A stretch of DNA of 64,000 nt from NCBI GenBank assembly GCA_963735035.1, contig CAVTJJ010000003.1, positions 140,489-204,488 on the forward strand, written 5' to 3'. This document shows, piece after piece, positions 1 to 64,000 of the stretch. The translations under genes were made by a program, and so were the position numbers. Numbering within the stretch: position 1 is the stretch's first letter; each line of letters starts with the position of its first letter. Origin of the DNA: an uncultured candidate division Zixibacteria bacterium (GTDB lineage Bacteria; Zixibacteria; MSB-5A5; GN15; FEB-12). The notes under the pieces were generated by a model. The model was not told the DNA's origin. It saw only the letters and a list, made by a program, of their open reading frames with translations, and searched no databases.

Positions 1-372
1 CGTATCATTCGTCGGACCGACAAAGACCACGTCGACCGAAACGTGAGCGGAATCGCGATCGAAGAATTTGACATCCTTCACTACGAACGCATTCACCGTG
101 TCGGCTTCCATCTTCTTGACCTTGGGGATTTCCAGATACTTGTCGTACGTATATTCGATCTGGGCGTATTCGAACTCCTGCTCGTACAACATTACTTTAT
201 CGCCGTAATGCCAGCGAATGGCGGTCTCGGTGATCGTGGAATCGATCTGGCGACGGTCTTCGTCATAATTCTGAATTCCGCCCTTACTTGCGCTCTTGTC
301 GGACGAGCATCCCCATGCGAGAGCGACCAGCACCACGAGAATTGCAAAGGCATACGATCTACTTATTGTCAT
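1..372 (-). CDS. Partial CDS running off the window start: putative lipoprotein (first 124 codons)
   Basis: Hand translation of the minus strand from ATG at 372-370 gives [29 protein letters not shown]... with no stop down to base 1. It has a signal peptide plus a lipobox (LAWGC). It is absent from the ORF track because there is no in-window stop. It overlaps the upstream mutase stop by 14 nt. Preferred over plus-strand ORF 43..516. Confidence 0.55.
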
Positions 373-1933
373 GATATTCACCCCAGACTTTTCGAAAGAC
401 ATCAGAAATTTCGCCCACTGTCGCGTAGGCCTCGACTGCTTCGAGCACCGGCGGCACCAGGTTGTCATCGCCTTCGGCAGCCGCCTGTACCCGCTTCAGG
501 GATTCACGGACCTTAGCCGCGTCGCGCTTGTCTCTTAGAGCCTTCAAACGTTGGACCTGTCGACCCTCAAGTTCGGGATCGACTTTGAGCACCGACGGCA
601 CTTCAGGCTGAGAGGACTTGAACTTGTTGACTCCGACCACGATTGTTTCTTCTCGTTCCACGCTTCGTTGATATTCATACGCCGAACGCCCGATAGCGTT
701 CCGATAATAACCGCTTTCGATGCACTGGATCGAACCACCCTGACGTTCGATTTCAGCCATTTCCGTCTTGATTTTTGTCTCCAGTTGTTCGCCGAGATAC
801 TCGACCAGGACCGACCCGGCAAGCGGATCGGCGCTATTGGTGACACCCGATTCGTGCGCCAGGATTTGTTGGGTCCGGAGCGCTATCTCGACGGCCTTTT
901 CGGTCGGCAGCGCCAGGGCTTCGTCAAACGAATTGGTATGGAGTGACTGCGTCCCACCAAGAACCGCGGCGAGCGCCTGCATGGTAGTGCGAATAATGTT
1001 GTTTTCGGGCTGCTGGGCAGTCAGGGTCGATCCGCCCGTCTGAGTGTGAAAGCGAAGCAACAGCGAACGCTCGTCCCTGGCTCCGAATTGGTCTTTCATG
1101 ATTCCTGCCCATAGACGACGTGCCGTACGGAACTTGGCAACTTCCTCGAACAAATCATTGTGAGCGGCGAAGAAGAACGACAAGCGGGGCGCGAATTCGT
1201 CCACCGGAAGACCGGCGTCGAGCGCCGCCTGCACATACGCGATCGCGTTGGACAGCGTGAACGCCACTTCCTGCACCGCGGTGGCGCCCGCCTCGCGGAT
1301 ATGATAACCAGAGATGGAAATCGTGTTGTATTTCGGCAGATGTGGTTTGGCGTAGGCGAAGATATCGGTCACGATCCGCATCGACGGTCGCGGCGGAAGT
1401 ATGTAGGTCCCCCGCGCAATGAATTCCTTCAGTATGTCGTTCTGGATCGTTCCTGAAAGCTGCTCCGGAGCGACACCCTGCTTGCGGCCAACCGCGATGT
1501 ACATGGCCAATAGAATGACCGCCGTGGAGTTGATCGTCATAGATGTGGACACTTTGTCCAGCGGAATGCCGACAAAGAGACGTTCCATGTCTTCGAGCGA
1601 ATCAATGGCCACGCCGGTGCGGCCAACTTCTCCGCGTGCCAACGGATGATCAGAGTCATACCCTATTTGGGTCGCCAGGTCGAAAGCGACTGACAGTCCG
1701 GTCTGCCCTTTTTCGAGCAGGTAGCGGAAGCGACGGTTGGTTTCCTCAGCGGTACCAAAGCCGGCATATTGCCGCATCGTCCATGGACGGGTCCGGTACA
1801 TGTCGGGATAAACGCCGCGCGTAAACGGGTACTCGCCGGGTCTTTCGGAATGGTTGACCGGGGCGATGTCGGCCGAAGTCAAAACCGGCGGAATCTCTAT
1901 TCCCGAAGTGGTAAAGCGCTTACGTTCGGTCAT
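359..1933 (-). CDS. Methylmalonyl-CoA mutase large (catalytic TIM-barrel) subunit, split type without a fused B12 domain
   Basis: 524 aa with family-typical motifs: [71 protein letters not shown]. Tyr in RQYAGF and Arg in IARGTY match the methylmalonyl-specific residues. It ends before any DxHxxG cobalamin domain. Confidence 0.85.
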
Positions 1934-2452
1934 CTATTCGAACTCCAGAAGGGTCATCCCCTTCTCTACCGACTGACCTATTTGCGCGGACATCGACTTG
2001 ATCCTGCCGGGGCTCTTGGCCTTGAGGACGTTTTCCATTTTCATAGCTTCGATCACGACGAGCGGCTCGCCCGCCTTGACTTCCTGTCCCGCTTCAACCC
2101 GGATTTGCACAACCAGACCCGGCATGGGCGCTTTGAAGCGTGTCTCCGCCTGGACCGCGGCACCTATTCCGGCCGCCTTGCGCATTTGAGCCAGAGCAAA
2201 ATCCTCGATCACCAGCGGAATGTCCCGCCCGCGCGTGAAAACCATCCGTTCGCCTACCACCGCGCCACCATTGCTGCGAACATCCGCCTCGAAACAGACG
2301 TTGTCGATCAGAAGCAGCCAGCGGTTATCGCGAAGCTTGTGCACGACCACTTTGCGGGATCTACCGTTGACGGTTACATCCAGATGGTCGGACATATAGT
2401 CGAGGCTGATGTCATACTCCCGATCGTGAACCGTGACCGTGTAGCGCGCCAT
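1934..2452 (-). CDS. Biotin carboxyl carrier protein (biotinyl/lipoyl attachment domain)
   Basis: 172 aa. The C-terminal motif GEPLVVIEAMKMENVLKA contains the canonical biotinylation site (A/E)MKM. The stop abuts the mutase start (1934/1933) and the start overlaps the biotin carboxylase stop (2452). Confidence 0.8.
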   Translation of the reverse strand: MARYTVTVHDREYDISLDYMSDHLDVTVNGRSRKVVVHKLRDNRWLLLIDNVCFEADVRSNGGAVVGERMVFTRGRDIPLVIEDFALAQMRKAAGIGAAVQAETRFKAPMPGLVVQIRVEAGQEVKAGEPLVVIEAMKMENVLKAKSPGRIKSMSAQIGQSVEKGMTLLEFE

Positions 2453-3996
2453 CAGCGTGAACCTCCGAATTTGCGCAGGCCCGATTCGCGATGGAACCTG
2501 ATCCAGCCGGGATTGTTGTCCGACGGACCTGCGTCCGCCGGCGAGACTCGTCGCTCTGTCAGAAGCTTTTCCACGGCCGCGGCGATGGCAGCCCCTTCTA
2601 TAATGAGATCATCGTGGGTGCTGTAATCATTGTCGGGATATTCTTCCGCCAGAAACTTAGTAGAGAAATCCCCTTTGATGAATCGCTCGTTCTGAATGAT
2701 GCTCTGATGCGAGCTGAGGGTCGTCTTGACGCCGGACACGCGGTATTCTTCGAGAGCCCGCCGCATGCGTGACAGCGCCTCGGACCGATCGCGCCCCCAG
2801 GTGAGAAGCTTGGCGATCATCGGATCATAGTAGATTGGAATTTCTGAATGAACCAGGACGCCGGAATCGACCCGCACACCCGGTCCGGCCGGAGTACGAT
2901 AATTGTTCAGCTTGCCCGTGCTTGGCAGGAAACCGGAATCAGGGTCTTCGGCATAGATGCGGCATTCGATGGCGTGACCGCGGAGAGTTATATCTTCCTG
3001 CTTCAGGCGGAGCGGCTGGCCTTCAGCGATGGCGAATTGCTCCTGCACGAGGTCGATTCCGGTGACCATCTCGGTCACGGGATGTTCCACCTGAAGGCGG
3101 GTATTGACTTCGAGGAAATAGAACGACAGGTCCTGATCGACCAGAAATTCGACCGTCCCGGCGCCGACATACACCGAAGCGCGGGCGATACCGAGCGCCG
3201 CCTCACCCATCTTTTCGCGCAACTCGGGGGTCATCACTACCGATGGCGATTCTTCGATTACTTTCTGATGGCGCCGCTGGATGGAACATTCGCGCTCGCC
3301 CAGATGAATGCAGTTGCCGTGTTGATCGCAGAGGATTTGTATTTCAATGTGTCGCGGCGCGGGCAGATATTTCTCTAGAAAGACGCGACCATCACCGAAC
3401 GCCGAAGTCGCCTCGCGACTGGCTGAAGCGAGCGCTTCTTTGAACGCTTCGCCGGACTCGACCACGCGCATCCCCTTACCGCCGCCACCGGCCGCCGCCT
3501 TAACGAGAATAGGATATCCGGCCTGCGCACCGAAAAGCTGAGCGGTGCTGAAATCTTCAGCGCCGATAGCGGTCCCCGGCACTACCGGCAAACCGGCTTT
3601 GAGAGCCATAGCTCGAGCGGCAAGTTTATCGCCGAGAAGTTTGATCGTTTCGGGCTTGGGGCCGATGAAGATAATCCCTTCGTCGATACAACGCTGGGCG
3701 AATTCGGCGTTTTCGGCGAGAAAGCCATACCCCGGATGGATCGCATCTGCGCCGGATTGCTTTGCCACAGCGATGATATTGTCGATGACAAGATAGCTTT
3801 GGTTCGCCGGTGACGGACCGATATGATACGCCTCGTCGGCCACACGCACATGATAGGCGGTCTGATCGCAATCCGAGAAGACGGCGACCGAAGTAATGCC
3901 GCTCTCCTGACAGGCGCGAATCACCCGAATAGCAATTTCGCCTCGGTTGGCGATCAGAATTTTCTTGATCGGCGTGGGCATGATTCTTCGACCCAA
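2452..3996 (-). CDS. accC: Biotin carboxylase subunit of an acyl-CoA (acetyl/propionyl-CoA) carboxylase
   Basis: 514 aa. N-terminus KKILIANRGEIAIRVIRAC, ATP-grasp glycine loop KAAAGGGGKGMRVV, and EVNTRLQVEHPVTE. About 60 aa longer than a typical AccC, with no biotinyl domain. Confidence 0.85.
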   Translation of the reverse strand: MGRRIMPTPIKKILIANRGEIAIRVIRACQESGITSVAVFSDCDQTAYHVRVADEAYHIGPSPANQSYLVIDNIIAVAKQSGADAIHPGYGFLAENAEFAQRCIDEGIIFIGPKPETIKLLGDKLAARAMALKAGLPVVPGTAIGAEDFSTAQLFGAQAGYPILVKAAAGGGGKGMRVVESGEAFKEALASASREATSAFGDGRVFLEKYLPAPRHIEIQILCDQHGNCIHLGERECSIQRRHQKVIEESPSVVMTPELREKMGEAALGIARASVYVGAGTVEFLVDQDLSFYFLEVNTRLQVEHPVTEMVTGIDLVQEQFAIAEGQPLRLKQEDITLRGHAIECRIYAEDPDSGFLPSTGKLNNYRTPAGPGVRVDSGVLVHSEIPIYYDPMIAKLLTWGRDRSEALSRMRRALEEYRVSGVKTTLSSHQSIIQNERFIKGDFSTKFLAEEYPDNDYSTHDDLIIEGAAIAAAVEKLLTERRVSPADAGPSDNNPGWIRFHRESGLRKFGGSR

Positions 3997-3999
3997 TTC

Positions 4000-5550
4000 C
4001 TACAGCGGAATGTTCCCGTGCTTCTTGGGCGGGTTGGAATCTTTCTTGCTATTGAGCATCTCGAACGCGCGAATCAAACGCGGGCGGGTCGTTTTCGGCT
4101 CGATGACATCATCCACATAACCGCGCGCCGCCGCCACGTACGGATTGGCGAACTTCTCTCGGAATTCATCCGTCTTCTTCTGTATTTCCGCTTCGGGGTC
4201 AGTCGCCTCGTTAATGTCTTTCTTGAAAATGATCTCCACCGCACCCTTCGGCCCCATCACCGCAATTTCGGCGGTCGGCCAGGCGTAGTTCATGTCGCCA
4301 CGGACATGTTTGGAGTTCATGACGTCGTATGCACCGCCGTACGCCTTGCGCGTGATGATCGTTACTTTCGGCACGGTCGCTTCGCAATAGGCATAGAGCA
4401 GCTTGGCACCGTTCTTAATGATGCCGCCGTGCTCCTGATCGACCCCCGGCATGAATCCGGGAACATCCTCGAATGTAACGAGCGGAATGTTAAAGCAGTC
4501 GCAGAACCGAATAAATCGCGCACCCTTCGCGGATGAATTTATATCCAGCACCCCCGCCATCACCGCCGGCTGATTGGCGATAATGCCGATTGATCGTCCG
4601 CCCAAACGGGCGAAACCGACTACGATATTTTGCGCGAATTCCTCGTGCACTTCGAAGAACGTCCCTTCGTCCACCACCAACTTGATGACGTCCTTGATAT
4701 CGTACGGGTGATTCGGATTATCTGGCACGATTTGGTTGAGCGCTTCCGATTCGCGGTCGAGCGGATCATTGGTCGCCATCCACGGCGGATCTTCCAAGTT
4801 GTTCTGGGGAATGTAGCTGAGCAGGCGCTTCAGTTTGTCGATGACGTCCGCTTCGTTCTCGCATGCGAAATGTGCGACGCCCGACTTCGACGCATGCACC
4901 ATCGCGCCGCCGAGTTCTTCCGACGTCACTTGTTCGTGGGTCACCGTCTTGACCACGTTCGGTCCGGTGACAAACATATACGACGTCCCCTTGGTCATGA
5001 GCACGAAATCGGTAATGGCCGGGCTGTAAACCGCTCCGCCTGCACAGGGACCGAGTATGGCCGATATTTGCGGCACAACACCCGACGCGAGCGTGTTGAG
5101 CAGGAAGATATCGGCATAGCCTCCCAGCGACACAACGCCTTCCTGAATGCGCGCGCCGCCGGAATCGTTGAGGCCTATTACCGGCGCACCGACTTTCATG
5201 GCCATCTTCATGATCTTGCAGACCTTCTCGGCGTGAGCCTCTGAGAGCGAGCCGCCGAAAACGGTGAAGTCCTGCGAGAAGATATACACCATGCGGCCGT
5301 TGATCTTGCCGCAGCCGGTGATGACGCCGTCGCCCAGGAATTTCTTGTCGGCCAGGCCGAAATCGGAAGACCGGTGCGTGACGAACGCGTCGAATTCCTC
5401 GAACGAATTCGGATCGACCAGCAATTCAACTCGTTCGCGCGCGGTCAGCTTTCCCTTTTTGTGCTGGTCGTCAATGCGTTCCTTGCCGCCGCCCAGCTTC
5501 GACCGGGAGCGCATCGCTTCCAGATGCTCGAGCTTTTCTTTGAGTGACAC
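4000..5550 (-). CDS. pccB: Acyl-CoA carboxylase carboxyltransferase (beta) subunit, propionyl-CoA carboxylase / methylmalonyl-CoA carboxyltransferase type
   Basis: 516 aa, a length typical of PccB/12S proteins. Motifs: [46 protein letters not shown]. Confidence 0.85.
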
Positions 5551-5567
5551 CCTCTGTTACCCCTTGG

Positions 5568-6422
5568 CTATTTGGTCTGCCCGGTCAGTTCGTCGATCGG
5601 GTGTGCGATCAGCTTGCCGTCCTGCTCGGTGAATTTCGCGAGCGGCGCCTCGATATCGTGATCGAACGCCATGATGACATCATGATTTACAATGCGCTTG
5701 AGCGCTTCCCGCTTGGCCGCCATTGACTCACGCGGCACCAGATCGGTCGCCGGCACAAACGGCACGCGCATGTGATGCTGCGACGGGAAAATATCGGCGT
5801 AATAGAACACCTGATGTCCTTCGGATTCCAATTCGAGCGCAAAATGATCTTCCGTGTGACCGCCGGTGCTTACCGCCCGGATACCGGGAAACAGCTCCGT
5901 ATCTTCGTCGATGAAGCTGACCAGTCCGGCTTGTTCGAGAGGCAGGAGCCGCGACGAGATATACACCGCCGATGTGCGCTCGTCTGGATGGATCGCCGCT
6001 TCCCATTCGTCACGACTGATGATGTAACGGGCGTTCTTGAAGCGCGGGATATATTCGCCGTCCACCCGCTTTACTACTCCGCCGCAATGGTCGGTGTGCA
6101 AGTGGGTGAGAATGACCACGTCGATATCGTCCGGAGTCAGGCCGAGTTTCTTCAATCCTGCTTCGAGATGGGAGACGCCGTCGGTGTTGTAAACCTTCTT
6201 CTCCCGGTCGGACAACGTATCGCCCAGGCCGGCGTCGAACAGCATATTCTTGCCGTGCGCTTTGAGCACGAACATGTTGACGACCATCGGAATGAGGTTG
6301 TTCTCGTCCGACGGCCATATTTTACCCCAGATTAGTTTGGGGATAACGCCAAACATCGAACCTCCGTCGAGCTTGAACTTCTGCTCGACGAAGGTTCTGA
6401 TTTCAAATTGTCCGAATTTCAT
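5568..6422 (-). CDS. MBL-fold metallo-hydrolase
   Basis: 284 aa with the HxHxDH motif (ILTHLHTDHCGG). The start overlaps the acyl-CoA dehydrogenase stop by 4 nt. Confidence 0.7.
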   Translation of the reverse strand: MKFGQFEIRTFVEQKFKLDGGSMFGVIPKLIWGKIWPSDENNLIPMVVNMFVLKAHGKNMLFDAGLGDTLSDREKKVYNTDGVSHLEAGLKKLGLTPDDIDVVILTHLHTDHCGGVVKRVDGEYIPRFKNARYIISRDEWEAAIHPDERTSAVYISSRLLPLEQAGLVSFIDEDTELFPGIRAVSTGGHTEDHFALELESEGHQVFYYADIFPSQHHMRVPFVPATDLVPRESMAAKREALKRIVNHDVIMAFDHDIEAPLAKFTEQDGKLIAHPIDELTGQTK

Positions 6423-7564
6423 CCGCGTCCTATGACACTGCCGGCAATAACCAGGCGCTGGATTTCCGACGTTCCTTCGTAAATCTCCAGAACGCGCTGA
6501 TCGCGGTAGAGTTTCTCGATTGGCGAGAACTCACCGATATAGCCGTAACCACCGTGAATCTGCATAGCGCGGTCAACACAGAATCCCGCCGCCTCGGAGC
6601 AGAACAGTTTGGCCTGAGCCGCCTGAAGCGAGAAAGGCTCGCCTTTGTCCTGAAGCTGCGCCGCTTTGTAACACAACATGCGGGCCGCTTCGACCTGGGT
6701 GGACATATCGGCGATCATCCACTGGATCGCCTGCAATTTGGCAATCGGCTGACCGAACGCGATACGCTTCTTGGCATAGGCGATCGATTCATCGAGCGCT
6801 CTCTGCGCCACGCCCACGCCCTGCGCGGCCACGCCGATACGGGCGCCGTCGAGCGTCATCATGGCGTATCTGAAACCCTTGCCCGTCTCGCCGAGCAGGT
6901 TGGCTTTCGGCACTTTGACGTCCTTGATGACGATCCCGCCGGTGGTGGCTGCGCGCATACCCATCTTATTCTTCAGGGTGCGCTTCTGCCAGCCGGGCTG
7001 GTCGGTTTCGACAATCAGGGCTGACATCTTCGGAAGACCTTCAATCTTACAGAACAAGACGCCGATTTCGGCGGCATCGCCGTGCATGATGAAAATCTTC
7101 TCGCCGTTGACCAGGTAATGATCACCCTTGTCCACTGCCACGGTCTGAACGTTGGCGGCGTCGGAACCCGCCTGCGGCTCGGTCAGCACGAAGGCGCAGA
7201 CTTTCTTTCCGGAAAGCAGGTCGGGGAGATATTTCTTCTTTTGCTCTTCGCTCGCGAAATAGACGATCGGATAACAGGCCAGCTCGCCCACGGCGCACAG
7301 GAGCCCGAAACCGGCGTCATGATAGCACAACTCCTCGATCAGGGTGATATACTCCATGTTGGATTTTCCCCTGCCGCCGTACTGGGTCGGGGAATTGTAG
7401 CCGATGAAACCGGCCTCGCCGAATTTGCGATACATGTCGCGCGGGAACGGGCGCGGTTCCGGTTTCTGATCCCATTCGACGGATACGGGATAGATGTGTT
7501 TTTCGGCGAACGCTTTGACTTCGTCGCGGACTGCTTGTTGTTTCGGATCAATGTTAAAAGGCAT
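6419..7564 (-). CDS. Acyl-CoA dehydrogenase (short/branched-chain type by size)
   Basis: 381 aa. Motifs: [47 protein letters not shown] (C-terminal ACAD signature with the catalytic Glu in YEGT). Confidence 0.85.
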   Translation of the reverse strand: [381 protein letters not shown]

Positions 7565-7601
7565 TTTTCCTCCTGAACGATATATAAGAATCTCTTCCTT
7601 G

Positions 7602-8021
7602 CTACATTATCTGTTCGTTGCTCTTCTTCGCCTCGACCGCTTTTCTGAGGAAATCGATCGCATCCTCAGTGGCCGCGCCGGGCGTGAACAGTTTCGCCAC
7701 ACCCAACTTCTCCAGCTCTTCTTTGTCTTCGTCGGGGATGATCCCGCCGCCGAACAAGAGCATATCCTCCGCGCCGCGCCTCTTCATTTCGTCGAGGATC
7801 GCCGGAAACAGAGTCATGTGCGCGCCGGAGAGGACCGAGACGCCGATCGCATCGACATCTTCCTGCACGGCGGCATCGACCACCATTTCGGGGGTTTGGC
7901 GAAGGCCGGTGTAGATGACTTCGAACCCGGCGTCGCGGAAGGCCGCGGCGATGACTTTGATGCCGCGATCGTGGCCGTCAAGGCCGGGTTTGGCTAAGAG
8001 TACTCTGATTTTTTTGGACAT
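7602..8021 (-). CDS. Cobalamin (B12)-binding small subunit of an acyl-CoA mutase (IcmB/McmA2-like)
   Basis: 139 aa. [21 protein letters not shown] contains the DxHxxG base-off/His-on motif. SVLSGAH and GGGIIP follow. Confidence 0.85.
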
Positions 8022-8077
8022 AGATTTCTATCTCAACATCACCACTGGAACATTCATGCATTTGTTTCGAGTAAATC

Positions 8078-9775
8078 CTACGACACCTGCATCGCCGATT
8101 GACTCTCGGACCATTCGCCCCAGACACCCCGGAGCACATCACACATCTCGCCCACCGAGCCGTACACCCGCGCACAATCGAGAATCGCCGGGAACGTATT
8201 CCCCGTGCCGGACGCTACATCGCGCAGTCGATTCAGCGCCGCCTGTACTTTGACATTGTCGCGCCCGGCCTTGATCTTCTTGCAGAACGCCACCTGCGCG
8301 TGCTCCATCGCCTGGTCGATCCGAAGCACCGGGATGTCAACCTTCTCGTTTTCGAGAACGAAATCGTTCACACCTACCACGACCCGCTCTTTCTTTTCGA
8401 TCTCGCGCTGATAGGCGTAGGCCGAGCGGGCGATTTCGCGCTGGAAGTAACCGTCCTCGATAGCCTCGAACACGCCGCCGCGCTCTTCGATCTCGGCGAA
8501 AATCTTCTCCGCCTCGGCTTCCATCTGGTCGGTCAGCGCCTCGACAAACCACGAACCGCCGAGCGGGTCAATCGTGTTGGCCACGCCGGTTTCATAGGCG
8601 AGCACCTGCTGCGTGCGAAGAGCGATCCGGGCCGCCTTGTCGCTCGGCAGCGCTAGAGTTTCATCCATGGAATTCGTATGCAATGACTGCGTACCGCCCA
8701 GCACCGCCGAGAGCCCCTGAAGCGCCACGCGCGCGATATTGATCTCCGGCTGCTGTGCGGTCAGCGAGCATCCGGCCGTCTGGGTATGGAACCGGAGCAG
8801 CCAGCTTCGTTCGTCTTTGGCGTGGTACTTGTCACGCATCCGCTTGGCGTAGATGCGGCGCGCCGCCCGATACTTGGCGATTTCCTCGAAGAAATCAGAG
8901 TGGGCGTTGAAGAAATACGAGAGCCTCGGCGCGAAAGCGTCGACGTCCTGCCCGGCCGCAATGGCCGATTCTATGTACTGGAACCCGTCGGCCAGGGTAA
9001 ACGCCAGCTCCTGTGCGGCGGTCGCGCCCGCCTCGCGGATATGATAGCCGGAAATCGAAATCGTGTTGTATTGCGGAACGTGCTCAGTGCAGTAGGCCAT
9101 CATATCGGTGATGAGCCGCACCGACGGTCGCGGCGGGAAAATATATTCTTTCTGCGCGATATATTCTTTGAGGATATCATTCTGAAGCGTGCCGCGCACC
9201 TGAGAGAACGGAACGCCCTGTTTCTCGGCGACCGCCAGGTACATGGCGAGAAGGATCGACGCCGGCGAGTTGATGGTCATCGACGTAGATACTTTGGCGA
9301 GGTCGATCTTGTCGAAGATGATTTCCATGTCGGCGAGGGTGTCGACCGCCACGCCGCACTTGCCGACTTCGCCGAGGGCGCGGGCGTGATCGGAATCGTA
9401 ACCCATGAGAGTGGGCAGGTCAAACGCAGTCGAAAGGCCGGTGCCGCCTTCTTTGAGGAGCATCAGGAAGCGTTCGTTGGTCTGGCGCGGGTTGCCCATC
9501 CCGGCGAACTGGCGCATGGTCCAGAGGCGGGTGCGGTACATGGTGTGATGGACGCCACGGGTGTAGGGGAACTCGCCCGGCAGGCCGATGTGGCTCCAGT
9601 AGTGTTCGGGGTTGTCACCGTCCTGGATAGAATTCGGGCCGTAGAGTTCGTCGATGTCGACACCGGACACGGTGAAGAACCTCGGGAGCGATTTCTTGCC
9701 CCGGGATTTCGCGGCCTGCTTGTCCCATTCGCGCAGTCGGGCGTTGAGTTTGTCTAGGTGCTTTCTATCGAACAT
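8078..9775 (-). CDS. Isobutyryl-CoA mutase-like large subunit (IcmA-type acyl-CoA mutase)
   Basis: Paralog of 359..1933 carrying RQFAGMG (Phe) and LKEYIAQKEYIFPP (Gln) at the two substrate-specificity positions, plus GLSTAFDLPT. I trimmed the start from the track ORF (9910) to ATG 9775, which is preceded by GGAG (aaggagataaacgagagATG). The upstream extension runs into repeat DNA. Confidence 0.75.
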   Translation of the reverse strand: MFDRKHLDKLNARLREWDKQAAKSRGKKSLPRFFTVSGVDIDELYGPNSIQDGDNPEHYWSHIGLPGEFPYTRGVHHTMYRTRLWTMRQFAGMGNPRQTNERFLMLLKEGGTGLSTAFDLPTLMGYDSDHARALGEVGKCGVAVDTLADMEIIFDKIDLAKVSTSMTINSPASILLAMYLAVAEKQGVPFSQVRGTLQNDILKEYIAQKEYIFPPRPSVRLITDMMAYCTEHVPQYNTISISGYHIREAGATAAQELAFTLADGFQYIESAIAAGQDVDAFAPRLSYFFNAHSDFFEEIAKYRAARRIYAKRMRDKYHAKDERSWLLRFHTQTAGCSLTAQQPEINIARVALQGLSAVLGGTQSLHTNSMDETLALPSDKAARIALRTQQVLAYETGVANTIDPLGGSWFVEALTDQMEAEAEKIFAEIEERGGVFEAIEDGYFQREIARSAYAYQREIEKKERVVVGVNDFVLENEKVDIPVLRIDQAMEHAQVAFCKKIKAGRDNVKVQAALNRLRDVASGTGNTFPAILDCARVYGSVGEMCDVLRGVWGEWSESQSAMQVS

Positions 9776-9930
9776 CTCTCGTTTATCTCCTTGCCGGTCA
9801 GAACATTTACCATAATACAAAGGTCCCGCAAAAGCAAGCAAGCAGGTGTTCTTCCGTGTCGGGCCGGGTCGACGTATCCGCCACGGCCACAAGCCATTAC
9901 GATTCACCATGTACGGTAACTGAGGCGATC

Positions 9931-10514
9931 AATCGGTTGCGGCAGGTCCTGACCGAGTCCGCCACGGGCGGATGAGGTTGTGACCTGCCGCCTTCAGCGC
10001 GACTCAAGCTCGGGTAGGGCAGAACCCTCGCCGCCTCGGCGAGTGGTTCTGCCATCTTCGCGCGTGACTTCCGTAGCGTGGCAATCTCAAATCGGCACCA
10101 TCGGTGCGAGCCGGCAGATGTGGACATCTGCCGGGCACGTGGTATGAACGGCGAATGAGGCGCTATTCGGTTGCGGCAGGTCCTGACCGAGACCGTCGGA
10201 GGCGGTCGAGGTTGTGACCTGCCGCATTCCGCGCGGCTCAAGTTCGGGTAGGGCAGAACCCGCGCCGCTTCGGCGAGCGGTTCTGCCATCTTCGCGCGTG
10301 GCCTCCATAGCGTTGCAATCTCAATTCGACGCATCAGTGCGAGCCGGCAGATGTGGACCCGCCTGCGGCGGGCCGGGCACTCTTCATGAGCGAGCTTCCC
10401 CTCTGTCTTGCCCCGCTTCAGGCGGGGCATCCAGGGCGACAAATCCCACCCGTTGGGTGGGGTACCGAAGAGTGTTGTGCGAGCCGGCAGATGTGGGCAT
10501 CTGCCGGGCACGTG
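9931..10514. repeat. Mosaic palindromic-repeat cluster: two ~234-bp tandem units plus a partial third
   Basis: Unit 1 (~9931-10141) and unit 2 (~10165-10380) align almost base for base. Each holds three hairpins: GCGGCAGGTC...GACCTGCCGC, GTAG-GGCAGAACC...GGTTCTGCC, and GCCGGCAGATGTGG.CATCTGCCGGGCAC. The tail (10381-10514) has further hairpins (CCCCGCTTCAGGCGGGG, CCCACCCGTTGGGTGGG) and a third copy of the last palindrome. Confidence 0.85.
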
Positions 10515-10555
10515 AGAAAATGACCTGTTTCGAACCGAGGCCGAATCTAGCCCAC

Positions 10556-11566
10556 CTACCGCTTCAGGAATTGCCGATAGAGCTGGTCACTGATCATGTA
10601 CGGATTGGTCTGGCCGGTGCGAATCTGCTCGATCGCTTTGTCCAACTCGGACTCGTCGGCCAGATGACTGATGAATTCACCCTGAAACCGGTGAATGAGG
10701 ATGTTGAGAATCTTCTTCCGCAGGCGGCGGCGGCGGTTCCGGTCGAACAATCCTGATTCTCGACTGTGTTCGAGATATCCGTTGATAGCCGCAAACAGGG
10801 CGTCGACATTCTTGCCGGAAGTTGCCTCGGTCTGGATAATCGGAATGGTATGATCTTCGCCATTGTCATGGCTGACCAGCGTGTGCCGCTGGGTTGTCAG
10901 TCCACTGGCCGCGTGTCGGGCGCGGGATACCATCAACTGGGTTTCGAGCGTATGGCGCAGGTCGGCGGCGAGACGTTCTGCCCCCGGACGGTCGGCCTTG
11001 TTGAGACAGAAAATGTCGGCGATTTCCATCAAACCGGCTTTGAGCATCTGGACAGCATCGCCCGACTCCGGCACAATGACGACCACGACCACATCGCAGG
11101 TATCGATAATGTCGAGCTCTACCTGTCCGACTCCGACCGTTTCGATCAAAGTGATATCGAATCCAAAGGCATCGTAGAGAATCGCCACGTTGTCGGTGGC
11201 CGCGGCCAGTCCACCGGTGGCGCCACGAGTGGCCATCGAGCGGAAATAGATGCGGCCGTCGATAGGAAAATCATTCATCCGGACCCGGTCACCCAGAAGC
11301 GCCCCACCGGTAAAGGGCGAAGTCGGGTCAACCGCAACGATGCCGATCTTCTTATTCTGATTCAGGAATTGGCGGGCCAGACCGTTGACGAGAGTCGATT
11401 TGCCTGCGCCGGGAGGACCGGTGACACCGATTCGGAGCGAATGTCCCGCTTTCGAATAGAGCCGCCCGAGCAGGTCCTGAAAACCCTCACCCCGGTTCTC
11501 GACATGGGACACCAGCCGCGACAGCGCCCGAATGTCCCCTTGCTCGAACCGCTCCAGAAGAGTCAT
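10556..11566 (-). CDS. meaB: Methylmalonyl-CoA mutase-associated G-protein chaperone MeaB/ArgK
   Basis: 336 aa. P-loop GVTGPPGAGKSTLV, then ETVGVGQ and the NKAD G4 motif. Sits in a mutase gene neighbourhood. Confidence 0.85.
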   Translation of the reverse strand: MTLLERFEQGDIRALSRLVSHVENRGEGFQDLLGRLYSKAGHSLRIGVTGPPGAGKSTLVNGLARQFLNQNKKIGIVAVDPTSPFTGGALLGDRVRMNDFPIDGRIYFRSMATRGATGGLAAATDNVAILYDAFGFDITLIETVGVGQVELDIIDTCDVVVVVIVPESGDAVQMLKAGLMEIADIFCLNKADRPGAERLAADLRHTLETQLMVSRARHAASGLTTQRHTLVSHDNGEDHTIPIIQTEATSGKNVDALFAAINGYLEHSRESGLFDRNRRRRLRKKILNILIHRFQGEFISHLADESELDKAIEQIRTGQTNPYMISDQLYRQFLKR

Positions 11567-11569
11567 GGC

Positions 11570-13315
11570 TCAGTATCCGGTTGTGAACTCTCCGACGGTC
11601 GGTTTGATGTCACGCACCCGCATCTGCACTTTGGTGACACCGCGATAGGTATTGAACTCCAGAGCGTAGACTACATCCACCAGACAGCCCCGATCCGATA
11701 AATCGCGGGCCATGTGGCCAAAACCGAATCCGATAACGTCGACCACGGCGCCATCCTTGCCGAGCTGCATCTTCAGGTGATTGCTTCCCACGACATAAGG
11801 CACGTCGATGATTTCGCAGTTGCGGGTCAGGAATATGGGGCGCATGTTTTGCGGACCAAACGGCGCGAATTGCTCAAGCAGACGGACGAATTCTTCGGTG
11901 ATATCATCCAGTCCGATTTCCAGATCGATGTTTAACTTGGGAGTGGTATCCTCCAGCGTGAGGTTTTGCCGGGAAACCTCTCTGAACAGATCGCGAAAGG
12001 CCGGGATATTCTCCGACTTGATCGAAAGCCCGGCGGCGTACTTGTGACCACCATAGCGCATCAAAAGATGTTCGCACTGCTTGAGAGCTTCACACAGGTG
12101 GAATCCGGGTATCGAGCGAGCCGAACCTTTGCCTTCGCCGTCGCTAATCGCGATCATGACGGTCGGCAGATGATAGCGTTCCACCAGACGACTGGCGACA
12201 ATCCCGATAACCCCCTGATGCCACCCCTCAGCGGAAAGCACGATCGCCTTGTCCTGTTCCAAATCAACCGTCTGTTCCATCTGGGCGAGTGCTTCCTGAA
12301 GCGTTTGCTCGTCAATCTCTTTGCGGCGGCGGTTTTCGCTGTCGAGTTTGCGGGCGATATCGGACGCCAGACGTTCGTCGCGCGTGGCCAGCAGGCGGGC
12401 CGCTTGACGGGCGTCACCCAGGCGGCCGATGGCGTTGAGGCGCGGCGCCAGGATAAATACCACCTGACCGGTGCCGATCTCTTTGCCCATCAAACCCGAT
12501 ACAAAAGCAAGCGACTTGATGCCCGGTTTGGTAGTGCGGGCTATCTGCTTGATTCCGAACTTGGTCAGCACGCGGTTTTCATCCACGAGCGGAACAATAT
12601 CCGCGGATGTGCCCAGCGCCACGAGATCGAGATGTTCATGAAGTTCGTTTTCGTCCTGGCCGAGCCTCCGGTAAAGCGCCTGAGCGAATTTGTAGGCCAC
12701 CCCGACTCCCGACAATTCACCGCCGTAATCGCACGCCGACTGTTTGGGATTGATGATCGCCAGCGCTGCAGGAAGCGCATCGGCCGGTTCATGATGATCG
12801 GTCACGACCACATCGATACCGATCGACGTTGCATATTTGATCTCTTCCACCGCGGTGATACCGGTATCGACCGTCACTACCAGAGACACACCGGCCTTCT
12901 TGGCCAGGTCAATCCCCTCGGTCGAAAGGCCGTACCCTTCGGTCAGACGATTGGGCAGGTAGAAATCGGCGTTGGCTCCGAGCTTGTTTAGAACGAGATA
13001 CAGGAGCGCGGTGGCCGTGATGCCGTCGACATCGTAATCGCCGTAGATAAGGATCTTCTCGTTGTTATAGAGGGCCTTGGTGAGACGGTCGATGCCCAGA
13101 TCCATACCACTCATTTCAAACGGATCTTTGAGATCGGCCAGACTCGGTTCGAGAAAGGTGTGGATAGATGCGGGCGTGTCCAGGCCACGGTTGACGAGAA
13201 TCTTGACTATGTTCTTGGGCAGACTGGTATCTATAACCAGTTGGTCCACTAGCCGGAAATCAGGAGTACCGGCCAGTTCCCACCGGGGAGAAGCGGTCTT
13301 GTGAGCCAGGCTCAT
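11570..13315 (-). CDS. recJ: Single-stranded-DNA-specific exonuclease RecJ
   Basis: 581 aa with DHH-family motifs: IYGDYDVDGITA, VTVDTGI, VVVTDHHEP, GGHKYAAG (DHHA1). Confidence 0.9.
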   Translation of the reverse strand: MSLAHKTASPRWELAGTPDFRLVDQLVIDTSLPKNIVKILVNRGLDTPASIHTFLEPSLADLKDPFEMSGMDLGIDRLTKALYNNEKILIYGDYDVDGITATALLYLVLNKLGANADFYLPNRLTEGYGLSTEGIDLAKKAGVSLVVTVDTGITAVEEIKYATSIGIDVVVTDHHEPADALPAALAIINPKQSACDYGGELSGVGVAYKFAQALYRRLGQDENELHEHLDLVALGTSADIVPLVDENRVLTKFGIKQIARTTKPGIKSLAFVSGLMGKEIGTGQVVFILAPRLNAIGRLGDARQAARLLATRDERLASDIARKLDSENRRRKEIDEQTLQEALAQMEQTVDLEQDKAIVLSAEGWHQGVIGIVASRLVERYHLPTVMIAISDGEGKGSARSIPGFHLCEALKQCEHLLMRYGGHKYAAGLSIKSENIPAFRDLFREVSRQNLTLEDTTPKLNIDLEIGLDDITEEFVRLLEQFAPFGPQNMRPIFLTRNCEIIDVPYVVGSNHLKMQLGKDGAVVDVIGFGFGHMARDLSDRGCLVDVVYALEFNTYRGVTKVQMRVRDIKPTVGEFTTGY

Positions 13316-13339
13316 ATGTGCCTCACAGCAGCTGTGAGC

Positions 13340-13715
13340 CAGCGAAAGCAGAAGATAAGCCGAGTTCTGTGCGTCCTGTTGCGCAGGACGGCAGTCATTG
13401 ATCTGGGCGGCCGGTTGCCCGGTCCGCTCCTGCGGCCTACCCGGGAATGGTAGCGGAGCGAATCAACTCCTCTTCCCCTATTTGGCCTTGCTCCGAGCGG
13501 GGTTTACCCACTGCTCCATCTCTGGAGTCAGCCGTGGTCTCTTACACCGCGATTTCACCCTTACCTCCGAACGAGTCGGCGGCGGTATGTTTCTGTGGCA
13601 CTTTCCGTCGGATTACTCCGCCCCGGCGTTACCGGGCGCTCTGATTCTGTGGAGCTCGGACTTTCCTCACTCTAAACGATGTTTAAAGCGCGACTGCTCC
13701 TTCTACTTTCGTCGT
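13340..13715 (-). ncRNA. rnpB: RNase P RNA, bacterial type A
   Basis: The minus strand carries three universal conserved regions. They are GAGGAAAGTCCGAGCTCCACAG (13647-13668), AAGGGTGAAATCGCGGTGTAAGAGACCAC (13534-13562) and ACAGAACTCGGCTTAT (~13355-13370). A P1 helix can form between CGAAAGTAGAA (13701-13711) and TTCTGCTTTCG (13343-13353). Ends are good to about +/-10 nt. Confidence 0.9.
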
Positions 13716-13768
13716 CTCGAGTTAATATATACAAACAAACAACACTTCTCGATTTCATGGCCCACAGC

Positions 13769-15983
<2,215 letters not shown>

Positions 15984-16020
15984 GGGTAATGCCTCCTTAA
16001 TGGGTTGAGTCATAACCAAC

Positions 16021-16063
16021 AAAAAACCGCATTTCCCTGTGATCCGCGGGAAATGCGGTTTTA
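16021..16063 (-). terminator. Rho-independent terminator after the tRNA genes
   Basis: 11-bp perfect stem CCGCATTTCCC (16027-16037) / GGGAAATGCGG (16048-16058). It is followed by T6 on the minus strand and T4 on the plus strand. Confidence 0.7.
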
Positions 16064-16154
16064 ACCTCGCTATTTCGACCAGCCGTCTGTATGCGAATTT
16101 CAGTAATTACGGCTGGAATGAACCTTTTTTTCACGACACTCTTTTTACAATCTA

Positions 16155-16228
16155 TGGGCAATACTGGACTCGAACCAGTGACCTCTCGGATGTGAACCGA
16201 ACGCTCTAACCAGCTGAGCTAATTGCCC
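16155..16228 (-). tRNA. tRNA-Val (anticodon CAC)
   Basis: The minus strand reads GGGCAAT TA GCTC AGCTGGTTA GAGC G TTCGG TTCACAT CCGAG AGGTC ACTGG TTCGAGT CCAGT ATTGCCC A. This folds as a full cloverleaf. CCA is not encoded. Confidence 0.9.
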
Positions 16229-16257
16229 ATTCTTCAGTCCTATCCGTGCCCACAATC

Positions 16258-16331
16258 TGGGCCCAGTAGGACTTGAACCTACGACCCGCTGATTATGAGT
16301 CAGCTGCTCTAACCAACTGAGCTATGGGCCC
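16258..16331 (-). tRNA. Elongator-type tRNA with CAU anticodon (tRNA-Ile2, lysidine type, or tRNA-Met)
   Basis: The minus strand reads GGGCCCA TA GCTC AGTTGGTTA GAGC A GCTGA CTCATAA TCAGC GGGTC GTAGG TTCAAGT CCTAC TGGGCCC A. Bases 1-72 pair and the anticodon stem lacks the 3 G-C run, so it is not an initiator. The TTCAAGTCC T-arm resembles Ile isoacceptors (from memory). Confidence 0.85.
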
Positions 16332-16348
16332 AAATGGCCAAGTCTTGT

Positions 16349-16377
16349 AACTTATGGCCTCAATCATGTTCCGTCAA
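16349..16377 (-). promoter_or_regulatory. Candidate sigma70-type promoter for the tRNA pair
   Basis: The minus strand reads TTGACG (16377-16372), a 17-nt spacer, then TAAGTT (16354-16349). It lies about 18 nt upstream of the tRNA(CAU) 5' end. Confidence 0.45.
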
Positions 16378-16490
16378 GCCGAAATAGACCAAATTGGACG
16401 GTTTTATCAATTGATCGCTAATCCTGAATCAAGAGACCGGCCCGCCATGCGAGGCAGTCATAACGCGTTGTGGGTCAATTGGTTGCGTTC

Positions 16491-17951
16491 CTATTTCTTC
16501 CCCGGATCAGGAATATCCTCGACAATTCCCGCCACCCGGCGCGCCGCCTGTACCTTTTCTTCCAGCTTTGCGGTAGCACCAATCACCAGCTTGGCCCCGT
16601 CGGGCGACCCACCCCCGTGCATGCAGCCGGGCACCCCACCGCCGATCGTGCTCCATTCCACTAACCGGGCGGCCCGGGCGCGCGAATCGGCCGAGTGCTT
16701 TGCCGTTAGATATTTCTTTATCAGGTGACCATACTTTCTCGACTGGAAATCTTTGTACGACGGCATACAGCCGGTTTCGGCGATTCCGCCGGCGATGTCC
16801 TGCGCCAGCACCGAAGTCTCATACGGCAGGGTCGCCACGTGGACTTTGTTGACATTGGACAAAAGCGGGTCGCACAGCCAGGCGCCGGAGGGGTGTTTCT
16901 TGCCTCGCGCCGCTGCCGCTATACCGACCGCGAACGTGGTCTCGTTGTTGATGACCATCCGGGTGACTTTGTCGCGGAAGATTTTGTCGGCGAGGCCGTT
17001 GGTGCGGGCGGTCAGCAGCGCCGAACCGATCTTGATATCCCCCTGCCCCGCCACACAGCCGCCGATTGCGGCGCGATACGGCATGATGAAATAGCTCACC
17101 GCCGGGAGCGCGTATTTTACTTCGCCGCACATGAAGACCCGCTCTTTCGGGACGAATACATCTTCGAAGAACAGGAACGCCTGCGTGATGCCGCCCTCGT
17201 GGACCGGGTTGTCGAACCCTTCTTCTTCGTCGCGGGTGTCGCTCGGGTGGCGGGTTTCGACTATGGTCAGACCTTTGACGTCTCTCGGAATCACGAACGA
17301 AATGGCGCAGTCAGCGTCTTCGTCGCGATAACCTGACCCTGGCAGAACGAAAATCTCATTGGCGGCCGCCACACCGCAGATCATGATTTTCGCTCCGCGA
17401 ACTACGATACCGTCCGGTCGCTTCTCGACCATGTGCAGGAAGACATCTTTGTCGGCTTGCTGCGACGGTGATTTGGTGCGGTCGCCCTTGGCATCGGTGA
17501 GCGCACCGGCGATCGTAATGTCACGCGTTTGAGCATCCTTGAGCCATGTCAAGAAACGCTGGTGATAATCCGTGCCGAGATCGTGGTCCATTTCCCAGGT
17601 CGTAACGAACATGGCATTGAGCGCCGACCATCCGGCGCAGCGCCCGCCGGTGCAGGTGCCGGTGAGGTGAAACATCAACCGCTTCATATCAGAATTGGCG
17701 TACATGTCTTCGGCCGACTGAATGATCGAGAGGTACCGGCTGATCGGCTCGCCGGTCAGATGCGACACGGTCGTGACCTTGTCGCGCAGCTTGTCGTCGT
17801 GGGCCGCCTTGAAAGTCCACCCGTGGCCTTCGACAGTCCGGCGGGTGGCGGGGTGGGTGGTGACGTCCTCAATCAGTTGGTCGAACTTATGGATATTGGG
17901 ACGGAGTTTCTTGAGGGAATCGAGATATTGCTGGTATGTTTTCAGAGCCAT
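16491..17951 (-). CDS. 4-hydroxybutyryl-CoA dehydratase / vinylacetyl-CoA isomerase family protein (HpaB-like fold)
   Basis: 486 aa. Matches to AbfD as I remember it: GALTDAKGDR, MVEKRPDGIVVRGAKIM, HGGGSPDGAKL. This is a family-level call only; see the finding on the cluster-ligand positions. Confidence 0.6.
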   Translation of the reverse strand: MALKTYQQYLDSLKKLRPNIHKFDQLIEDVTTHPATRRTVEGHGWTFKAAHDDKLRDKVTTVSHLTGEPISRYLSIIQSAEDMYANSDMKRLMFHLTGTCTGGRCAGWSALNAMFVTTWEMDHDLGTDYHQRFLTWLKDAQTRDITIAGALTDAKGDRTKSPSQQADKDVFLHMVEKRPDGIVVRGAKIMICGVAAANEIFVLPGSGYRDEDADCAISFVIPRDVKGLTIVETRHPSDTRDEEEGFDNPVHEGGITQAFLFFEDVFVPKERVFMCGEVKYALPAVSYFIMPYRAAIGGCVAGQGDIKIGSALLTARTNGLADKIFRDKVTRMVINNETTFAVGIAAAARGKKHPSGAWLCDPLLSNVNKVHVATLPYETSVLAQDIAGGIAETGCMPSYKDFQSRKYGHLIKKYLTAKHSADSRARAARLVEWSTIGGGVPGCMHGGGSPDGAKLVIGATAKLEEKVQAARRVAGIVEDIPDPGKK

Positions 17952-18072
17952 CTGTAGTCTCCTGTGAAGCCAAAACCTTCATCGCAGGGAGAATATAGCT
18001 CTTGTAGGTCGAATTCGCCGCATGGATTTTTTGAGCGGCAAAACGGACATCCAGTAATGAATTATCGTGGGC

Positions 18073-18131
18073 GGCAGACGTCCTCGTCTGCCCCGTCTAC
18101 GCTCTGGTGCCCCACCGCTTGCGGTGGGTGG
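18073..18131. repeat. Two REP-like hairpins, including a diverged copy of the RAYT-flanking REP
   Basis: GGCAGACGTCCTCGTCTGCC+CCGTCTAC (18073-18100) and GGTGCCCCACCGCTTGCGGTGGGTGG (18106-18131). The second matches GGTGCCCCAGCGCTTGCGCTGGGA at 24487, with paired changes on both stem arms. Confidence 0.7.
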
Positions 18132-18561
18132 AGAACGCGCGGATTGAATATTTCATTTAGGCAAGATTGAACCGGACCCCAACTTGGCTACCTGATTTGC
18201 CATTGACGGAGTGGCAATTCTGAGACATGGTGACTCCAAAATCTGTCTCCGATTCGCAACTGCCTGACTCGAGCTGACCCGATATCGCTATGGTATCGTA
18301 CTGCGAAGCAGCAAGTTGTGATTTCATTCCAATCCGGCATCCACATTGCAGTCGCGGAAGACGAAGTGAAGCCCGAGGATAGTACCGCAGACCAAATTGT
18401 GTGCGAAGAGCGTGACTATTCGGCTTTGTGAGTGGGAGCGACATATGCTCAAAACAGCTTGTTGTCTACTTGCGATAAGAGTATGCGAGCCTGCACGGAG
18501 AATCTGTTTGATAATGCGGGCTTCAACAGTTCAGATCAACGGAACGTGTGTCAGAAATCCA

Positions 18562-20880
18562 ATGAATGCGAATGCGTTCGTTCTGACGCTGATAATACTC
18601 GCGAGTATGATCTCCGTACCAAAGTGCGGCGCTCAAGATGATTTCGGGGAGAGTATTAGCACCGTCTCCTATTGTGACAGCACCAATCAGTGGCTCGCCG
18701 GTTTCTGGATAAGCACGGACACGGCCTCCACTTCGAGACAATCCCGGCAGGAATCTGAATTGTCAGGTAGGCTGATGATCGAACTAGTCGGAGTGACCGG
18801 CATCAACATCATGCACAACAGCGGCGGATTTTATCTACCATCGTTCGAAATTGATTTTGACAGCATAGTCTGCGGCCACGCTTTTGCCCGCCATGAACTG
18901 GAGGTGTCGACCAGCACTCGAGACGAGCACTGGTCGCAATTCTGGCAGGACCTGGGGTACCCCAGTTACAAAGGGACCGTTCTCCTCCAGGCAAGCGGAG
19001 GCGAAGATAAGTACGAGTTCATTTTGTCGGATCCGGTTGACAGTATTCCTCGACGCCTGACCCTGGTGATACAGTGCGATCGCTGGAGTGCGAGCGAGAC
19101 AGACAAAGCGCTGAATTATTCTTCATCTGACGTTCTGGTGTACAGTTTCACCCGCGGTACAGATACGAGTACAACCGACTGCACGACACCGGCTTGGAGT
19201 GGACTGTCGGACGTGGAATCAAGGGGCAGCGAAGTCTTTGCCACGTCGGATAAGGGACTCTTCGTATTTGACATCCAAACCCCAGCCTCTCCGCAATTTG
19301 TGTCCTTTGTCAAGTCCGAGGCGGTGACGGATCTTTACGTCACGATATGCGACAGCACACACGTCTGTGTGTACCCAAAATTCTGGCAAATGCACGATCT
19401 TCAGATCATAGACGTGAGTAATCGACGCCAACCGCAATTGTGCGGCCGATATGTGTTCTCTGTCGCAACTGCCGACGACGATCCGGCGCGACTTCTGGAC
19501 CTGGCCTCAATTGACCGAACCATCTATGCTCTTATCGGGACGACGAAGAAGAGATACTTACAGGTACTGACAACTGTCGATTATTCGTCCATCACCCTTA
19601 GTTCAAGCATAGAATTATCTCGGAAATGCGACCGAATCGCGGTGAACGACCGGATTTTCGCCGTCGCCGGAGATGACGGCCTGTTTGTATACGACAGGAA
19701 TGCGCTTGAAGCGATGACCAGCGGAGCGAAACCGCTCAGCGGAGACAAACCACTCAAAGGAAGATTCACCGGCATTCTGGTATTGAATGACAGTACAATT
19801 GTCGGCATCAAGAAATCGGCACTCGAGGTCATACACTCTGACGGCCCGACCCTCTTGACGGTCGGCAAGTGCAAACTTGAGTCCGAGACGGCCTACTATT
19901 ACAAGGCCCGGGGTAATCTGGTCATAGTCGATCAGGACATCGTCGACTGCTCGATCCTGGAACGGCCGGTTCTGCAATCCAGCTATTTTCTTTTCGACGA
20001 TCCGCTTTCAATAGCGGGCCAATATGCTTGTGTAGCGACGCCCCTCGGACTGGACGTATATGACATTTCGGATCCGACAAAACCTGTCTCAGTCGGGAAA
20101 TATGACGAGGAGGTCTACCGGAACCTGACTGATCCTGACCGCATAAACGCCAGGCGGCTGGTCCAGTCAGCGGAAGCTGGAGATCTTCAGGCCCAATATG
20201 AACTGGGTTGGTGTTATGCCGAGGGTCGGGGGGTTGAGACGGACGCAGAAACCGCTCGAATGTGGATCCGGAAAGCAGCCGATGGAGGATTCGCCAAAGC
20301 TGAGTACGATCTGTTTCTGTACGGCCTCGAAACCTTCCCCGTCGACACTTCAGCCAATTTTCAGTATTGCCGAAGAGCAGCGGATCACGGATCAATTGAA
20401 GCCGAGTACGCGCTGGGGAAATGCTATTTGACCGGCTACGGCCTGAGTATTGACACGGCCCAGGCTGAAGCTGTCTTTCAACGACTTGCACAGACCGGTG
20501 ACCCAGATGCTATGGTTCAGCTCTTTGATCTTAGGCAGGAGAAAGCGCGGACTGCGTCCGATACTGCGGATGTTTTGAGCTGGGCCCGGCAGGCTGCCAG
20601 CCATATGTCTCCAGCAGGTCAATATCGACTTGGGCTGTGCTATTTCGATGGCTTTGGAGTTCAAGAGTCGGTCACTGAGGCTGTCCGACTTATTCGATTC
20701 GCAGCCGACAAAGGGTATGCCTTTGCTCAGACCGAACTGGGAATATGTTACGATGAAGGGCGCGGCGTGGAACAAGACAAAGCAGAAGCGATGAAGTGGC
20801 TTCAGAAGGCCGCCGACCAAAATGATTTGCGCGCACGAGGGCTCATCCTTGTGCATCAACTGCGTCAACAAGACCAATGA
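18562..20880 (+). CDS. Secreted protein: N-terminal LVIVD-repeat (beta-propeller-like) region fused to C-terminal Sel1/TPR-like repeats
   Basis: I chose the start at ATG 18562 (MNANAFVLTLIILASMISVPKCGAQ, a signal peptide). LVIVD-like units are GLFVFDIQTPASPQF, LQIIDVSNRRQPQL and GLDVYDISDPTKPV. About 6-7 Sel1 units follow (AQYELGWCYAEGRGVETDAETARMWIRKAADGG, AEYALGKCYLTGYGL, GQYRLGLCYFDGFGV, AQTELGICYDEGRGVEQDKAEAMKWLQKAA). Confidence 0.65.
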   Translation: MNANAFVLTLIILASMISVPKCGAQDDFGESISTVSYCDSTNQWLAGFWISTDTASTSRQSRQESELSGRLMIELVGVTGINIMHNSGGFYLPSFEIDFDSIVCGHAFARHELEVSTSTRDEHWSQFWQDLGYPSYKGTVLLQASGGEDKYEFILSDPVDSIPRRLTLVIQCDRWSASETDKALNYSSSDVLVYSFTRGTDTSTTDCTTPAWSGLSDVESRGSEVFATSDKGLFVFDIQTPASPQFVSFVKSEAVTDLYVTICDSTHVCVYPKFWQMHDLQIIDVSNRRQPQLCGRYVFSVATADDDPARLLDLASIDRTIYALIGTTKKRYLQVLTTVDYSSITLSSSIELSRKCDRIAVNDRIFAVAGDDGLFVYDRNALEAMTSGAKPLSGDKPLKGRFTGILVLNDSTIVGIKKSALEVIHSDGPTLLTVGKCKLESETAYYYKARGNLVIVDQDIVDCSILERPVLQSSYFLFDDPLSIAGQYACVATPLGLDVYDISDPTKPVSVGKYDEEVYRNLTDPDRINARRLVQSAEAGDLQAQYELGWCYAEGRGVETDAETARMWIRKAADGGFAKAEYDLFLYGLETFPVDTSANFQYCRRAADHGSIEAEYALGKCYLTGYGLSIDTAQAEAVFQRLAQTGDPDAMVQLFDLRQEKARTASDTADVLSWARQAASHMSPAGQYRLGLCYFDGFGVQESVTEAVRLIRFAADKGYAFAQTELGICYDEGRGVEQDKAEAMKWLQKAADQNDLRARGLILVHQLRQQDQ

Positions 20881-22349
20881 GATCTAGCGATAGGAGAAGG
20901 TCAATGCCAGTGATAGGTACTTCTTCAAGAGTGCAGAGAATTGCGCTTGCCGCGGTTTTGCTATGCTTGGCCGGTTGCGGGGGCGGACTTCTTGACAAGG
21001 CCGTTTCCGGTCTTGTCGATCAACTTGGACCGGACCAGCGCTTCGAAGTAAGGCGCACCAGTTTAGGTGAGGTCCAGTTTGCAATCATGGTCCCGGGCGC
21101 CACAGTAGTCAACAGTCAGAATAACAGCTATGCTTGCGTGATCAATTTGAAAGGCAAGTATTCGGTTGCGCTCAACGGCCAGAAAGAAAATGTGTTTGAT
21201 TCAATCCTGCAGAATCGCGCCGTTTTCAGTCCCGACGGCACGCGGCTCGCCTATGCGGCCATGCAGGGTCAGCTGTGGGCGGTCATGGTTGACCATCTAC
21301 CCGGCCCAAAGTACGAAGAGATCGCAAACGTGGTGTTCAGCCCCGACAGTCGGAGAATCGCCTATGCCGCGCGGCAGGACGGCCTCTGGGTCATCAACGT
21401 CGATGACCACGAGGGTCCAGCTTTCGGTAGTATAGGAACGCCGGTCTTCAGCCCCGATAGCAAGCATGTCGCTTACTCGTCGGTATCCGATGCCGGCGCC
21501 CAACTCCTGGTGGATCACAGAGTGATTGCTCAGGCAGAGGGCTTCCGCCGTGGTCAGATCGTATTCAGCCCTGACGGCCGCCGTGTAGCATTTGCGGCCC
21601 GTTCGGGCGAGCAATGGGCGGTGGCGGTCGACAGCACCAAGGGGAGACTATACGATGATGTAAACAATATCGGCTTTGACCCAAATGGCTCGGCCGTCGC
21701 CTACATCGCCAAGACGAACGACGAGGATGTCCTCGTAATTGGCGAAAAGGAAATCGCTCGCCACGACCATATCTTCAAGTATGGTTTCCTTCCCGCATCC
21801 GACCAAATTGTATACGCTGCCACTGATGGTGACACCGCTCTCGTCCTTCTGGGAGATAGTGTAATCGGTAAATGGACGACTTCTTTACCACCGGACTTTG
21901 TGCTCGATTCTTCTCACGTGCACACTACTTTCCTGGGGGCCAGGGAAAAGAGTCGCATATCAGTAGTGGTGGATGGTCGGGAAGGAAACGCATATGACAG
22001 CGTTGGTACGATTGTACATTCCCCGTCAGGTGACCGTTATGCCTTTGTGGCTCAGAAGAAGGCGTCGATCTTTGTTGTTGTCGACGGACATGAACAGGGG
22101 CCTTACGAAGATCAATATCTATTCCTTTCACCACCGTCTTTCAGTACTGACGGAAAGTATGTCGCGTATGGGGTGCTGATCAAAGGCAAATCGAGCATAT
22201 TTGTTAACGGTATACCTGGTGAACATATTAGTGCCTATTTACCGTCCGGGAGACCGGCCGTAACCTGGGATTCACCGAAGACGTTTCATTACCTGGCAGC
22301 CTTCGACAATAACATAAATCTCGTTGAAGAGGAATTCCGCAAACCGTAG
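20877..22349 (+). CDS. Lipoprotein with WD40-like (PD40/TolB-type) beta-propeller repeats
   Basis: Lipobox LLCLAGCGG. Reiterated units: VFSPDGTRLAYAA, VFSPDSRRIAYAA, VFSPDSKHVAYSS, VFSPDGRRVAFAA, GFDPNGSAVAYIA, VHSPSGDRYAFVA, SFSTDGKYVAYGV. The ATG overlaps the upstream stop (ATGA). Confidence 0.7.
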   Translation: MRSSDRRRSMPVIGTSSRVQRIALAAVLLCLAGCGGGLLDKAVSGLVDQLGPDQRFEVRRTSLGEVQFAIMVPGATVVNSQNNSYACVINLKGKYSVALNGQKENVFDSILQNRAVFSPDGTRLAYAAMQGQLWAVMVDHLPGPKYEEIANVVFSPDSRRIAYAARQDGLWVINVDDHEGPAFGSIGTPVFSPDSKHVAYSSVSDAGAQLLVDHRVIAQAEGFRRGQIVFSPDGRRVAFAARSGEQWAVAVDSTKGRLYDDVNNIGFDPNGSAVAYIAKTNDEDVLVIGEKEIARHDHIFKYGFLPASDQIVYAATDGDTALVLLGDSVIGKWTTSLPPDFVLDSSHVHTTFLGAREKSRISVVVDGREGNAYDSVGTIVHSPSGDRYAFVAQKKASIFVVVDGHEQGPYEDQYLFLSPPSFSTDGKYVAYGVLIKGKSSIFVNGIPGEHISAYLPSGRPAVTWDSPKTFHYLAAFDNNINLVEEEFRKP

Positions 22350-22494
22350 GAAATCCCGAGATTCGCTAAGATTTCGATACCGATTTGACGGATGGGTCTT
22401 GGCAAAGCGTACACCGTAGGGCGTCCGGTCGGTTATGGAGACCAAGGCCTGAGACAACAGTCACCCAGCCATAAATAGTGGGCCACCCGGTGAT

Positions 22495-22521
22495 GTCGAA
22501 ACCGCAGGGGTTTCGACCTAC
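22495..22521. repeat. 27-nt hairpin-CTAC element (GTAG-hairpin family)
   Basis: GTCGAAACC GCAG GGGTTTCGAC CTAC, lying between convergent gene ends. Confidence 0.6.
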
Positions 22522-22560
22522 AAAGGCTCATGCGTCGACAGGCTCAGCATGACCTGAGGG

Positions 22561-24315
22561 CTACTTCGCCGGATGCCGCTTGATCACCACCACCGTGATG
22601 TCATCGAAAACATGCGTCGGCGAGGCATACGCATACACTGCTTTACCAATCGCCTCGCCTATCTCGATACTCTTAGCGTTGCGGTTGGCCTTAATTACGT
22701 TGGTCAATCCCGCCAGGCCGAATTCGTGGCCGTCCTTGTCGAAAACTTCCGTGACACCGTCGGTGTACATCACAATCATCTCGCCCGGCTGAAGCATGAA
22801 CGCGCGCTCTTCGAACGTCGCCTGTTTGTTGACACCGAGCAACACGCCGCCAACGTTGAGAAGTTCCACCGTGCCGTCCAGACGAAACCAGAGCGGCGGA
22901 TTGTGGCCGAAATTGGAGAAGGTGAAGATATGGTTGGTCGTGTCGAGCACGCCGTAGACCGCGGTCACGTACATCCCCGACTCGAGCGATTCACAGAGCA
23001 GCGAATTGACTTTCTGGCCGATCGTGCGAATCGAGTAGTTGTTGCGGATCTCGGCGATCAGCGACGCCCGGAACGACGCCATGACCAGCGCGGCCGGCAT
23101 CCCCTTGCCGGAAACGTCGGCGATAGCGATCCCAAGATGGCTATCGACAATGCGAATGAAATCGTAATAGTCGCCGCCAACCTGACCCGACGGCGTATTG
23201 TGCCCGCTTATGTCATAACCAGAGACAGTCGGATCCTTCTTTGGCAGGAAAGTACGCTGCGTGTCGCGGGCCACGCCGAGTTGAGCTTCGAGCTGTTTTG
23301 CATTCAGATTGCGTTCAACCATCCGGGCACGCTCGATGGACATTCCGGCCTGCGACGCGAACGCCCGGATCAAATTGACGTGGCTGCGGTCGAAAGCACT
23401 GTGATCGTTGGATTCGAGATTGATGACGCCGATAACACGGTCATTGACTTTGATCGGCACGGCTATTTCGCTGCGCGTGTCGGCGGTCATCTGAACGTAG
23501 CGCGAATCCGAGGTGACGTCGTCGACAATTACTTCCTTCCCCGAAGTCGCCGCCGCACCGACCAGACCTTCGTCGCACTTGAGATGCAGGCTGTCTTCGG
23601 ACTCGGGGTTATAGCCCACCGTGTAAATGGCGTTGAGGTCGACTCCTTTATCGTCACAGAGAAAGACGCCGCCGACCTGGAAGTTGACTACCTGCTTGAG
23701 GGAATCGAGAATGGCCGCGAGCACTTCCTGGAGTGACAACTTCGATGACAACTTCTGTCCAATCTCGTACAGCAGCGTCTTTTCAAGCGCTTCTCGTTTC
23801 GCCTCGCGGTAGAGATAGGCGTTTGTGACGGCTACCGCGATCTGGTTGTTCAGACCGCTGAGGACGTCCAGGTCGGCTTGACCGAACTCCCCGTTGAGCT
23901 TGTTGACCGCCTCGACCACGCCGATCAGTTTGCCGCGTCCGATCAGCGGCAGAGCGACCAGCGAGCGCGCCATCACGCCTACCTGGCTGCCCATATCGTG
24001 ATCGACCCGGGGATCATTGGCGGCATCGTTGATAATGACCGCCTCCTTGCGATCCATCACCCAGCCGAGCACACCCGCGGACGGCTGACGGCCGAGCGTC
24101 TGCATCTTGAAATCACGGTCGGACATAACTCGGGTGCGACGTTCGCGCGGGTCGGGGTCATGGCGATAGATGGCGGCCACTTCGGAATCGACCGCCGCCA
24201 TGACGAGTTTGAGCACCATCTCGATCAACTCTTCGTATTCGAGGGTGCTGTTGAAAGTTCGGGCGGCCTCGAGCATCAGCTTCTCGACGCGGCTTTGTCT
24301 TATTTCGTCGGACAT
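22561..24315 (-). CDS. GAF-GAF-PP2C (SpoIIE/RsbU-type) serine phosphatase
   Basis: 584 aa. Two GAF-like regions, then a SpoIIE-type domain with the GGDYYDF motif, MPAALVMA and YTDGVTE. Confidence 0.8.
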   Translation of the reverse strand: MSDEIRQSRVEKLMLEAARTFNSTLEYEELIEMVLKLVMAAVDSEVAAIYRHDPDPRERRTRVMSDRDFKMQTLGRQPSAGVLGWVMDRKEAVIINDAANDPRVDHDMGSQVGVMARSLVALPLIGRGKLIGVVEAVNKLNGEFGQADLDVLSGLNNQIAVAVTNAYLYREAKREALEKTLLYEIGQKLSSKLSLQEVLAAILDSLKQVVNFQVGGVFLCDDKGVDLNAIYTVGYNPESEDSLHLKCDEGLVGAAATSGKEVIVDDVTSDSRYVQMTADTRSEIAVPIKVNDRVIGVINLESNDHSAFDRSHVNLIRAFASQAGMSIERARMVERNLNAKQLEAQLGVARDTQRTFLPKKDPTVSGYDISGHNTPSGQVGGDYYDFIRIVDSHLGIAIADVSGKGMPAALVMASFRASLIAEIRNNYSIRTIGQKVNSLLCESLESGMYVTAVYGVLDTTNHIFTFSNFGHNPPLWFRLDGTVELLNVGGVLLGVNKQATFEERAFMLQPGEMIVMYTDGVTEVFDKDGHEFGLAGLTNVIKANRNAKSIEIGEAIGKAVYAYASPTHVFDDITVVVIKRHPAK

Positions 24316-24423
24316 AGTGGGGGTAAGGTAAGGGATTGAAGGGGATTGTCAAATGGTGAAGAGGACCGTTGGAGAGTGTAACAGCTACAATCAATGCGCG
24401 ACGTGGGGGCCGGCCCAACTTCT

Positions 24424-24523
24424 GGTGCCCCGGCGCTTGCGCTGGGATTCCTATCAGAAACCCCTACATCCAACTCTGCTCGTTTTGGTGCCCCAGCGCT
24501 TGCGCTGGGATGCCTATCAGAAA
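24424..24523 (+). repeat. Two REP copies on the 3' side of the RAYT gene
   Basis: GGTGCCCCGGCGCTTGCGCTGGGATTCCTATCAGAAA (24424-24460) and GGTGCCCCAGCGCTTGCGCTGGGATGCCTATCAGAAA (24487-24523). They are inverted relative to the copies at 25060-25283. Confidence 0.85.
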
Positions 24524-25047
24524 TCCGGTTCATCCATTGAGATCGGCACATCCTTCATTCCCGAATACCAGTTGTAACTCGACCATATCCATTGACCTGG
24601 TTGAGTCACCAGACCACGAGTCACTGGATTCTTGTGACAGTACTCAATCTTCAACCTCACTGACTCCGATGAGCGGCAATTGTGGTCATAGCACCGCGGC
24701 AACCAAAGTGCTTCCTGTAATTCACCGTGACGAAACACTTCGAGCTCACCGGAACTAAGACCAGCCCTAAACAACAGTGGCAATATTCGTCTGGCCGAAC
24801 GCGACTTCAGTTCACCGACAACTATACCAAGCCGACAACTAGCGAGTAGCTTTAGGACTAAATGTACGTGCTCAGGCATTACTACATAAGCATACAGTCG
24901 AAGCGAGTACTTCAGTTTGACCGCAAACAGCTCCTCGACGAAGACTCGAATGACGGAATCATCGAAGAGGAGGGGTAGACGCTGGTGACAGGAGAAAGTG
25001 ACAAAGCGGACGTCGGAGAGGTGATCGTAATGTTTCAATTCAGTCAT
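24517..25047 (-). CDS. REP-associated tyrosine transposase (RAYT; IS200/IS605-like Y1 HUH transposase)
   Basis: 176 aa. HUH motif in VVMPEHVHLVL, the catalytic-Tyr motif in IEYCHKNPVTRGLV, and the typical N-terminus FVTFSCHQRLPLL. The 3' end overlaps a REP. Confidence 0.85.
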   Translation of the reverse strand: MTELKHYDHLSDVRFVTFSCHQRLPLLFDDSVIRVFVEELFAVKLKYSLRLYAYVVMPEHVHLVLKLLASCRLGIVVGELKSRSARRILPLLFRAGLSSGELEVFRHGELQEALWLPRCYDHNCRSSESVRLKIEYCHKNPVTRGLVTQPGQWIWSSYNWYSGMKDVPISMDEPDF

Positions 25048-25059
25048 AGTGCATCAAGA

Positions 25060-25283
25060 CCCAGCGCAAGCGCTGGGGCACCAGAATATATGCTTACATT
25101 CCAGCGCAAGCGCTTAGGCACCAGAGTATATGCTTACATCCCAGCGCAAGCGCTGGGGCACCAGAATATATGCTTACATTCCAGCGCAAGCGCTTAGGCA
25201 CCAGAGTATATGCTTACATCCCAGCGCAAGCGCTGGGGCACCAGAGTATATGCTTACATCCCAGCGCAAGCGCTGGGGCACCG
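25060..25283. repeat. Tandem array of six 40-bp REP units
   Basis: Copies start at 25060, 25100, 25140, 25180, 25220 and 25260. The unit is CCCAGCGCAAGCGCTGGGGCACCAGA(A/G)TATATGCTTACAT. The first four alternate between two variants (GGGG..AATATA..ATT and TAGG..AGTATA..ATC), which gives an 80-bp higher-order period. Confidence 0.9.
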
Positions 25284-25327
25284 AATAGTGCCAACAAGTG
25301 ACATCTGTTCAAAACCTATGCCCCCCC

Positions 25328-26863
25328 TCACAACCACAAGTGCCGGTCGAGCGTCCGGTAGTGGATCGCCTCGGCGACATGTCCCATCTGGATGTCATCC
25401 GAATTGTCCAAATCGGCTATTGTGCGCGAGACTTTCAATATCCGGTCGTACGCCCGCGCCGATAATCCCTGCTGTTTGATCGCCAGCGCCAGTAACGCTT
25501 GTGATTTTTCATCGAGTTGGCAGAAACGCCTGATATCGCGCGACTCCATCTGGGCGTTCGAGTAAAGCGACTTCTCTCCCTTGAACCGGTCAAGCTGTCG
25601 CTGTCGTGCCGAGTTGACCCGTTTGCGGATGATCTCGGACTTTTCCCCGCGCGTTTCCGACGACAACTCTTTGAATTTCACCGACGGCACCGAGACATGA
25701 ATATCGATCCGGTCCAGAAGCGGTCCGGAGATGCGCGACATATAACGCTGGATTTCACCCGGCGTGCATTTGCACTCATGCAATTGTTCTCCGCTGTATC
25801 CGCACGGACAGGGGTTCATCGCGGCTACGAGCATGAATCGGGCCGGGTAGGTCAGAGTCGTGGCGGCCCGCGAAATAGTGACGTGATTGTCCTCCATCGG
25901 CTGGCGCAGCATCTCCAAGATGTCCTTCTTGAACTCGGGGAGTTCGTCGAGAAAGAGCACGCCGTTGTGCGCGAGAGATACTTCGCCGGGTTTCGGGATC
26001 GCGCCTCCGCCTATCAATCCGGCATAGGAGATCGTGTGATGCGGTGATCGCGCAGGGCGAGTAGCAACCAGGGCCGAGTCGGCGGGAAGACGCCCGGCCA
26101 CCGAGTGAATCTTGGTGGTTTCGAGCGCCTCGCCCAGAGTCATGTCAGGTAAAATTGTGGGCAGCCTTCGCGCCAGCATCGTCTTCCCCGACCCGGGCGG
26201 ACCGATCATGATGACGTTGTGACCGCCGGCCGCGGCAACTTCGAGTGCCCGCTTGGCCGTTTCCTGACCTTTGACATCGCAAAAATCGACCGGGTAGATG
26301 CGGGCGCGGTCGAAAACCGCCTTGATGTCGATCTTGTGGGGCTGGATGGTCGTTTGGTCTTCGAAAAAGTGCACCGCCTCCTTGAGCGACTTGACCGGAA
26401 ATACCGGCACCGTCCCGGCCATGGCGGCCTCGCAGGCGTTTTCAGCCGAGACCAACATCCCTTTGAGATGTGGCTGGGTGAGACTCATGGCCATAGGCAA
26501 CACCCCCGGTACCGGCCTGAGAGCGCCGTCGAGCGACAGTTCCCCCAGCATGACATATTCATCAAACCGCTCGCATAGAACTTGACCGGTGGCCGCCAGG
26601 ATACCAACCGCGATCGGAAGATCGAAGGCACAACCCTCCTTCCTGATGTCAGCCGGGGCCAGATTGATGGTGACTTTCTTGGACGGAAAAATGAAATCGG
26701 AATTCTTGATGGCGGCCGTCACCCGCTCCTTGGATTCCCTCACCGCCCCGTCGGGCAATCCGACCGTAATGAACAACGGAAGTTGCTGCTGGATATCGGC
26801 TTCAACCTCGACCGTGTAAGCTTCGACACCCAGTGTGGCCGCTGATAAGACTTTGGAAAGCAT
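25328..26863 (-). CDS. yifB: YifB/ComM family Mg-chelatase-like AAA+ ATPase
   Basis: 511 aa. N-terminus VLSAATLGVEAYTVEVEADI, Walker A MIGPPGSGKTM, GVLFLDELPEF, and a C-terminal helix-turn-helix region. Confidence 0.85.
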   Translation of the reverse strand: MLSKVLSAATLGVEAYTVEVEADIQQQLPLFITVGLPDGAVRESKERVTAAIKNSDFIFPSKKVTINLAPADIRKEGCAFDLPIAVGILAATGQVLCERFDEYVMLGELSLDGALRPVPGVLPMAMSLTQPHLKGMLVSAENACEAAMAGTVPVFPVKSLKEAVHFFEDQTTIQPHKIDIKAVFDRARIYPVDFCDVKGQETAKRALEVAAAGGHNVIMIGPPGSGKTMLARRLPTILPDMTLGEALETTKIHSVAGRLPADSALVATRPARSPHHTISYAGLIGGGAIPKPGEVSLAHNGVLFLDELPEFKKDILEMLRQPMEDNHVTISRAATTLTYPARFMLVAAMNPCPCGYSGEQLHECKCTPGEIQRYMSRISGPLLDRIDIHVSVPSVKFKELSSETRGEKSEIIRKRVNSARQRQLDRFKGEKSLYSNAQMESRDIRRFCQLDEKSQALLALAIKQQGLSARAYDRILKVSRTIADLDNSDDIQMGHVAEAIHYRTLDRHLWL

Positions 26864-26956
26864 CGATTCGATCCTCAGCTAAGCGTTTCAGCGGCGCATC
26901 ACCGTCCGAACATCACGGACAGACACTCCCGGCCGCCGACTCAATTTGTTGAGGAC

Positions 26957-26977
26957 CACTGACAGATACTGTCAGTG
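26957..26977. promoter_or_regulatory. Perfect 9-3-9 palindrome, candidate operator upstream of yifB/comM
   Basis: CACTGACAG ATA CTGTCAGTG, about 95 nt upstream of the yifB start. It belongs to none of the dispersed repeat families seen in this window. Confidence 0.3.
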
Positions 26978-27013
26978 AAAATTCCTCCGTTGCAGGAAAT
27001 CTTCCCGACGGGC

Positions 27014-27043
27014 AAAAAAAAACCGGCCCCGCGAGGGGCCGGT
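27014..27043 (-). terminator. Rho-independent terminator of the 27062..27550 gene
   Basis: The minus strand reads CCGGCCCCTCGCGGGGCCGG followed by T9. Confidence 0.75.
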
Positions 27044-27061
27044 GAATTTGTGGCACTAATA

Positions 27062-27550
27062 CTAATTGATTACGGCGCGAAGCAGTCTGATATCTTTGAT
27101 CACGCGGACCGAGTTACCGGCGGTCGTGGTGGTCACGTCGTGATAAAGCTTCAGTGTGTCCGTAGTCTGATCCAGGCTGAAATATCCGCCGGGGGCCCAA
27201 TCCTGCGTACAGACGCCACGAGTGTAGTTCGAGTCGGTGACAGTCAGATCTACACCGTTACCAAGCACATAGGTACCCAGTACGTCGCAGAATACGCGCA
27301 GCGATTCGGGAATAGTGGATTCGATATCCATCGAGAATTCCGGCTTGCGGAAAGTGAATTCAATCGACTGGCTCGTATCGGGCAATGTGTCGACACCATT
27401 CTTGATTATCATCAAGTGATAAGTGCCTACATAGTTGCCGTTTATGCTCGGAGGAAACGGGACCTCGACATCATCGCGGCATGATATGAACAGGCTCGCG
27501 CCCAGCAACAGAACCAATATTGTCGCCCACAGACTTACTGCTCTTAACAT
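27062..27550 (-). CDS. Hypothetical lipoprotein
   Basis: 162 aa. Signal peptide with lipobox (LGASLFISC). No recognisable domain. Confidence 0.5.
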   Translation of the reverse strand: MLRAVSLWATILVLLLGASLFISCRDDVEVPFPPSINGNYVGTYHLMIIKNGVDTLPDTSQSIEFTFRKPEFSMDIESTIPESLRVFCDVLGTYVLGNGVDLTVTDSNYTRGVCTQDWAPGGYFSLDQTTDTLKLYHDVTTTTAGNSVRVIKDIRLLRAVIN

Positions 27551-28077
27551 CCTTCATGACTCCCTATGGAACATCCTACTCATCAGCGGTCGAATATACC
27601 CCGGTGGCGAACCCCGCACAACAGGAAAATTCAGTTGATCACACCGAAAAGACGCAGGGGCGGCTCATTTCGTGCAAGTTGGTTACTGTGAAGTTGATGG
27701 CGGGTCGTCTTCCCAGGATAGAACACTACCGAAGCCTGCTGCAATTTGAGACAACGGTAGACTTTGGGATATCAAGCTCAGCTATATGCTGGTAGGACTC
27801 GGAAGGATCGTCAAGCCGCCCGAGTTGGCTCGGTAACTTCTTCTGCCCCAATTTATTGCAACCGCCTAAGACAAACCGGGCAAGAATCTACTTCCCCGGT
27901 AGATATCCAAGAAAAGGAGGATAAAATTGATCCCGTTTTGATCGAGTGGCACCACTAGTTATTCACGCGGTTGTAAGTAACCGGGCGTATGAAGAGGCGT
28001 CTGGCTTGACTTCGGAGGAGCCACCTTCGTTATTTCCGCCTCACTGGAAAGTCCAAATAGGCCGATAACATCATATT

Positions 28078-28578
28078 ATGAAGCTTTCGCGGTTTCTGAC
28101 AGAAGAAGTGATCAAGTTGGAGATGGAGACGGTAGTTGAGCCGCCGGCCGAGGGCGCTTCCGTGAAAAGATGGCAGGAAGAAAACAAGCGACTGGTACTC
28201 AACGAGTTGGTTTCGTTGCTGGAAAGCGGATCACGGATCGGCAACCGCACCAAGCTGTTGAATGACTTTATCAACCGCGAGAAGAAGGCGACGACCGGAA
28301 TCGGACGAGGTATAGCTATCCCTCACATTCGCTCGCTCCAGGCGAAAGACCTCATGCTCGCTTTTGCCCGTTCTACTCCAGGGTATGATTTTGAATCACT
28401 TGACGATAAGCCTGTCCACTTGTTCTTCATTATGGCCGCTCCCCCATACGACGACGACCTCTACCTGAAAGTCTTCAAGTCCTTGTCGCAGATGCTACAA
28501 CATGAATCGTTCCGCAACGAACTGATGCAGGTAGAATCCCGCGGTGAAATCATCCGCGCCATCAAAAGCATGGAATAG
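28078..28578 (+). CDS. ptsN: PTS EIIA-type nitrogen-regulatory protein (PtsN-like)
   Basis: 166 aa. The N-terminus KLSRFLTEEVIKLEM is family-typical. The active-site region is TTGIGRGIAIPHIR, followed by PVHLFFIMAAP. Confidence 0.75.
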   Translation: MKLSRFLTEEVIKLEMETVVEPPAEGASVKRWQEENKRLVLNELVSLLESGSRIGNRTKLLNDFINREKKATTGIGRGIAIPHIRSLQAKDLMLAFARSTPGYDFESLDDKPVHLFFIMAAPPYDDDLYLKVFKSLSQMLQHESFRNELMQVESRGEIIRAIKSME

Positions 28579-28856
28579 ACGACAATAATGGTTGTCAATC
28601 CGGCCGATTTGTGTCGTTCCAAAAAAAGTTCCCGAAACCGTCTTTTTTTGTAAACATTCGGTTCCATGACCCGTCTATATCACTGACGCTGATTTAGCAA
28701 GGACCGATCGACATCGAACAGCAACTGGGCCTGACAACCTGGACCGGCAACTTGGGCTTAGACACCTTGACTTGTTGACGGTTCTTGCTAAAAATTGTCC
28801 CTGTCCCACAGGTATCCTAATGCCTGTACGAGCCACCCAATTACCCGTTGGGTGGC

Positions 28857-29294
28857 TCATTCCTTTATGGCCAGAAATGGATCGCAGATCTTGCGACACG
28901 GCCCTGCCGGCGGCAGCGGTCTTATCTTTACAAAGGCATTGCGGCGCCAGGCTACAGCTTCGTCCTTTACCTGGTCGTCTCCCCCACCAGCTTCAATCAT
29001 GTACCACTGATCCAGACAAATCCCCACATGTCCGGCTCGTCCCTGCCCATTCAGGAAGAAGACGAGGCAGCCCGCAACGGGGTCTTTGGCTTCGCAACTG
29101 AGAAAACGGTTCATCAACCCGTCGGCCGAAAGATCGATATTCTCGATCAAACCGACCGAGCGAAGTGATTCTATTACCAGCCCAGAGCAATCGAATCCGG
29201 AAGGATCATCCCCGCCCCAGCGGTAAGGTGTCCCCAGATAAGCCAGAGCGGTTGTTACGAGCCAGTGACGGGCAGCATCTTGTCGATTTGTCAT
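28857..29294 (-). CDS. NlpC/P60 (C40) family cell-wall peptidase
   Basis: 145 aa. YLGTPYRWGGDDPSGFDCSGLV carries the catalytic Cys; a His lies in AGHVGICL. Confidence 0.8.
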   Translation of the reverse strand: MTNRQDAARHWLVTTALAYLGTPYRWGGDDPSGFDCSGLVIESLRSVGLIENIDLSADGLMNRFLSCEAKDPVAGCLVFFLNGQGRAGHVGICLDQWYMIEAGGGDDQVKDEAVAWRRNAFVKIRPLPPAGPCRKICDPFLAIKE

Positions 29295-29327
29295 GACAGT
29301 CTGAGCTGTCCTGGCATCACCGTCAGA

Positions 29328-30218
29328 TCAATTGGAATTCTGCTTTGATTCACTCCGGCGACGCTCGGCGACATAGACTCCGGTCAGGACCAAAAGTCCT
29401 CCAAGAGCCGTCATCGGACCGAATTCCTCGTTAAGATACGGCACCGCCAGGACGGTCGTGGCCACCGGTTCAAGATAGAGGTAGATCCCTGCTCTGGCGG
29501 CGCCGACTCGCGCAACCCCTTCCTGCCAGAACCAGTGTCCCAACGCCAACCCCAGCAGGCCGAGAAAGAGAATTGACACGACCCCGTCGGCCGGCATGGA
29601 AAGTAATCTCGACCAGTCGGATGCAAACGCCATATAGCCGAGCAGAATCACTGCCGGCGGCGCAAGAACTGCGACCGTAACGGCCAGTGGATTGCGGGAA
29701 CGAGTGACATCGCGAATAACAATCGTGTACAGCGCCCAGGTATGTGCCGAGACCAGTATCAGCCAGTCACCGACCGAACTGAGCCAGGCGAAGCTGTTCA
29801 ATCGCCCCTTGGACATCAGGACTAGGATTCCAAACGAGGCGATGGCAATTCCGTAAAGGGCGTTGCGGCTGAGTCGTTCGTGGAGCACTAGATAGGCCAG
29901 CACGGCCATGACCAAGGGGCTGACGGCTATGATCCAGCCGGTGTGCGTGGCTGAAGTATATTGTAGTCCGGTGATCTGGATGAGAAAATGCGCCGTGATT
30001 ACCAGCGACCCGAGCAGAACCGCTTTCCACTCTTTCGGAGTGAATTCAAATTTGACCCGCTTTACGACGATTACCAGAAGCAGCAATGGCAGACCGATAA
30101 GACAGCGGAGCCCCAAGAGTTCGACCGGATTCAGATATTGCAGGCAGATACGGGTCGCGACGAAAGACCATCCCCAGACAATCACACAGACGAGCAGGTA
30201 GGTCGGCGCCAGATTCAT
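29328..30218 (-). CDS. DMT superfamily (EamA-like) transporter
   Basis: 296 aa, about 10 hydrophobic spans with two-fold internal symmetry, and the GLQYTSATH motif typical of EamA domains. Confidence 0.75.
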   Translation of the reverse strand: MNLAPTYLLVCVIVWGWSFVATRICLQYLNPVELLGLRCLIGLPLLLLVIVVKRVKFEFTPKEWKAVLLGSLVITAHFLIQITGLQYTSATHTGWIIAVSPLVMAVLAYLVLHERLSRNALYGIAIASFGILVLMSKGRLNSFAWLSSVGDWLILVSAHTWALYTIVIRDVTRSRNPLAVTVAVLAPPAVILLGYMAFASDWSRLLSMPADGVVSILFLGLLGLALGHWFWQEGVARVGAARAGIYLYLEPVATTVLAVPYLNEEFGPMTALGGLLVLTGVYVAERRRSESKQNSN

Positions 30219-30454
30219 AGCCTATACAAACGATGGCGGCCCCGAAGCGCAACGGAAAAAGAGTCTTACCGGACGGTGATCCAACGCGGCAGGTCACACG
30301 CCCCGCCGAAGCGGGTCGCAAGACCCGCCGCAACTTCACGCTCTATGTCTTCAACGGCCTGATCAGAGTATCCATCTGGGCAGCCAATGATATTAGTTGC
30401 CCCGCGACGAAATCAGCGCCTAGTTCCTCTTCGGAAAAACCAAAGGAGCAATTG

Positions 30455-30919
30455 ATGGATTATCGCGATACCACCAGACGTCTCATCGCCACCCTGGCTT
30501 TCAGAACCCGCCACGCCTTCCACGGCGCCCCGGTCGGGTTCGAGGATTTCGAAGCCGGGATGGATGTGCGGACGCCGCTTCAGATACTCAATCATATCAA
30601 CGACTGCATTGCCCATACCGACGATGCCATTCACGGTCGCAAGCCCCGACGTCTCGAGTCGCTGCCTCTCATGGAAGCGCAGGAGACGTTTCATCTGGAG
30701 CTGACGCAACTGGACGAGACTCTCGCCCACGCGAAGCTACCGGACGACGACAAGTGCCTTCGACTGCTTCAGGGGCCGCTGAGTGATGCCATGACGCATG
30801 TCGGACAGATCGTAATGATGCGTCGATTGATGGGTTCACCGGTTTCGAGCGTGTCGTATTCCAAAGCGGATATTCGTACCGGCGAGGTCGGTCCGAAACA
30901 ACCGCTGCCGACTTCCTAG
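30455..30919 (+). CDS. Hypothetical protein (possibly a DinB-like helical bundle)
   Basis: I trimmed the start to ATG 30455, preceded by AAAGGAG (30442-30448). The track ORF extension (from 30233) overlaps the divergent transporter leader. The weak DinB resemblance is from memory only. Confidence 0.4.
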   Translation: MDYRDTTRRLIATLAFRTRHAFHGAPVGFEDFEAGMDVRTPLQILNHINDCIAHTDDAIHGRKPRRLESLPLMEAQETFHLELTQLDETLAHAKLPDDDKCLRLLQGPLSDAMTHVGQIVMMRRLMGSPVSSVSYSKADIRTGEVGPKQPLPTS

Positions 30920-30939
30920 TAGGTCAGGAGCCCTTAGGC
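30920..30939. repeat. Left half of a REPIN-like palindrome interrupted by the IS
   Basis: GTAGGTCAGGAGCCCTTAGGC. The last 10 nt (30930-30939) are duplicated at 32229-32238. Confidence 0.75.
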
Positions 30940-32228
30940 TGTATAGTATCATGACATCCGTTACAGGTTGTGTCAAGACATGCGTTACAGTTTGACGGTA
31001 TTATACCTTCTTAGCGAAGGAGGCGGATATGCCGTGGAAGGCGCAGAGTGTAATGGATGAGCGGATACGATTTGTGATGGAGGCGGACCGGTGCCAAGAG
31101 TCGATGTCAGGCCTGTGTCGGGAGTTTGGGATTAGTCGGCCTACCGGGTACCGGTGGTTATCGAGGTACCGGGAGACCGGGCGGGTGAGTGATCTTCGGG
31201 AACGATCTCGTCGGCCAAGTTGCAGCCCGCTACGGTCGGCAGAGGAGATCGTTGATCGAGTAGTGAGTTTACGGTTGGCGTACGACTGGGGAGCTCGTAA
31301 GCTGCAGGTTCTGTTGCGGGATGCCGGGGTCAAGGTAAGTGAGAGCACGATCAACCGTATTTTGAAGCGTCAGGGTTTGCAGCGTGAGCCGGAGGTTACC
31401 GGCCAGGCGACGACACGATTTGAGCGGCAGACCCCTAATGAATTATGGCAGATGGACTTTAAGGGACTCAGCCAAGCGGTTGTAGGGCGGTGTTGTCCCT
31501 TGTCGATTATCGATGACCACAGCCGGTATGCGGTTGGCCTGTATGCCCTCGGCGACCAATTGGGTGTGTCGGTTCACCAGTCGCTGGTGCAAACCTTCGA
31601 ACGCTATGGAGTGCCACAGTCGGTGTTGATCGACCACGGAGTTCCGTGGTACAGTCCCAACGGTCACGGCCTGACATGGCTGGGGGTCGCGTTGATCAAG
31701 CAAGGCGTCCGGCTGCGCTTTAGCGGCCTGCGTCACCCCCAGACACAGGGGAAGGTGGAACGGTTCCACCGCACCTTGGGTGACCGGCTGCGCCATCGGG
31801 GCTATCCGTCGCTTCTGGCTGACTGGCAACAGACCTTCGATGATTTTGCCAAAGAGTATAACCATGTCCGGCCACATGAATCGCTCGACATGGCGGTACC
31901 CGCCTCTCGTTACCAACCCAGCTCCCGACAGTATCAACCACAGCCGCCAGCCTGGGATTATCCCGCCGGTGCCATAGTCAGGCGACTCAATGTGAGAGGT
32001 CTGCTGTCATGGAAGAGCCGGTATTACTTTGTCAGCGAAGCTTTGGCCAAAGAAGACGTCGAGATCAACCCCTGTGCCGACACCCTGCTGATTCGCTACC
32101 GACACATGTGGATTAGAGAAATTGACCTCAAAACAGGTCGTTCAGAGACTCTGATCGACAAAACCAGAAACCCTTATGTGTAACGGATGTCCTGACACAC
32201 ACTGTAACTCAAGTGTTGACACTGTACA
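30940..32228 (+). mobile_element. IS481-family insertion sequence, apparently intact (1289 bp)
   Basis: Imperfect ~50-bp terminal inverted repeats with TGT...ACA ends; I counted 39 of the first 50 positions as matching. There is a single DDE transposase ORF. A 10-bp direct repeat GCCCTTAGGC flanks both ends. Confidence 0.85.
31029..32183 (+). CDS. IS481-family DDE transposase (rve integrase core with an N-terminal HTH)
   Basis: 384 aa. HTH region LCREFGISRPTGYRWLSRY. DDE region WQMDFKG, LIDHGVPW, HPQTQGKVERFHRTL and RPHESL. Confidence 0.85.
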   Translation: MPWKAQSVMDERIRFVMEADRCQESMSGLCREFGISRPTGYRWLSRYRETGRVSDLRERSRRPSCSPLRSAEEIVDRVVSLRLAYDWGARKLQVLLRDAGVKVSESTINRILKRQGLQREPEVTGQATTRFERQTPNELWQMDFKGLSQAVVGRCCPLSIIDDHSRYAVGLYALGDQLGVSVHQSLVQTFERYGVPQSVLIDHGVPWYSPNGHGLTWLGVALIKQGVRLRFSGLRHPQTQGKVERFHRTLGDRLRHRGYPSLLADWQQTFDDFAKEYNHVRPHESLDMAVPASRYQPSSRQYQPQPPAWDYPAGAIVRRLNVRGLLSWKSRYYFVSEALAKEDVEINPCADTLLIRYRHMWIREIDLKTGRSETLIDKTRNPYV

Positions 32229-32298
32229 GCCCTTAGGCTCCTGACACTCATATCTTTGTTTGCCCTCGATGTCAGGAGCCTAAGGGCTCCTGACCTAC
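32229..32298. repeat. Right part of the interrupted REPIN-like element (target duplication, first-hairpin arm, spacer, second hairpin-CTAC)
   Basis: GCCCTTAGGCTCCTGAC, a 25-nt spacer, then GTCAGGAGCCTAAGGGCTCCTGACCTAC (32271-32298). Confidence 0.75.
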
Positions 32299-32542
32299 TA
32301 TCTGTGCGCGCGTTACAAAATAGCCGGGGACTTTTTCTCTCGTTCCAGCGTTTACAAGTAATATAGTTCTGTGCCGGTGTATGGTTTTCCAGACTATCGA
32401 TAGCACCTGCTTTCGGCGATCCTGACCTCGTTACAATTCTCCCTGTTGTCAGAGTCACAGTTAGCGTCCATCGAGCGTCTTTCGATTCTACAAAGCGTCG
32501 GTTGACCCCCGCACCGATTGGATTCATAGGAGGAGCAGATTA

Positions 32543-33577
32543 GTGAGCAAGTATTTGCAGGACAACATCACTGAGAACACCGATTTCCGGACAATCAACC
32601 GACAAATTGAGCCGTATCAACAACCCAGCCGTCTCAAGAGTATCTGGCAATTAGGCAATACGCTGATTTCATATGTGGCGCTCTGGGTGCTGATTTGGTT
32701 CACGATGGATTATTCGATCTGGCTGGCCCTGCCGCTAATCCTGCTGGCGGCCGGATTTCTGGTGCGAATATTTATCATCTTTCATGACTGCGGCCACGGC
32801 TCGTTCTTCCGTACGAAACGCGCCAATCGATTTTGGGGTGTCATCACCGGCGTGTTGACTTTCACACCGTATTACACCTGGCGAATGAATCATGCCCGGC
32901 ATCATGGCACTTCCGGTAACCTGGATATGCGGGGTCATGGGGATGTCTGGACTATGACGGTCGATGAATATCGGAAAGCCTCATTGAGCACGCGCTTCAA
33001 GTATCGTATGTACCGTAACCCGGCCGTGATGTTTCTCATGGGACCGCTCCTGTCTTTGCTTGTCGTCAACCGGATACCGCAGTCGGGCGCTGGGAGAAAA
33101 GATCGCCTCAGCATTTACGGCACCGATGCCGGGATACTAGCGCTGGCTCTGACGCTGGTGTTTCTGCTGGGCTGGAAAGAGTACCTGTTCATTCAGTTTT
33201 CAATTCTGTACGTTGGCATGGTAGGTGGCATCTGGTTGTTTTACGTGCAACATCAGTTCGAAGGGGTCTATTGGGCCAACGAGAAAGAATGGGATTTCGT
33301 GCAGGCGTCGATCAAGGGATCGTCGTATTACAAACTTCCGGTGGTGCTGCGCTGGTTCACCGGAAATATCGGATTTCATCATGTCCATCACTTGAGCCCG
33401 AGTATTCCCAACTACAATCTTCCGCGATGCCACAAACGTTTGTCGATCATGCGACAGGCACCGACAATCGGTTTGTTCGCGAGTTTGAAGAGTCTGAAGT
33501 ATCGTTTGTGGGACGAGCGTAAGCGCGAGTTGGTGAGTTTCCGGAGAGTGCGAGAGTATGACACTACACAGCAGTAG
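32543..33577 (+). CDS. Membrane fatty-acid desaturase
   Basis: 344 aa. Three histidine boxes: HDCGHGS, HARHHG, HHVHHL. GTG start 7 nt after AGGAGGAG. Confidence 0.8.
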   Translation: MSKYLQDNITENTDFRTINRQIEPYQQPSRLKSIWQLGNTLISYVALWVLIWFTMDYSIWLALPLILLAAGFLVRIFIIFHDCGHGSFFRTKRANRFWGVITGVLTFTPYYTWRMNHARHHGTSGNLDMRGHGDVWTMTVDEYRKASLSTRFKYRMYRNPAVMFLMGPLLSLLVVNRIPQSGAGRKDRLSIYGTDAGILALALTLVFLLGWKEYLFIQFSILYVGMVGGIWLFYVQHQFEGVYWANEKEWDFVQASIKGSSYYKLPVVLRWFTGNIGFHHVHHLSPSIPNYNLPRCHKRLSIMRQAPTIGLFASLKSLKYRLWDERKRELVSFRRVREYDTTQQ

Positions 33578-33588
33578 GGTCAAATACA

Positions 33589-33620
33589 AGCCGGCAGATG
33601 TGGGCATCTGCCGGGCACGA
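33589..33620. repeat. Copy of the dispersed palindrome GCCGGCAGATG-TGGG-CATCTGCCGGGCAC
   Basis: 10-bp perfect stem with a 4-nt loop, beginning 12 nt after the desaturase stop. Confidence 0.8.
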
Positions 33621-33669
33621 TGCAGGGGTGTAGAGAGCCCACCGCGGCGGGCCGCCCACAAACCCCTGT

Positions 33670-33913
33670 GTCAGGCGTCAAGTCCGCCTGACCTACGAAT
33701 CTTCGCCATAGAGCGTGCGGTCAGGCGTCCCTGCCTGACTGCAGTAGATAATTGAGACGGCCGTCGGGCAGAGACGCCCGACGGCACACTTGAGTGTCAG
33801 GCGTCAAGTCCGCCTGACCTACTAATCTTCGTCATAGAGCGTGCGGTCAGGCGTCCCTGCCTGACTGCAGTAGATAATCGAGACGACCGTCGGGCAGAGA
33901 CGCCCGACTGCAC
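33670..33913. repeat. Two tandem 126-bp units, each built from three hairpins (GTAG-hairpin family mosaic)
   Basis: Units start at 33670 and 33796. Each contains GTCAGGCGTCAAGTCCGCCTGAC-CTAC, GCGGTCAGGCGTCCCTGCCTGACTGC and CGTCGGGCAGAGACGCCCGAC. Confidence 0.85.
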
Positions 33914-34117
33914 GTTTGAATTCCTATCTCCACACATATTGATGTAAGCAAATTTCAGCAACCGGGACGCGAAATTAACGTATTCCAAGAGATATGTCTG
34001 CTATATTCCTGCCCGGTCCAAGAGTCGGAAAATTGCGATGTGACGTTCAAACAAAATCCCGACCTGATTCGACTATAAATTAACTGAATGACATAAACCT
34101 CTCAAGGAGAAGGCTTA

Positions 34118-36181
34118 ATGAGCAGAAGCTTCAAAACAATAGCGGTCCTGGTCGCATTAGCGATTGTAGCGGTTCTGATTAGTTGTGGCACCAAAGTGAC
34201 CGCAGAGGAAACCGTCTCGACTACCAATATTCACGGCATCGACCGTAAGAATTTCGACACCACTGTCTCCCCATGTACCGATTTCTACAAGTATGCCAAT
34301 GGCACCTGGATCAAGAACAACCCGGTTCCGAAAGAGTATGGTAGCTGGGGCACGTTTCATGAAGTGTTCGAGCGAAATAACAAGTTGCTCAAACAGATTC
34401 TCGAAGAAGTAGGCGCCGGAAATCCGGCCCAGGGAACCGTGGCGCAGAAGATCGGTGATTTCTACGCTACCGGCATGGACACGGCGGCCATCAATCGGAC
34501 CGGGATCGGTCCGCTCAAAGCTGATTTCGAGCGGATTGACCGAATCGCTAATATCAAGGAGCTCTGCCAGGTAGTATCGGGTTTCCACGCCGAAGGCATG
34601 GACATGATATTCGATACCGATGCTTTCGAGGATCTCAAGAATTCCAGCATGACCAATCTGTACGCCACCCAGGGCGGACTGGGTTTGCCCGAGCGGGATT
34701 ACTACACGCGAACGGACAGTGTCTCAACTAAGCTTCGGGATCAGTACATTGAGCACATTACCAATATGTTCAAACTGTTGGGCGACGACTCCGCCTCTGC
34801 GGCAATCCACGCCAAGGCGGTGATGACGGTCGAAACTCGTTTGGCTGAAACCTCCTGGAATCAGACGCAGATGCGCGATTATCCGGCCTGGTATCGGGTC
34901 AAGGCGATTTCCGACGTCGAGAAGATCGCGCCGAACTACGACTGGGGGGGCTACATTCAGACTCTCGGTTTGGCCAACGTTGATTCGATCTCATTCGGGC
35001 CGGAGCAATTTTTCGAAGGCATGAACAAGGCTCTGACCGAATTGCCTCTGGACGACTGGAAGCAATACGTTCGCTGGCGCCTGATATCCATCAACGCCTT
35101 CTATGCGGGCGAACAGTTCGATAAAGAGGACTTTCGTTTCTTTAGCACTATCCTGGGCGGTTCAAAGGAACGCCAGGAACGGTGGAAGCGAGTGCTTGGA
35201 CCGATCGACAACTATATGGGAGAAGCGCTCGGCCAGTTGTTTGTCGCGAAAGCTTTTCCCCCCGAGACCAAGACCAGGGCGCTCGAGATGGTCAACAATT
35301 TGAAGACGGCGCTTCGGGAAAGCATCGAAAACGCTGACTGGATGAGTGATTCGACTCGCGCGAAAGCTCTCGAGAAACTGGCCGCCTTCAAGACGAAGAT
35401 TGGCTATCCCGACAAGTGGCGCGACTACTCCGGTCTTCAGATCGGCAAGTCATCATTCATAGAAAACGCCAGGGCCGGGCGGACATTCGCAACGAAGTAC
35501 ACGCTTTCCAAAGTTGGCAAGGCACCGGATCGGACCGAATGGGGCATGAGTCCACAGACAGTGAATGCCGGATACAACCCGACGCAGAACGACATCACGT
35601 TCCCGGCCGGAATACTTCAGCCGCCGCTTTTCGATGGAACGGTCGACGATGCGGTCAATTACGGCGCCATGGGAATTGTCATAGGGCATGAGATGACCCA
35701 CGGATTCGACGACAGCGGCCGACGGTTCGATAAAGACGGAAACATGAAAGACTGGTGGACACCGGAAGACAGCAAGCGTTACGAAGCGCGTTCCGCCAAG
35801 CTGGTGGAGCAGTTCAACGGCTACCATGTGGCTGACTCGGTGCAGGTCAACGGTGCCCTGACACTCGGTGAAAACATCGCCGACCTGGGCGGCCTCAGGT
35901 TGACGCTTCGCGCCCTGGAAGTCGCCACCCAGGGGAAAACCGATCCGATGATCGATGGCTTCACACAACAGCAGAGACTGTTCCTGTCGTACGCGCAGGT
36001 CTGGCGCACCAGCACCACTCCGGAAGCCGAGAAACTTCAGGTGCAGAGTGACCCGCACACGCCGGACCGGTTCCGGGTGCTGGGTCCGCTGGGTCATCTG
36101 GATGAATTCGAGAAGGCGTTCGGATGCAGCGATACCGACCCAATGATGCGTCCGAAATCGGAGCGCGTGAAGATCTGGTAG
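34118..36181 (+). CDS. pepO: M13 family zinc metallopeptidase (PepO / endothelin-converting-enzyme-like)
   Basis: 687 aa. Signal/anchor, then VIGHEMTHGFD (HExxH), GENIADLGG, and the C-terminal ERVKIW ending with Trp. Confidence 0.85.
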   Translation: MSRSFKTIAVLVALAIVAVLISCGTKVTAEETVSTTNIHGIDRKNFDTTVSPCTDFYKYANGTWIKNNPVPKEYGSWGTFHEVFERNNKLLKQILEEVGAGNPAQGTVAQKIGDFYATGMDTAAINRTGIGPLKADFERIDRIANIKELCQVVSGFHAEGMDMIFDTDAFEDLKNSSMTNLYATQGGLGLPERDYYTRTDSVSTKLRDQYIEHITNMFKLLGDDSASAAIHAKAVMTVETRLAETSWNQTQMRDYPAWYRVKAISDVEKIAPNYDWGGYIQTLGLANVDSISFGPEQFFEGMNKALTELPLDDWKQYVRWRLISINAFYAGEQFDKEDFRFFSTILGGSKERQERWKRVLGPIDNYMGEALGQLFVAKAFPPETKTRALEMVNNLKTALRESIENADWMSDSTRAKALEKLAAFKTKIGYPDKWRDYSGLQIGKSSFIENARAGRTFATKYTLSKVGKAPDRTEWGMSPQTVNAGYNPTQNDITFPAGILQPPLFDGTVDDAVNYGAMGIVIGHEMTHGFDDSGRRFDKDGNMKDWWTPEDSKRYEARSAKLVEQFNGYHVADSVQVNGALTLGENIADLGGLRLTLRALEVATQGKTDPMIDGFTQQQRLFLSYAQVWRTSTTPEAEKLQVQSDPHTPDRFRVLGPLGHLDEFEKAFGCSDTDPMMRPKSERVKIW

Positions 36182-36203
36182 ATCTGACCATTTCGAATAC
36201 ATA

Positions 36204-36230
36204 CCCCCACCCGATTCCGGGCGGGGGTTT
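36204..36230 (+). terminator. Candidate terminator hairpin between convergent genes
   Basis: CCCCCACCCG ATTC CGGGCGGGGG (one mismatch) followed by TTT. Confidence 0.45.
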
Positions 36231-36243
36231 CTATGTCGGCTTC

Positions 36244-38313
36244 TTACAGACCGGCTACACGCAACCCGGCCGGATAACGAACTTCATAGGGGATCGCTAT
36301 CTTAACAATCTCTCCCGGCGCCAGGGTCAGAATCCAGCGAGGCATGTTAGCAGCGCTTTCAGGTGACGGCAAAGGGACAATCTTGCCGAGCTTGACTCTG
36401 ACGCGACTATCATTGGAAACCGGCAACGCTTCTTCGAGTTCGACGGTACGAGAAATCGAGTCGAGGTTGCTTAGTGTTATTTGGATCGTCTGACTCGTCT
36501 GGATATCGTCGTCTTTTGTCTCCCGAGTAAACCCGGCAACTTCTCTCTTGACCATGACACGATTGTCGACTCCAAATGGAAGTTCGAATTCCTCATTGGG
36601 GGCGATCAGTTGCTCGACCTGTGTGTGCCCCAGGAAGTGTGCTCCGACAAAGATGGCCACGCGCCCGGGCATGAGCGGTGCTCTGTCCTGATTTTGGAGC
36701 TTAATTATGCGAAACGCGCCTTGTCGATTCCTCGGGCGGGAGATGAGCTTGGTAGCGCCATCAAGATTCCAGTTGGCCACTGTCACCCGCGCCGCATCGC
36801 CGCCGGACGCGATTGTCTCAGTGCCGCTGACCTGAAAGAGAACCGGATACGCCCCAACACCGACGACTGTGCTGGTCATCACAACTGACACTTCGTTAGC
36901 TCTGCCCCCGGGAGCATACACTTCACCGTCGGACGTCGTTCTGACCCTGCCGACCTGGGCGAGAAGATTGTCGATTGTTTGCACAGGACGCTGCTTGATG
37001 GATTCCTGTCCAATCGTTACTCGAGAATCTACAACGAACTTGTCGCGGATATCCTGAGTTCCCTCAACCGTAATGGTCTTGTTCAGATCGGTGGCCCCCT
37101 TGTCATCCATCCGTTGACAGATTTCGGTCGTAGCTCCAATCGAAACGCCCACGTTCGTGACTTCAACCGTGGTGTATTCCACCGAGGATATCCGGAGCGT
37201 ATAGATGCCCGGATCGACCCGGAGGATCTGGAAATTCCCCTGATGATCGGTCATGGCTCCCTGGGTCGTACCGACGATTAGAATAGATGCGCCTATTATC
37301 GGTTCACCCGTCACCGCACTGGTCAATCTTCCTCTTATTTGGCCGGTGGATCCGCCGTAATGTCTCGAGACTCCGTAGGACGCATCGCCCATATTCCACG
37401 GTGCGAGTTCTCCCGGTCCGGTTCCGAGTGACGGCTGCACGGTCGACAACTGCAGTTCGACCCCAGGCCAGTCTTCACCGGTCTTCTGGCTGACCTCGGC
37501 GCTGTAGGTAAAGTTGACAACATCCGGGTTATCGAGGATTCTGGCGTCGTACATCGGGCTCCAGGTCGCACCCGGCACCAGGTACTCCAGAGACATTGTC
37601 ACTTCACCGGCTTGTTCCAGGTTTAGCTCGACGCTGACCGTCTTGGTTCTCCGCTGGTTGACCGTCGTCAGTTTCCTCAGCTCATCCCCTTTCAATCGGA
37701 TGCGTGAATCTATATTCGCCAGTTCCTGTTCGGACCGGCGCATGGAATCGCTGATGAGCGTTGTCTTTTCGCTGAGGAAGTTGTACGCCGTGGCCCACAG
37801 AGCGACGTTGATTCCTTCCTTGGCGACTTTATCTATGGATTCATCCTCGTCAGAAAGAGGGCCGCGAGTGAGGGACGTTAGAAATTCCCGGAGCTTCTTC
37901 AACGCCTCTATACGATCGACTACAACGTCCTTGTGATTTCTTATTAGGCTGTCCAGTTCATGAGTAAGTCCGGCTATCTTCGGCGAGGGGGACTCCAAAT
38001 GCTCCTCGGTCGCGTACGATATTCCGTACAGCGTAATTCCGGGAATGCCTGATCCGGATACCTGAAAGGACGCATCCAGGGCTCCCCCCGGCAGATCTTC
38101 GAAGAGCACTATGTGGTTTCCTGCTGTCAGGTTTAAGGAGCCAATCCGGGTGACTTGAGCCTGATCAGGATAGACCGTTACTTTCTTGATTGGCGCCTGC
38201 AGACTTTCTCTTGGGGCACCGGTGACTGATGCGACCAGAATGGCTATTCCGGTCACGATTGCGAATGCGGTGGAACGTCGCATAGCCATACCTCCCTTGA
38301 AGTTGATACGCAA
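36244..38313 (-). CDS. DUF4140/DUF4139 (mucoidy-inhibitor MuiA-like) protein with an inserted carboxypeptidase-regulatory-like domain
   Basis: 689 aa. N-terminus VTVYPDQAQVTR (DUF4140-like). The mid-protein segment GRLTSAVTGEPIIGASILIVGTTQGAMTDHQGNFQILRVDPGIYTLRISSVEYTT is CarboxypepD_reg-like. The true start may be the internal MAMRR. Confidence 0.5.
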   Translation of the reverse strand: MRINFKGGMAMRRSTAFAIVTGIAILVASVTGAPRESLQAPIKKVTVYPDQAQVTRIGSLNLTAGNHIVLFEDLPGGALDASFQVSGSGIPGITLYGISYATEEHLESPSPKIAGLTHELDSLIRNHKDVVVDRIEALKKLREFLTSLTRGPLSDEDESIDKVAKEGINVALWATAYNFLSEKTTLISDSMRRSEQELANIDSRIRLKGDELRKLTTVNQRRTKTVSVELNLEQAGEVTMSLEYLVPGATWSPMYDARILDNPDVVNFTYSAEVSQKTGEDWPGVELQLSTVQPSLGTGPGELAPWNMGDASYGVSRHYGGSTGQIRGRLTSAVTGEPIIGASILIVGTTQGAMTDHQGNFQILRVDPGIYTLRISSVEYTTVEVTNVGVSIGATTEICQRMDDKGATDLNKTITVEGTQDIRDKFVVDSRVTIGQESIKQRPVQTIDNLLAQVGRVRTTSDGEVYAPGGRANEVSVVMTSTVVGVGAYPVLFQVSGTETIASGGDAARVTVANWNLDGATKLISRPRNRQGAFRIIKLQNQDRAPLMPGRVAIFVGAHFLGHTQVEQLIAPNEEFELPFGVDNRVMVKREVAGFTRETKDDDIQTSQTIQITLSNLDSISRTVELEEALPVSNDSRVRVKLGKIVPLPSPESAANMPRWILTLAPGEIVKIAIPYEVRYPAGLRVAGL

Positions 38314-38452
38314 CCCGGCGGTGGGGTCATCGGGATCGGGCGAAGTGACGCGACATCACCCGGCCCTTCCTCCAACTCGTCATTCCCGGTCTTCTGAGAG
38401 GACTCTATTCATAGTGACGAACATCTTCCCTCAACTGTGAAATCATGAAGCT

Positions 38453-38479
38453 GTCAGGCCCCGAGTTGGCCTGACCTAC
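38453..38479. repeat. 27-nt hairpin-CTAC element (GTAG-hairpin family)
   Basis: GTCAGGCCCCGAGTTGGCCTGACCTAC, in a divergent promoter region. Confidence 0.7.
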
Positions 38480-38530
38480 AAGACTGTGAAATCAGTTGAA
38501 CCGATGGACGTCAAAGCACTATAAACAATC

Positions 38531-39337
38531 ATGCCTTTTACGGTTTCACATACGGCGCTTGTCCTTCCGCTCAAGAAGCTGCGTCCGAACTGGTTCTCAT
38601 TGACCGGGTTGATGGCCGGCGCTATGGCGCCAGATCTTCAGTATTTTCTCCTGGCGGATACGTCGGAGAGGGGTATCAGTCACTCCTGGACCGGCCTATT
38701 CATAATCGATCTGCCGCTTGGGCTCATATTTTCATTCGCCTTTCACCTGCTGTTCAAACGGGTCTTTATCGAGAACCTCCCGACCCCGTTGGACCGTCAG
38801 CTCTCCGGATTGGCAGCGAGCCGCTTCGCGCCGACCGGTTGGCGCGAGTGGAGCGTGCTGATCGTTTCAGTCTTGCTGGGCGCGGTCAGCCATTTCTTCT
38901 GGGATTCGTTTACTCACCCTGAAGGCGTCCTCGCGCAGCACATCCCCTGGCTTCTTCGAGAGACGACGATTTTCGGGATCGCCCGCACCAACGCCCGCTT
39001 ACTCCAGCACGTGAGCTCGGCACTTGGGGCGGTAGGAATGATTGTCGGACTGAGTGTCTGCGGGTTGCTGCCCAAACCTATAGAGATCGAGCAACGTTCA
39101 TCGAGCCGCAAGATTGCATTCTGGCTGGTCGGCGCATTGTGCGGTCTGGCCTGGTCGGTTACCGCGGTGTTCTTTTATAATCATTTCTACGGCTGGGAGA
39201 TCGGGAGTGGTTATTCGTTGGGGTTGGCTTTTCAAACGGCGGCTCTGGGAAGCTGGGCGGGATTTTTCTATTTCGTGTGCGTGGTGGGATTGATTTCGCG
39301 GCGAGGTTCTAACAGACACGGCCAACCTGAACGATAA
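38531..39337 (+). CDS. DUF4184 family membrane protein
   Basis: 268 aa. Characteristic N-terminus MPFTVSHTALVLPL, several TM spans, and a HFFWDSFTH motif. Confidence 0.6.
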   Translation: MPFTVSHTALVLPLKKLRPNWFSLTGLMAGAMAPDLQYFLLADTSERGISHSWTGLFIIDLPLGLIFSFAFHLLFKRVFIENLPTPLDRQLSGLAASRFAPTGWREWSVLIVSVLLGAVSHFFWDSFTHPEGVLAQHIPWLLRETTIFGIARTNARLLQHVSSALGAVGMIVGLSVCGLLPKPIEIEQRSSSRKIAFWLVGALCGLAWSVTAVFFYNHFYGWEIGSGYSLGLAFQTAALGSWAGFFYFVCVVGLISRRGSNRHGQPER

Positions 39338-39340
39338 CAT

Positions 39341-39532
39341 ACCGGCAGATGTGGGCATCTGCCGGGCACGGTTAGTTCGTAGGTCAGGCGGACTTGACGC
39401 CTGACATTTATGTGTGCCGTCGGGCGTCTCTGCCCGACGGCGGCCTGGACAGATACTGCGGTCAGGCAGAGACGCCTGACCGCACGTTCAAGTATAGCAA
39501 TCATCGTCAGGCCCCGAGTAGGCCTGACCTAC
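39341..39532. repeat. Mosaic cluster: one GCCGGCAGATG palindrome plus four GTAG-hairpin family units
   Basis: ACCGGCAGATGTGGGCATCTGCCGGGCAC (39341-39371). GTAGGTCAGGCGGACTTGACGCCTGAC (39379-39405) is the exact reverse complement of 33670-33696. CGTCGGGCGTCTCTGCCCGACG and GCGGTCAGGCAGAGACGCCTGACCGC follow, then GTCAGGCCCCGAGTAGGCCTGACCTAC (39506-39532). Confidence 0.85.
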
Positions 39533-39567
39533 TAAAGCAAAAGCCCCTCGGCCTTTCGCCGAGGGGC
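39533..39567 (-). terminator. Rho-independent terminator of the SRP RNA gene
   Basis: The minus strand reads GCCCCTCGGC GAAAG GCCGAGGGGC followed by TTTTGCTTT. Confidence 0.75.
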
Positions 39568-39571
39568 TTTA

Positions 39572-39862
39572 CGTTTTGTGCACCCACCTCTGAACCGCTG
39601 CCCTGGAGCGCTTCGAACAGCCGGCTCCAGCCGGGTAGCCCTGCAACACCCGTCAGATTCTTTCTACGGCTGCTACCTTCCGGTCCTGACCGGGTTCAAA
39701 AGGCTGACGTCGTACAAGACCCGACCTTCAACACCACTTATCCGTCGACAAACCAGGCCCGCTAAGCCCGCGGGTGGGAATTCAACCCCGGTAAAGCGGA
39801 TTCCGGGTTACAGGGCACCGCTGGCTCCCCGTCTAGCACGCTTTGGGGCCGCCCCACTCATA
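39572..39862 (-). ncRNA. ffs: Signal recognition particle RNA, long (Bacillus-type, Alu-domain-containing) form
   Basis: The minus strand contains the universal helix-8 motif GGTCAGGACCGGAAGGTAGCAGCC (39668-39691). Its 5' portion, GCGTGCTAGACGGGGAGCCAGCGGTGCCCTGTAACCCGGAATCCGC...GAATTCCC, parallels the B. subtilis scRNA Alu domain (compared from memory). The GGTGCAC 3' end is followed by a terminator. Ends are good to about +/-20 nt. Confidence 0.8.
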
Positions 39863-39889
39863 TTGAGCGGGACGGCCTCTTATTCAAAA

Positions 39890-39962
39890 TGGAGCCAGCC
39901 GGGATCGAACCGGCAGCCTTCGCATTGCGAACGCGACGCTCTCCCAGTTGAGCTATGGCCCC
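39890..39962 (-). tRNA. tRNA-Ala (anticodon CGC)
   Basis: The minus strand reads GGGGCCA TA GCTC AACTGGGA GAGC G TCGCG TTCGCAA TGCGA AGGCT GCCGG TTCGATC CCGGC TGGCTCC A. The G3:U70 Ala identity pair is present. Confidence 0.9.
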
Positions 39963-40079
39963 AAACTCAGCGCCAGCTTCGGGCCAGAAGGATAATATCG
40001 GGCGGCCTTCCCGCCAAGTGGTTTTTGAGTGGGGCTTACTCAATGCCTATTGACCGCTTAGGAGCCCGCCGCACCACAA

Positions 40080-40685
40080 TCACTTCAACAGCCCGATTCG
40101 TACCCCAAAGCTTGGGCCGGCCTTGATGTCATAGTTGTCGTTACCGCCTCGGAGCGTCTTGAGCATGTTGGTCTCAATTAGAAATCCGGTTCGTGGCGTC
40201 AGACGGCAGACAACCTGTAGAAAGGGCCGCAACGTCACGTACTGGCTGGCCTTGTATCGGAATACCTCCTCAAGTAGCGCGGCTCCGCAGGCTACCCCCG
40301 GGCGAAGACTCCACTGGCTCCCTTTCGGCTGGTAGTGAACACTCAGGCGCAGGGCAGGATTAATGGACTTGGCGGTTATGTCCCCCCCAAGGATTTCTTT
40401 ACGTAGCTGAAATACGTCGATCGTCAGCCCCAGCCAGATCGATCGAAATACACCCTGGTCGAAGGAAGCTCCCGCCGACCAACCCATATCCGAATCGATT
40501 GAGGCGTCATAGAATCCGGTGTCCTTGGCGCGAGCATCGATGGTCATGCCGTCAAGAAAGCCGAACATCACTGCGAATTCCCCACGCGCTTGCTTGCCCT
40601 CGGCCGCTGATGCACTGCCACACAAAATCAGCAGCGCGAAACACGCCGCTCCCCACCAACGCCCTCCTCCACACTTTGCACTCAT
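40080..40685 (-). CDS. Small outer-membrane beta-barrel protein (paralog 1)
   Basis: 201 aa. Signal peptide (LILCGSASAAEG) and alternating hydrophobic beta-strand pattern. Weakly similar to paralogs 3 and 4. Confidence 0.5.
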   Translation of the reverse strand: MSAKCGGGRWWGAACFALLILCGSASAAEGKQARGEFAVMFGFLDGMTIDARAKDTGFYDASIDSDMGWSAGASFDQGVFRSIWLGLTIDVFQLRKEILGGDITAKSINPALRLSVHYQPKGSQWSLRPGVACGAALLEEVFRYKASQYVTLRPFLQVVCRLTPRTGFLIETNMLKTLRGGNDNYDIKAGPSFGVRIGLLK

Positions 40686-40844
40686 TCCCGTACCCTCCTA
40701 TAAATGCAGTCTGTTAACCACGCTGACGGCTGGAACCGGGGCTCCAGCGAACCCACCTACAAAATCCAACTTCGATAAACCTCCTGTCAAATCAGCCGGT
40801 GGCGGACCGGCGGCGGACCGGCGGCGGAAATCAGACTCCTATTT

Positions 40845-41522
40845 TCAGAAGAGGAGTCCGAACAGAATCGTATATGTCTTGTTGTCGATCACTATATTGG
40901 CCTGATTACCCACGTATTTTGCGGCTTCGCGAGAATCATAGTCATAACGAAATTCTAACATTATCGGACCAAACGGACTCAGCGAACTTTGAGCTCCCAC
41001 CCCGAAAGTCAACCCCGGTACGGTCGATTTATAGGAATCCAGAATCGCCTGCATATCCGAAGAGGCCAGAGTAGAGTTTGAGTTCAGTTTCAAATCGACG
41101 CGAGGACCGCCTATCAGATAGAAGCCAATCGGGCCACCTCCGAATTGCAGCTTTGCGGTCGCGAGCAGCGACAGGTAGTTGACGCGGTCCCTAAACGTAA
41201 TAGTACCACCGGTCAGATACGGGTAGGAACCGGTACGAGCCTGTATCTGGCTTCCCTTCTGCACATACAGAACTTCCGGTCTAAGACCGAGCAACGGAGT
41301 AAGAGACCAATCGGCAAACACTCCAAATGCATATCCCTTCCGTTGATCGCGATTGACCTGACCCAGCTCGTTGCTGTAGTTCCAGGTTTGATCCCCGAAT
41401 GACACACCCGCCTTGATTCCATACTGCAGACCCGTCCCGGCCCAAACGTTCGGTGAGGCCGCGAGCAGGAGAATTAAGGCGATCAAAAATCTGGTTTTCT
41501 TCATAGCCAGCTCCTTTCCCAA
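40845..41522 (-). CDS. Outer-membrane beta-barrel protein (porin family, OMP_b-brl_2-like)
   Basis: 225 aa. Signal peptide ending WAGTG. GIKAGVSFGDQ, GYAFGVFADW, LRPEVLYVQKG, and a C-terminal ...FGLLF. Confidence 0.65.
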   Translation of the reverse strand: MGKELAMKKTRFLIALILLLAASPNVWAGTGLQYGIKAGVSFGDQTWNYSNELGQVNRDQRKGYAFGVFADWSLTPLLGLRPEVLYVQKGSQIQARTGSYPYLTGGTITFRDRVNYLSLLATAKLQFGGGPIGFYLIGGPRVDLKLNSNSTLASSDMQAILDSYKSTVPGLTFGVGAQSSLSPFGPIMLEFRYDYDSREAAKYVGNQANIVIDNKTYTILFGLLF

Positions 41523-41532
41523 GATTATACTC

Positions 41533-42147
41533 TTAGAACATCACCCCGGCTCGAAGGATCCAAAGCGGGCCGATTGTCACATCCGAGGCGTTATCTCCCC
41601 CCGATGGCGCATACCAGACACCTGCTTCGAGCAGCCCCATCAAATCGTTCGATGAGAAAAAGACCAGTTCAGTGAACGCCTTGACTGTCAGATAACTGGA
41701 GCCGGACACTCCGGCGCCTTCCATTCTTCCCAGGAAGGCCACACCGACGCCGACACCCGGACGAAGACCGATCGGTGAATTCTCGCTCAACAGATTTCCC
41801 TTGAGATTGAGACCCAGGTCAATGAGCCACTCCGATTCATCCCACCGGCTTGATTGCTGTTGCCCACGCCAGGACATTTTGTGAAGGTCAGTCGAAAGAC
41901 TGTAGTGCAGACGCGGACCGAAAGGTTGGTCGAAGAAGAACCCGGCGGAGAATCCGGCGCGTTGGTCAATGGCTCCGTGGCCGAAATCAACCGATCCGGA
42001 ACCGATCATCCCAAGTTTGAAACCGGTGTACGAATCTCCAACTTCATAATCGGATGCCGCGACCGGCAGGACCTGACAAAAGACGACCGCGAAGGTCATC
42101 AATGCGGGTCTCCACCCGCCGCAATCTGTCAAGTGCATACCCCTCAC
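41533..42147 (-). CDS. Small outer-membrane beta-barrel protein (paralog 3)
   Basis: 204 aa. Signal peptide, GFKLGMIGSGS, GFSAGFFFDQ, and a C-terminal RAGVMF (terminal Phe). Confidence 0.5.
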   Translation of the reverse strand: MRGMHLTDCGGWRPALMTFAVVFCQVLPVAASDYEVGDSYTGFKLGMIGSGSVDFGHGAIDQRAGFSAGFFFDQPFGPRLHYSLSTDLHKMSWRGQQQSSRWDESEWLIDLGLNLKGNLLSENSPIGLRPGVGVGVAFLGRMEGAGVSGSSYLTVKAFTELVFFSSNDLMGLLEAGVWYAPSGGDNASDVTIGPLWILRAGVMF

Positions 42148-42214
42148 ACGGATAATTAAGATGCCTGCATAAGACCAGTCAAGTCATAAGAGGCGGACCG
42201 AAGACACCATACCC

Positions 42215-42799
42215 TTATCGAAAGGCAAAACCGGCCCGTACCAATAATCCCGGGCCAAAGGTGAGATGTCTTATGCCGCTGTTTCCGGTGGGGGTATCGA
42301 AGACCGCCAGTTCGGCGACCCACGCTGTTCGAGTATTGATAATCCCACGCGCCTCAAGCGACAGCTTGAAGCTCAAATATTGCGATGAGTGAATGTCGCC
42401 CATGTCCGCCAGAAAAGCAAAACCGAGCGACGCTCCGGGAGCCAGGAATATTTTTGATCCGCCCAAAGGGAAGGAGCGGCGAAACCCCATGTTCGGCTCA
42501 ATCATTATCTGATGTGAGTTTACGATCCGGATATAATAGAAATCGAAAGCAGCGGTCAGATGGTATTTGTTTCCCATAGGGAAATAGGCAAAAACCTGCG
42601 CGGTGGAACCGATCCGCGATTGAAGCGGCGGTTCGGTACTCAGATTCATGCGCCCGATCATGCCGGCTTTGAAACCGAACAGACCACTGGTGGTCTGTCC
42701 CAGCAGATTCTGTGCGGCGGCCGAAGAGCACAGACCTAGTTGGGCGAGCACGAGAACAATTGCGAGAGAAAACGTACGAATTTGGTGCCACTCCTGCAA
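42215..42799 (-). CDS. Small outer-membrane beta-barrel protein (paralog 4)
   Basis: 194 aa. Signal peptide (CSSAAAQ), GFKAGMIGRMN, and a C-terminal LLVRAGFAFR. Confidence 0.5.
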   Translation of the reverse strand: MQEWHQIRTFSLAIVLVLAQLGLCSSAAAQNLLGQTTSGLFGFKAGMIGRMNLSTEPPLQSRIGSTAQVFAYFPMGNKYHLTAAFDFYYIRIVNSHQIMIEPNMGFRRSFPLGGSKIFLAPGASLGFAFLADMGDIHSSQYLSFKLSLEARGIINTRTAWVAELAVFDTPTGNSGIRHLTFGPGLLVRAGFAFR

Positions 42800-42919
42800 G
42801 AAGGCGTTCGGTCGGTCCTACTCAAAAGAAACGTTTCAACCAATCGTTTCGTCAAGCGAGATAGCTATCGGTTCGCGAGTTGTGACAGTAATTGACACAT
42901 TAAGCCAACCGTGTCAATT

Positions 42920-42949
42920 GTGCCCGGCAGATGCCCACATCTGCCGGCA
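42920..42949. repeat. Inverted copy of the GCCGGCAGATG palindrome
   Basis: GTGCCCGGCAGATG CCCA CATCTGCCGGC, followed by further short hairpins (CCCGCCTGGGGCGGG, CCCCCGATCAGGTCGGGGG). Confidence 0.8.
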
Positions 42950-43105
42950 TTCAGGCTCAGGCGTCAGGTCTCACCCGCCTGGGGCGGGAAGGACCCCCGA
43001 TCAGGTCGGGGGCAGGCTCTGACGCAATCACTTGTGCCAGCCCGAATCGGTTGGCCGTGAAAATATGATTCCGCCGGGGTCCGACATTACATATATTGCC
43101 GAATC

Positions 43106-44779
43106 ATGAGCTACCTGGTGTTCGCGAGGAAATACCGTCCTGCCACTTTCGACCAAGTCGTAGCGCAGGAACATGTTACGCGCACTTTACGGAACGCGCT
43201 CCGCAACGGGCGGGTCGCCTCGGGGTATCTTTTCTGCGGCCCTCGCGGTACCGGCAAGACCACTGTCGCCCGCCTTCTGGCCAAAGCAGTCAACTGTGTC
43301 AACGGCCCCACGGAGATTCCGTGCGGCGAGTGCCCTTCCTGTATTGAAATAGCTTCGGGGACTTCGCTCGACGTTCTTGAAATCGACGCCGCTTCCAACA
43401 CCGGCGTGGACGATATTCGCACCCTGCGGGAAAATGTCCGGTACCTGCCGACCAACGGCAAGAAGCGGGTGTTCATTATCGACGAAGTACACCGTTTGTC
43501 GGGCTCGGCGTTTGACGCTTTGCTGAAGACTCTAGAAGAGCCACCGGAACACGTGATGTTTGTCCTGGCTACTACTGAACCATTGAAAGTTCCAGACACA
43601 ATTCTCTCGCGCACCCAGCGATTTGATTATCGACGTGTGTCCGTTGATGATCTGGCGGCTCACCTGAAAGATATTGCCGCGCGCGAGAAGCTTGATTTCG
43701 ATGAATCCGCGCTGAAGTTAGTGGCACGCAAGGCTGACGGTTCGGTTCGCGATTCCCTTTCGTTGCTGGACCAGGTGGCCGCATTCGCCGGAGACAAAGT
43801 AACCGAACAGGATGTAGTCAGCGCTCTCGGTCTGGTTGACCGACGTTTTCTTTTCGAATTCGTCGAAGCGATAGCGGCCTCGGACCGTCGCAAGGCTCTG
43901 CATTTGATCAAGGCGGTATTCGATGCCGGAGTGGACGTCAATGATTTCGTGATGGAGCTTCTGGAACATTTCCGGTATTTGCTGGTGATCAAATCCGATC
44001 CCGAAGCCGGTGGGCTGTTGGAGTTGACGCCCGATGAGACCGCTGAATACAGCAAGCAGGCGGATTTCTTCCAGATAGGCGATGTGCTTCGGTTGATCAA
44101 GATCGGCACCGATCTGTACGGCGATCTTCGGCGTGGAATCGATGACCGTCTTCTGCTCGAGACAGCCGCGATAAAGATGGCCGAGATGGAGTCCACGGTT
44201 CGTTTCGAAGACATTCTCAAGTATTTGCAGACCAACCAGGGTGAGGCCGGAACCGCACAGCCGGCCAACGGCGGCGGCCGTGATCTGTTCGCACCGCCGA
44301 ATCGACCACCTCTCCCGAATCCGGCTGCTACGACTCCACCTAAACCGACCTTTGGTGCGGCGCCGCCGGGGAATGTCCGGCCGGTCAACATGCCAACGAT
44401 CCAAACAGGATGGGAAAGTTTTCTGGCGGTGTTAAAAAAGTCGAGCCCAATGTTGGCATCCCAGGTACGTATGGCCGAACTTCGGTCGATCAAAGAAAAT
44501 CGTCTGCAGATGTATTTTCCGGCATCGGGTGAGGCGTCGCGTCAGTTGGTCACTAAGACGGAGAATGCGCGGTTAATCGAGCAGACCCTGCGCGATTGTT
44601 TCAAGTCCAACCTGACCGTGGCCTTTGAGATCGATCAGCACAAACAAGATGCGGGTGAAGTTGATGATGCCAAAGCCAAAGTTGATCCCAAAGAATTGGT
44701 CGAACGTTCTCCGCGCTTAAGGAGTTTGCTGGAGAAAGTCGACGGTGAGATAATCGGTATCAAGAAGGCGGAAAGCTAG
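43106..44779 (+). CDS. dnaX: DNA polymerase III subunits gamma/tau
   Basis: 557 aa. YRPATFDQVVAQEHV, Walker A GPRGTGKTT, a zinc module CGECPSC, DEVHRLS, SRTQRF, and a Pro-rich linker before the C-terminal domain. Confidence 0.9.
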   Translation: MSYLVFARKYRPATFDQVVAQEHVTRTLRNALRNGRVASGYLFCGPRGTGKTTVARLLAKAVNCVNGPTEIPCGECPSCIEIASGTSLDVLEIDAASNTGVDDIRTLRENVRYLPTNGKKRVFIIDEVHRLSGSAFDALLKTLEEPPEHVMFVLATTEPLKVPDTILSRTQRFDYRRVSVDDLAAHLKDIAAREKLDFDESALKLVARKADGSVRDSLSLLDQVAAFAGDKVTEQDVVSALGLVDRRFLFEFVEAIAASDRRKALHLIKAVFDAGVDVNDFVMELLEHFRYLLVIKSDPEAGGLLELTPDETAEYSKQADFFQIGDVLRLIKIGTDLYGDLRRGIDDRLLLETAAIKMAEMESTVRFEDILKYLQTNQGEAGTAQPANGGGRDLFAPPNRPPLPNPAATTPPKPTFGAAPPGNVRPVNMPTIQTGWESFLAVLKKSSPMLASQVRMAELRSIKENRLQMYFPASGEASRQLVTKTENARLIEQTLRDCFKSNLTVAFEIDQHKQDAGEVDDAKAKVDPKELVERSPRLRSLLEKVDGEIIGIKKAES

Positions 44780-44831
44780 GCTTCGACCAAGCATCCGCAA
44801 TGACACAGTAAGAAGTCAAAGGAGCATCGAT

Positions 44832-45158
44832 ATGCTAAAAGGCGGAATGGGCGGCATGATGAAGCAGGTCCAGCAGATGCAGGCCAAGATGGCCGAGATG
44901 CAGGCCCAGCTTGAGAGCGCCGAAATAGAAGCCAGCGCCGGCGGCGGCATGGTCAAAGTAGTAGTCAACGGGAAGAACGAAATTCGCTCAATCTCGATAG
45001 ATAAAGAGGTCGTGAATCCCGACGATGTCGAGATGCTTCAGGACTTGATCGTGGCCGCACTGAACCAGGCCCGCGAGAAATCCCAGGAACTGCAACAGCA
45101 GCAAATGTCCGCCATCACCGGCGGTCTGAACATCCCCGGCTTGAACCTCCCGTTCTAA
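44832..45158 (+). CDS. ybaB: YbaB/EbfC family nucleoid-associated protein
   Basis: 108 aa. MMKQVQQMQAKMAEMQAQLE..., GGGMVKVVVNGKNE, and its position between dnaX and recR. Confidence 0.9.
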   Translation: MLKGGMGGMMKQVQQMQAKMAEMQAQLESAEIEASAGGGMVKVVVNGKNEIRSISIDKEVVNPDDVEMLQDLIVAALNQAREKSQELQQQQMSAITGGLNIPGLNLPF

Positions 45159-45171
45159 GAAGAGATAATCA

Positions 45172-45777
45172 ATGTTTGGTTCTGCAGGATCGGTAGAGCG
45201 TCTGTCCAACTGGCTGGCCCGTCTGCCCGGAATAGGGCGCAAGACGGCGGCCCGGCTGGCGTTCCATATTCTCAAACTTCCCGACGAAGAAGCGTTCGAA
45301 CTCGCCGATCTGATTCGAGAGGTCAAAGAGAAAGTACGCTTCTGCTCCATATGCTACAATATCTCAGAAACCGACACCTGTTCCACCTGCTCGGATCCGA
45401 AACGTCGCCGCGATGTCATCTGTGTGGTCGAAGACGCCATGGATGCGGCCGCGCTTGATAAAGTCGATCAATATCGCGGGCTGTTTCATGTGCTGGGCGG
45501 GCGACTGTCGCCGCTTGACGGAATCGGTCCGGACGATCTGCGCATCAAGGAATTGCTTCATAGAATCGGCGGTGAAGTCAAAGAAGTTATCGTCGCCACC
45601 AATCCGAATGTCGAAGGCGAAGCTACGGCCCTGTATCTCGCTCGTTTGATCTCTCCCCTGGGCCCGAAGGTCACCCGCATCGCGCGCGGCCTTCCGGTGG
45701 GCTCGGACCTCGAATACGCCGACTCAGTCACACTCTCGCGTGCGCTTGAGGGACGTCAGACGATGGATGGGGAATAA
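45172..45777 (+). CDS. recR: Recombination protein RecR
   Basis: 201 aa. LPGIGRKTAARLAFH (HhH), zinc finger CSICYNISETDTCSTC, and a Toprim region VCVVEDAMD. Confidence 0.9.
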   Translation: MFGSAGSVERLSNWLARLPGIGRKTAARLAFHILKLPDEEAFELADLIREVKEKVRFCSICYNISETDTCSTCSDPKRRRDVICVVEDAMDAAALDKVDQYRGLFHVLGGRLSPLDGIGPDDLRIKELLHRIGGEVKEVIVATNPNVEGEATALYLARLISPLGPKVTRIARGLPVGSDLEYADSVTLSRALEGRQTMDGE

Positions 45778-45906
45778 GACGATAGACAATACGGACAAGC
45801 ACGACGCCGTGCCCACTCCGCATCGTCTCTTCACTGTTGTCGCATACCCGAACGAGCGTCACTGCGTGCTGCACGGAGCAACGGAGGAGACTTGTCCGAC
45901 CGGCTA

Positions 45907-47079
45907 CTAGTTCCGCGGCACGCAGACGTGGTAGGTTTTCTGGGTCGACAAATCCACGGTGAATTCGATCACCGGACGTCCCCACGCCTCGTCGAAGCGG
46001 AAGTGGTAAACGCGCGCCGGCAGCTCCATCATGATCATCTTCAGATCGTAGTTACAGATGCAATCGCACCCGCCGCCATACAGATGTTCGGTCTCAACGA
46101 CCGTGATGTCGGCCCCCTGGATAACGAACCTGACGCTGATGGAGTCGATGCAACAATTGGCCCCGGCGGCCGTGTGGACAATCTCCAGCGTTCCGTCCGC
46201 ACCGTACGTCAAGTCCACACAGGCGCTGTCCCGCTCGGGGCTCGAAGTGGACAAAGTGGAACTCTTGGACGCAGCGGCATCCCAACCGCCACACTCTGAG
46301 CGGTCCAGCAATTCGCCACCCGGGGGAGCGCCCCACGGATAGGATGTGCGCTCCACACACACCTGACCGGAGAGCGAGTGAGGCAAGTCAGCCTGGAAGT
46401 CCAGGGTGGTACCCTCTCCCGGGATCGCCTCGAGCACGGCAATGCGCCAGCTGTGGTTGGGAAGATTGGCGATTTCGAACTCCAGGTCGTAAAGACAATT
46501 ACAGTCGCACAGACCGGAGTCGACTTCGCTGATGAAGATCGTGTCTCCAAGTACGTTGGCAGTCAAGGCCGTCACCGGGCAGCAGTTCAGCGCAGCATCG
46601 ATTTGTCGCAGCCGGAGTACGCTATGTACGGGGTCATACTCGTACGCCAAACAGGTCTGGGTACTGTACGCGGTCGCTTCAACGGCTTTGCATTCGCTCA
46701 CGCCGATCAACGAGCCGACCGGGGCTCCCTGGAGGCACCCGCCCAGGCTCATGGACGGACCGGTTATGAACAGATAGTCGATCAGCATCGCTATGTCGCC
46801 GATAGATATGTCGTCGAGGGCTGGGTTCGCCCCGCCCGACTGGTTGACATCGCCCTCGGCGTAACAAAAGTCGGTGGGAACCGGGAAGAACCCCATGGTA
46901 ACCCCGATCATGAAGCAAGCGTCGCCGATCGTCGGTTCGTCGTCGCCACTGGCGTTGGCGTCACCGACACGGCCAACACAACAATCAGCCTGAGCCGAAA
47001 CAGCAGCAGGCATCAGTATCGCCACAAGGCTGAGTGCGACCGAGATTGAGAATCTGAGTAGATTACGTTCCTGAGACAT
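45907..47079 (-). CDS. Secreted protein: N-terminal Cys-flanked dockerin-like module plus two copies of an uncharacterised 8-Cys domain
   Basis: I chose the start at ATG 47079, preceded by AAGGAGGG. The signal peptide ends AVSAQA. The dockerin-like module lies at ~46762-46986. The two Cys-rich repeats lie at 46348-46698 and 45910-46299, each with SEC...NCC...CDCxCxYDL...LP...CVxR. Confidence 0.6.
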   Translation of the reverse strand: MSQERNLLRFSISVALSLVAILMPAAVSAQADCCVGRVGDANASGDDEPTIGDACFMIGVTMGFFPVPTDFCYAEGDVNQSGGANPALDDISIGDIAMLIDYLFITGPSMSLGGCLQGAPVGSLIGVSECKAVEATAYSTQTCLAYEYDPVHSVLRLRQIDAALNCCPVTALTANVLGDTIFISEVDSGLCDCNCLYDLEFEIANLPNHSWRIAVLEAIPGEGTTLDFQADLPHSLSGQVCVERTSYPWGAPPGGELLDRSECGGWDAAASKSSTLSTSSPERDSACVDLTYGADGTLEIVHTAAGANCCIDSISVRFVIQGADITVVETEHLYGGGCDCICNYDLKMIMMELPARVYHFRFDEAWGRPVIEFTVDLSTQKTYHVCVPRN

Positions 47080-47732
47080 GTCCGAGCCCTCCTTAACAAA
47101 TCGCCTGTCCCCCGGCCTGCTATGTGACACCGGGCGTGCGGCGCTATACGGCGTTAATAGTATATTCAGTGGCCCATTTTATGTCAAGCAGTTTGAACCG
47201 ACAGACCGGAACACATCCGTAGTAGATATCACTTCCTTTTCGAGACGCTCAAGTCCGGCCGAGGTCGCCAGACTACGGACGGGGAGTAAGTTGCAGTCAC
47301 TTTGTCTGTAGCTTCGCGGTGTTCAATCCTCATTCGACACGCATCACAATCGGCTGGTTGGTGCCAAAAAATCACTTGCATAAACATGGGGCGATTGGTA
47401 TAGAATAGTCGAAGCGCAATCTTTCCGCCGTCTGTCATGGGAACCGCATCTGTGGTGGAGTCTTGGTGGATCGATCAGATCGCATTTCGCACTATTTTCA
47501 TGTCGCCTTTGGCCGCGTTCGCCTGACTGCGACGACGTTGTCAGAGATTCACGATAACATACTCACCCGCTGCCTGGCCCGGGACGTGGGTAGCAACATG
47601 GCAGGAGAAAAGATCCACCGCTCATCTTTGTCGACCCGCCTGCTATGGGAGAAGATCAATCCGTTGAACCGAAGCTGAAGAGTCTTGGTCACGGATATCG
47701 GAACAAATGTTAACTGGATCGCAAGAAACGAG

Positions 47733-50700
47733 ATGAAGGGGGTTCGTGTGAAAGTAGCAAGTTTCCGAACGACCGTACTGGTCGTAGTGCTGTCAGGGCT
47801 GCCGACCGGCTTGACTTGGGCGGCCACAAATACTCGCGCCGACATTGCTGACGGTAAGCAGCTTGACAAGATCAACAGTTTCAATATCGGCCCGTATCAA
47901 ACCGAACATCGTTCGGCTTATTCGAATCTGGAGTTCCCCACAGTCACACAGGCTGGATCCCGGCGTTCCTCGGTCGGTTCGGCACAGTCGCCGAATGCGG
48001 GCATAGGCGTCGGAGTCAGCGTCGACCTAACCTGGGATGACGCCCAGTGGAACTGGGGCGCAGGCCGCCGGATTGATCACTGGTGGAATGGTGCGATGGA
48101 CGAAACAATGGAAGCGAGCGTACACTTTGCCTACACGGATATGCCAGACTCCGTCACAGGCTATCCGTATTCCACTACTGGTTACAACGTATACGACGCC
48201 GTCGTGACATCGGGTAACTGGCCGCGTGGACAGGACATTGGATGCGATCTGCAGGCGGCTGACACTATGGGCGCCGCCAGCAGTGTGAGCTTAGCCATTA
48301 CTGCCAACGGCCGCGCAGTCATAAGTTCGCTGGCCCAGCATTTCCGCAGTTATCCCAGTGGCACGCGCCTGTATGACAACTTCATCTACTATCAGGGTGC
48401 GGAGTTCAACTGCACCTATGACCCGCGCTCCAACCTGAATGTCACCTGGGTTGATTCCACGGTCTACCGGCCACTCATGATGCAGAACACTTACGGTACT
48501 TACTCCCGCGACCCTCAGGTGGCGACACAATGGGACGGCACCAATACGATCGTTCACCTCTTGCTCGGCGAGAGATCAGCCTCTTCTACCGACTTGTCCG
48601 GTGACGATTACGTCACGGGTCTGGGGTACTACACCTGGACTTACTTCCGCAAGGTGGGAAGTACTTCTGCCGGCACATGGAGTTCCGGTAAGATTATCGA
48701 TTCGATCTGGTTTCCGTGGACAGAAATTGCGGCCGCACCGTACCCAAATTCGGGTGTGGCAGTCGTTTACACCAACCCGTCGTACTATGGGGCACTGCTG
48801 GATAACGGCTATGATTTGGATGTCTGGTGTCGTGAATCATACGACCGAGGTGTGACTTGGTACGCCGCTTACAGTGTAACTGACTACCAGAACGCCATTG
48901 CAGGCCACCCAAATCATTTTACGGCCTGGCTGGAAGCGGGCTGCATGTTCGACAGCGAAGGCGATTTGCACGTCTACTGGACCGCCAAGCCGACTTCGGC
49001 CGACCCATATTTCGACGGCTACGACTGGCAGGGATTTGACCAGAATCTGTACCATTGGGAGAAGACTAACGATGGTGGGACACCAGGCCTGGGTGACGCT
49101 ATCAAAGTAGCCAACGGCACTTTCATGGATTACGACATGCTGACCGGCTCGATGAATACCTACGTGTGCGGCTTTGGCGGTGACAACGTTGGATACCTGG
49201 GCTGGATCACTATGGGTGAATGCGACAACAAGTTGTATTTGGTTTGGTCGCAAATCCATGAGCGCGCCAACCGGTTCCCCTGGCGGGACGCCTCGACTCA
49301 ACCTGCGCCGGGGGTACTGGACGATTGCTCTTACTCCGGCAATCGGATGGCGATGGCCAACTGGGAACTGATGATGTCCGTGGCAAGTATGTCGTCTTCC
49401 ACGCTCTGGGACAACGCGCGTAATATAACGAATACTTATACGCCGAACTGTGGTCTGGCGGGTGACCCCGAAGCAGAGCGGCTTTGTGGCTCGGAATGGA
49501 AACCGTCGCTGGAGCGCCAGGCTCTCGACGAAACCGGCCTTTCCCTTACCTGGCCGGCCGCGTCCGTTGTCGACCTGACACCGGAGGGTCAACCGGCTTA
49601 CGCCGGCGGCCGCTATCTGAATATGGAATACATGGACGACCAGTTCCCCGGCCCGGCTTTCTGGGGCAGCCAGACCAATCCGCCCGGCACTGAGAACTCG
49701 ATGAAATGGATACGTCTGGCCTGCGTCGAACCGATCGAGGCCTCTCAGATCGCCGTGTACCCTGAGTCTATCGAATGGCCCGAGTGGGTGGAATTGGGGA
49801 CGTCCAAGAATTTCACAATCACGGTTGTGAATAACGGCAACGTCACATTGAATGTAGTTGAGATCGGCACTGCGGGCGGTTCCTGGCTCGATGTGTCGCA
49901 GCATCCGACCCTAGGAAGCCCATTTACGGTTACCTCCGGCGTTGTCCGGACGCGGACGTTTGATCTGATAGTCAATGCTGCCGCTCTGTCACAGAATCAG
50001 TGGCTGGACGGCCAGATCTGGTTGAAATCCGATGCTGCTAATATCGATTCGATGCCGCTTCTTGTCCACGTCCTGGCCGCGGCTAATGTTGAGAATATCC
50101 GATGGGACACGGTCACCACTCACCAGAATATGTTTGACCCGTTCTTTGAGCCCGTGGGCGCTTGTGTCGCCCTGGCCGTCGGTAATAACGGCGAGTTTGG
50201 CTGGGGCGCCGGCTCCAGCGGCCGAGTCAACCTGGATTACAGCGAATCGGGGCTAGAATGCGGCACGAGAGAACGAGACGCTTTCTACCTGGCAAGCGCC
50301 ACGCCGTTTACGATTATGGCGACGAACTCATCCGGCACCGGATCGGAACTGACACAGGTCACTAACGATCCCAACCAGGCCGATGAAACCGGTTTCGATC
50401 CCACCCCGTATATGACCATAACCGGGGGCCAGACTGCAAGCGGAAAGTATGACTCCGTTTACACCGGCAAGTTCGTCAATCGTGACACGACTATCGCCAT
50501 GGAGCGAATCGTGTATGGCCCACGCTCGGCAACACCGCAATCCTCCACGCTAAACTTTGTGGTTGCCCTGACGAAAGTATATTCGGCCGACGGCGCTGCT
50601 CACAATCACGTTACGGTCGGCAATGTGTGCGATTGGGATGTACCGTCGGACAGTGCACCATACAATACAACCGGAATATCATCCGCCGGATTCCTTTATG

Positions 50701-52970
50701 TCCAGGGCACTGATACGGTTGGCCACACCGCCTGCCAGCAGAACGTGACCCGCTATGCGACCGAGGCGTTTGGCGGCGGATACACTAAGGCTCAGTACAA
50801 CGCTGATCAGTGTACAAATGATCCGAATGCATATTTCGGTGTCAATGCGGCGAGTCAGTTGATCATGGTGGACACGACGCATTATCGTAACGGCACGCCT
50901 CTCGTTCCGGCCCAGCCAAACCCCACGCTTTGGTGGGACATAACAAGTGTTCCAGGGTTGAACGCCGATGCGATGTCTCAGGATCAGGCACTATGGTTGA
51001 CGTACAAGCAGGATTACAATCTAATAGCGTCCGATACCCTCTACTACTGGACGGTACTGTCGACCGTCCGCAACGGCTCCCTAGCTGATCTCGAAAGTCA
51101 GGTGGCCTATGCCAAGACCTGGTACAGGGAAACTGTTCGTGGCTGTGAAATTGGCTGCTGCAATGAAAGGGTAGGCAACTCCAACGGTGATGGCGGCGAA
51201 ATGCCGACGATCGGTGACATCAGTGTAATGATCGATGCCAAGTTCATTACCAGTGCCTGCATTGAATCTGGCCTCGGCGCTAATATAAAATGTCTAGGTG
51301 AAGCGGATATGAACCTTTCGGGAGGCTCTAACCCAGCCTGTTGCGACATTACACTCGTAGACATCTCGATGTTGGTCGACGACTTGTTCCTCACGCGAGA
51401 GCCACCTTATGTAAGGAACTTATGCGCAAGTGACCAAATCAAACGTACCGAAGAAAGCCTTGCCAGGCCCTATTTGGGGGTCATTTCAATCGACGACGTC
51501 AGCAATCAGATCAGTCCTACGCAGTTGCGTGCCGGCTCCACTCATACGGTATCATTAAGGTATGATTTCAGAGGGCTTACCGGTCCATATCGCTGGCAAA
51601 CGTCAAACGCCTATGAAGTGTATTCGCCCGATGGCGCGGACTGGGTAGATCTCTTGAGAGGAGATGGTCCGCTTATGACCACTCTTGGACAGAACGTCGC
51701 AAGATTCCGAAAGTACTACACATCGACCGACAACGGTGTCCACTACACTCGGACCGCAGCAAACGGCGCAGTTCAGCCTGGCGGGAGCAGCAACTCCAAT
51801 AGCCGTGCAGCCTATTCAATCGTAGTTGTGGACGTTGACGGCACTGATGGTTTTGTCGGTGGTGTAAGCAACGGTATCGCCGTCACACTCGAATTCCAGA
51901 CGCGTTTGGCAGACGTAGGTCGGCACATGTGTATTGACACAACCAATTCTTGCGACATGGTGGCTTGGGAATGGGCATCAGCCTCTCAGGCTGACTACCC
52001 GCAATGGGACAACGGCCTGGGTGTCAGCGGCCCACGCTGCTTTGAATTGGTAGATTCCCTGCTGGCTCCGCTGGGAGACGCCGACATCACGCGGGAAGCC
52101 GAATGCGCTCATGTGGGAAACATTGGTTCTTCCGGAAACGATGGTGCCCGAGTATTCCCGTCAGGCGACGGGTCTTCGGGCGGAATTCGTACGCAGCTTG
52201 AGAACGTGCTTCTGGATAACGCGGGTGACGGCATTCACTTCAAGCTTCATGGGTATGTCAGCGAGCCGGGGAAATCGGAACTGAGCGGTATCACGACGCT
52301 CCAGGAAGTAGGCATGGCGGGAGTCACCAATGTCAACGGCCAGATTCAGATTACGGCCAATTTCAATCCGATCGGTGATCCCAACGTCGAGTTCCGAGCC
52401 TGGGTATTGGCCGCTAATCTCATGACGGGTCTCGCATCCGTGCCTGGCGGCGGCGTCATAGCGCAAGGGACGGCGGTATCAGGAAGCGCCAGCGTGGTTA
52501 ACGTATCGCAGTTGGCCAACAATCCACCTTCATTCTCAATCAGATTCGACCGGCCCGTGCAATTCACCCTGGCGACAAACCCGCCGGTGCAATTGGCGGG
52601 CGACGAAATTCACCTCGTCGCGACTAACGCCACCAGCTCCATAGCCGGTCTCGGTCCGGCCGATGTCACCGGCGAATACATAGGTTGGTTCGGAATGTGT
52701 GGTATCAAGACCGACGCTTGCTGTCTCGGTTTTGTCGGTAACGCCAACATGGATCCAACTGACGCCGTTACGATAGGTGACATTTCAGTCTTGATCGACA
52801 ACCTGTTCATCTCCGGCGTGCCTTTGAATTGTCTTGAAGAAGCCGACGTCAATAGATCCGGAACGCTGCTTGATCCACCTCTTGGTCCGGAGGATATTAC
52901 GATCGGCGACATTTCGATACTGATCGACCATCTGTTCGTTTCACAGTTGGCCGTATCCTTATGTCCATAG
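47733..52970 (+). CDS. Giant secreted protein (~1745 aa) with a BNR/Asp-box-containing N-terminal region and two Cys-flanked dockerin-like modules
   Basis: The start is ATG 47733, or in-frame GTG 47748 (GAAGGGGG lies 6 nt upstream). Signal peptide VLVVVLSGLPTGLTWA. Asp-box SYDRGVTW (~48835-48861). Dockerin-like modules at 51156-51424 and 52719-52967. Confidence 0.65.
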   Translation: MKGVRVKVASFRTTVLVVVLSGLPTGLTWAATNTRADIADGKQLDKINSFNIGPYQTEHRSAYSNLEFPTVTQAGSRRSSVGSAQSPNAGIGVGVSVDLTWDDAQWNWGAGRRIDHWWNGAMDETMEASVHFAYTDMPDSVTGYPYSTTGYNVYDAVVTSGNWPRGQDIGCDLQAADTMGAASSVSLAITANGRAVISSLAQHFRSYPSGTRLYDNFIYYQGAEFNCTYDPRSNLNVTWVDSTVYRPLMMQNTYGTYSRDPQVATQWDGTNTIVHLLLGERSASSTDLSGDDYVTGLGYYTWTYFRKVGSTSAGTWSSGKIIDSIWFPWTEIAAAPYPNSGVAVVYTNPSYYGALLDNGYDLDVWCRESYDRGVTWYAAYSVTDYQNAIAGHPNHFTAWLEAGCMFDSEGDLHVYWTAKPTSADPYFDGYDWQGFDQNLYHWEKTNDGGTPGLGDAIKVANGTFMDYDMLTGSMNTYVCGFGGDNVGYLGWITMGECDNKLYLVWSQIHERANRFPWRDASTQPAPGVLDDCSYSGNRMAMANWELMMSVASMSSSTLWDNARNITNTYTPNCGLAGDPEAERLCGSEWKPSLERQALDETGLSLTWPAASVVDLTPEGQPAYAGGRYLNMEYMDDQFPGPAFWGSQTNPPGTENSMKWIRLACVEPIEASQIAVYPESIEWPEWVELGTSKNFTITVVNNGNVTLNVVEIGTAGGSWLDVSQHPTLGSPFTVTSGVVRTRTFDLIVNAAALSQNQWLDGQIWLKSDAANIDSMPLLVHVLAAANVENIRWDTVTTHQNMFDPFFEPVGACVALAVGNNGEFGWGAGSSGRVNLDYSESGLECGTRERDAFYLASATPFTIMATNSSGTGSELTQVTNDPNQADETGFDPTPYMTITGGQTASGKYDSVYTGKFVNRDTTIAMERIVYGPRSATPQSSTLNFVVALTKVYSADGAAHNHVTVGNVCDWDVPSDSAPYNTTGISSAGFLYVQGTDTVGHTACQQNVTRYATEAFGGGYTKAQYNADQCTNDPNAYFGVNAASQLIMVDTTHYRNGTPLVPAQPNPTLWWDITSVPGLNADAMSQDQALWLTYKQDYNLIASDTLYYWTVLSTVRNGSLADLESQVAYAKTWYRETVRGCEIGCCNERVGNSNGDGGEMPTIGDISVMIDAKFITSACIESGLGANIKCLGEADMNLSGGSNPACCDITLVDISMLVDDLFLTREPPYVRNLCASDQIKRTEESLARPYLGVISIDDVSNQISPTQLRAGSTHTVSLRYDFRGLTGPYRWQTSNAYEVYSPDGADWVDLLRGDGPLMTTLGQNVARFRKYYTSTDNGVHYTRTAANGAVQPGGSSNSNSRAAYSIVVVDVDGTDGFVGGVSNGIAVTLEFQTRLADVGRHMCIDTTNSCDMVAWEWASASQADYPQWDNGLGVSGPRCFELVDSLLAPLGDADITREAECAHVGNIGSSGNDGARVFPSGDGSSGGIRTQLENVLLDNAGDGIHFKLHGYVSEPGKSELSGITTLQEVGMAGVTNVNGQIQITANFNPIGDPNVEFRAWVLAANLMTGLASVPGGGVIAQGTAVSGSASVVNVSQLANNPPSFSIRFDRPVQFTLATNPPVQLAGDEIHLVATNATSSIAGLGPADVTGEYIGWFGMCGIKTDACCLGFVGNANMDPTDAVTIGDISVLIDNLFISGVPLNCLEEADVNRSGTLLDPPLGPEDITIGDISILIDHLFVSQLAVSLCP

Positions 52971-53000
52971 AACCAGGTAGGAATAGCTGTTAGACTGATC

Positions 53001-53032
53001 GGCCGCCTCGTGTGATTCACGGGGCGGCCTTT
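53001..53032 (+). terminator. Rho-independent terminator of the giant gene
   Basis: GGCCGCCTCG TGTGATTCA CGGGGCGGCC followed by TTTGATT. Confidence 0.6.
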
Positions 53033-53034
53033 GA

Positions 53035-54432
53035 TTATTGACGACTGCTGAGGCGGGCGAGTCCGTCTAACGCCGCGACTTTATACGCTTCAGCCAGAGT
53101 GGGATAATTGAAGACAGTCTCTATGAAATAGTCGAGATTGCCGCCCAGAGACATCACTGCCTGACCGATATGAATCAGCTCGGTAGCCCGTTCACCAATA
53201 ATATGCACGCCGAGAATCCTTTTGGTGCCGGGTTCGAAAAGAATTTTCAGCATGCCGTCATGATCGTTAATAATCTGGCCTCGTGCCAGTTCATAGTAGC
53301 GAGCGGTACCGACCGCATAGTCCTGGCCGGCGGCGGCCAGCGCCTGTTCGGTCTCCCCTACGATTGAGACTGCTGGAATGGTGTAGATACCAAACGGAAG
53401 CAGACTGTTCAGGCATGAGATGTCCCCCTTGCTGAAAGCATGCCGTGCCGCCAGACGACCCTGATCCATCGAGACCGACGCGAGCGACGGGAACCCGATG
53501 ACGTCTCCCACAGCATAGATGTTTTCCACGGCGGTCTGGTACCATTCGTTGACTTTGATAAGCCCACGGCCGTCGGTTTCTATCCCGAGTGCCTCCAGCC
53601 CCAATCCCTCGACGTTGCCGCATCGGCCGACTGCGAAGAGCAGGCGATCCGAGACGATCCGTCGTCCGGTGCGCAGCACCGTGACTGTTTGATCGTTTTC
53701 CACCGAGATCTTGTCGGCCTGCTCATTCAGGACCAGCGACACCCCATACTTGCGCATCAAGAACGAAAGGGCCTGGGCGATCTCATTGTCCAAGAACGGC
53801 AGAAGACGATCGCGGCTGTCGATAATCGTCACCTGAATCCCGAGATGCGAAAAGATCGAGGCATATTCACAGCCTACGACTCCGCCCCCGATAACGGTCA
53901 GCGAACGCGGGATGATGTCCAGGTCGAGAATCGTTTCGGCGTCGTACACATACTTGCCGTCGAAATTGATATTATCCGGTCGAAATGAACGAGTCCCAGT
54001 GGCTATGATGATCTTGTTTGCCTTGAGCAGCGGCGCGGAATCCTGACCTATGACCTGCACCGTCTGCGGATCGACAATCCGGCCATCACCGTAGATAACC
54101 TCGATTCCCAACCGCGTCATGCTTTGCTGGATGATTTCAAGCTCTTCCCGGATGACCTGATCTTTGCGGTACATAAGTTCCCGGGGCGTGACGTTCAGAT
54201 TAGCCGGCGGCAGGAAGTTATAGACCGAACGCTGGCGCAGACCGGCGATATAGACAACCGTTTCGCGCAGGGTCTTGGACGGAATCGTGCCGGTATGGAG
54301 GCAAACGCCTCCCTGGACGGAGCGACGTTCCACAAGGGCTACGCTCTTGTGCAGTTTGGCGGCTTCGTTCGCGGCTTTCTCACCGGCCGGGCCGGAGCCT
54401 ATGATGACCAGATCGTATTCTTTGTGCGCCAT
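53035..54432 (-). CDS. sthA: Soluble pyridine nucleotide transhydrogenase (SthA/UdhA-like flavoprotein)
   Basis: 465 aa. DLVIIGSGPAGEKAA. GGVCLHTGTIPSK has a single Cys rather than the CxxxxC of lipoamide dehydrogenase. YAVGDVIGFPSLAS, GIYTIPAVS and FNYPTLAEAYKVAALDGL closely track E. coli SthA (from memory). Confidence 0.75.
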   Translation of the reverse strand: MAHKEYDLVIIGSGPAGEKAANEAAKLHKSVALVERRSVQGGVCLHTGTIPSKTLRETVVYIAGLRQRSVYNFLPPANLNVTPRELMYRKDQVIREELEIIQQSMTRLGIEVIYGDGRIVDPQTVQVIGQDSAPLLKANKIIIATGTRSFRPDNINFDGKYVYDAETILDLDIIPRSLTVIGGGVVGCEYASIFSHLGIQVTIIDSRDRLLPFLDNEIAQALSFLMRKYGVSLVLNEQADKISVENDQTVTVLRTGRRIVSDRLLFAVGRCGNVEGLGLEALGIETDGRGLIKVNEWYQTAVENIYAVGDVIGFPSLASVSMDQGRLAARHAFSKGDISCLNSLLPFGIYTIPAVSIVGETEQALAAAGQDYAVGTARYYELARGQIINDHDGMLKILFEPGTKRILGVHIIGERATELIHIGQAVMSLGGNLDYFIETVFNYPTLAEAYKVAALDGLARLSSRQ

Positions 54433-54468
54433 ATAAGTAATCCTACGCGACCAATTCGCAAATAAGAC

Positions 54469-55554
54469 TTACACTGAGCCTGCGTCGCTTATATCGACCG
54501 GTGCTCCGGTCGCTACCGCCGTTCCGGTGCCCGGCTGTTTCAGTCTCTCGACCTGAAGCCGAATCTGATCCAGCTCCAGTTTCGCTTTGTCAAACGCCGC
54601 AGTCAGAGTTCGCAGAGAACTTTCCATCCGAGTGTGCAACCGGGCCAGTTGCTCGGAAGTTTCAAAGAGCTGGTCGATTCCGGCGCGGAGCTGCCGACCG
54701 CTTTCGCTCATTTCGAGGCTGCTTGCGGAAATTTCCGAATGCAAGGCGGCCACGGTAGCGAGAAAAGCATATAGATGTCCGGGCGAACTCGGAATGACCC
54801 GTTTCGACAGCGCGTACTCGAAACCATCCTGATAGAGCTGCGAGATCAACTGATAGTAAATCGCTTCCGCCGGTATGTACATGACCGCGAAATCGAGCGT
54901 ATGATCAGTCGGACGGATATACTTGGCTGCGATGTCGTCGATGTGTTTGCGCAACGACTGCGAGAAGAGCTTTTGTAATGCGGCGTTGTCGGGCTCTTTC
55001 TGAAGGCGTTCGAAAGCTTCCAGCGGAAACTTAGCATCGATAGGCAAGAGGCGATCTGACAGCCTTACGACGGCATCGACTCGGAGCCCGTCGGCAAAAC
55101 GATATTGTGTCTCGTACACCGCCGGCGGCAAAATCTGGCCGAGGATATTTTCCAAGAGCAGTTCTCCTACCGCGCCCCGCAGTTGCGGCGGTCGCAGCAG
55201 GTCGGACAGCGACTGGATGTTCTTGCCGATGGCTTCGATATTTCCCGCCTGCATGGAAAGCTTGCCCAGTTGCCCTTCGAGCTCTCCCAACACCGCCATA
55301 CGGCGATCAAGACTAGAGGTGCCCTCGGCGAGCCGATCATTGATTATGCGATTGGCGGCGTCGACCGAATCGCGTAACGCAAAGATCGATTCAGTCTGCC
55401 GCGAAATGAGATCAGCCTTCAGCAAGGCCATGGTGGATTCGATGCGTTCGGTGACCCGATCGGAATTTTCGGGTCGAATCCGAATGGCTATCCAGAACAG
55501 TACAAGAAGAATACAAAAACCGAGGATGAACAGAACGGAGGTCGGTATTTCCAC
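54469..55554 (-). CDS. rmuC: DNA recombination protein RmuC
   Basis: 361 aa. N-terminal TM helix, coiled coil, RGAVGELLLENIL, and VMYIPAEAIY. Confidence 0.8.
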   Translation of the reverse strand: MEIPTSVLFILGFCILLVLFWIAIRIRPENSDRVTERIESTMALLKADLISRQTESIFALRDSVDAANRIINDRLAEGTSSLDRRMAVLGELEGQLGKLSMQAGNIEAIGKNIQSLSDLLRPPQLRGAVGELLLENILGQILPPAVYETQYRFADGLRVDAVVRLSDRLLPIDAKFPLEAFERLQKEPDNAALQKLFSQSLRKHIDDIAAKYIRPTDHTLDFAVMYIPAEAIYYQLISQLYQDGFEYALSKRVIPSSPGHLYAFLATVAALHSEISASSLEMSESGRQLRAGIDQLFETSEQLARLHTRMESSLRTLTAAFDKAKLELDQIRLQVERLKQPGTGTAVATGAPVDISDAGSV

Positions 55555-55567
55555 GCCGCGCCCTCGC

Positions 55568-57160
55568 TCACATCGGCAGCATGCGGTACTGCCCCTTCTG
55601 AGGAAGAATCCCGTTGAAAGCCGTCTTGCGGAACCGCACGGTCACCTTCTTTTGACCGGCGTCGAAGTATCCCTCCGACGGTGAAATACCGCAGATGTAC
55701 TTGGCCAGGAGAAGGTTCGTGGCGTAATCGTACAGACCGGCCTCATTCTGATCGAAGCGAAGGCCAAAACGGTATCCCTGGAATTTCTGCTTATCACCGT
55801 ATTGGTTTTCGAACAACATCGAAACCTGTCCCTTAAGACCGTCGACCAACCCGAAAACCAGATTACCCTGGCAGAGCGTGTCCTTGGGATCCGCCGCAAA
55901 TTCAAACGCGAGCCAGTCACCGTCATCGTATACAACTTCCCGACCGTCTTTGATCAGGGTCTGTTTACGATCTCCAACGCCCGCCAGAGCCATCTCGCTC
56001 TGTTGCTCGTACTTCGTCAGGTATGCCTCGAACTCGGTCTTCAGTGCTTGCCAGTCTGCTACTTTTGTAACCGCCAGGATTTCAGCTTGAATATCGGGCG
56101 TGGTAAGCCCGTTCAGGCGGTCGAAGGGACCGGAAAGCCGACGATACAAATCGAGACAGCCGTCCATGCCGAGCTTGTCTTCAATGAAGGAATTAAATAG
56201 CCCGGCCACCGGATAAGCGATATCAGCTCCCGAGGCGGTATCGAAACCGCGCATCGTAAAGATCGAATCCATGACGACCAGCGAATCCCTATAGAGAAAA
56301 ACCGCCAGGTCCATGAGCGGGGCTGGACCTTTTCCCCAGCGACCGGCCAGACTCGTAGCCAGACCTTCACGAAGGAACGGTAGAGTGTAGAGCGGCAGCT
56401 CCTGAAGACGAATGTTTATCAACAAATGGGTCAGTTCGTGGAAGTGCGGAAAATCGGAAGAAATAACGTCATTGGAAGCAAGGTCCAGCGTGCCCACCAC
56501 CCGGAACCCGGTCAGTTGCTCAACGACACTATCCGAAGGACAAAGAAAGTACTCAATCTTTGAAGCGGCGATTTGCTGCAAGAGCGAATCCGATATTCCT
56601 AATCTCTTAGCGGTCTGTTCTATGAAACGGTCGGCCTCAGCCAGAGAGACCGGATTCACGAATTTCCGGGCATCCTGATGAGCCCGAACCCGGAAATAGC
56701 GAGATTCCGTGATCGGCCACGAGGCGGCATAGAAGTCCTGCGGAAAGCTGAACCAGAGCCAGTCACCTCTACGCTGCAGATAGTAATTGTACTTCATCAA
56801 AGTGCTGCCGTATACGTCGGCGTACTCCAGACGATACCAGGCAGTTGAATCGAGGTCCTCGTACTTGCGGATGGATGCGGCGAGGTTGGGCTTGGCCTGA
56901 TCGGGCATACGAATGATGGGCGAATTACAGTCGGCCTTGATGCTGATATCGGTATAGTGAATGCCGAACCGGGATGAACGCTCAATGGCTTCGGGAGTCC
57001 ACATATCTCCGGCGATGTCGTAGCTCCCGCTTGTGATAAGATCGAAATACTCGGATATGACCGGAATCGCGTCGCGGTAAGACTCATCGGCGGCCCCGGC
57101 GGTCACGGCTGCGGCGAGCCCGAAAGCGATCACGAAACCGAGTTGCTGCAATCTTGACAT
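55568..57160 (-). CDS. Secreted hypothetical protein with an HExxH motif (possible zinc metallopeptidase)
   Basis: 530 aa. Signal peptide (AAVTAGAADE). FPHFHELTHLLINI contains HELTH. No other family signature recognised. Confidence 0.35.
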   Translation of the reverse strand: MSRLQQLGFVIAFGLAAAVTAGAADESYRDAIPVISEYFDLITSGSYDIAGDMWTPEAIERSSRFGIHYTDISIKADCNSPIIRMPDQAKPNLAASIRKYEDLDSTAWYRLEYADVYGSTLMKYNYYLQRRGDWLWFSFPQDFYAASWPITESRYFRVRAHQDARKFVNPVSLAEADRFIEQTAKRLGISDSLLQQIAASKIEYFLCPSDSVVEQLTGFRVVGTLDLASNDVISSDFPHFHELTHLLINIRLQELPLYTLPFLREGLATSLAGRWGKGPAPLMDLAVFLYRDSLVVMDSIFTMRGFDTASGADIAYPVAGLFNSFIEDKLGMDGCLDLYRRLSGPFDRLNGLTTPDIQAEILAVTKVADWQALKTEFEAYLTKYEQQSEMALAGVGDRKQTLIKDGREVVYDDGDWLAFEFAADPKDTLCQGNLVFGLVDGLKGQVSMLFENQYGDKQKFQGYRFGLRFDQNEAGLYDYATNLLLAKYICGISPSEGYFDAGQKKVTVRFRKTAFNGILPQKGQYRMLPM

Positions 57161-57231
57161 GACTGATTACCCTATAGTGAATCGTTGGCGCCTATAATAC
57201 AACTTTGTACCCATCCTGTCCACTACCGATC

Positions 57232-57260
57232 AAAAAAAAGCCCCGCGGAGCGGGGCTTTT
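57232..57260 (-). terminator. Rho-independent terminator after the PorV-like gene
   Basis: The minus strand reads AAAAGCCCCGCTCCGCGGGGC followed by T8. Confidence 0.75.
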
Positions 57261-57278
57261 GATTTCAATACCCGACGG

Positions 57279-58277
57279 TTAGAAAGTGAAACCGACCGAG
57301 AATCGCTGGGTCGATTCGAGCCGTCCGAAGTCCTGCCAGGCATAGTCGATGATCAGCTTGGTGTCCTCCCCCAGAGGGGCAATCACACCGCCACCCAGGG
57401 CCAGGCCCTGCTCTTCGTAGCGGAATTTGTAGCCGCCACGAAGGAAGAACCGATCGAGATAGCCGAATTCGGCACCCATAGCGCCCCGCTGCTGACCGTC
57501 GTTCGGGTCGTTCAATTCGGCCGCGAGCGTTAGAGCCGAGGAGTTCCCGAATTCGAAGTCATAGGCCATGCCTACCCGGAACGTGAGCGGCAGACTGTAG
57601 GGACGGGTGGATAATTCGCCCGTAATTGGGGCACTGGTCGTATCGCCGCTGTCGTCGTACCAACCGACTTTCAGGCTAGAGCCGGTGAACTTCAGGTCAG
57701 GCCCCATATTGCTGATCGACATACCGATCCGCAATGATCTGAAGCCGGTGTACAGCATGGTCCCGAAATCGAGTCCAAAACCGCTCGAGTTGACCTCGCC
57801 GATCTCCTCGCCCACATACTTGGCCGACATACCAAACGCAAACCGACTGGTCAACTGCCGGGCAAAAGACATCCCGATGGCGTACGAAGACACCCGGTAG
57901 CTGCTGCCGGTGCCCTCCTGCTGGGCGATCGTCGTGATCTCCTGATCTTTGGCCGAGAGAATTGCGACCGAAGTGCCGAACACACCCACGTCTTCGAAGG
58001 AATGGGCTACGGCGACATAGTTCATTTGAATATCCAGAAGCCAGTCGATGTTGGTGAAGACTAGCGACCAGTTGTCGACTCCGACCAGCCCGGCCGGATT
58101 CCAGTACGCGGCATAGGCGTCGGTCGCAGTCACAACTCCGATGTCGGCCATTCCGAGATACTTCGAACCCATGCCGATCTTGAGAAACTGCGCTCCGGCG
58201 GAGCCACCGCTGTTACTGGCGGCTATCACCGATCCGGCCAGCATCACACATATCAGAAGGCTAATTAGGGTTTTCAC
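57279..58277 (-). CDS. PorV/PorQ family outer-membrane beta-barrel protein (T9SS-associated)
   Basis: 332 aa. Signal peptide, GAQFLKIGMGSKYLGMADIGVVTATDAYAAYWNPAGL (the family N-terminal signature as I recall it), and a C-terminal ...FSVGFTF. Confidence 0.55.
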   Translation of the reverse strand: MKTLISLLICVMLAGSVIAASNSGGSAGAQFLKIGMGSKYLGMADIGVVTATDAYAAYWNPAGLVGVDNWSLVFTNIDWLLDIQMNYVAVAHSFEDVGVFGTSVAILSAKDQEITTIAQQEGTGSSYRVSSYAIGMSFARQLTSRFAFGMSAKYVGEEIGEVNSSGFGLDFGTMLYTGFRSLRIGMSISNMGPDLKFTGSSLKVGWYDDSGDTTSAPITGELSTRPYSLPLTFRVGMAYDFEFGNSSALTLAAELNDPNDGQQRGAMGAEFGYLDRFFLRGGYKFRYEEQGLALGGGVIAPLGEDTKLIIDYAWQDFGRLESTQRFSVGFTF

Positions 58278-58289
58278 ACCGTGCCTCCT

Positions 58290-61025
58290 CTACTTGACCA
58301 CAGCAAAGCGACCAAGCTTGTCGCCGTACTGAGATTCGACGTGATAGATATATATGCCTGAAGCAATCAGGCGCTGTTCGTCGCTCTGCACATTCCACTC
58401 CTCGGTGCCGGTGCCGTTGGTGTGCCTCAAGGTAGTAACCGGCTCTCCGCTGAGCGTGTATATCCGGATAGTGCACTGGTCGGGCAGATTCTGGAACTGA
58501 ATCTTCGACTGTCCGTTCACAACTTCCCAGGTATCATGGGCATAGTACGGATCAGGCACCACCTTGATATTGCGCAACTGGGTGGAAGCTGCCGAGCTGA
58601 TGATGCCGTCAGACGAGAATTCAAATACGTCCGCAGGACTGTTCATTAGCGGACCCTGAATCGTAAAGACATCTCCGATCGACGGGTTGTAGATGTCTGC
58701 ATCGAAGTTGAACATCCAACTGAATTGGTACGGCCAAGCGTCCTCGAACGGATTCAATGCAGCGTCGTAGGGACGATCCACAATAATCAGCGGGTCCCAA
58801 GGATCCCACCCATCAAGATCCCAGTCGTACACCACCAGCGCGACCCGTTCGTTGGTCGAGACATTCCACACTTCAAACGGGACTACCCAGGCCATCCCCA
58901 AACCTTCGCCATCGCTTGCCGACGATGCCATGGTGCTGTCGCCCGAGTACCTCAACTCAAAAGTACTTCGATAAGGCTTGCTGCTATATATGACGCGTTC
59001 GAGTGCATCGGTAGCCAGACCGTAGAATCCTTCAGACGTAACCCGCAAAGTAGCCTCAGAGCCACCTATCGCCGTTTGTGTCATCGACCGAGGCACAGCA
59101 TCTGCATTGCGTACAGCTACGCGCATACCTTCAGTTATTTCTGACAAACCAGGGTCTTCGTTCTCCGCCGTCTGGTGGTCCAGAACGGTGTCACCCCTGG
59201 TCATATTTAGCAGGTGCCAGTAAGTCGCCTCCGGAGTGTCCTCAAAGACTACCTGATAATCATCGCCGCTGGTTTGCCCACGATCGAATACAATTGGTAC
59301 CACGGATCCGGCTGAAGGTTCTCCAGCGCCGCTGTAATCGTGTCTGACGGTTCCTACGGCCTGGTAATAACCGGCCGGATCGGTACGCGGCGTAACAGAC
59401 ACAATATTAGAGGCCGAGCCGGGCGAGCCGAAACCGGTCTGCAATACATCGACACCGGTAGCGCTGGCCCCGGTGTCATACGCGACCAGGCAGTACCAGT
59501 ACTCCATGCCATTCACGAGGTTGGTGTCAATAAAGCTGCGCTGAATCGGGTTAGCCGGATTGGCTGCTGTGTATTTGGCGATTGGCCAGTAATCGAACTT
59601 CTGACAATCGTTGTGAGTGGTGTCGTAGTAGACGCCCCAGGTTCGACCGCGATCGATGCTCCGGTAGAGTTTGTAACCGGCAAAATCGTTCTCGCCGGAA
59701 AGCGGGTCGATCGTGTTCTGCGCGGTGTCATCCCACCTCAGATACACCTTCTCGTCCCCGGCCTGTACCGACAGAACCGGAGTATTGGGCGGCTCCGGAC
59801 CAACGAAGTAATTGTCGTACAATTCCTGAGCGAGGTCGGAATTGGCACGGAACTCCTCTTCCGTCTGGCCGGCTACAAGGGCATACACCACACGAACCGT
59901 ACTTCCAGCCACAAGGTCGATACCGCGCGTGCACTGGACGTAGTACTGGTCGGTCGGCGGTAAAGAAACGTCATATTGAGTGCCGTTGATCATGTCGAAT
60001 TTGCCGGGGTCGTTATCAGGCAGGAGCGCCCAATCACCGGTGCGGAACGAGGTCATACCGCCGCCACCGGGCGTTTCGATATACTTGGTTCCCATGACAC
60101 CAGCGGGGACATCCCTGCCCCAACCTTCCTCATCAACTCCATCGGCCTCGTAGACCCAGGCGAGGCCGGCGGCGGAATCGGATCCCACCATGTCGCCCAG
60201 GCGTCCATTTTCGCCGGCGGGTGTGTAACCACCGATGTCAAAGTCGCAGTACAGACCAAACGCGAAGTTGTTGTATTCTTCCGTTGAAGTATTCGTGATC
60301 TCGAGGATAACGAACATGAAGTCTTCATTATAGCAGTAGTTCCACTGCAGCACCGTATGGGTCATTTCAAGCCCCAACAACGGCTCACCTGAAGCGTTGT
60401 CGGCAAAGCGATAGTGTGACTCTTGCACCGAAACAGGTCCACCGCTGTAGAAACTCGAAGTTCCGGGATTGTAGTTCAGCGGGTACACCCATGCGGCCGA
60501 GTCAGCGCTCCAGATTTTCCAGCCGTGCGCGGGATTTCCGTTTCCAAGGCCAGTTGTATCGCTGCGGCTGTAATCATAATAACGAGTGGTGTCGGTTGAG
60601 AGCAGAATCAGGTTTTCCGAAGTCCCCGTTATCAATGAAGGCAGAGCCTGGAAATCCTCATACGTATCCGCGACCAGGGTGTCGCCGGAAGCGGTGACGG
60701 CACCCATCCAGTAGTTGATTTCAGCCAGATAGTTGTGCCCGGAGCCGCGCGGCCACTCGCCTGACGGATATCCGTAGTAGCGATGGTTTCCAATCATACC
60801 GTAGTTGTCAATCGTGGTTGCGATATTGCCCTGATTCTGAACGATCATGTCGACAGTTGTCGGGGCGGGTGACCGAACCGGTCCGCCCGGATCGTTGCCG
60901 CCCGTATTGACCCCGGGGGGCGGAATCTTGTGAGACGGCGCGGCCGCCCAAATTGACGCAGTCGGACCTACGACCAGACTAAGCAGGGTCGCTGTAACAA
61001 ACAAAAGGGTAGTTGTTTTTTTCAT
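58290..61025 (-). CDS. Large secreted protein with a T9SS-type C-terminal sorting domain
   Basis: 911 aa. Signal peptide. The last ~75 aa (IKVVPDPYY...IRIYTLSGEPV...GIYIYHVESQYGDKLGRFAVVK) resemble the Por/T9SS CTD. The body has no domain I can name. Confidence 0.55.
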   Translation of the reverse strand: MKKTTTLLFVTATLLSLVVGPTASIWAAAPSHKIPPPGVNTGGNDPGGPVRSPAPTTVDMIVQNQGNIATTIDNYGMIGNHRYYGYPSGEWPRGSGHNYLAEINYWMGAVTASGDTLVADTYEDFQALPSLITGTSENLILLSTDTTRYYDYSRSDTTGLGNGNPAHGWKIWSADSAAWVYPLNYNPGTSSFYSGGPVSVQESHYRFADNASGEPLLGLEMTHTVLQWNYCYNEDFMFVILEITNTSTEEYNNFAFGLYCDFDIGGYTPAGENGRLGDMVGSDSAAGLAWVYEADGVDEEGWGRDVPAGVMGTKYIETPGGGGMTSFRTGDWALLPDNDPGKFDMINGTQYDVSLPPTDQYYVQCTRGIDLVAGSTVRVVYALVAGQTEEEFRANSDLAQELYDNYFVGPEPPNTPVLSVQAGDEKVYLRWDDTAQNTIDPLSGENDFAGYKLYRSIDRGRTWGVYYDTTHNDCQKFDYWPIAKYTAANPANPIQRSFIDTNLVNGMEYWYCLVAYDTGASATGVDVLQTGFGSPGSASNIVSVTPRTDPAGYYQAVGTVRHDYSGAGEPSAGSVVPIVFDRGQTSGDDYQVVFEDTPEATYWHLLNMTRGDTVLDHQTAENEDPGLSEITEGMRVAVRNADAVPRSMTQTAIGGSEATLRVTSEGFYGLATDALERVIYSSKPYRSTFELRYSGDSTMASSASDGEGLGMAWVVPFEVWNVSTNERVALVVYDWDLDGWDPWDPLIIVDRPYDAALNPFEDAWPYQFSWMFNFDADIYNPSIGDVFTIQGPLMNSPADVFEFSSDGIISSAASTQLRNIKVVPDPYYAHDTWEVVNGQSKIQFQNLPDQCTIRIYTLSGEPVTTLRHTNGTGTEEWNVQSDEQRLIASGIYIYHVESQYGDKLGRFAVVK

Positions 61026-61040
61026 ACCACGTGCTCCGGC

Positions 61041-63719
61041 TTAGAATGAATACTCCAACCCGGTACGGATAGTCCGCGGCGGGCCGAAGTTCTGTGGGTC
61101 ATGGTCAAACAGGTAGTCATACTTGTTGATCGCTTCCTGATCCAGGGACAGATCGGCGCCCTGAACAATGAAATCGTCGTCCGGAAGTCCGCTTCGTGAG
61201 TAGACGTCAAGAACGTTGCGGCGGTCGAACAGATTGTCCACCTCGACAAACCAGGTCAACTCACGCCCAACTCGCCCAAGCTGGAAATCCTTGTTGAAGC
61301 GCATGTCGAGCGAGTAGGTCGCGGGCAGGCGGTTTTCGTTGCGCTCGCCCAACCGGTTGCCATCGGGGTCCGTCCGACTGTAAGGCAGTCCCGAGCCGAA
61401 GTATCCCACGAGCGAAAGACCCCAGGCCCCAGGTACCGACATACCCAGCCAGTTGCCTCTCCAATCGGCCGGAAGTCGGTAGTCCAGAACGGCCGTAATC
61501 GTATGCCTCTGGTCGAAATCGAGAGCAAATTGAGTCAAGGGCGGCAGAGTGTCGGTATTCGATGTCAGGTAAGTGTAATACGGCTCGCTGGCGTCGGAAG
61601 CATTTCCCTTGGCCATCATGAAGCCGTAAGATATGGAAGCGCTGAAGTACCCGCCCATCGGCAGTTTTTCCAACGACAGATCAAATCCGGTTACCGTACC
61701 GTAGTCGCCGTTCACGTACTTGGTTACCGGACTTGACTGCACCAATCGACCGACCCGACGGGTCGTGACCAGATCCTCTATATCCTTATAGTAGGCTGTC
61801 AAATCGAGGCGCAGGTTGCTCTTGACCATTTGGTCGACACCGATCTCGTAGGCCACTGTCGCCTCTGGCTCGAGGTCCGGGTTGCCCAGGACCGGCAGGC
61901 CGGAAGTACGGTCGCCGTGCAAGTTCTGGTACAGATATCGATACTGCGGCTGTTGATAATAGACACCGTAGTTGGCGTGCATGGCGCTGCGGTCGGAAAT
62001 GGGGAACGACACGCCAAATCGAGGCGAGATTCTGGATTTCGGATCCGCCTGCTTGTAGACCGGATCGGTGGATTCCGGAGTATAATTGTAAGAGATATCG
62101 GCGTTTCGATAGTCGAACCGAAGACCCAGGTTGATAACGAAATCCTTGTGCTCCAGCTTGTTCTCTAAGTAGATCGAAGCATGTCTGGGATTGCTCGTGT
62201 ATTTCTCACCATACGGTTTAGCGTTGTAGAACTGTTTGCTGTCCCACTTGATCTGATAGGCGCGATACTCGAAGCCGGCTTTCAATTGATTCTGCTTGTT
62301 CCACTGAGCCACATAGCTTCCGGACATCGAATTGTATAGCGTTTGCCTGAAGGCATAGGTCGGGTCGAAATCACTCCCCACGGTGAATCCGGATGCCTGC
62401 ATGGGATCAGTGAAGTCAGGATTGTTCCAGTAATTGTTGGTTTGAATAGTTCCATTATAGACACCGTTGGCATCAACCGAATAACCCGGCCACCTGTCCC
62501 AGTACACGTTTTGAAGGTGTGGCGGCGTAAGCTTTTTTTGAGTATAGAACTGGTTGAAAGTCAACGACGCAATCGACCAATCATTCAGGGCATAATTGCC
62601 GGTCGTTCCGACCAGATACGCCTTCTGTTTCCAGACCGGAAGACCGTCCAGATTGAAATCATATGAGACGTTGTTGACATCGCGATGTGAATAGACGGCG
62701 CCATCCGACTGATTCACCGTAACGTTCGTCTTGAGTTTCAGTCGCGGCAGCGGCTGCATGCTGAACTTGCTGATACCAACGTACGACGTCTGCCAGTTGT
62801 GCGGCAGATAACCGTCGTCGCGGAGATATTCACCCGCCGAGAAGAAGTTGAAGCGACGGCTGTCCAGGCCGGGAATGGGACCCGAGAATGTACCCGACAC
62901 GAGACGATTCGTGACTACCTGGAGGGGCTGCCAAGTGGCGGTGTTGACATCGTAAGGGCGGGTGGCTCCCTGATAAGTCCGAACGCTGCCGTGGTAGTCG
63001 GGGCCACCTTCTTTGGTAACAGCGCTGACCACGCCTGACAGAGCTTCACCGTATTCGGCCGAAAAACCGCCCGAAGTAAGCGAGAGTTCTTCCAGAGCTG
63101 TGGGCACGATACGCATACCGGACATGGCATAGAACGGATCTTCAATCGAGAAACCGTCGTAGTAATAAGACAACTGTCCGGCGCGACCGCCGCGAATGTG
63201 CACCTGGTTGTCTTTGTCATTGACCACACCCGGATACTTCGTAAGAATACCCTGGACCGTCGTGATGTTTGGCAAGTTGTGAAGTCGCTCCTCGGTGAAA
63301 ATCATGCGCGAAGCGGTAAGATCCTTCTGGATCAGGGGCGCTGTCGCGTACACCACGACTTCGTTTGAAAGGGCGGTAGTGGCCTGACTAACCTCGAAAT
63401 CCACCGGTGTCGTCAGATCCACCAGAACTCGCACCCGTTTCTTCGCCATTCGTTCGTACCCGACGTGTGTCACGGCGAGATCGAACTCGCCCACCGGGAC
63501 GTTTATGATGAAATATTCCCCGTCTTCGTCGGTCTTCGTCGCCAGATTGGCGGAGACGACCGTTACGGTCGCGCCTTCGACCGGTTTTCCAGACAGGGCA
63601 TCGACTACAACCCCCGACACTTTGCCCGTCACTGTTGCGAGAAGTTGACCGGATGTCAGCAGGACTATCAGGAGCAGCGGCGAAACAATTCTTGACGCTA
63701 GCCGTTTCTGCAACACCAT
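61041..63719 (-). CDS. TonB-dependent receptor with an N-terminal carboxypeptidase-regulatory-like domain
   Basis: I trimmed the start to ATG 63719 (MVLQKRLASRIVSPLLLIVLL...). TGKVSGVVVDALSGKPVEGATVTV is CarboxypepD_reg-like. The plug has HIRGGRAGQLSYYYDGFSIEDP. The C-terminus is ...RTGLEYSF. Confidence 0.8.
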   Translation of the reverse strand: MVLQKRLASRIVSPLLLIVLLTSGQLLATVTGKVSGVVVDALSGKPVEGATVTVVSANLATKTDEDGEYFIINVPVGEFDLAVTHVGYERMAKKRVRVLVDLTTPVDFEVSQATTALSNEVVVYATAPLIQKDLTASRMIFTEERLHNLPNITTVQGILTKYPGVVNDKDNQVHIRGGRAGQLSYYYDGFSIEDPFYAMSGMRIVPTALEELSLTSGGFSAEYGEALSGVVSAVTKEGGPDYHGSVRTYQGATRPYDVNTATWQPLQVVTNRLVSGTFSGPIPGLDSRRFNFFSAGEYLRDDGYLPHNWQTSYVGISKFSMQPLPRLKLKTNVTVNQSDGAVYSHRDVNNVSYDFNLDGLPVWKQKAYLVGTTGNYALNDWSIASLTFNQFYTQKKLTPPHLQNVYWDRWPGYSVDANGVYNGTIQTNNYWNNPDFTDPMQASGFTVGSDFDPTYAFRQTLYNSMSGSYVAQWNKQNQLKAGFEYRAYQIKWDSKQFYNAKPYGEKYTSNPRHASIYLENKLEHKDFVINLGLRFDYRNADISYNYTPESTDPVYKQADPKSRISPRFGVSFPISDRSAMHANYGVYYQQPQYRYLYQNLHGDRTSGLPVLGNPDLEPEATVAYEIGVDQMVKSNLRLDLTAYYKDIEDLVTTRRVGRLVQSSPVTKYVNGDYGTVTGFDLSLEKLPMGGYFSASISYGFMMAKGNASDASEPYYTYLTSNTDTLPPLTQFALDFDQRHTITAVLDYRLPADWRGNWLGMSVPGAWGLSLVGYFGSGLPYSRTDPDGNRLGERNENRLPATYSLDMRFNKDFQLGRVGRELTWFVEVDNLFDRRNVLDVYSRSGLPDDDFIVQGADLSLDQEAINKYDYLFDHDPQNFGPPRTIRTGLEYSF

Positions 63720-64000
63720 AATGCCACCGTATTGTGTTTGTGTTCTTACTGGATCGGCAAGATGTCTGATGGCGACGTCCCAGTACATTTGTTCATCTCG
63801 ATTATAGTATCGGACACGGACGAGTATCCTTGACCCGGTTTAGCGGCTGAGGCGCTCCTTTTCTCGTCATTTTCCGGGATGAGTGATCAAGTTTGAAGTA
63901 GGCCTCCCGATAATCAGAAAATAACGGTTGGCCCCCGGGCGGGGTCAGGTCAAGCAATTCTGCCCGGAAGGCAATGGGACCGGGTGTGTTCCGCGGTGAA

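Follow-up and report, generated by a model that had tools for sequence, protein, structure and literature searches.

In the REPtron of E. coli K-12 (tnpA_REP/yafM; structure 4ER8), a single HUH/Y1 gene lies within opposed, tagged REP hairpins (Ton-Hoang 2012, PMC3333891; Messing 2012, PMC3479197). The encoded TnpA_REP recognizes its guide tetranucleotide via the residues W94, Q95, E100, H101 and R104 (PMC6006769). Class 2 TnpA_Y1 genes with REPtron-like flanks have been published for Cyanobacteria, Bacteroidetes, Chlorobia and other phyla (PMC6006769, PMC5581495). TnpA_Y1 subclass 2.4 (Quentin et al. 2018, PMC6006769) corresponds to RAYT Group 4 as defined by Bertels et al. 2017 (PMC5581495). 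Tandem reiteration of REPs together with flanking DNA, as well as models for it, are also available (PMC3733652, PMC3333891). That is, the literature already covers RAYTs beyond Proteobacteria as well as the tandem amplification of REPs.

Here, we studied a 64-kb stretch of DNA (the window) from a Zixibacteria chromosome. Its initial annotation had proposed a REPtron, i.e., a RAYT gene bracketed by inverted REPs, and had considered this architecture as described mainly in Proteobacteria. The latter is only partly right given the published phyla listed above. The REPtron assignment itself withstands our analyses and we put its probability at about 85%. A literature search found no earlier report for Zixibacteria, such that the locus extends REP/RAYT systems to this uncultured sediment phylum.

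The RAYT gene and its product

The gene of the REP-associated tyrosine transposase (RAYT, TnpA_REP) is located at 24517..25047 on the minus strand and encodes 176 amino acids. Its start codon is consistent with the MT(E/K)L(R/K)HYD of the homologues. Both Y1 HUH signatures that had been reported for this reading frame are present, namely PEHVHLV with H60 (24870-24868) and H62 (24864-24862) as well as YCHKNPV with the catalytic tyrosine Y136 (24642-24640). The profile search suggested along with them confirms the family, since Pfam's Y1_Tnp (PF01797) is matched with 29.2 bits (gathering score 23). The RAYT-specific NCBIfam model NF047646 (REP_Tyr_transpos) is passed as well (95.5 bits, cut-off 80), in contrast to the IS200 equivalog NF033573 (24.4 bits, cut-off 55).

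Among solved structures, the top match by sequence is E. coli TnpA_REP bound to REP (4ER8, E 9e-8), yet with only 23% identity. The AlphaFold model of the protein (mean pLDDT 91.9) also ranks 4ER8_A first (E 1.5e-9, TM 0.66/0.70, 180 aligned columns) with full length covered, and IS200/IS605 TnpA structures rank below it. As judged from profiles and predicted fold, the 176-aa protein is of the RAYT/TnpA_REP type.

This is also reflected in residue conservation. In alignments of 27 and 54 homologues, H60, H62, W115, R118, D121, H122 and R125 are invariant, where the latter five are part of the guide-recognition block W115-L-P-R-C-Y-D-H-N-C-R125. Y136 is kept in at least 90% of the homologues, H138 and P141 are invariant, and the Y-x-x-x-N-P motif (Y136-C-H-K-N-P) falls into a predicted helix (127-143). 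The conserved residues match the HUH, tyrosine and GTAG-contacting residues of E. coli TnpA_REP listed in PMC6006769. The counterpart of E. coli E100 is D121, i.e., an E to D exchange as in subclasses 2.5 and 2.7.

Position 116, the counterpart of E. coli Q95 in the sequence alignment, holds Gln in over 90% of the relatives but Leu in the RAYT of the window and in those of the related loci L009 and L010. Relating residue 116 to the tag of the adjoining REPs, we find Gln with both tags (40 GTGG, 15 GTGC) and Leu or Lys mostly with GTGC (7/9); these counts are small and phylogenetically non-independent and thus a lead only. Given Leu at a near-invariant Gln position together with the GTGC tag, REP recognition may differ or be impaired at this locus. 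A specificity switch defined by the GTGC tag and the Gln-to-Leu change is a possibility.

The exchange is one of the observations in favor of considering the locus a relic, i.e., the enzyme would be inactive, the hairpins would be kept as host elements (stabilising or attenuating transcripts between yifB, the RAYT gene and the GAF-SpoIIE gene) and the arrays would have grown by replication slippage only. The reading frame is, however, intact and of full length and retains all catalytic and structural invariants of the clade. Furthermore, L009 and L010 share the Leu at position 116 yet retain perfect REPs. Considering also the repeats discussed below, we regard a relic as rather unlikely.

Flanking REPs and their tandem arrays

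The REP 24-mer GGTGCCCCAGCGCTTGCGCTGGGA has nine matches within the window when allowing for at most 3 mismatches, while 100 shuffles provide none. On the plus strand, matches start at 24424 (1 mismatch), 24487 (0) and 18106; those of the minus strand are found at 25059 (1), 25099 (3), 25139 (0), 25179 (3), 25219 (0) and 25259 (0). The ninth copy at 18106 (+) was absent from the initial annotation. When folded as single-stranded DNA, the REP consists of the 5' tag GTGC followed by a hairpin, whose 7-bp stem (CCCAGCG/CGCTGGG) is capped by a CTTG loop. The intact hairpin reaches -8.1 kcal/mol (z -2.9). The canonical form of the tag is GT[AG]G, and within the clade GTGG is more common than the GTGC of this locus.

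Upstream of the gene, six 24-nt REPs with a period of 40 bp form an array at 25059..25282 (-). TRF reports it with 40-bp period, 5.7 copies and 91% matches. The REPs read GGTGCC...GGGA on the sense strand of the gene, and the nearest one stops 11 nt short of the ATG. All six point in one direction, i.e., the alternating orientation of BIMEs is absent from the array. From distal to gene-proximal, the order of units is A A B A B A', where the B units are degenerate. Both B copies (25179..25202 and 25099..25122, minus strand) show the same sequence GGTGCCTAAGCGCTTGCGCTGGAA with 3 mismatches and have lost the three bottom stem pairs. Their folding energy of -2.9 kcal/mol (z -0.17) is equally well reached by shuffled sequences. 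The array is thus composed of four good and two degenerate REPs. That is, the two 3' and six inverted 5' repeats originally described are correct in position, but two of the six upstream copies have ruined stems.

The 16-nt linkers between the units are identical or differ by one base. Local alignments provide no evidence that the linkers originate from the 5' or 3' flank of a REP, since scores are no better than for shuffles (p 0.18-0.34). Positions 25061-25162 and 25141-25242 are 100% identical, which constitutes an exact 80-bp block duplication. This was the most recent step of array growth, with a dead REP copied along. The inclusion of a dead REP suggests that slippage or unequal recombination among pre-existing copies, and not an enzymatic process specific for REPs, was behind this step. 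REP recognition was unnecessary for this last amplification, as a relic would predict. On the other hand, hairpins are still perfect in four array copies and in the proximal downstream copy, which is not in favor of a relic.

The proximal downstream REP (24487..24510, plus strand) is an exact match and inverted with respect to the upstream array (inverted-repeat pairs I12, I15, I17 and I19). The distal one (24424..24447, plus strand) carries one A>G change that results in a G.T mismatch within the stem and a folding energy of -6.1 kcal/mol. Both are part of two 44-nt units within 24420..24526 (+), which are 63 bp apart and 91% identical (24483-24526 vs. 24420-24463). Each unit comprises the end of the RAYT reading frame, including its last two codons and the stop codon, followed by a 6-nt spacer and the REP. 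The pair arose by short tandem duplication, in which the 3' end of the RAYT gene was copied along. An overlap of REP and RAYT stop codon, as initially noted, applies to this duplicated unit; the core of the proximal REP ends at 24510 and thus 6 nt from the stop codon (24517-24519).

The regular spacing and the palindromic core of the repeats could also be expected for a CRISPR-like array, for ordinary intrinsic terminators or for chance palindromes. These candidates are refuted and their joint probability is next to nil. The linkers are near-identical and not unique spacers, the chance expectation based on shuffles is 0, and no Rfam family matches at the REP array. No terminator-like T-run follows the intact REPs of the locus, which also argues against their retention as host elements within a relic. 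Terminator-like matches at the locus are found only in the two degenerate units and are no more frequent than in shuffles. Furthermore, the same tag and hairpin bracket RAYT genes in about 70 unrelated contigs. A sigma-70 promoter scan of the REPtron locus found none.

Related loci, dispersed copies and the history of the gap

The RAYT has 303 relatives in metagenomes. We examined 83 loci, i.e., 80 of these metagenome loci, the window, L009 and L010. In 73 of them, hairpins tagged with GTG[GC] adjoin the RAYT, and most of these 73 loci with recognisable REP show the inverted-REP bracket. The modal layout with one sense-strand REP upstream and one inverted REP downstream is found in 24 of the 50 loci that extend 300 nt or more to either side. 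The REP consensus of the clade is GTG[GC]-CCCA...TGGG. While the bottom of the stem (CCCA/TGGG) is conserved, its inner part covaries between loci (AGCG, AACG, ACCG, ACAG, ACCC, ACAA, ATCT and GGGG, each with its complement). Since this variation is by compensatory pairs, the hairpin is under selection. Hairpins are more frequent downstream of GGTG[GC] than of permuted tags (24% vs. 8%), but this comparison is unclean, since the 3' arm of the hairpin itself holds tag-like words, and we do not rely on it. The roughly 300 loci, in which tag and stem base are conserved while the inner stem covaries, form a large natural data set to study the recognition rules of this RAYT clade.

Arrays with at least five direct REP copies are restricted to 4 of the 73 loci. 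Beside the window, these are L009 (11 copies at 60 bp), L010 (8 at 50 bp) and L055 (5 copies). The asymmetry that had been considered unusual is thus uncommon in the clade, but tandem reiteration as such was already described (PMC3733652, PMC3333891). The arrays of different loci have unrelated linkers and differing periods, which indicates an independent origin at each locus. They provide natural material for testing the published amplification models. In L010, polarity is opposite, i.e., the tags adjoin the gene, such that REP orientation is not strictly fixed within the clade.

Outside of the REPtron, the window contains no exact REP copy and only three extragenic variants. The number of REP copies in this genome may be low. 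The lack of exact dispersed copies within 64 kb would fit a relic. In the sister REP GGTGCCCCACCGCTTGCGGTGGGT at 18106..18129 (+), one stem pair has changed in a compensatory way from G-C to C-G. A distinct GTGG-tagged hairpin (18073-18092) precedes it by 41 nt (start to start). The array of a second REPtron, that of locus L010, is made up of the same sister variant. The relative GTGC-CTCACAG-CAG-CTGTGAG at 13318..13338 (+) is 3 nt from the RNase P RNA gene, and its stem also flanks RAYTs in L063 and L073. A decayed relative, GTGGCCCACTATTTATGGCTGGG at 22465..22486 (-), is found between the ORF at 20877-22349 and the GAF-SpoIIE gene; its comparator GTGGCCCACCATTTATGGTGGG flanks RAYTs in 13 instances.

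In other genomes, the exact REP 22-mer is found in 15 stretches from 7 MAGs, each of which is the sole genome of its species in the collection. In 13 of the stretches, it is a single extragenic copy, with such singletons on at least 4 to 6 contigs per MAG. None of the dispersed copies in these 13 loci has an inverted partner within 160 nt. REPINs, i.e., two inverted REPs less than about 130 bp apart, are likewise absent from the locus, where copies are in direct tandem. The identical 24-nt REP is present in MAGs labelled as Zixibacteria, 'Ignavibacteria' or unclassified, and the adjoining RAYTs are mutually 45-48% identical.

The REPtron sits in the gap between yifB and a GAF-SpoIIE gene. These two genes, the RAYT gene and the array are on one strand, hence the REPs are transcribed given read-through, which would fit a relic. 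The closest RAYT (63% identity) is found in the same gap of L016, with the order yifB (82%), REP, RAYT, inverted REP and GAF-SpoIIE (51%). In this orthologous locus, the two flanking REPs share the same compensatory pair (CCCAACG/CGTTGGG). In four relatives whose YifB is more similar (83-91% identity), the gap lacks a RAYT. The RAYT is absent from this locus in L096 to L100, where the gap is either empty without any REP remnant (L097 with 92 nt between the genes, L099 and L100 with 98 nt) or holds other genes (L096, L098). The closest YifB relative overall is P0121 with 96% identity. With regard to base composition, the GC content of the RAYT gene (48.8%) is about 4 SD below that of 21 other genes (56.2 +/- 1.8%). 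Given this low GC and the absence from closer relatives, a recent arrival is possible.

These observations, together with an exact REP common to MAGs labelled as different phyla, are what one would expect if an autonomous mobile element had recently been inserted between yifB and GAF-SpoIIE, either IS200/IS605-like or as a REPtron that jumps as a whole. IS200/IS605 elements (IS608, ISDra2) indeed share the HUH/Y1 fold, subterminal hairpins with a 5' guide tetranucleotide and single-strand chemistry. Nevertheless, the score for the IS200 model stays far below its cut-off, there is no tnpB at the REPtron, and only one RAYT copy was found within the window. The flanking hairpins are inverted, i.e., on opposite strands, whereas single-strand excision of the IS608 type needs both on one strand. 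Only 12 of 72,556 plasmid records match the RAYT, all with at most 30% identity and thus without a close homologue, and phage records provide no match. Finally, the L016 RAYT resides in the same gap and its divergence is in line with that of yifB and GAF-SpoIIE. The shared gap and the neighbor-like divergence fit vertical descent with losses. We therefore consider an autonomous mobile element very unlikely and prefer a resident REPtron.

For such resident REPtrons, a shared REP beside divergent RAYTs, the presence or absence at a hotspot and the low GC content permit a non-vertical reading. Here, Zixibacteria-centred REPtrons would not be strictly vertical and species-specific as they are in enterobacteria and pseudomonads. 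One scenario in line with this pattern would be the exchange of a RAYT-plus-REP unit between lineages, or its re-insertion at sites marked by REPs. Another would be a REP under unusual constraint that a broad clade of enzymes recognises. We regard a departure from vertical inheritance as unlikely.

Proposed mechanism and comparison with known systems

By analogy with E. coli TnpA_REP, we infer that the 176-aa protein is an HUH/Y1 endonuclease-ligase of the RAYT (TnpA_REP) type that acts on single-stranded DNA as a monomer. It would bind the REP once this sequence is extruded from such DNA as a hairpin. The metal ion would be coordinated by H60 and H62. Y136 would cleave DNA close by and become joined to it through a 5'-phosphotyrosine link, to be resolved by the free 3'-OH of another cut. 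Based on such cleavage and strand transfer, REPs could be copied, moved or amplified in trans, while the gene would stay put between its opposed REPs. On both sides of this locus, the REP and a few adjoining bases have been reiterated head to tail, i.e., six times at 40 bp upstream and twice at 63 bp downstream; the enzyme may have contributed to this array building.

The closest parallel in fold and sequence is the E. coli K-12 REPtron. Beside the single gene within opposed REP hairpins, both share the W..R..[ED]H..R block and a variable number of flanking repeats, and the stable locus with lineage-specific losses in E. coli probably has its parallel here. They differ in the tag, which is GTGC or GTGG in this clade but GTAG in E. 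coli. The stem is short and perfect (7 bp) here, whereas the E. coli enzyme needs a mismatch or bulge. Furthermore, the REPs of this clade are singletons or direct tandem copies, while E. coli flanks are REP/BIMEs, with inverted BIME/REPIN pairs. The motifs EHVH, RCYDHNCR and YCHxNP as well as three invariant cysteines also set the clade apart from E. coli.

Like this clade, subclass 2.4/Group 4 occurs beyond Proteobacteria, namely in Cyanobacteria, Bacteroidetes, Chlorobia and scattered phyla. Both also have REP stems that start with three G-C pairs, modest copy numbers and the WQ motif. In-frame REP insertions between the HUH and Tyr motifs of the transposase gene are another common trait, here found in the relatives P0085 and L032. 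On the other hand, the published motifs of subclass 2.4 are NH[IFV]H and YIxNNP compared to EHVH and YCHxNP in this clade, and the His is preceded by D instead of E, as in subclasses 2.5 and 2.7. Motif comparison alone is ambiguous with regard to the subclass.

Compared to IS200/IS605 transposases, the RAYT is longer and has a RAYT-specific C-terminal part, and it is accompanied by yifB and GAF-SpoIIE instead of tnpB.

The REPIN-RAYT systems of Pseudomonas and Stenotrophomonas (Nunvar 2010, PMC2817692; Bertels & Rainey 2011, PMC3116915) are similar in that cognate REPs flank the RAYT, that several REP families are found per genome, presumably with one RAYT each, and that REP and RAYT co-evolve. 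Tandem REP reiteration was reported there, too (PMC3733652). In contrast to these systems, we observe no REPIN doublets, an apparently far lower copy number and one REP sequence across several species, while REPs are usually described as species-specific. The general picture of REPtrons is unchanged by this locus. Its non-canonical GTGC tag and its arrays are minor variants, and the REPtron, whose repeat has locally been multiplied into short tandem arrays, is a typical representative of an established kind of system.

RAYT gene and its bracketing hairpins

The 176-aa ORF (24517..25047, minus strand), which contains the motifs PEHVHLV and YCHKNPV, is the single RAYT gene that tblastn finds in the 64-kb window. 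It passes the REP-associated tyrosine transposase equivalog NCBIfam NF047646 (95.5 bits, cut-off 80) as well as Pfam Y1_Tnp (29.2 bits, gathering score 23), i.e., the HMM check proposed in the initial annotation, while it does not pass the IS200 equivalog (24.4 bits, cut-off 55). By sequence, its sole clear PDB relative is 4ER8 (E 9e-8), the E. coli TnpA_REP bound to its REP hairpin; IS200-type transposases are marginal. Based on 54 homologues, we obtained a confident AlphaFold model (mean pLDDT 91.9). Its top structural match is again 4ER8 (E 1.5e-9, TM 0.66/0.70, full-length alignment), followed by the IS608, ISDra2 and IS200 transposases. That is, profile and structure matches agree with the proposed RAYT identity of the ORF.

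Among the homologues, the invariant residues are H60, H62, W115, R118, C119, D121, H122, N123, C124, R125 and H138; Y136 is nearly invariant. The residues of E. coli TnpA_REP that contact the GTAG guide (listed in PMC6006769) align with W115, D121, H122 and R125, and the Gln of this guide-contact block is Leu in the window's protein. Three of the four cysteines C20, C119, C124 and C137 are invariant across the clade and the fourth is nearly so; conserved cysteines are part of RCYDHNCR and YCH, and E. coli TnpA_REP carries F, A and I at such positions.

The REP hairpin GGTGCCCCAGCGCTTGCGCTGGGA, used as a 24-mer with up to 3 mismatches, has 9 matches in the window and 0 in 100 dinucleotide-preserving shuffles. 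Two plus-strand copies (24424 and 24487) are located downstream of the gene and six minus-strand copies (between 25059 and 25282) upstream, which recovers the inverted bracket of two and six REPs described before; the ninth copy (18106) is away from the RAYT. On the RAYT strand, upstream copies read GGTGCC...GGGA and downstream copies are the reverse complement, so the tag ends face outward on either side of the RAYT. Folded as ssDNA, the REP forms a stem of 7 bp (CCCAGCG/CGCTGGG) closed by a CTTG loop (-8.1 kcal/mol, z -2.9 vs. shuffles), and the tetranucleotide GTGC immediately precedes this stem on its 5' side.

Array growth and the yifB / GAF-SpoIIE gap

The upstream REPs are arranged in a strict 40-bp tandem array (24-nt REP plus 16-nt linker), in which units follow the order A A B A B A'. 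Both copies of unit B (25179-25202 and 25099-25122) are degenerate REPs, in which three changes remove the three bottom base pairs, and their fold (-2.9 kcal/mol) is no better than that of shuffled sequence. An exact 102-nt repeat at 80-bp offset within the array implies that its last growth was the duplication of an A+B block. This duplication copied a dead REP; it requires no REP recognition and resembles slippage or unequal recombination. Downstream, the two REPs likewise represent a tandem duplication, with two 44-nt units (63 bp apart, 91% identical), each composed of the last two RAYT codons, the stop, a 6-nt spacer and the REP. The overlap of REP and stop codon reported in the initial annotation therefore applies to the duplicated unit, which includes the stop, but not to the REP core, whose end is separated from the stop by 6 nt. 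Dimers of REPs in head-to-tail orientation have been described, as have clusters that arise from reiterating a REP with flanking DNA (PMC3733652), and enzyme-based models have been put forward for amplification of this kind (PMC3333891).

The RAYT neighbours are a YifB-type Mg-chelatase-like ATPase gene (25328-26863) and a GAF-GAF-SpoIIE phosphatase gene (22561-24315), both on the minus strand. YifB relatives (77-96% identity) carry the label Zixibacteria. Among relatives, the respective gap is empty and without REP in L097 (92 nt; YifB 83% identical to that of the window) as well as in L099 and L100 (98 nt; 88%), while other genes are found there in L096 (91%) and L098 (86%). Locus L016 (YifB 82%, GAF-SpoIIE 51% identical) shows a REP, the closest RAYT (63% identity) and an inverted REP within the gap, where both REPs are the compensatory variant CCCAACG/CGTTGGG. 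In L058, a RAYT is also located just downstream of yifB. Insertion may also have occurred repeatedly: the gene's GC (48.8%) and GC3 (52.5%) are well below those of 21 other window genes (56.2 +/- 1.8% and 66.3 +/- 5.1%). Close homologues of the RAYT are absent from both the plasmid records (12 of 72,556 match, all at 30% identity or less) and the phage records searched. The gap pattern matches the E. coli REPtron, which occupies one fixed locus and was lost from some lineages (PMC3333891).

Repeats of the clade and of the window

A protein search yields 815 relatives of the RAYT (best 62% identical), and those with names are from Zixibacteria MAGs. Scanning metagenome contigs, we found 303 loci encoding relatives and fetched 80, which together with the window and the two loci L009 and L010 gives 83 loci examined. 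Flanks were searched for inverted upstream/downstream matches as well as for tagged hairpins. A recognisable REP is present in 73/83 loci. The modal layout, i.e., one sense-strand REP upstream and one inverted downstream, is observed for 24/50 loci whose flanks both span 300 nt or more; the rest are mostly small variations. These REPs follow the consensus G-GTG[GC]-CCCA(n)-loop-(n)TGGG, where the canonical tag GTGG is commoner and the window's GTGC a minority form. Tag and stem bottom are conserved, while the inner stem differs among loci by paired changes (AGCG, AACG, ACCG, ACAG, ACCC, ACAA, ATCT, GGGG, each with its complement). Judged from these sequences, the hairpin is evidently under selection and co-evolves with the gene. 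In the relative P0081, the reading frame continues into a REP array, which is translated as the C-terminal extension (ERPPTASGGAPYKDD, three times).

Scanning a single genome of each species for exact 22-mer matches, we found 15 stretches in seven MAGs. Of these, 13 are single copies without an inverted partner within 160 nt, and 11/13 are outside ORFs of at least 150 aa, typically at a distance of 12-110 nt from the end of a gene. The remaining two are the REPtrons L009 and L010 of one MAG. In L009, a single REP lies upstream of the RAYT and eleven follow downstream at 60-bp period. L010 (L010:1101-2159, MAG MFD10097.bin.1.9) has eight tandem copies (period about 50 bp) of opposite polarity, i.e., with tags facing the gene, and its sister REP is the variant CCCACCG/CGGTGGG also found at window position 18106. 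REPs of both loci are identical to the window's or one compensatory pair off despite RAYT identities of 48% (L009) and 45% (L010; tblastn). Extragenic relatives within the window are located at 13318 and 18106, with a decayed form at 22486. A Candidatus Berkelbacteria (CPR) MAG has one exact 22-mer (L004:1119-1142), after which comes a T-run resembling that of an intrinsic terminator; this occurrence could reflect convergence, contamination or transfer.

The window holds further REP families. All in all, its perfect hairpins (7 bp or longer) most often carry GTGC (13) or GTAG (10) as the 4 nt at their 5' foot (next tetranucleotide: 4). A second family, GTGC-CCGGCAGATG-(4 nt)-CATCTGCCGG, has five perfect extragenic copies, four in minus-strand sense (10111-10134, 10484-10507, 33591-33614, 39342-39365) and one on the plus strand (42924-42947); a similar element adjoins a RAYT in metagenome locus L030. 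Seven extragenic copies (22495-22517, 32271-32294, 33670-33692, 33796-33818, 38453-38475, 39383-39405, 39506-39528) belong to a third family, which has the canonical GTAG tag (mostly GTAG-GTCAGGnn stems) and no cognate RAYT within the window. A 126-bp composite unit with three different tagged hairpins occurs twice in tandem (33668-33919, 95% matches) and recurs inverted 5.5 kb away (39376-39489; 71-nt arms, 92% complementary); the inverted pair brackets genes for an M13 peptidase and a DUF4139/DUF4140 protein and a 268-aa ORF. The gap 9933-10514 is filled by a 162-nt direct repeat (88% identity) and REP copies, and the 204-aa ORF called across it, which has no Pfam match, is probably spurious. 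Between the GAF-SpoIIE gene and hpaB, two plus-strand genes (18397-22349; Sel1/LVIVD-repeat and PD40 beta-propeller) show the lowest GC of the genes measured (52.8% and 53.4%). REP clusters (18073-18129 and 22465-22517) bound the pair and L097 has a different gene (EB_dh) at this position, so the stretch resembles a variable region with REP boundaries. RNase P RNA, large SRP RNA and three tRNAs (13341-13709, 39576-39841, 16155-16331, 39890-39962) are all encoded on the minus strand; the 182-aa ORF 39578-40126, which overlaps the SRP RNA, is probably not a gene.

Comparison with published RAYTs

Our literature search returned no report linking Zixibacteria with REPs. The initial observation of a REPtron is real and was interpreted correctly, i.e., the locus is a REPtron in a phylum without earlier report; its catalysis, its mobilisation and the origin of the arrays are what we infer. 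RAYT-type genes are known from many phyla and from about a quarter of sequenced species. Subclass 2.4 (Bertels Group 4) is frequent among Cyanobacteria, Bacteroidetes and Chlorobia; its REPs have three G-C pairs at the stem base, and REPs inserted in frame between its HUH and Tyr motifs are tolerated (PMC6006769, PMC5581495). Such insertions, published for this subclass only, are also present between the same motifs in relative P0085 and locus L032 of our clade. None of the published subclass signatures is matched exactly by the clade motifs EHVH, W[QL]xRCYDHNCR and YCHxNP. The system is slightly distinctive in combining the GTGC tag with the Gln-to-Leu exchange in the guide-contact block, in having its REPs singly and as direct tandem arrays instead of REPIN doublets, and in near-identical REPs common to several species.
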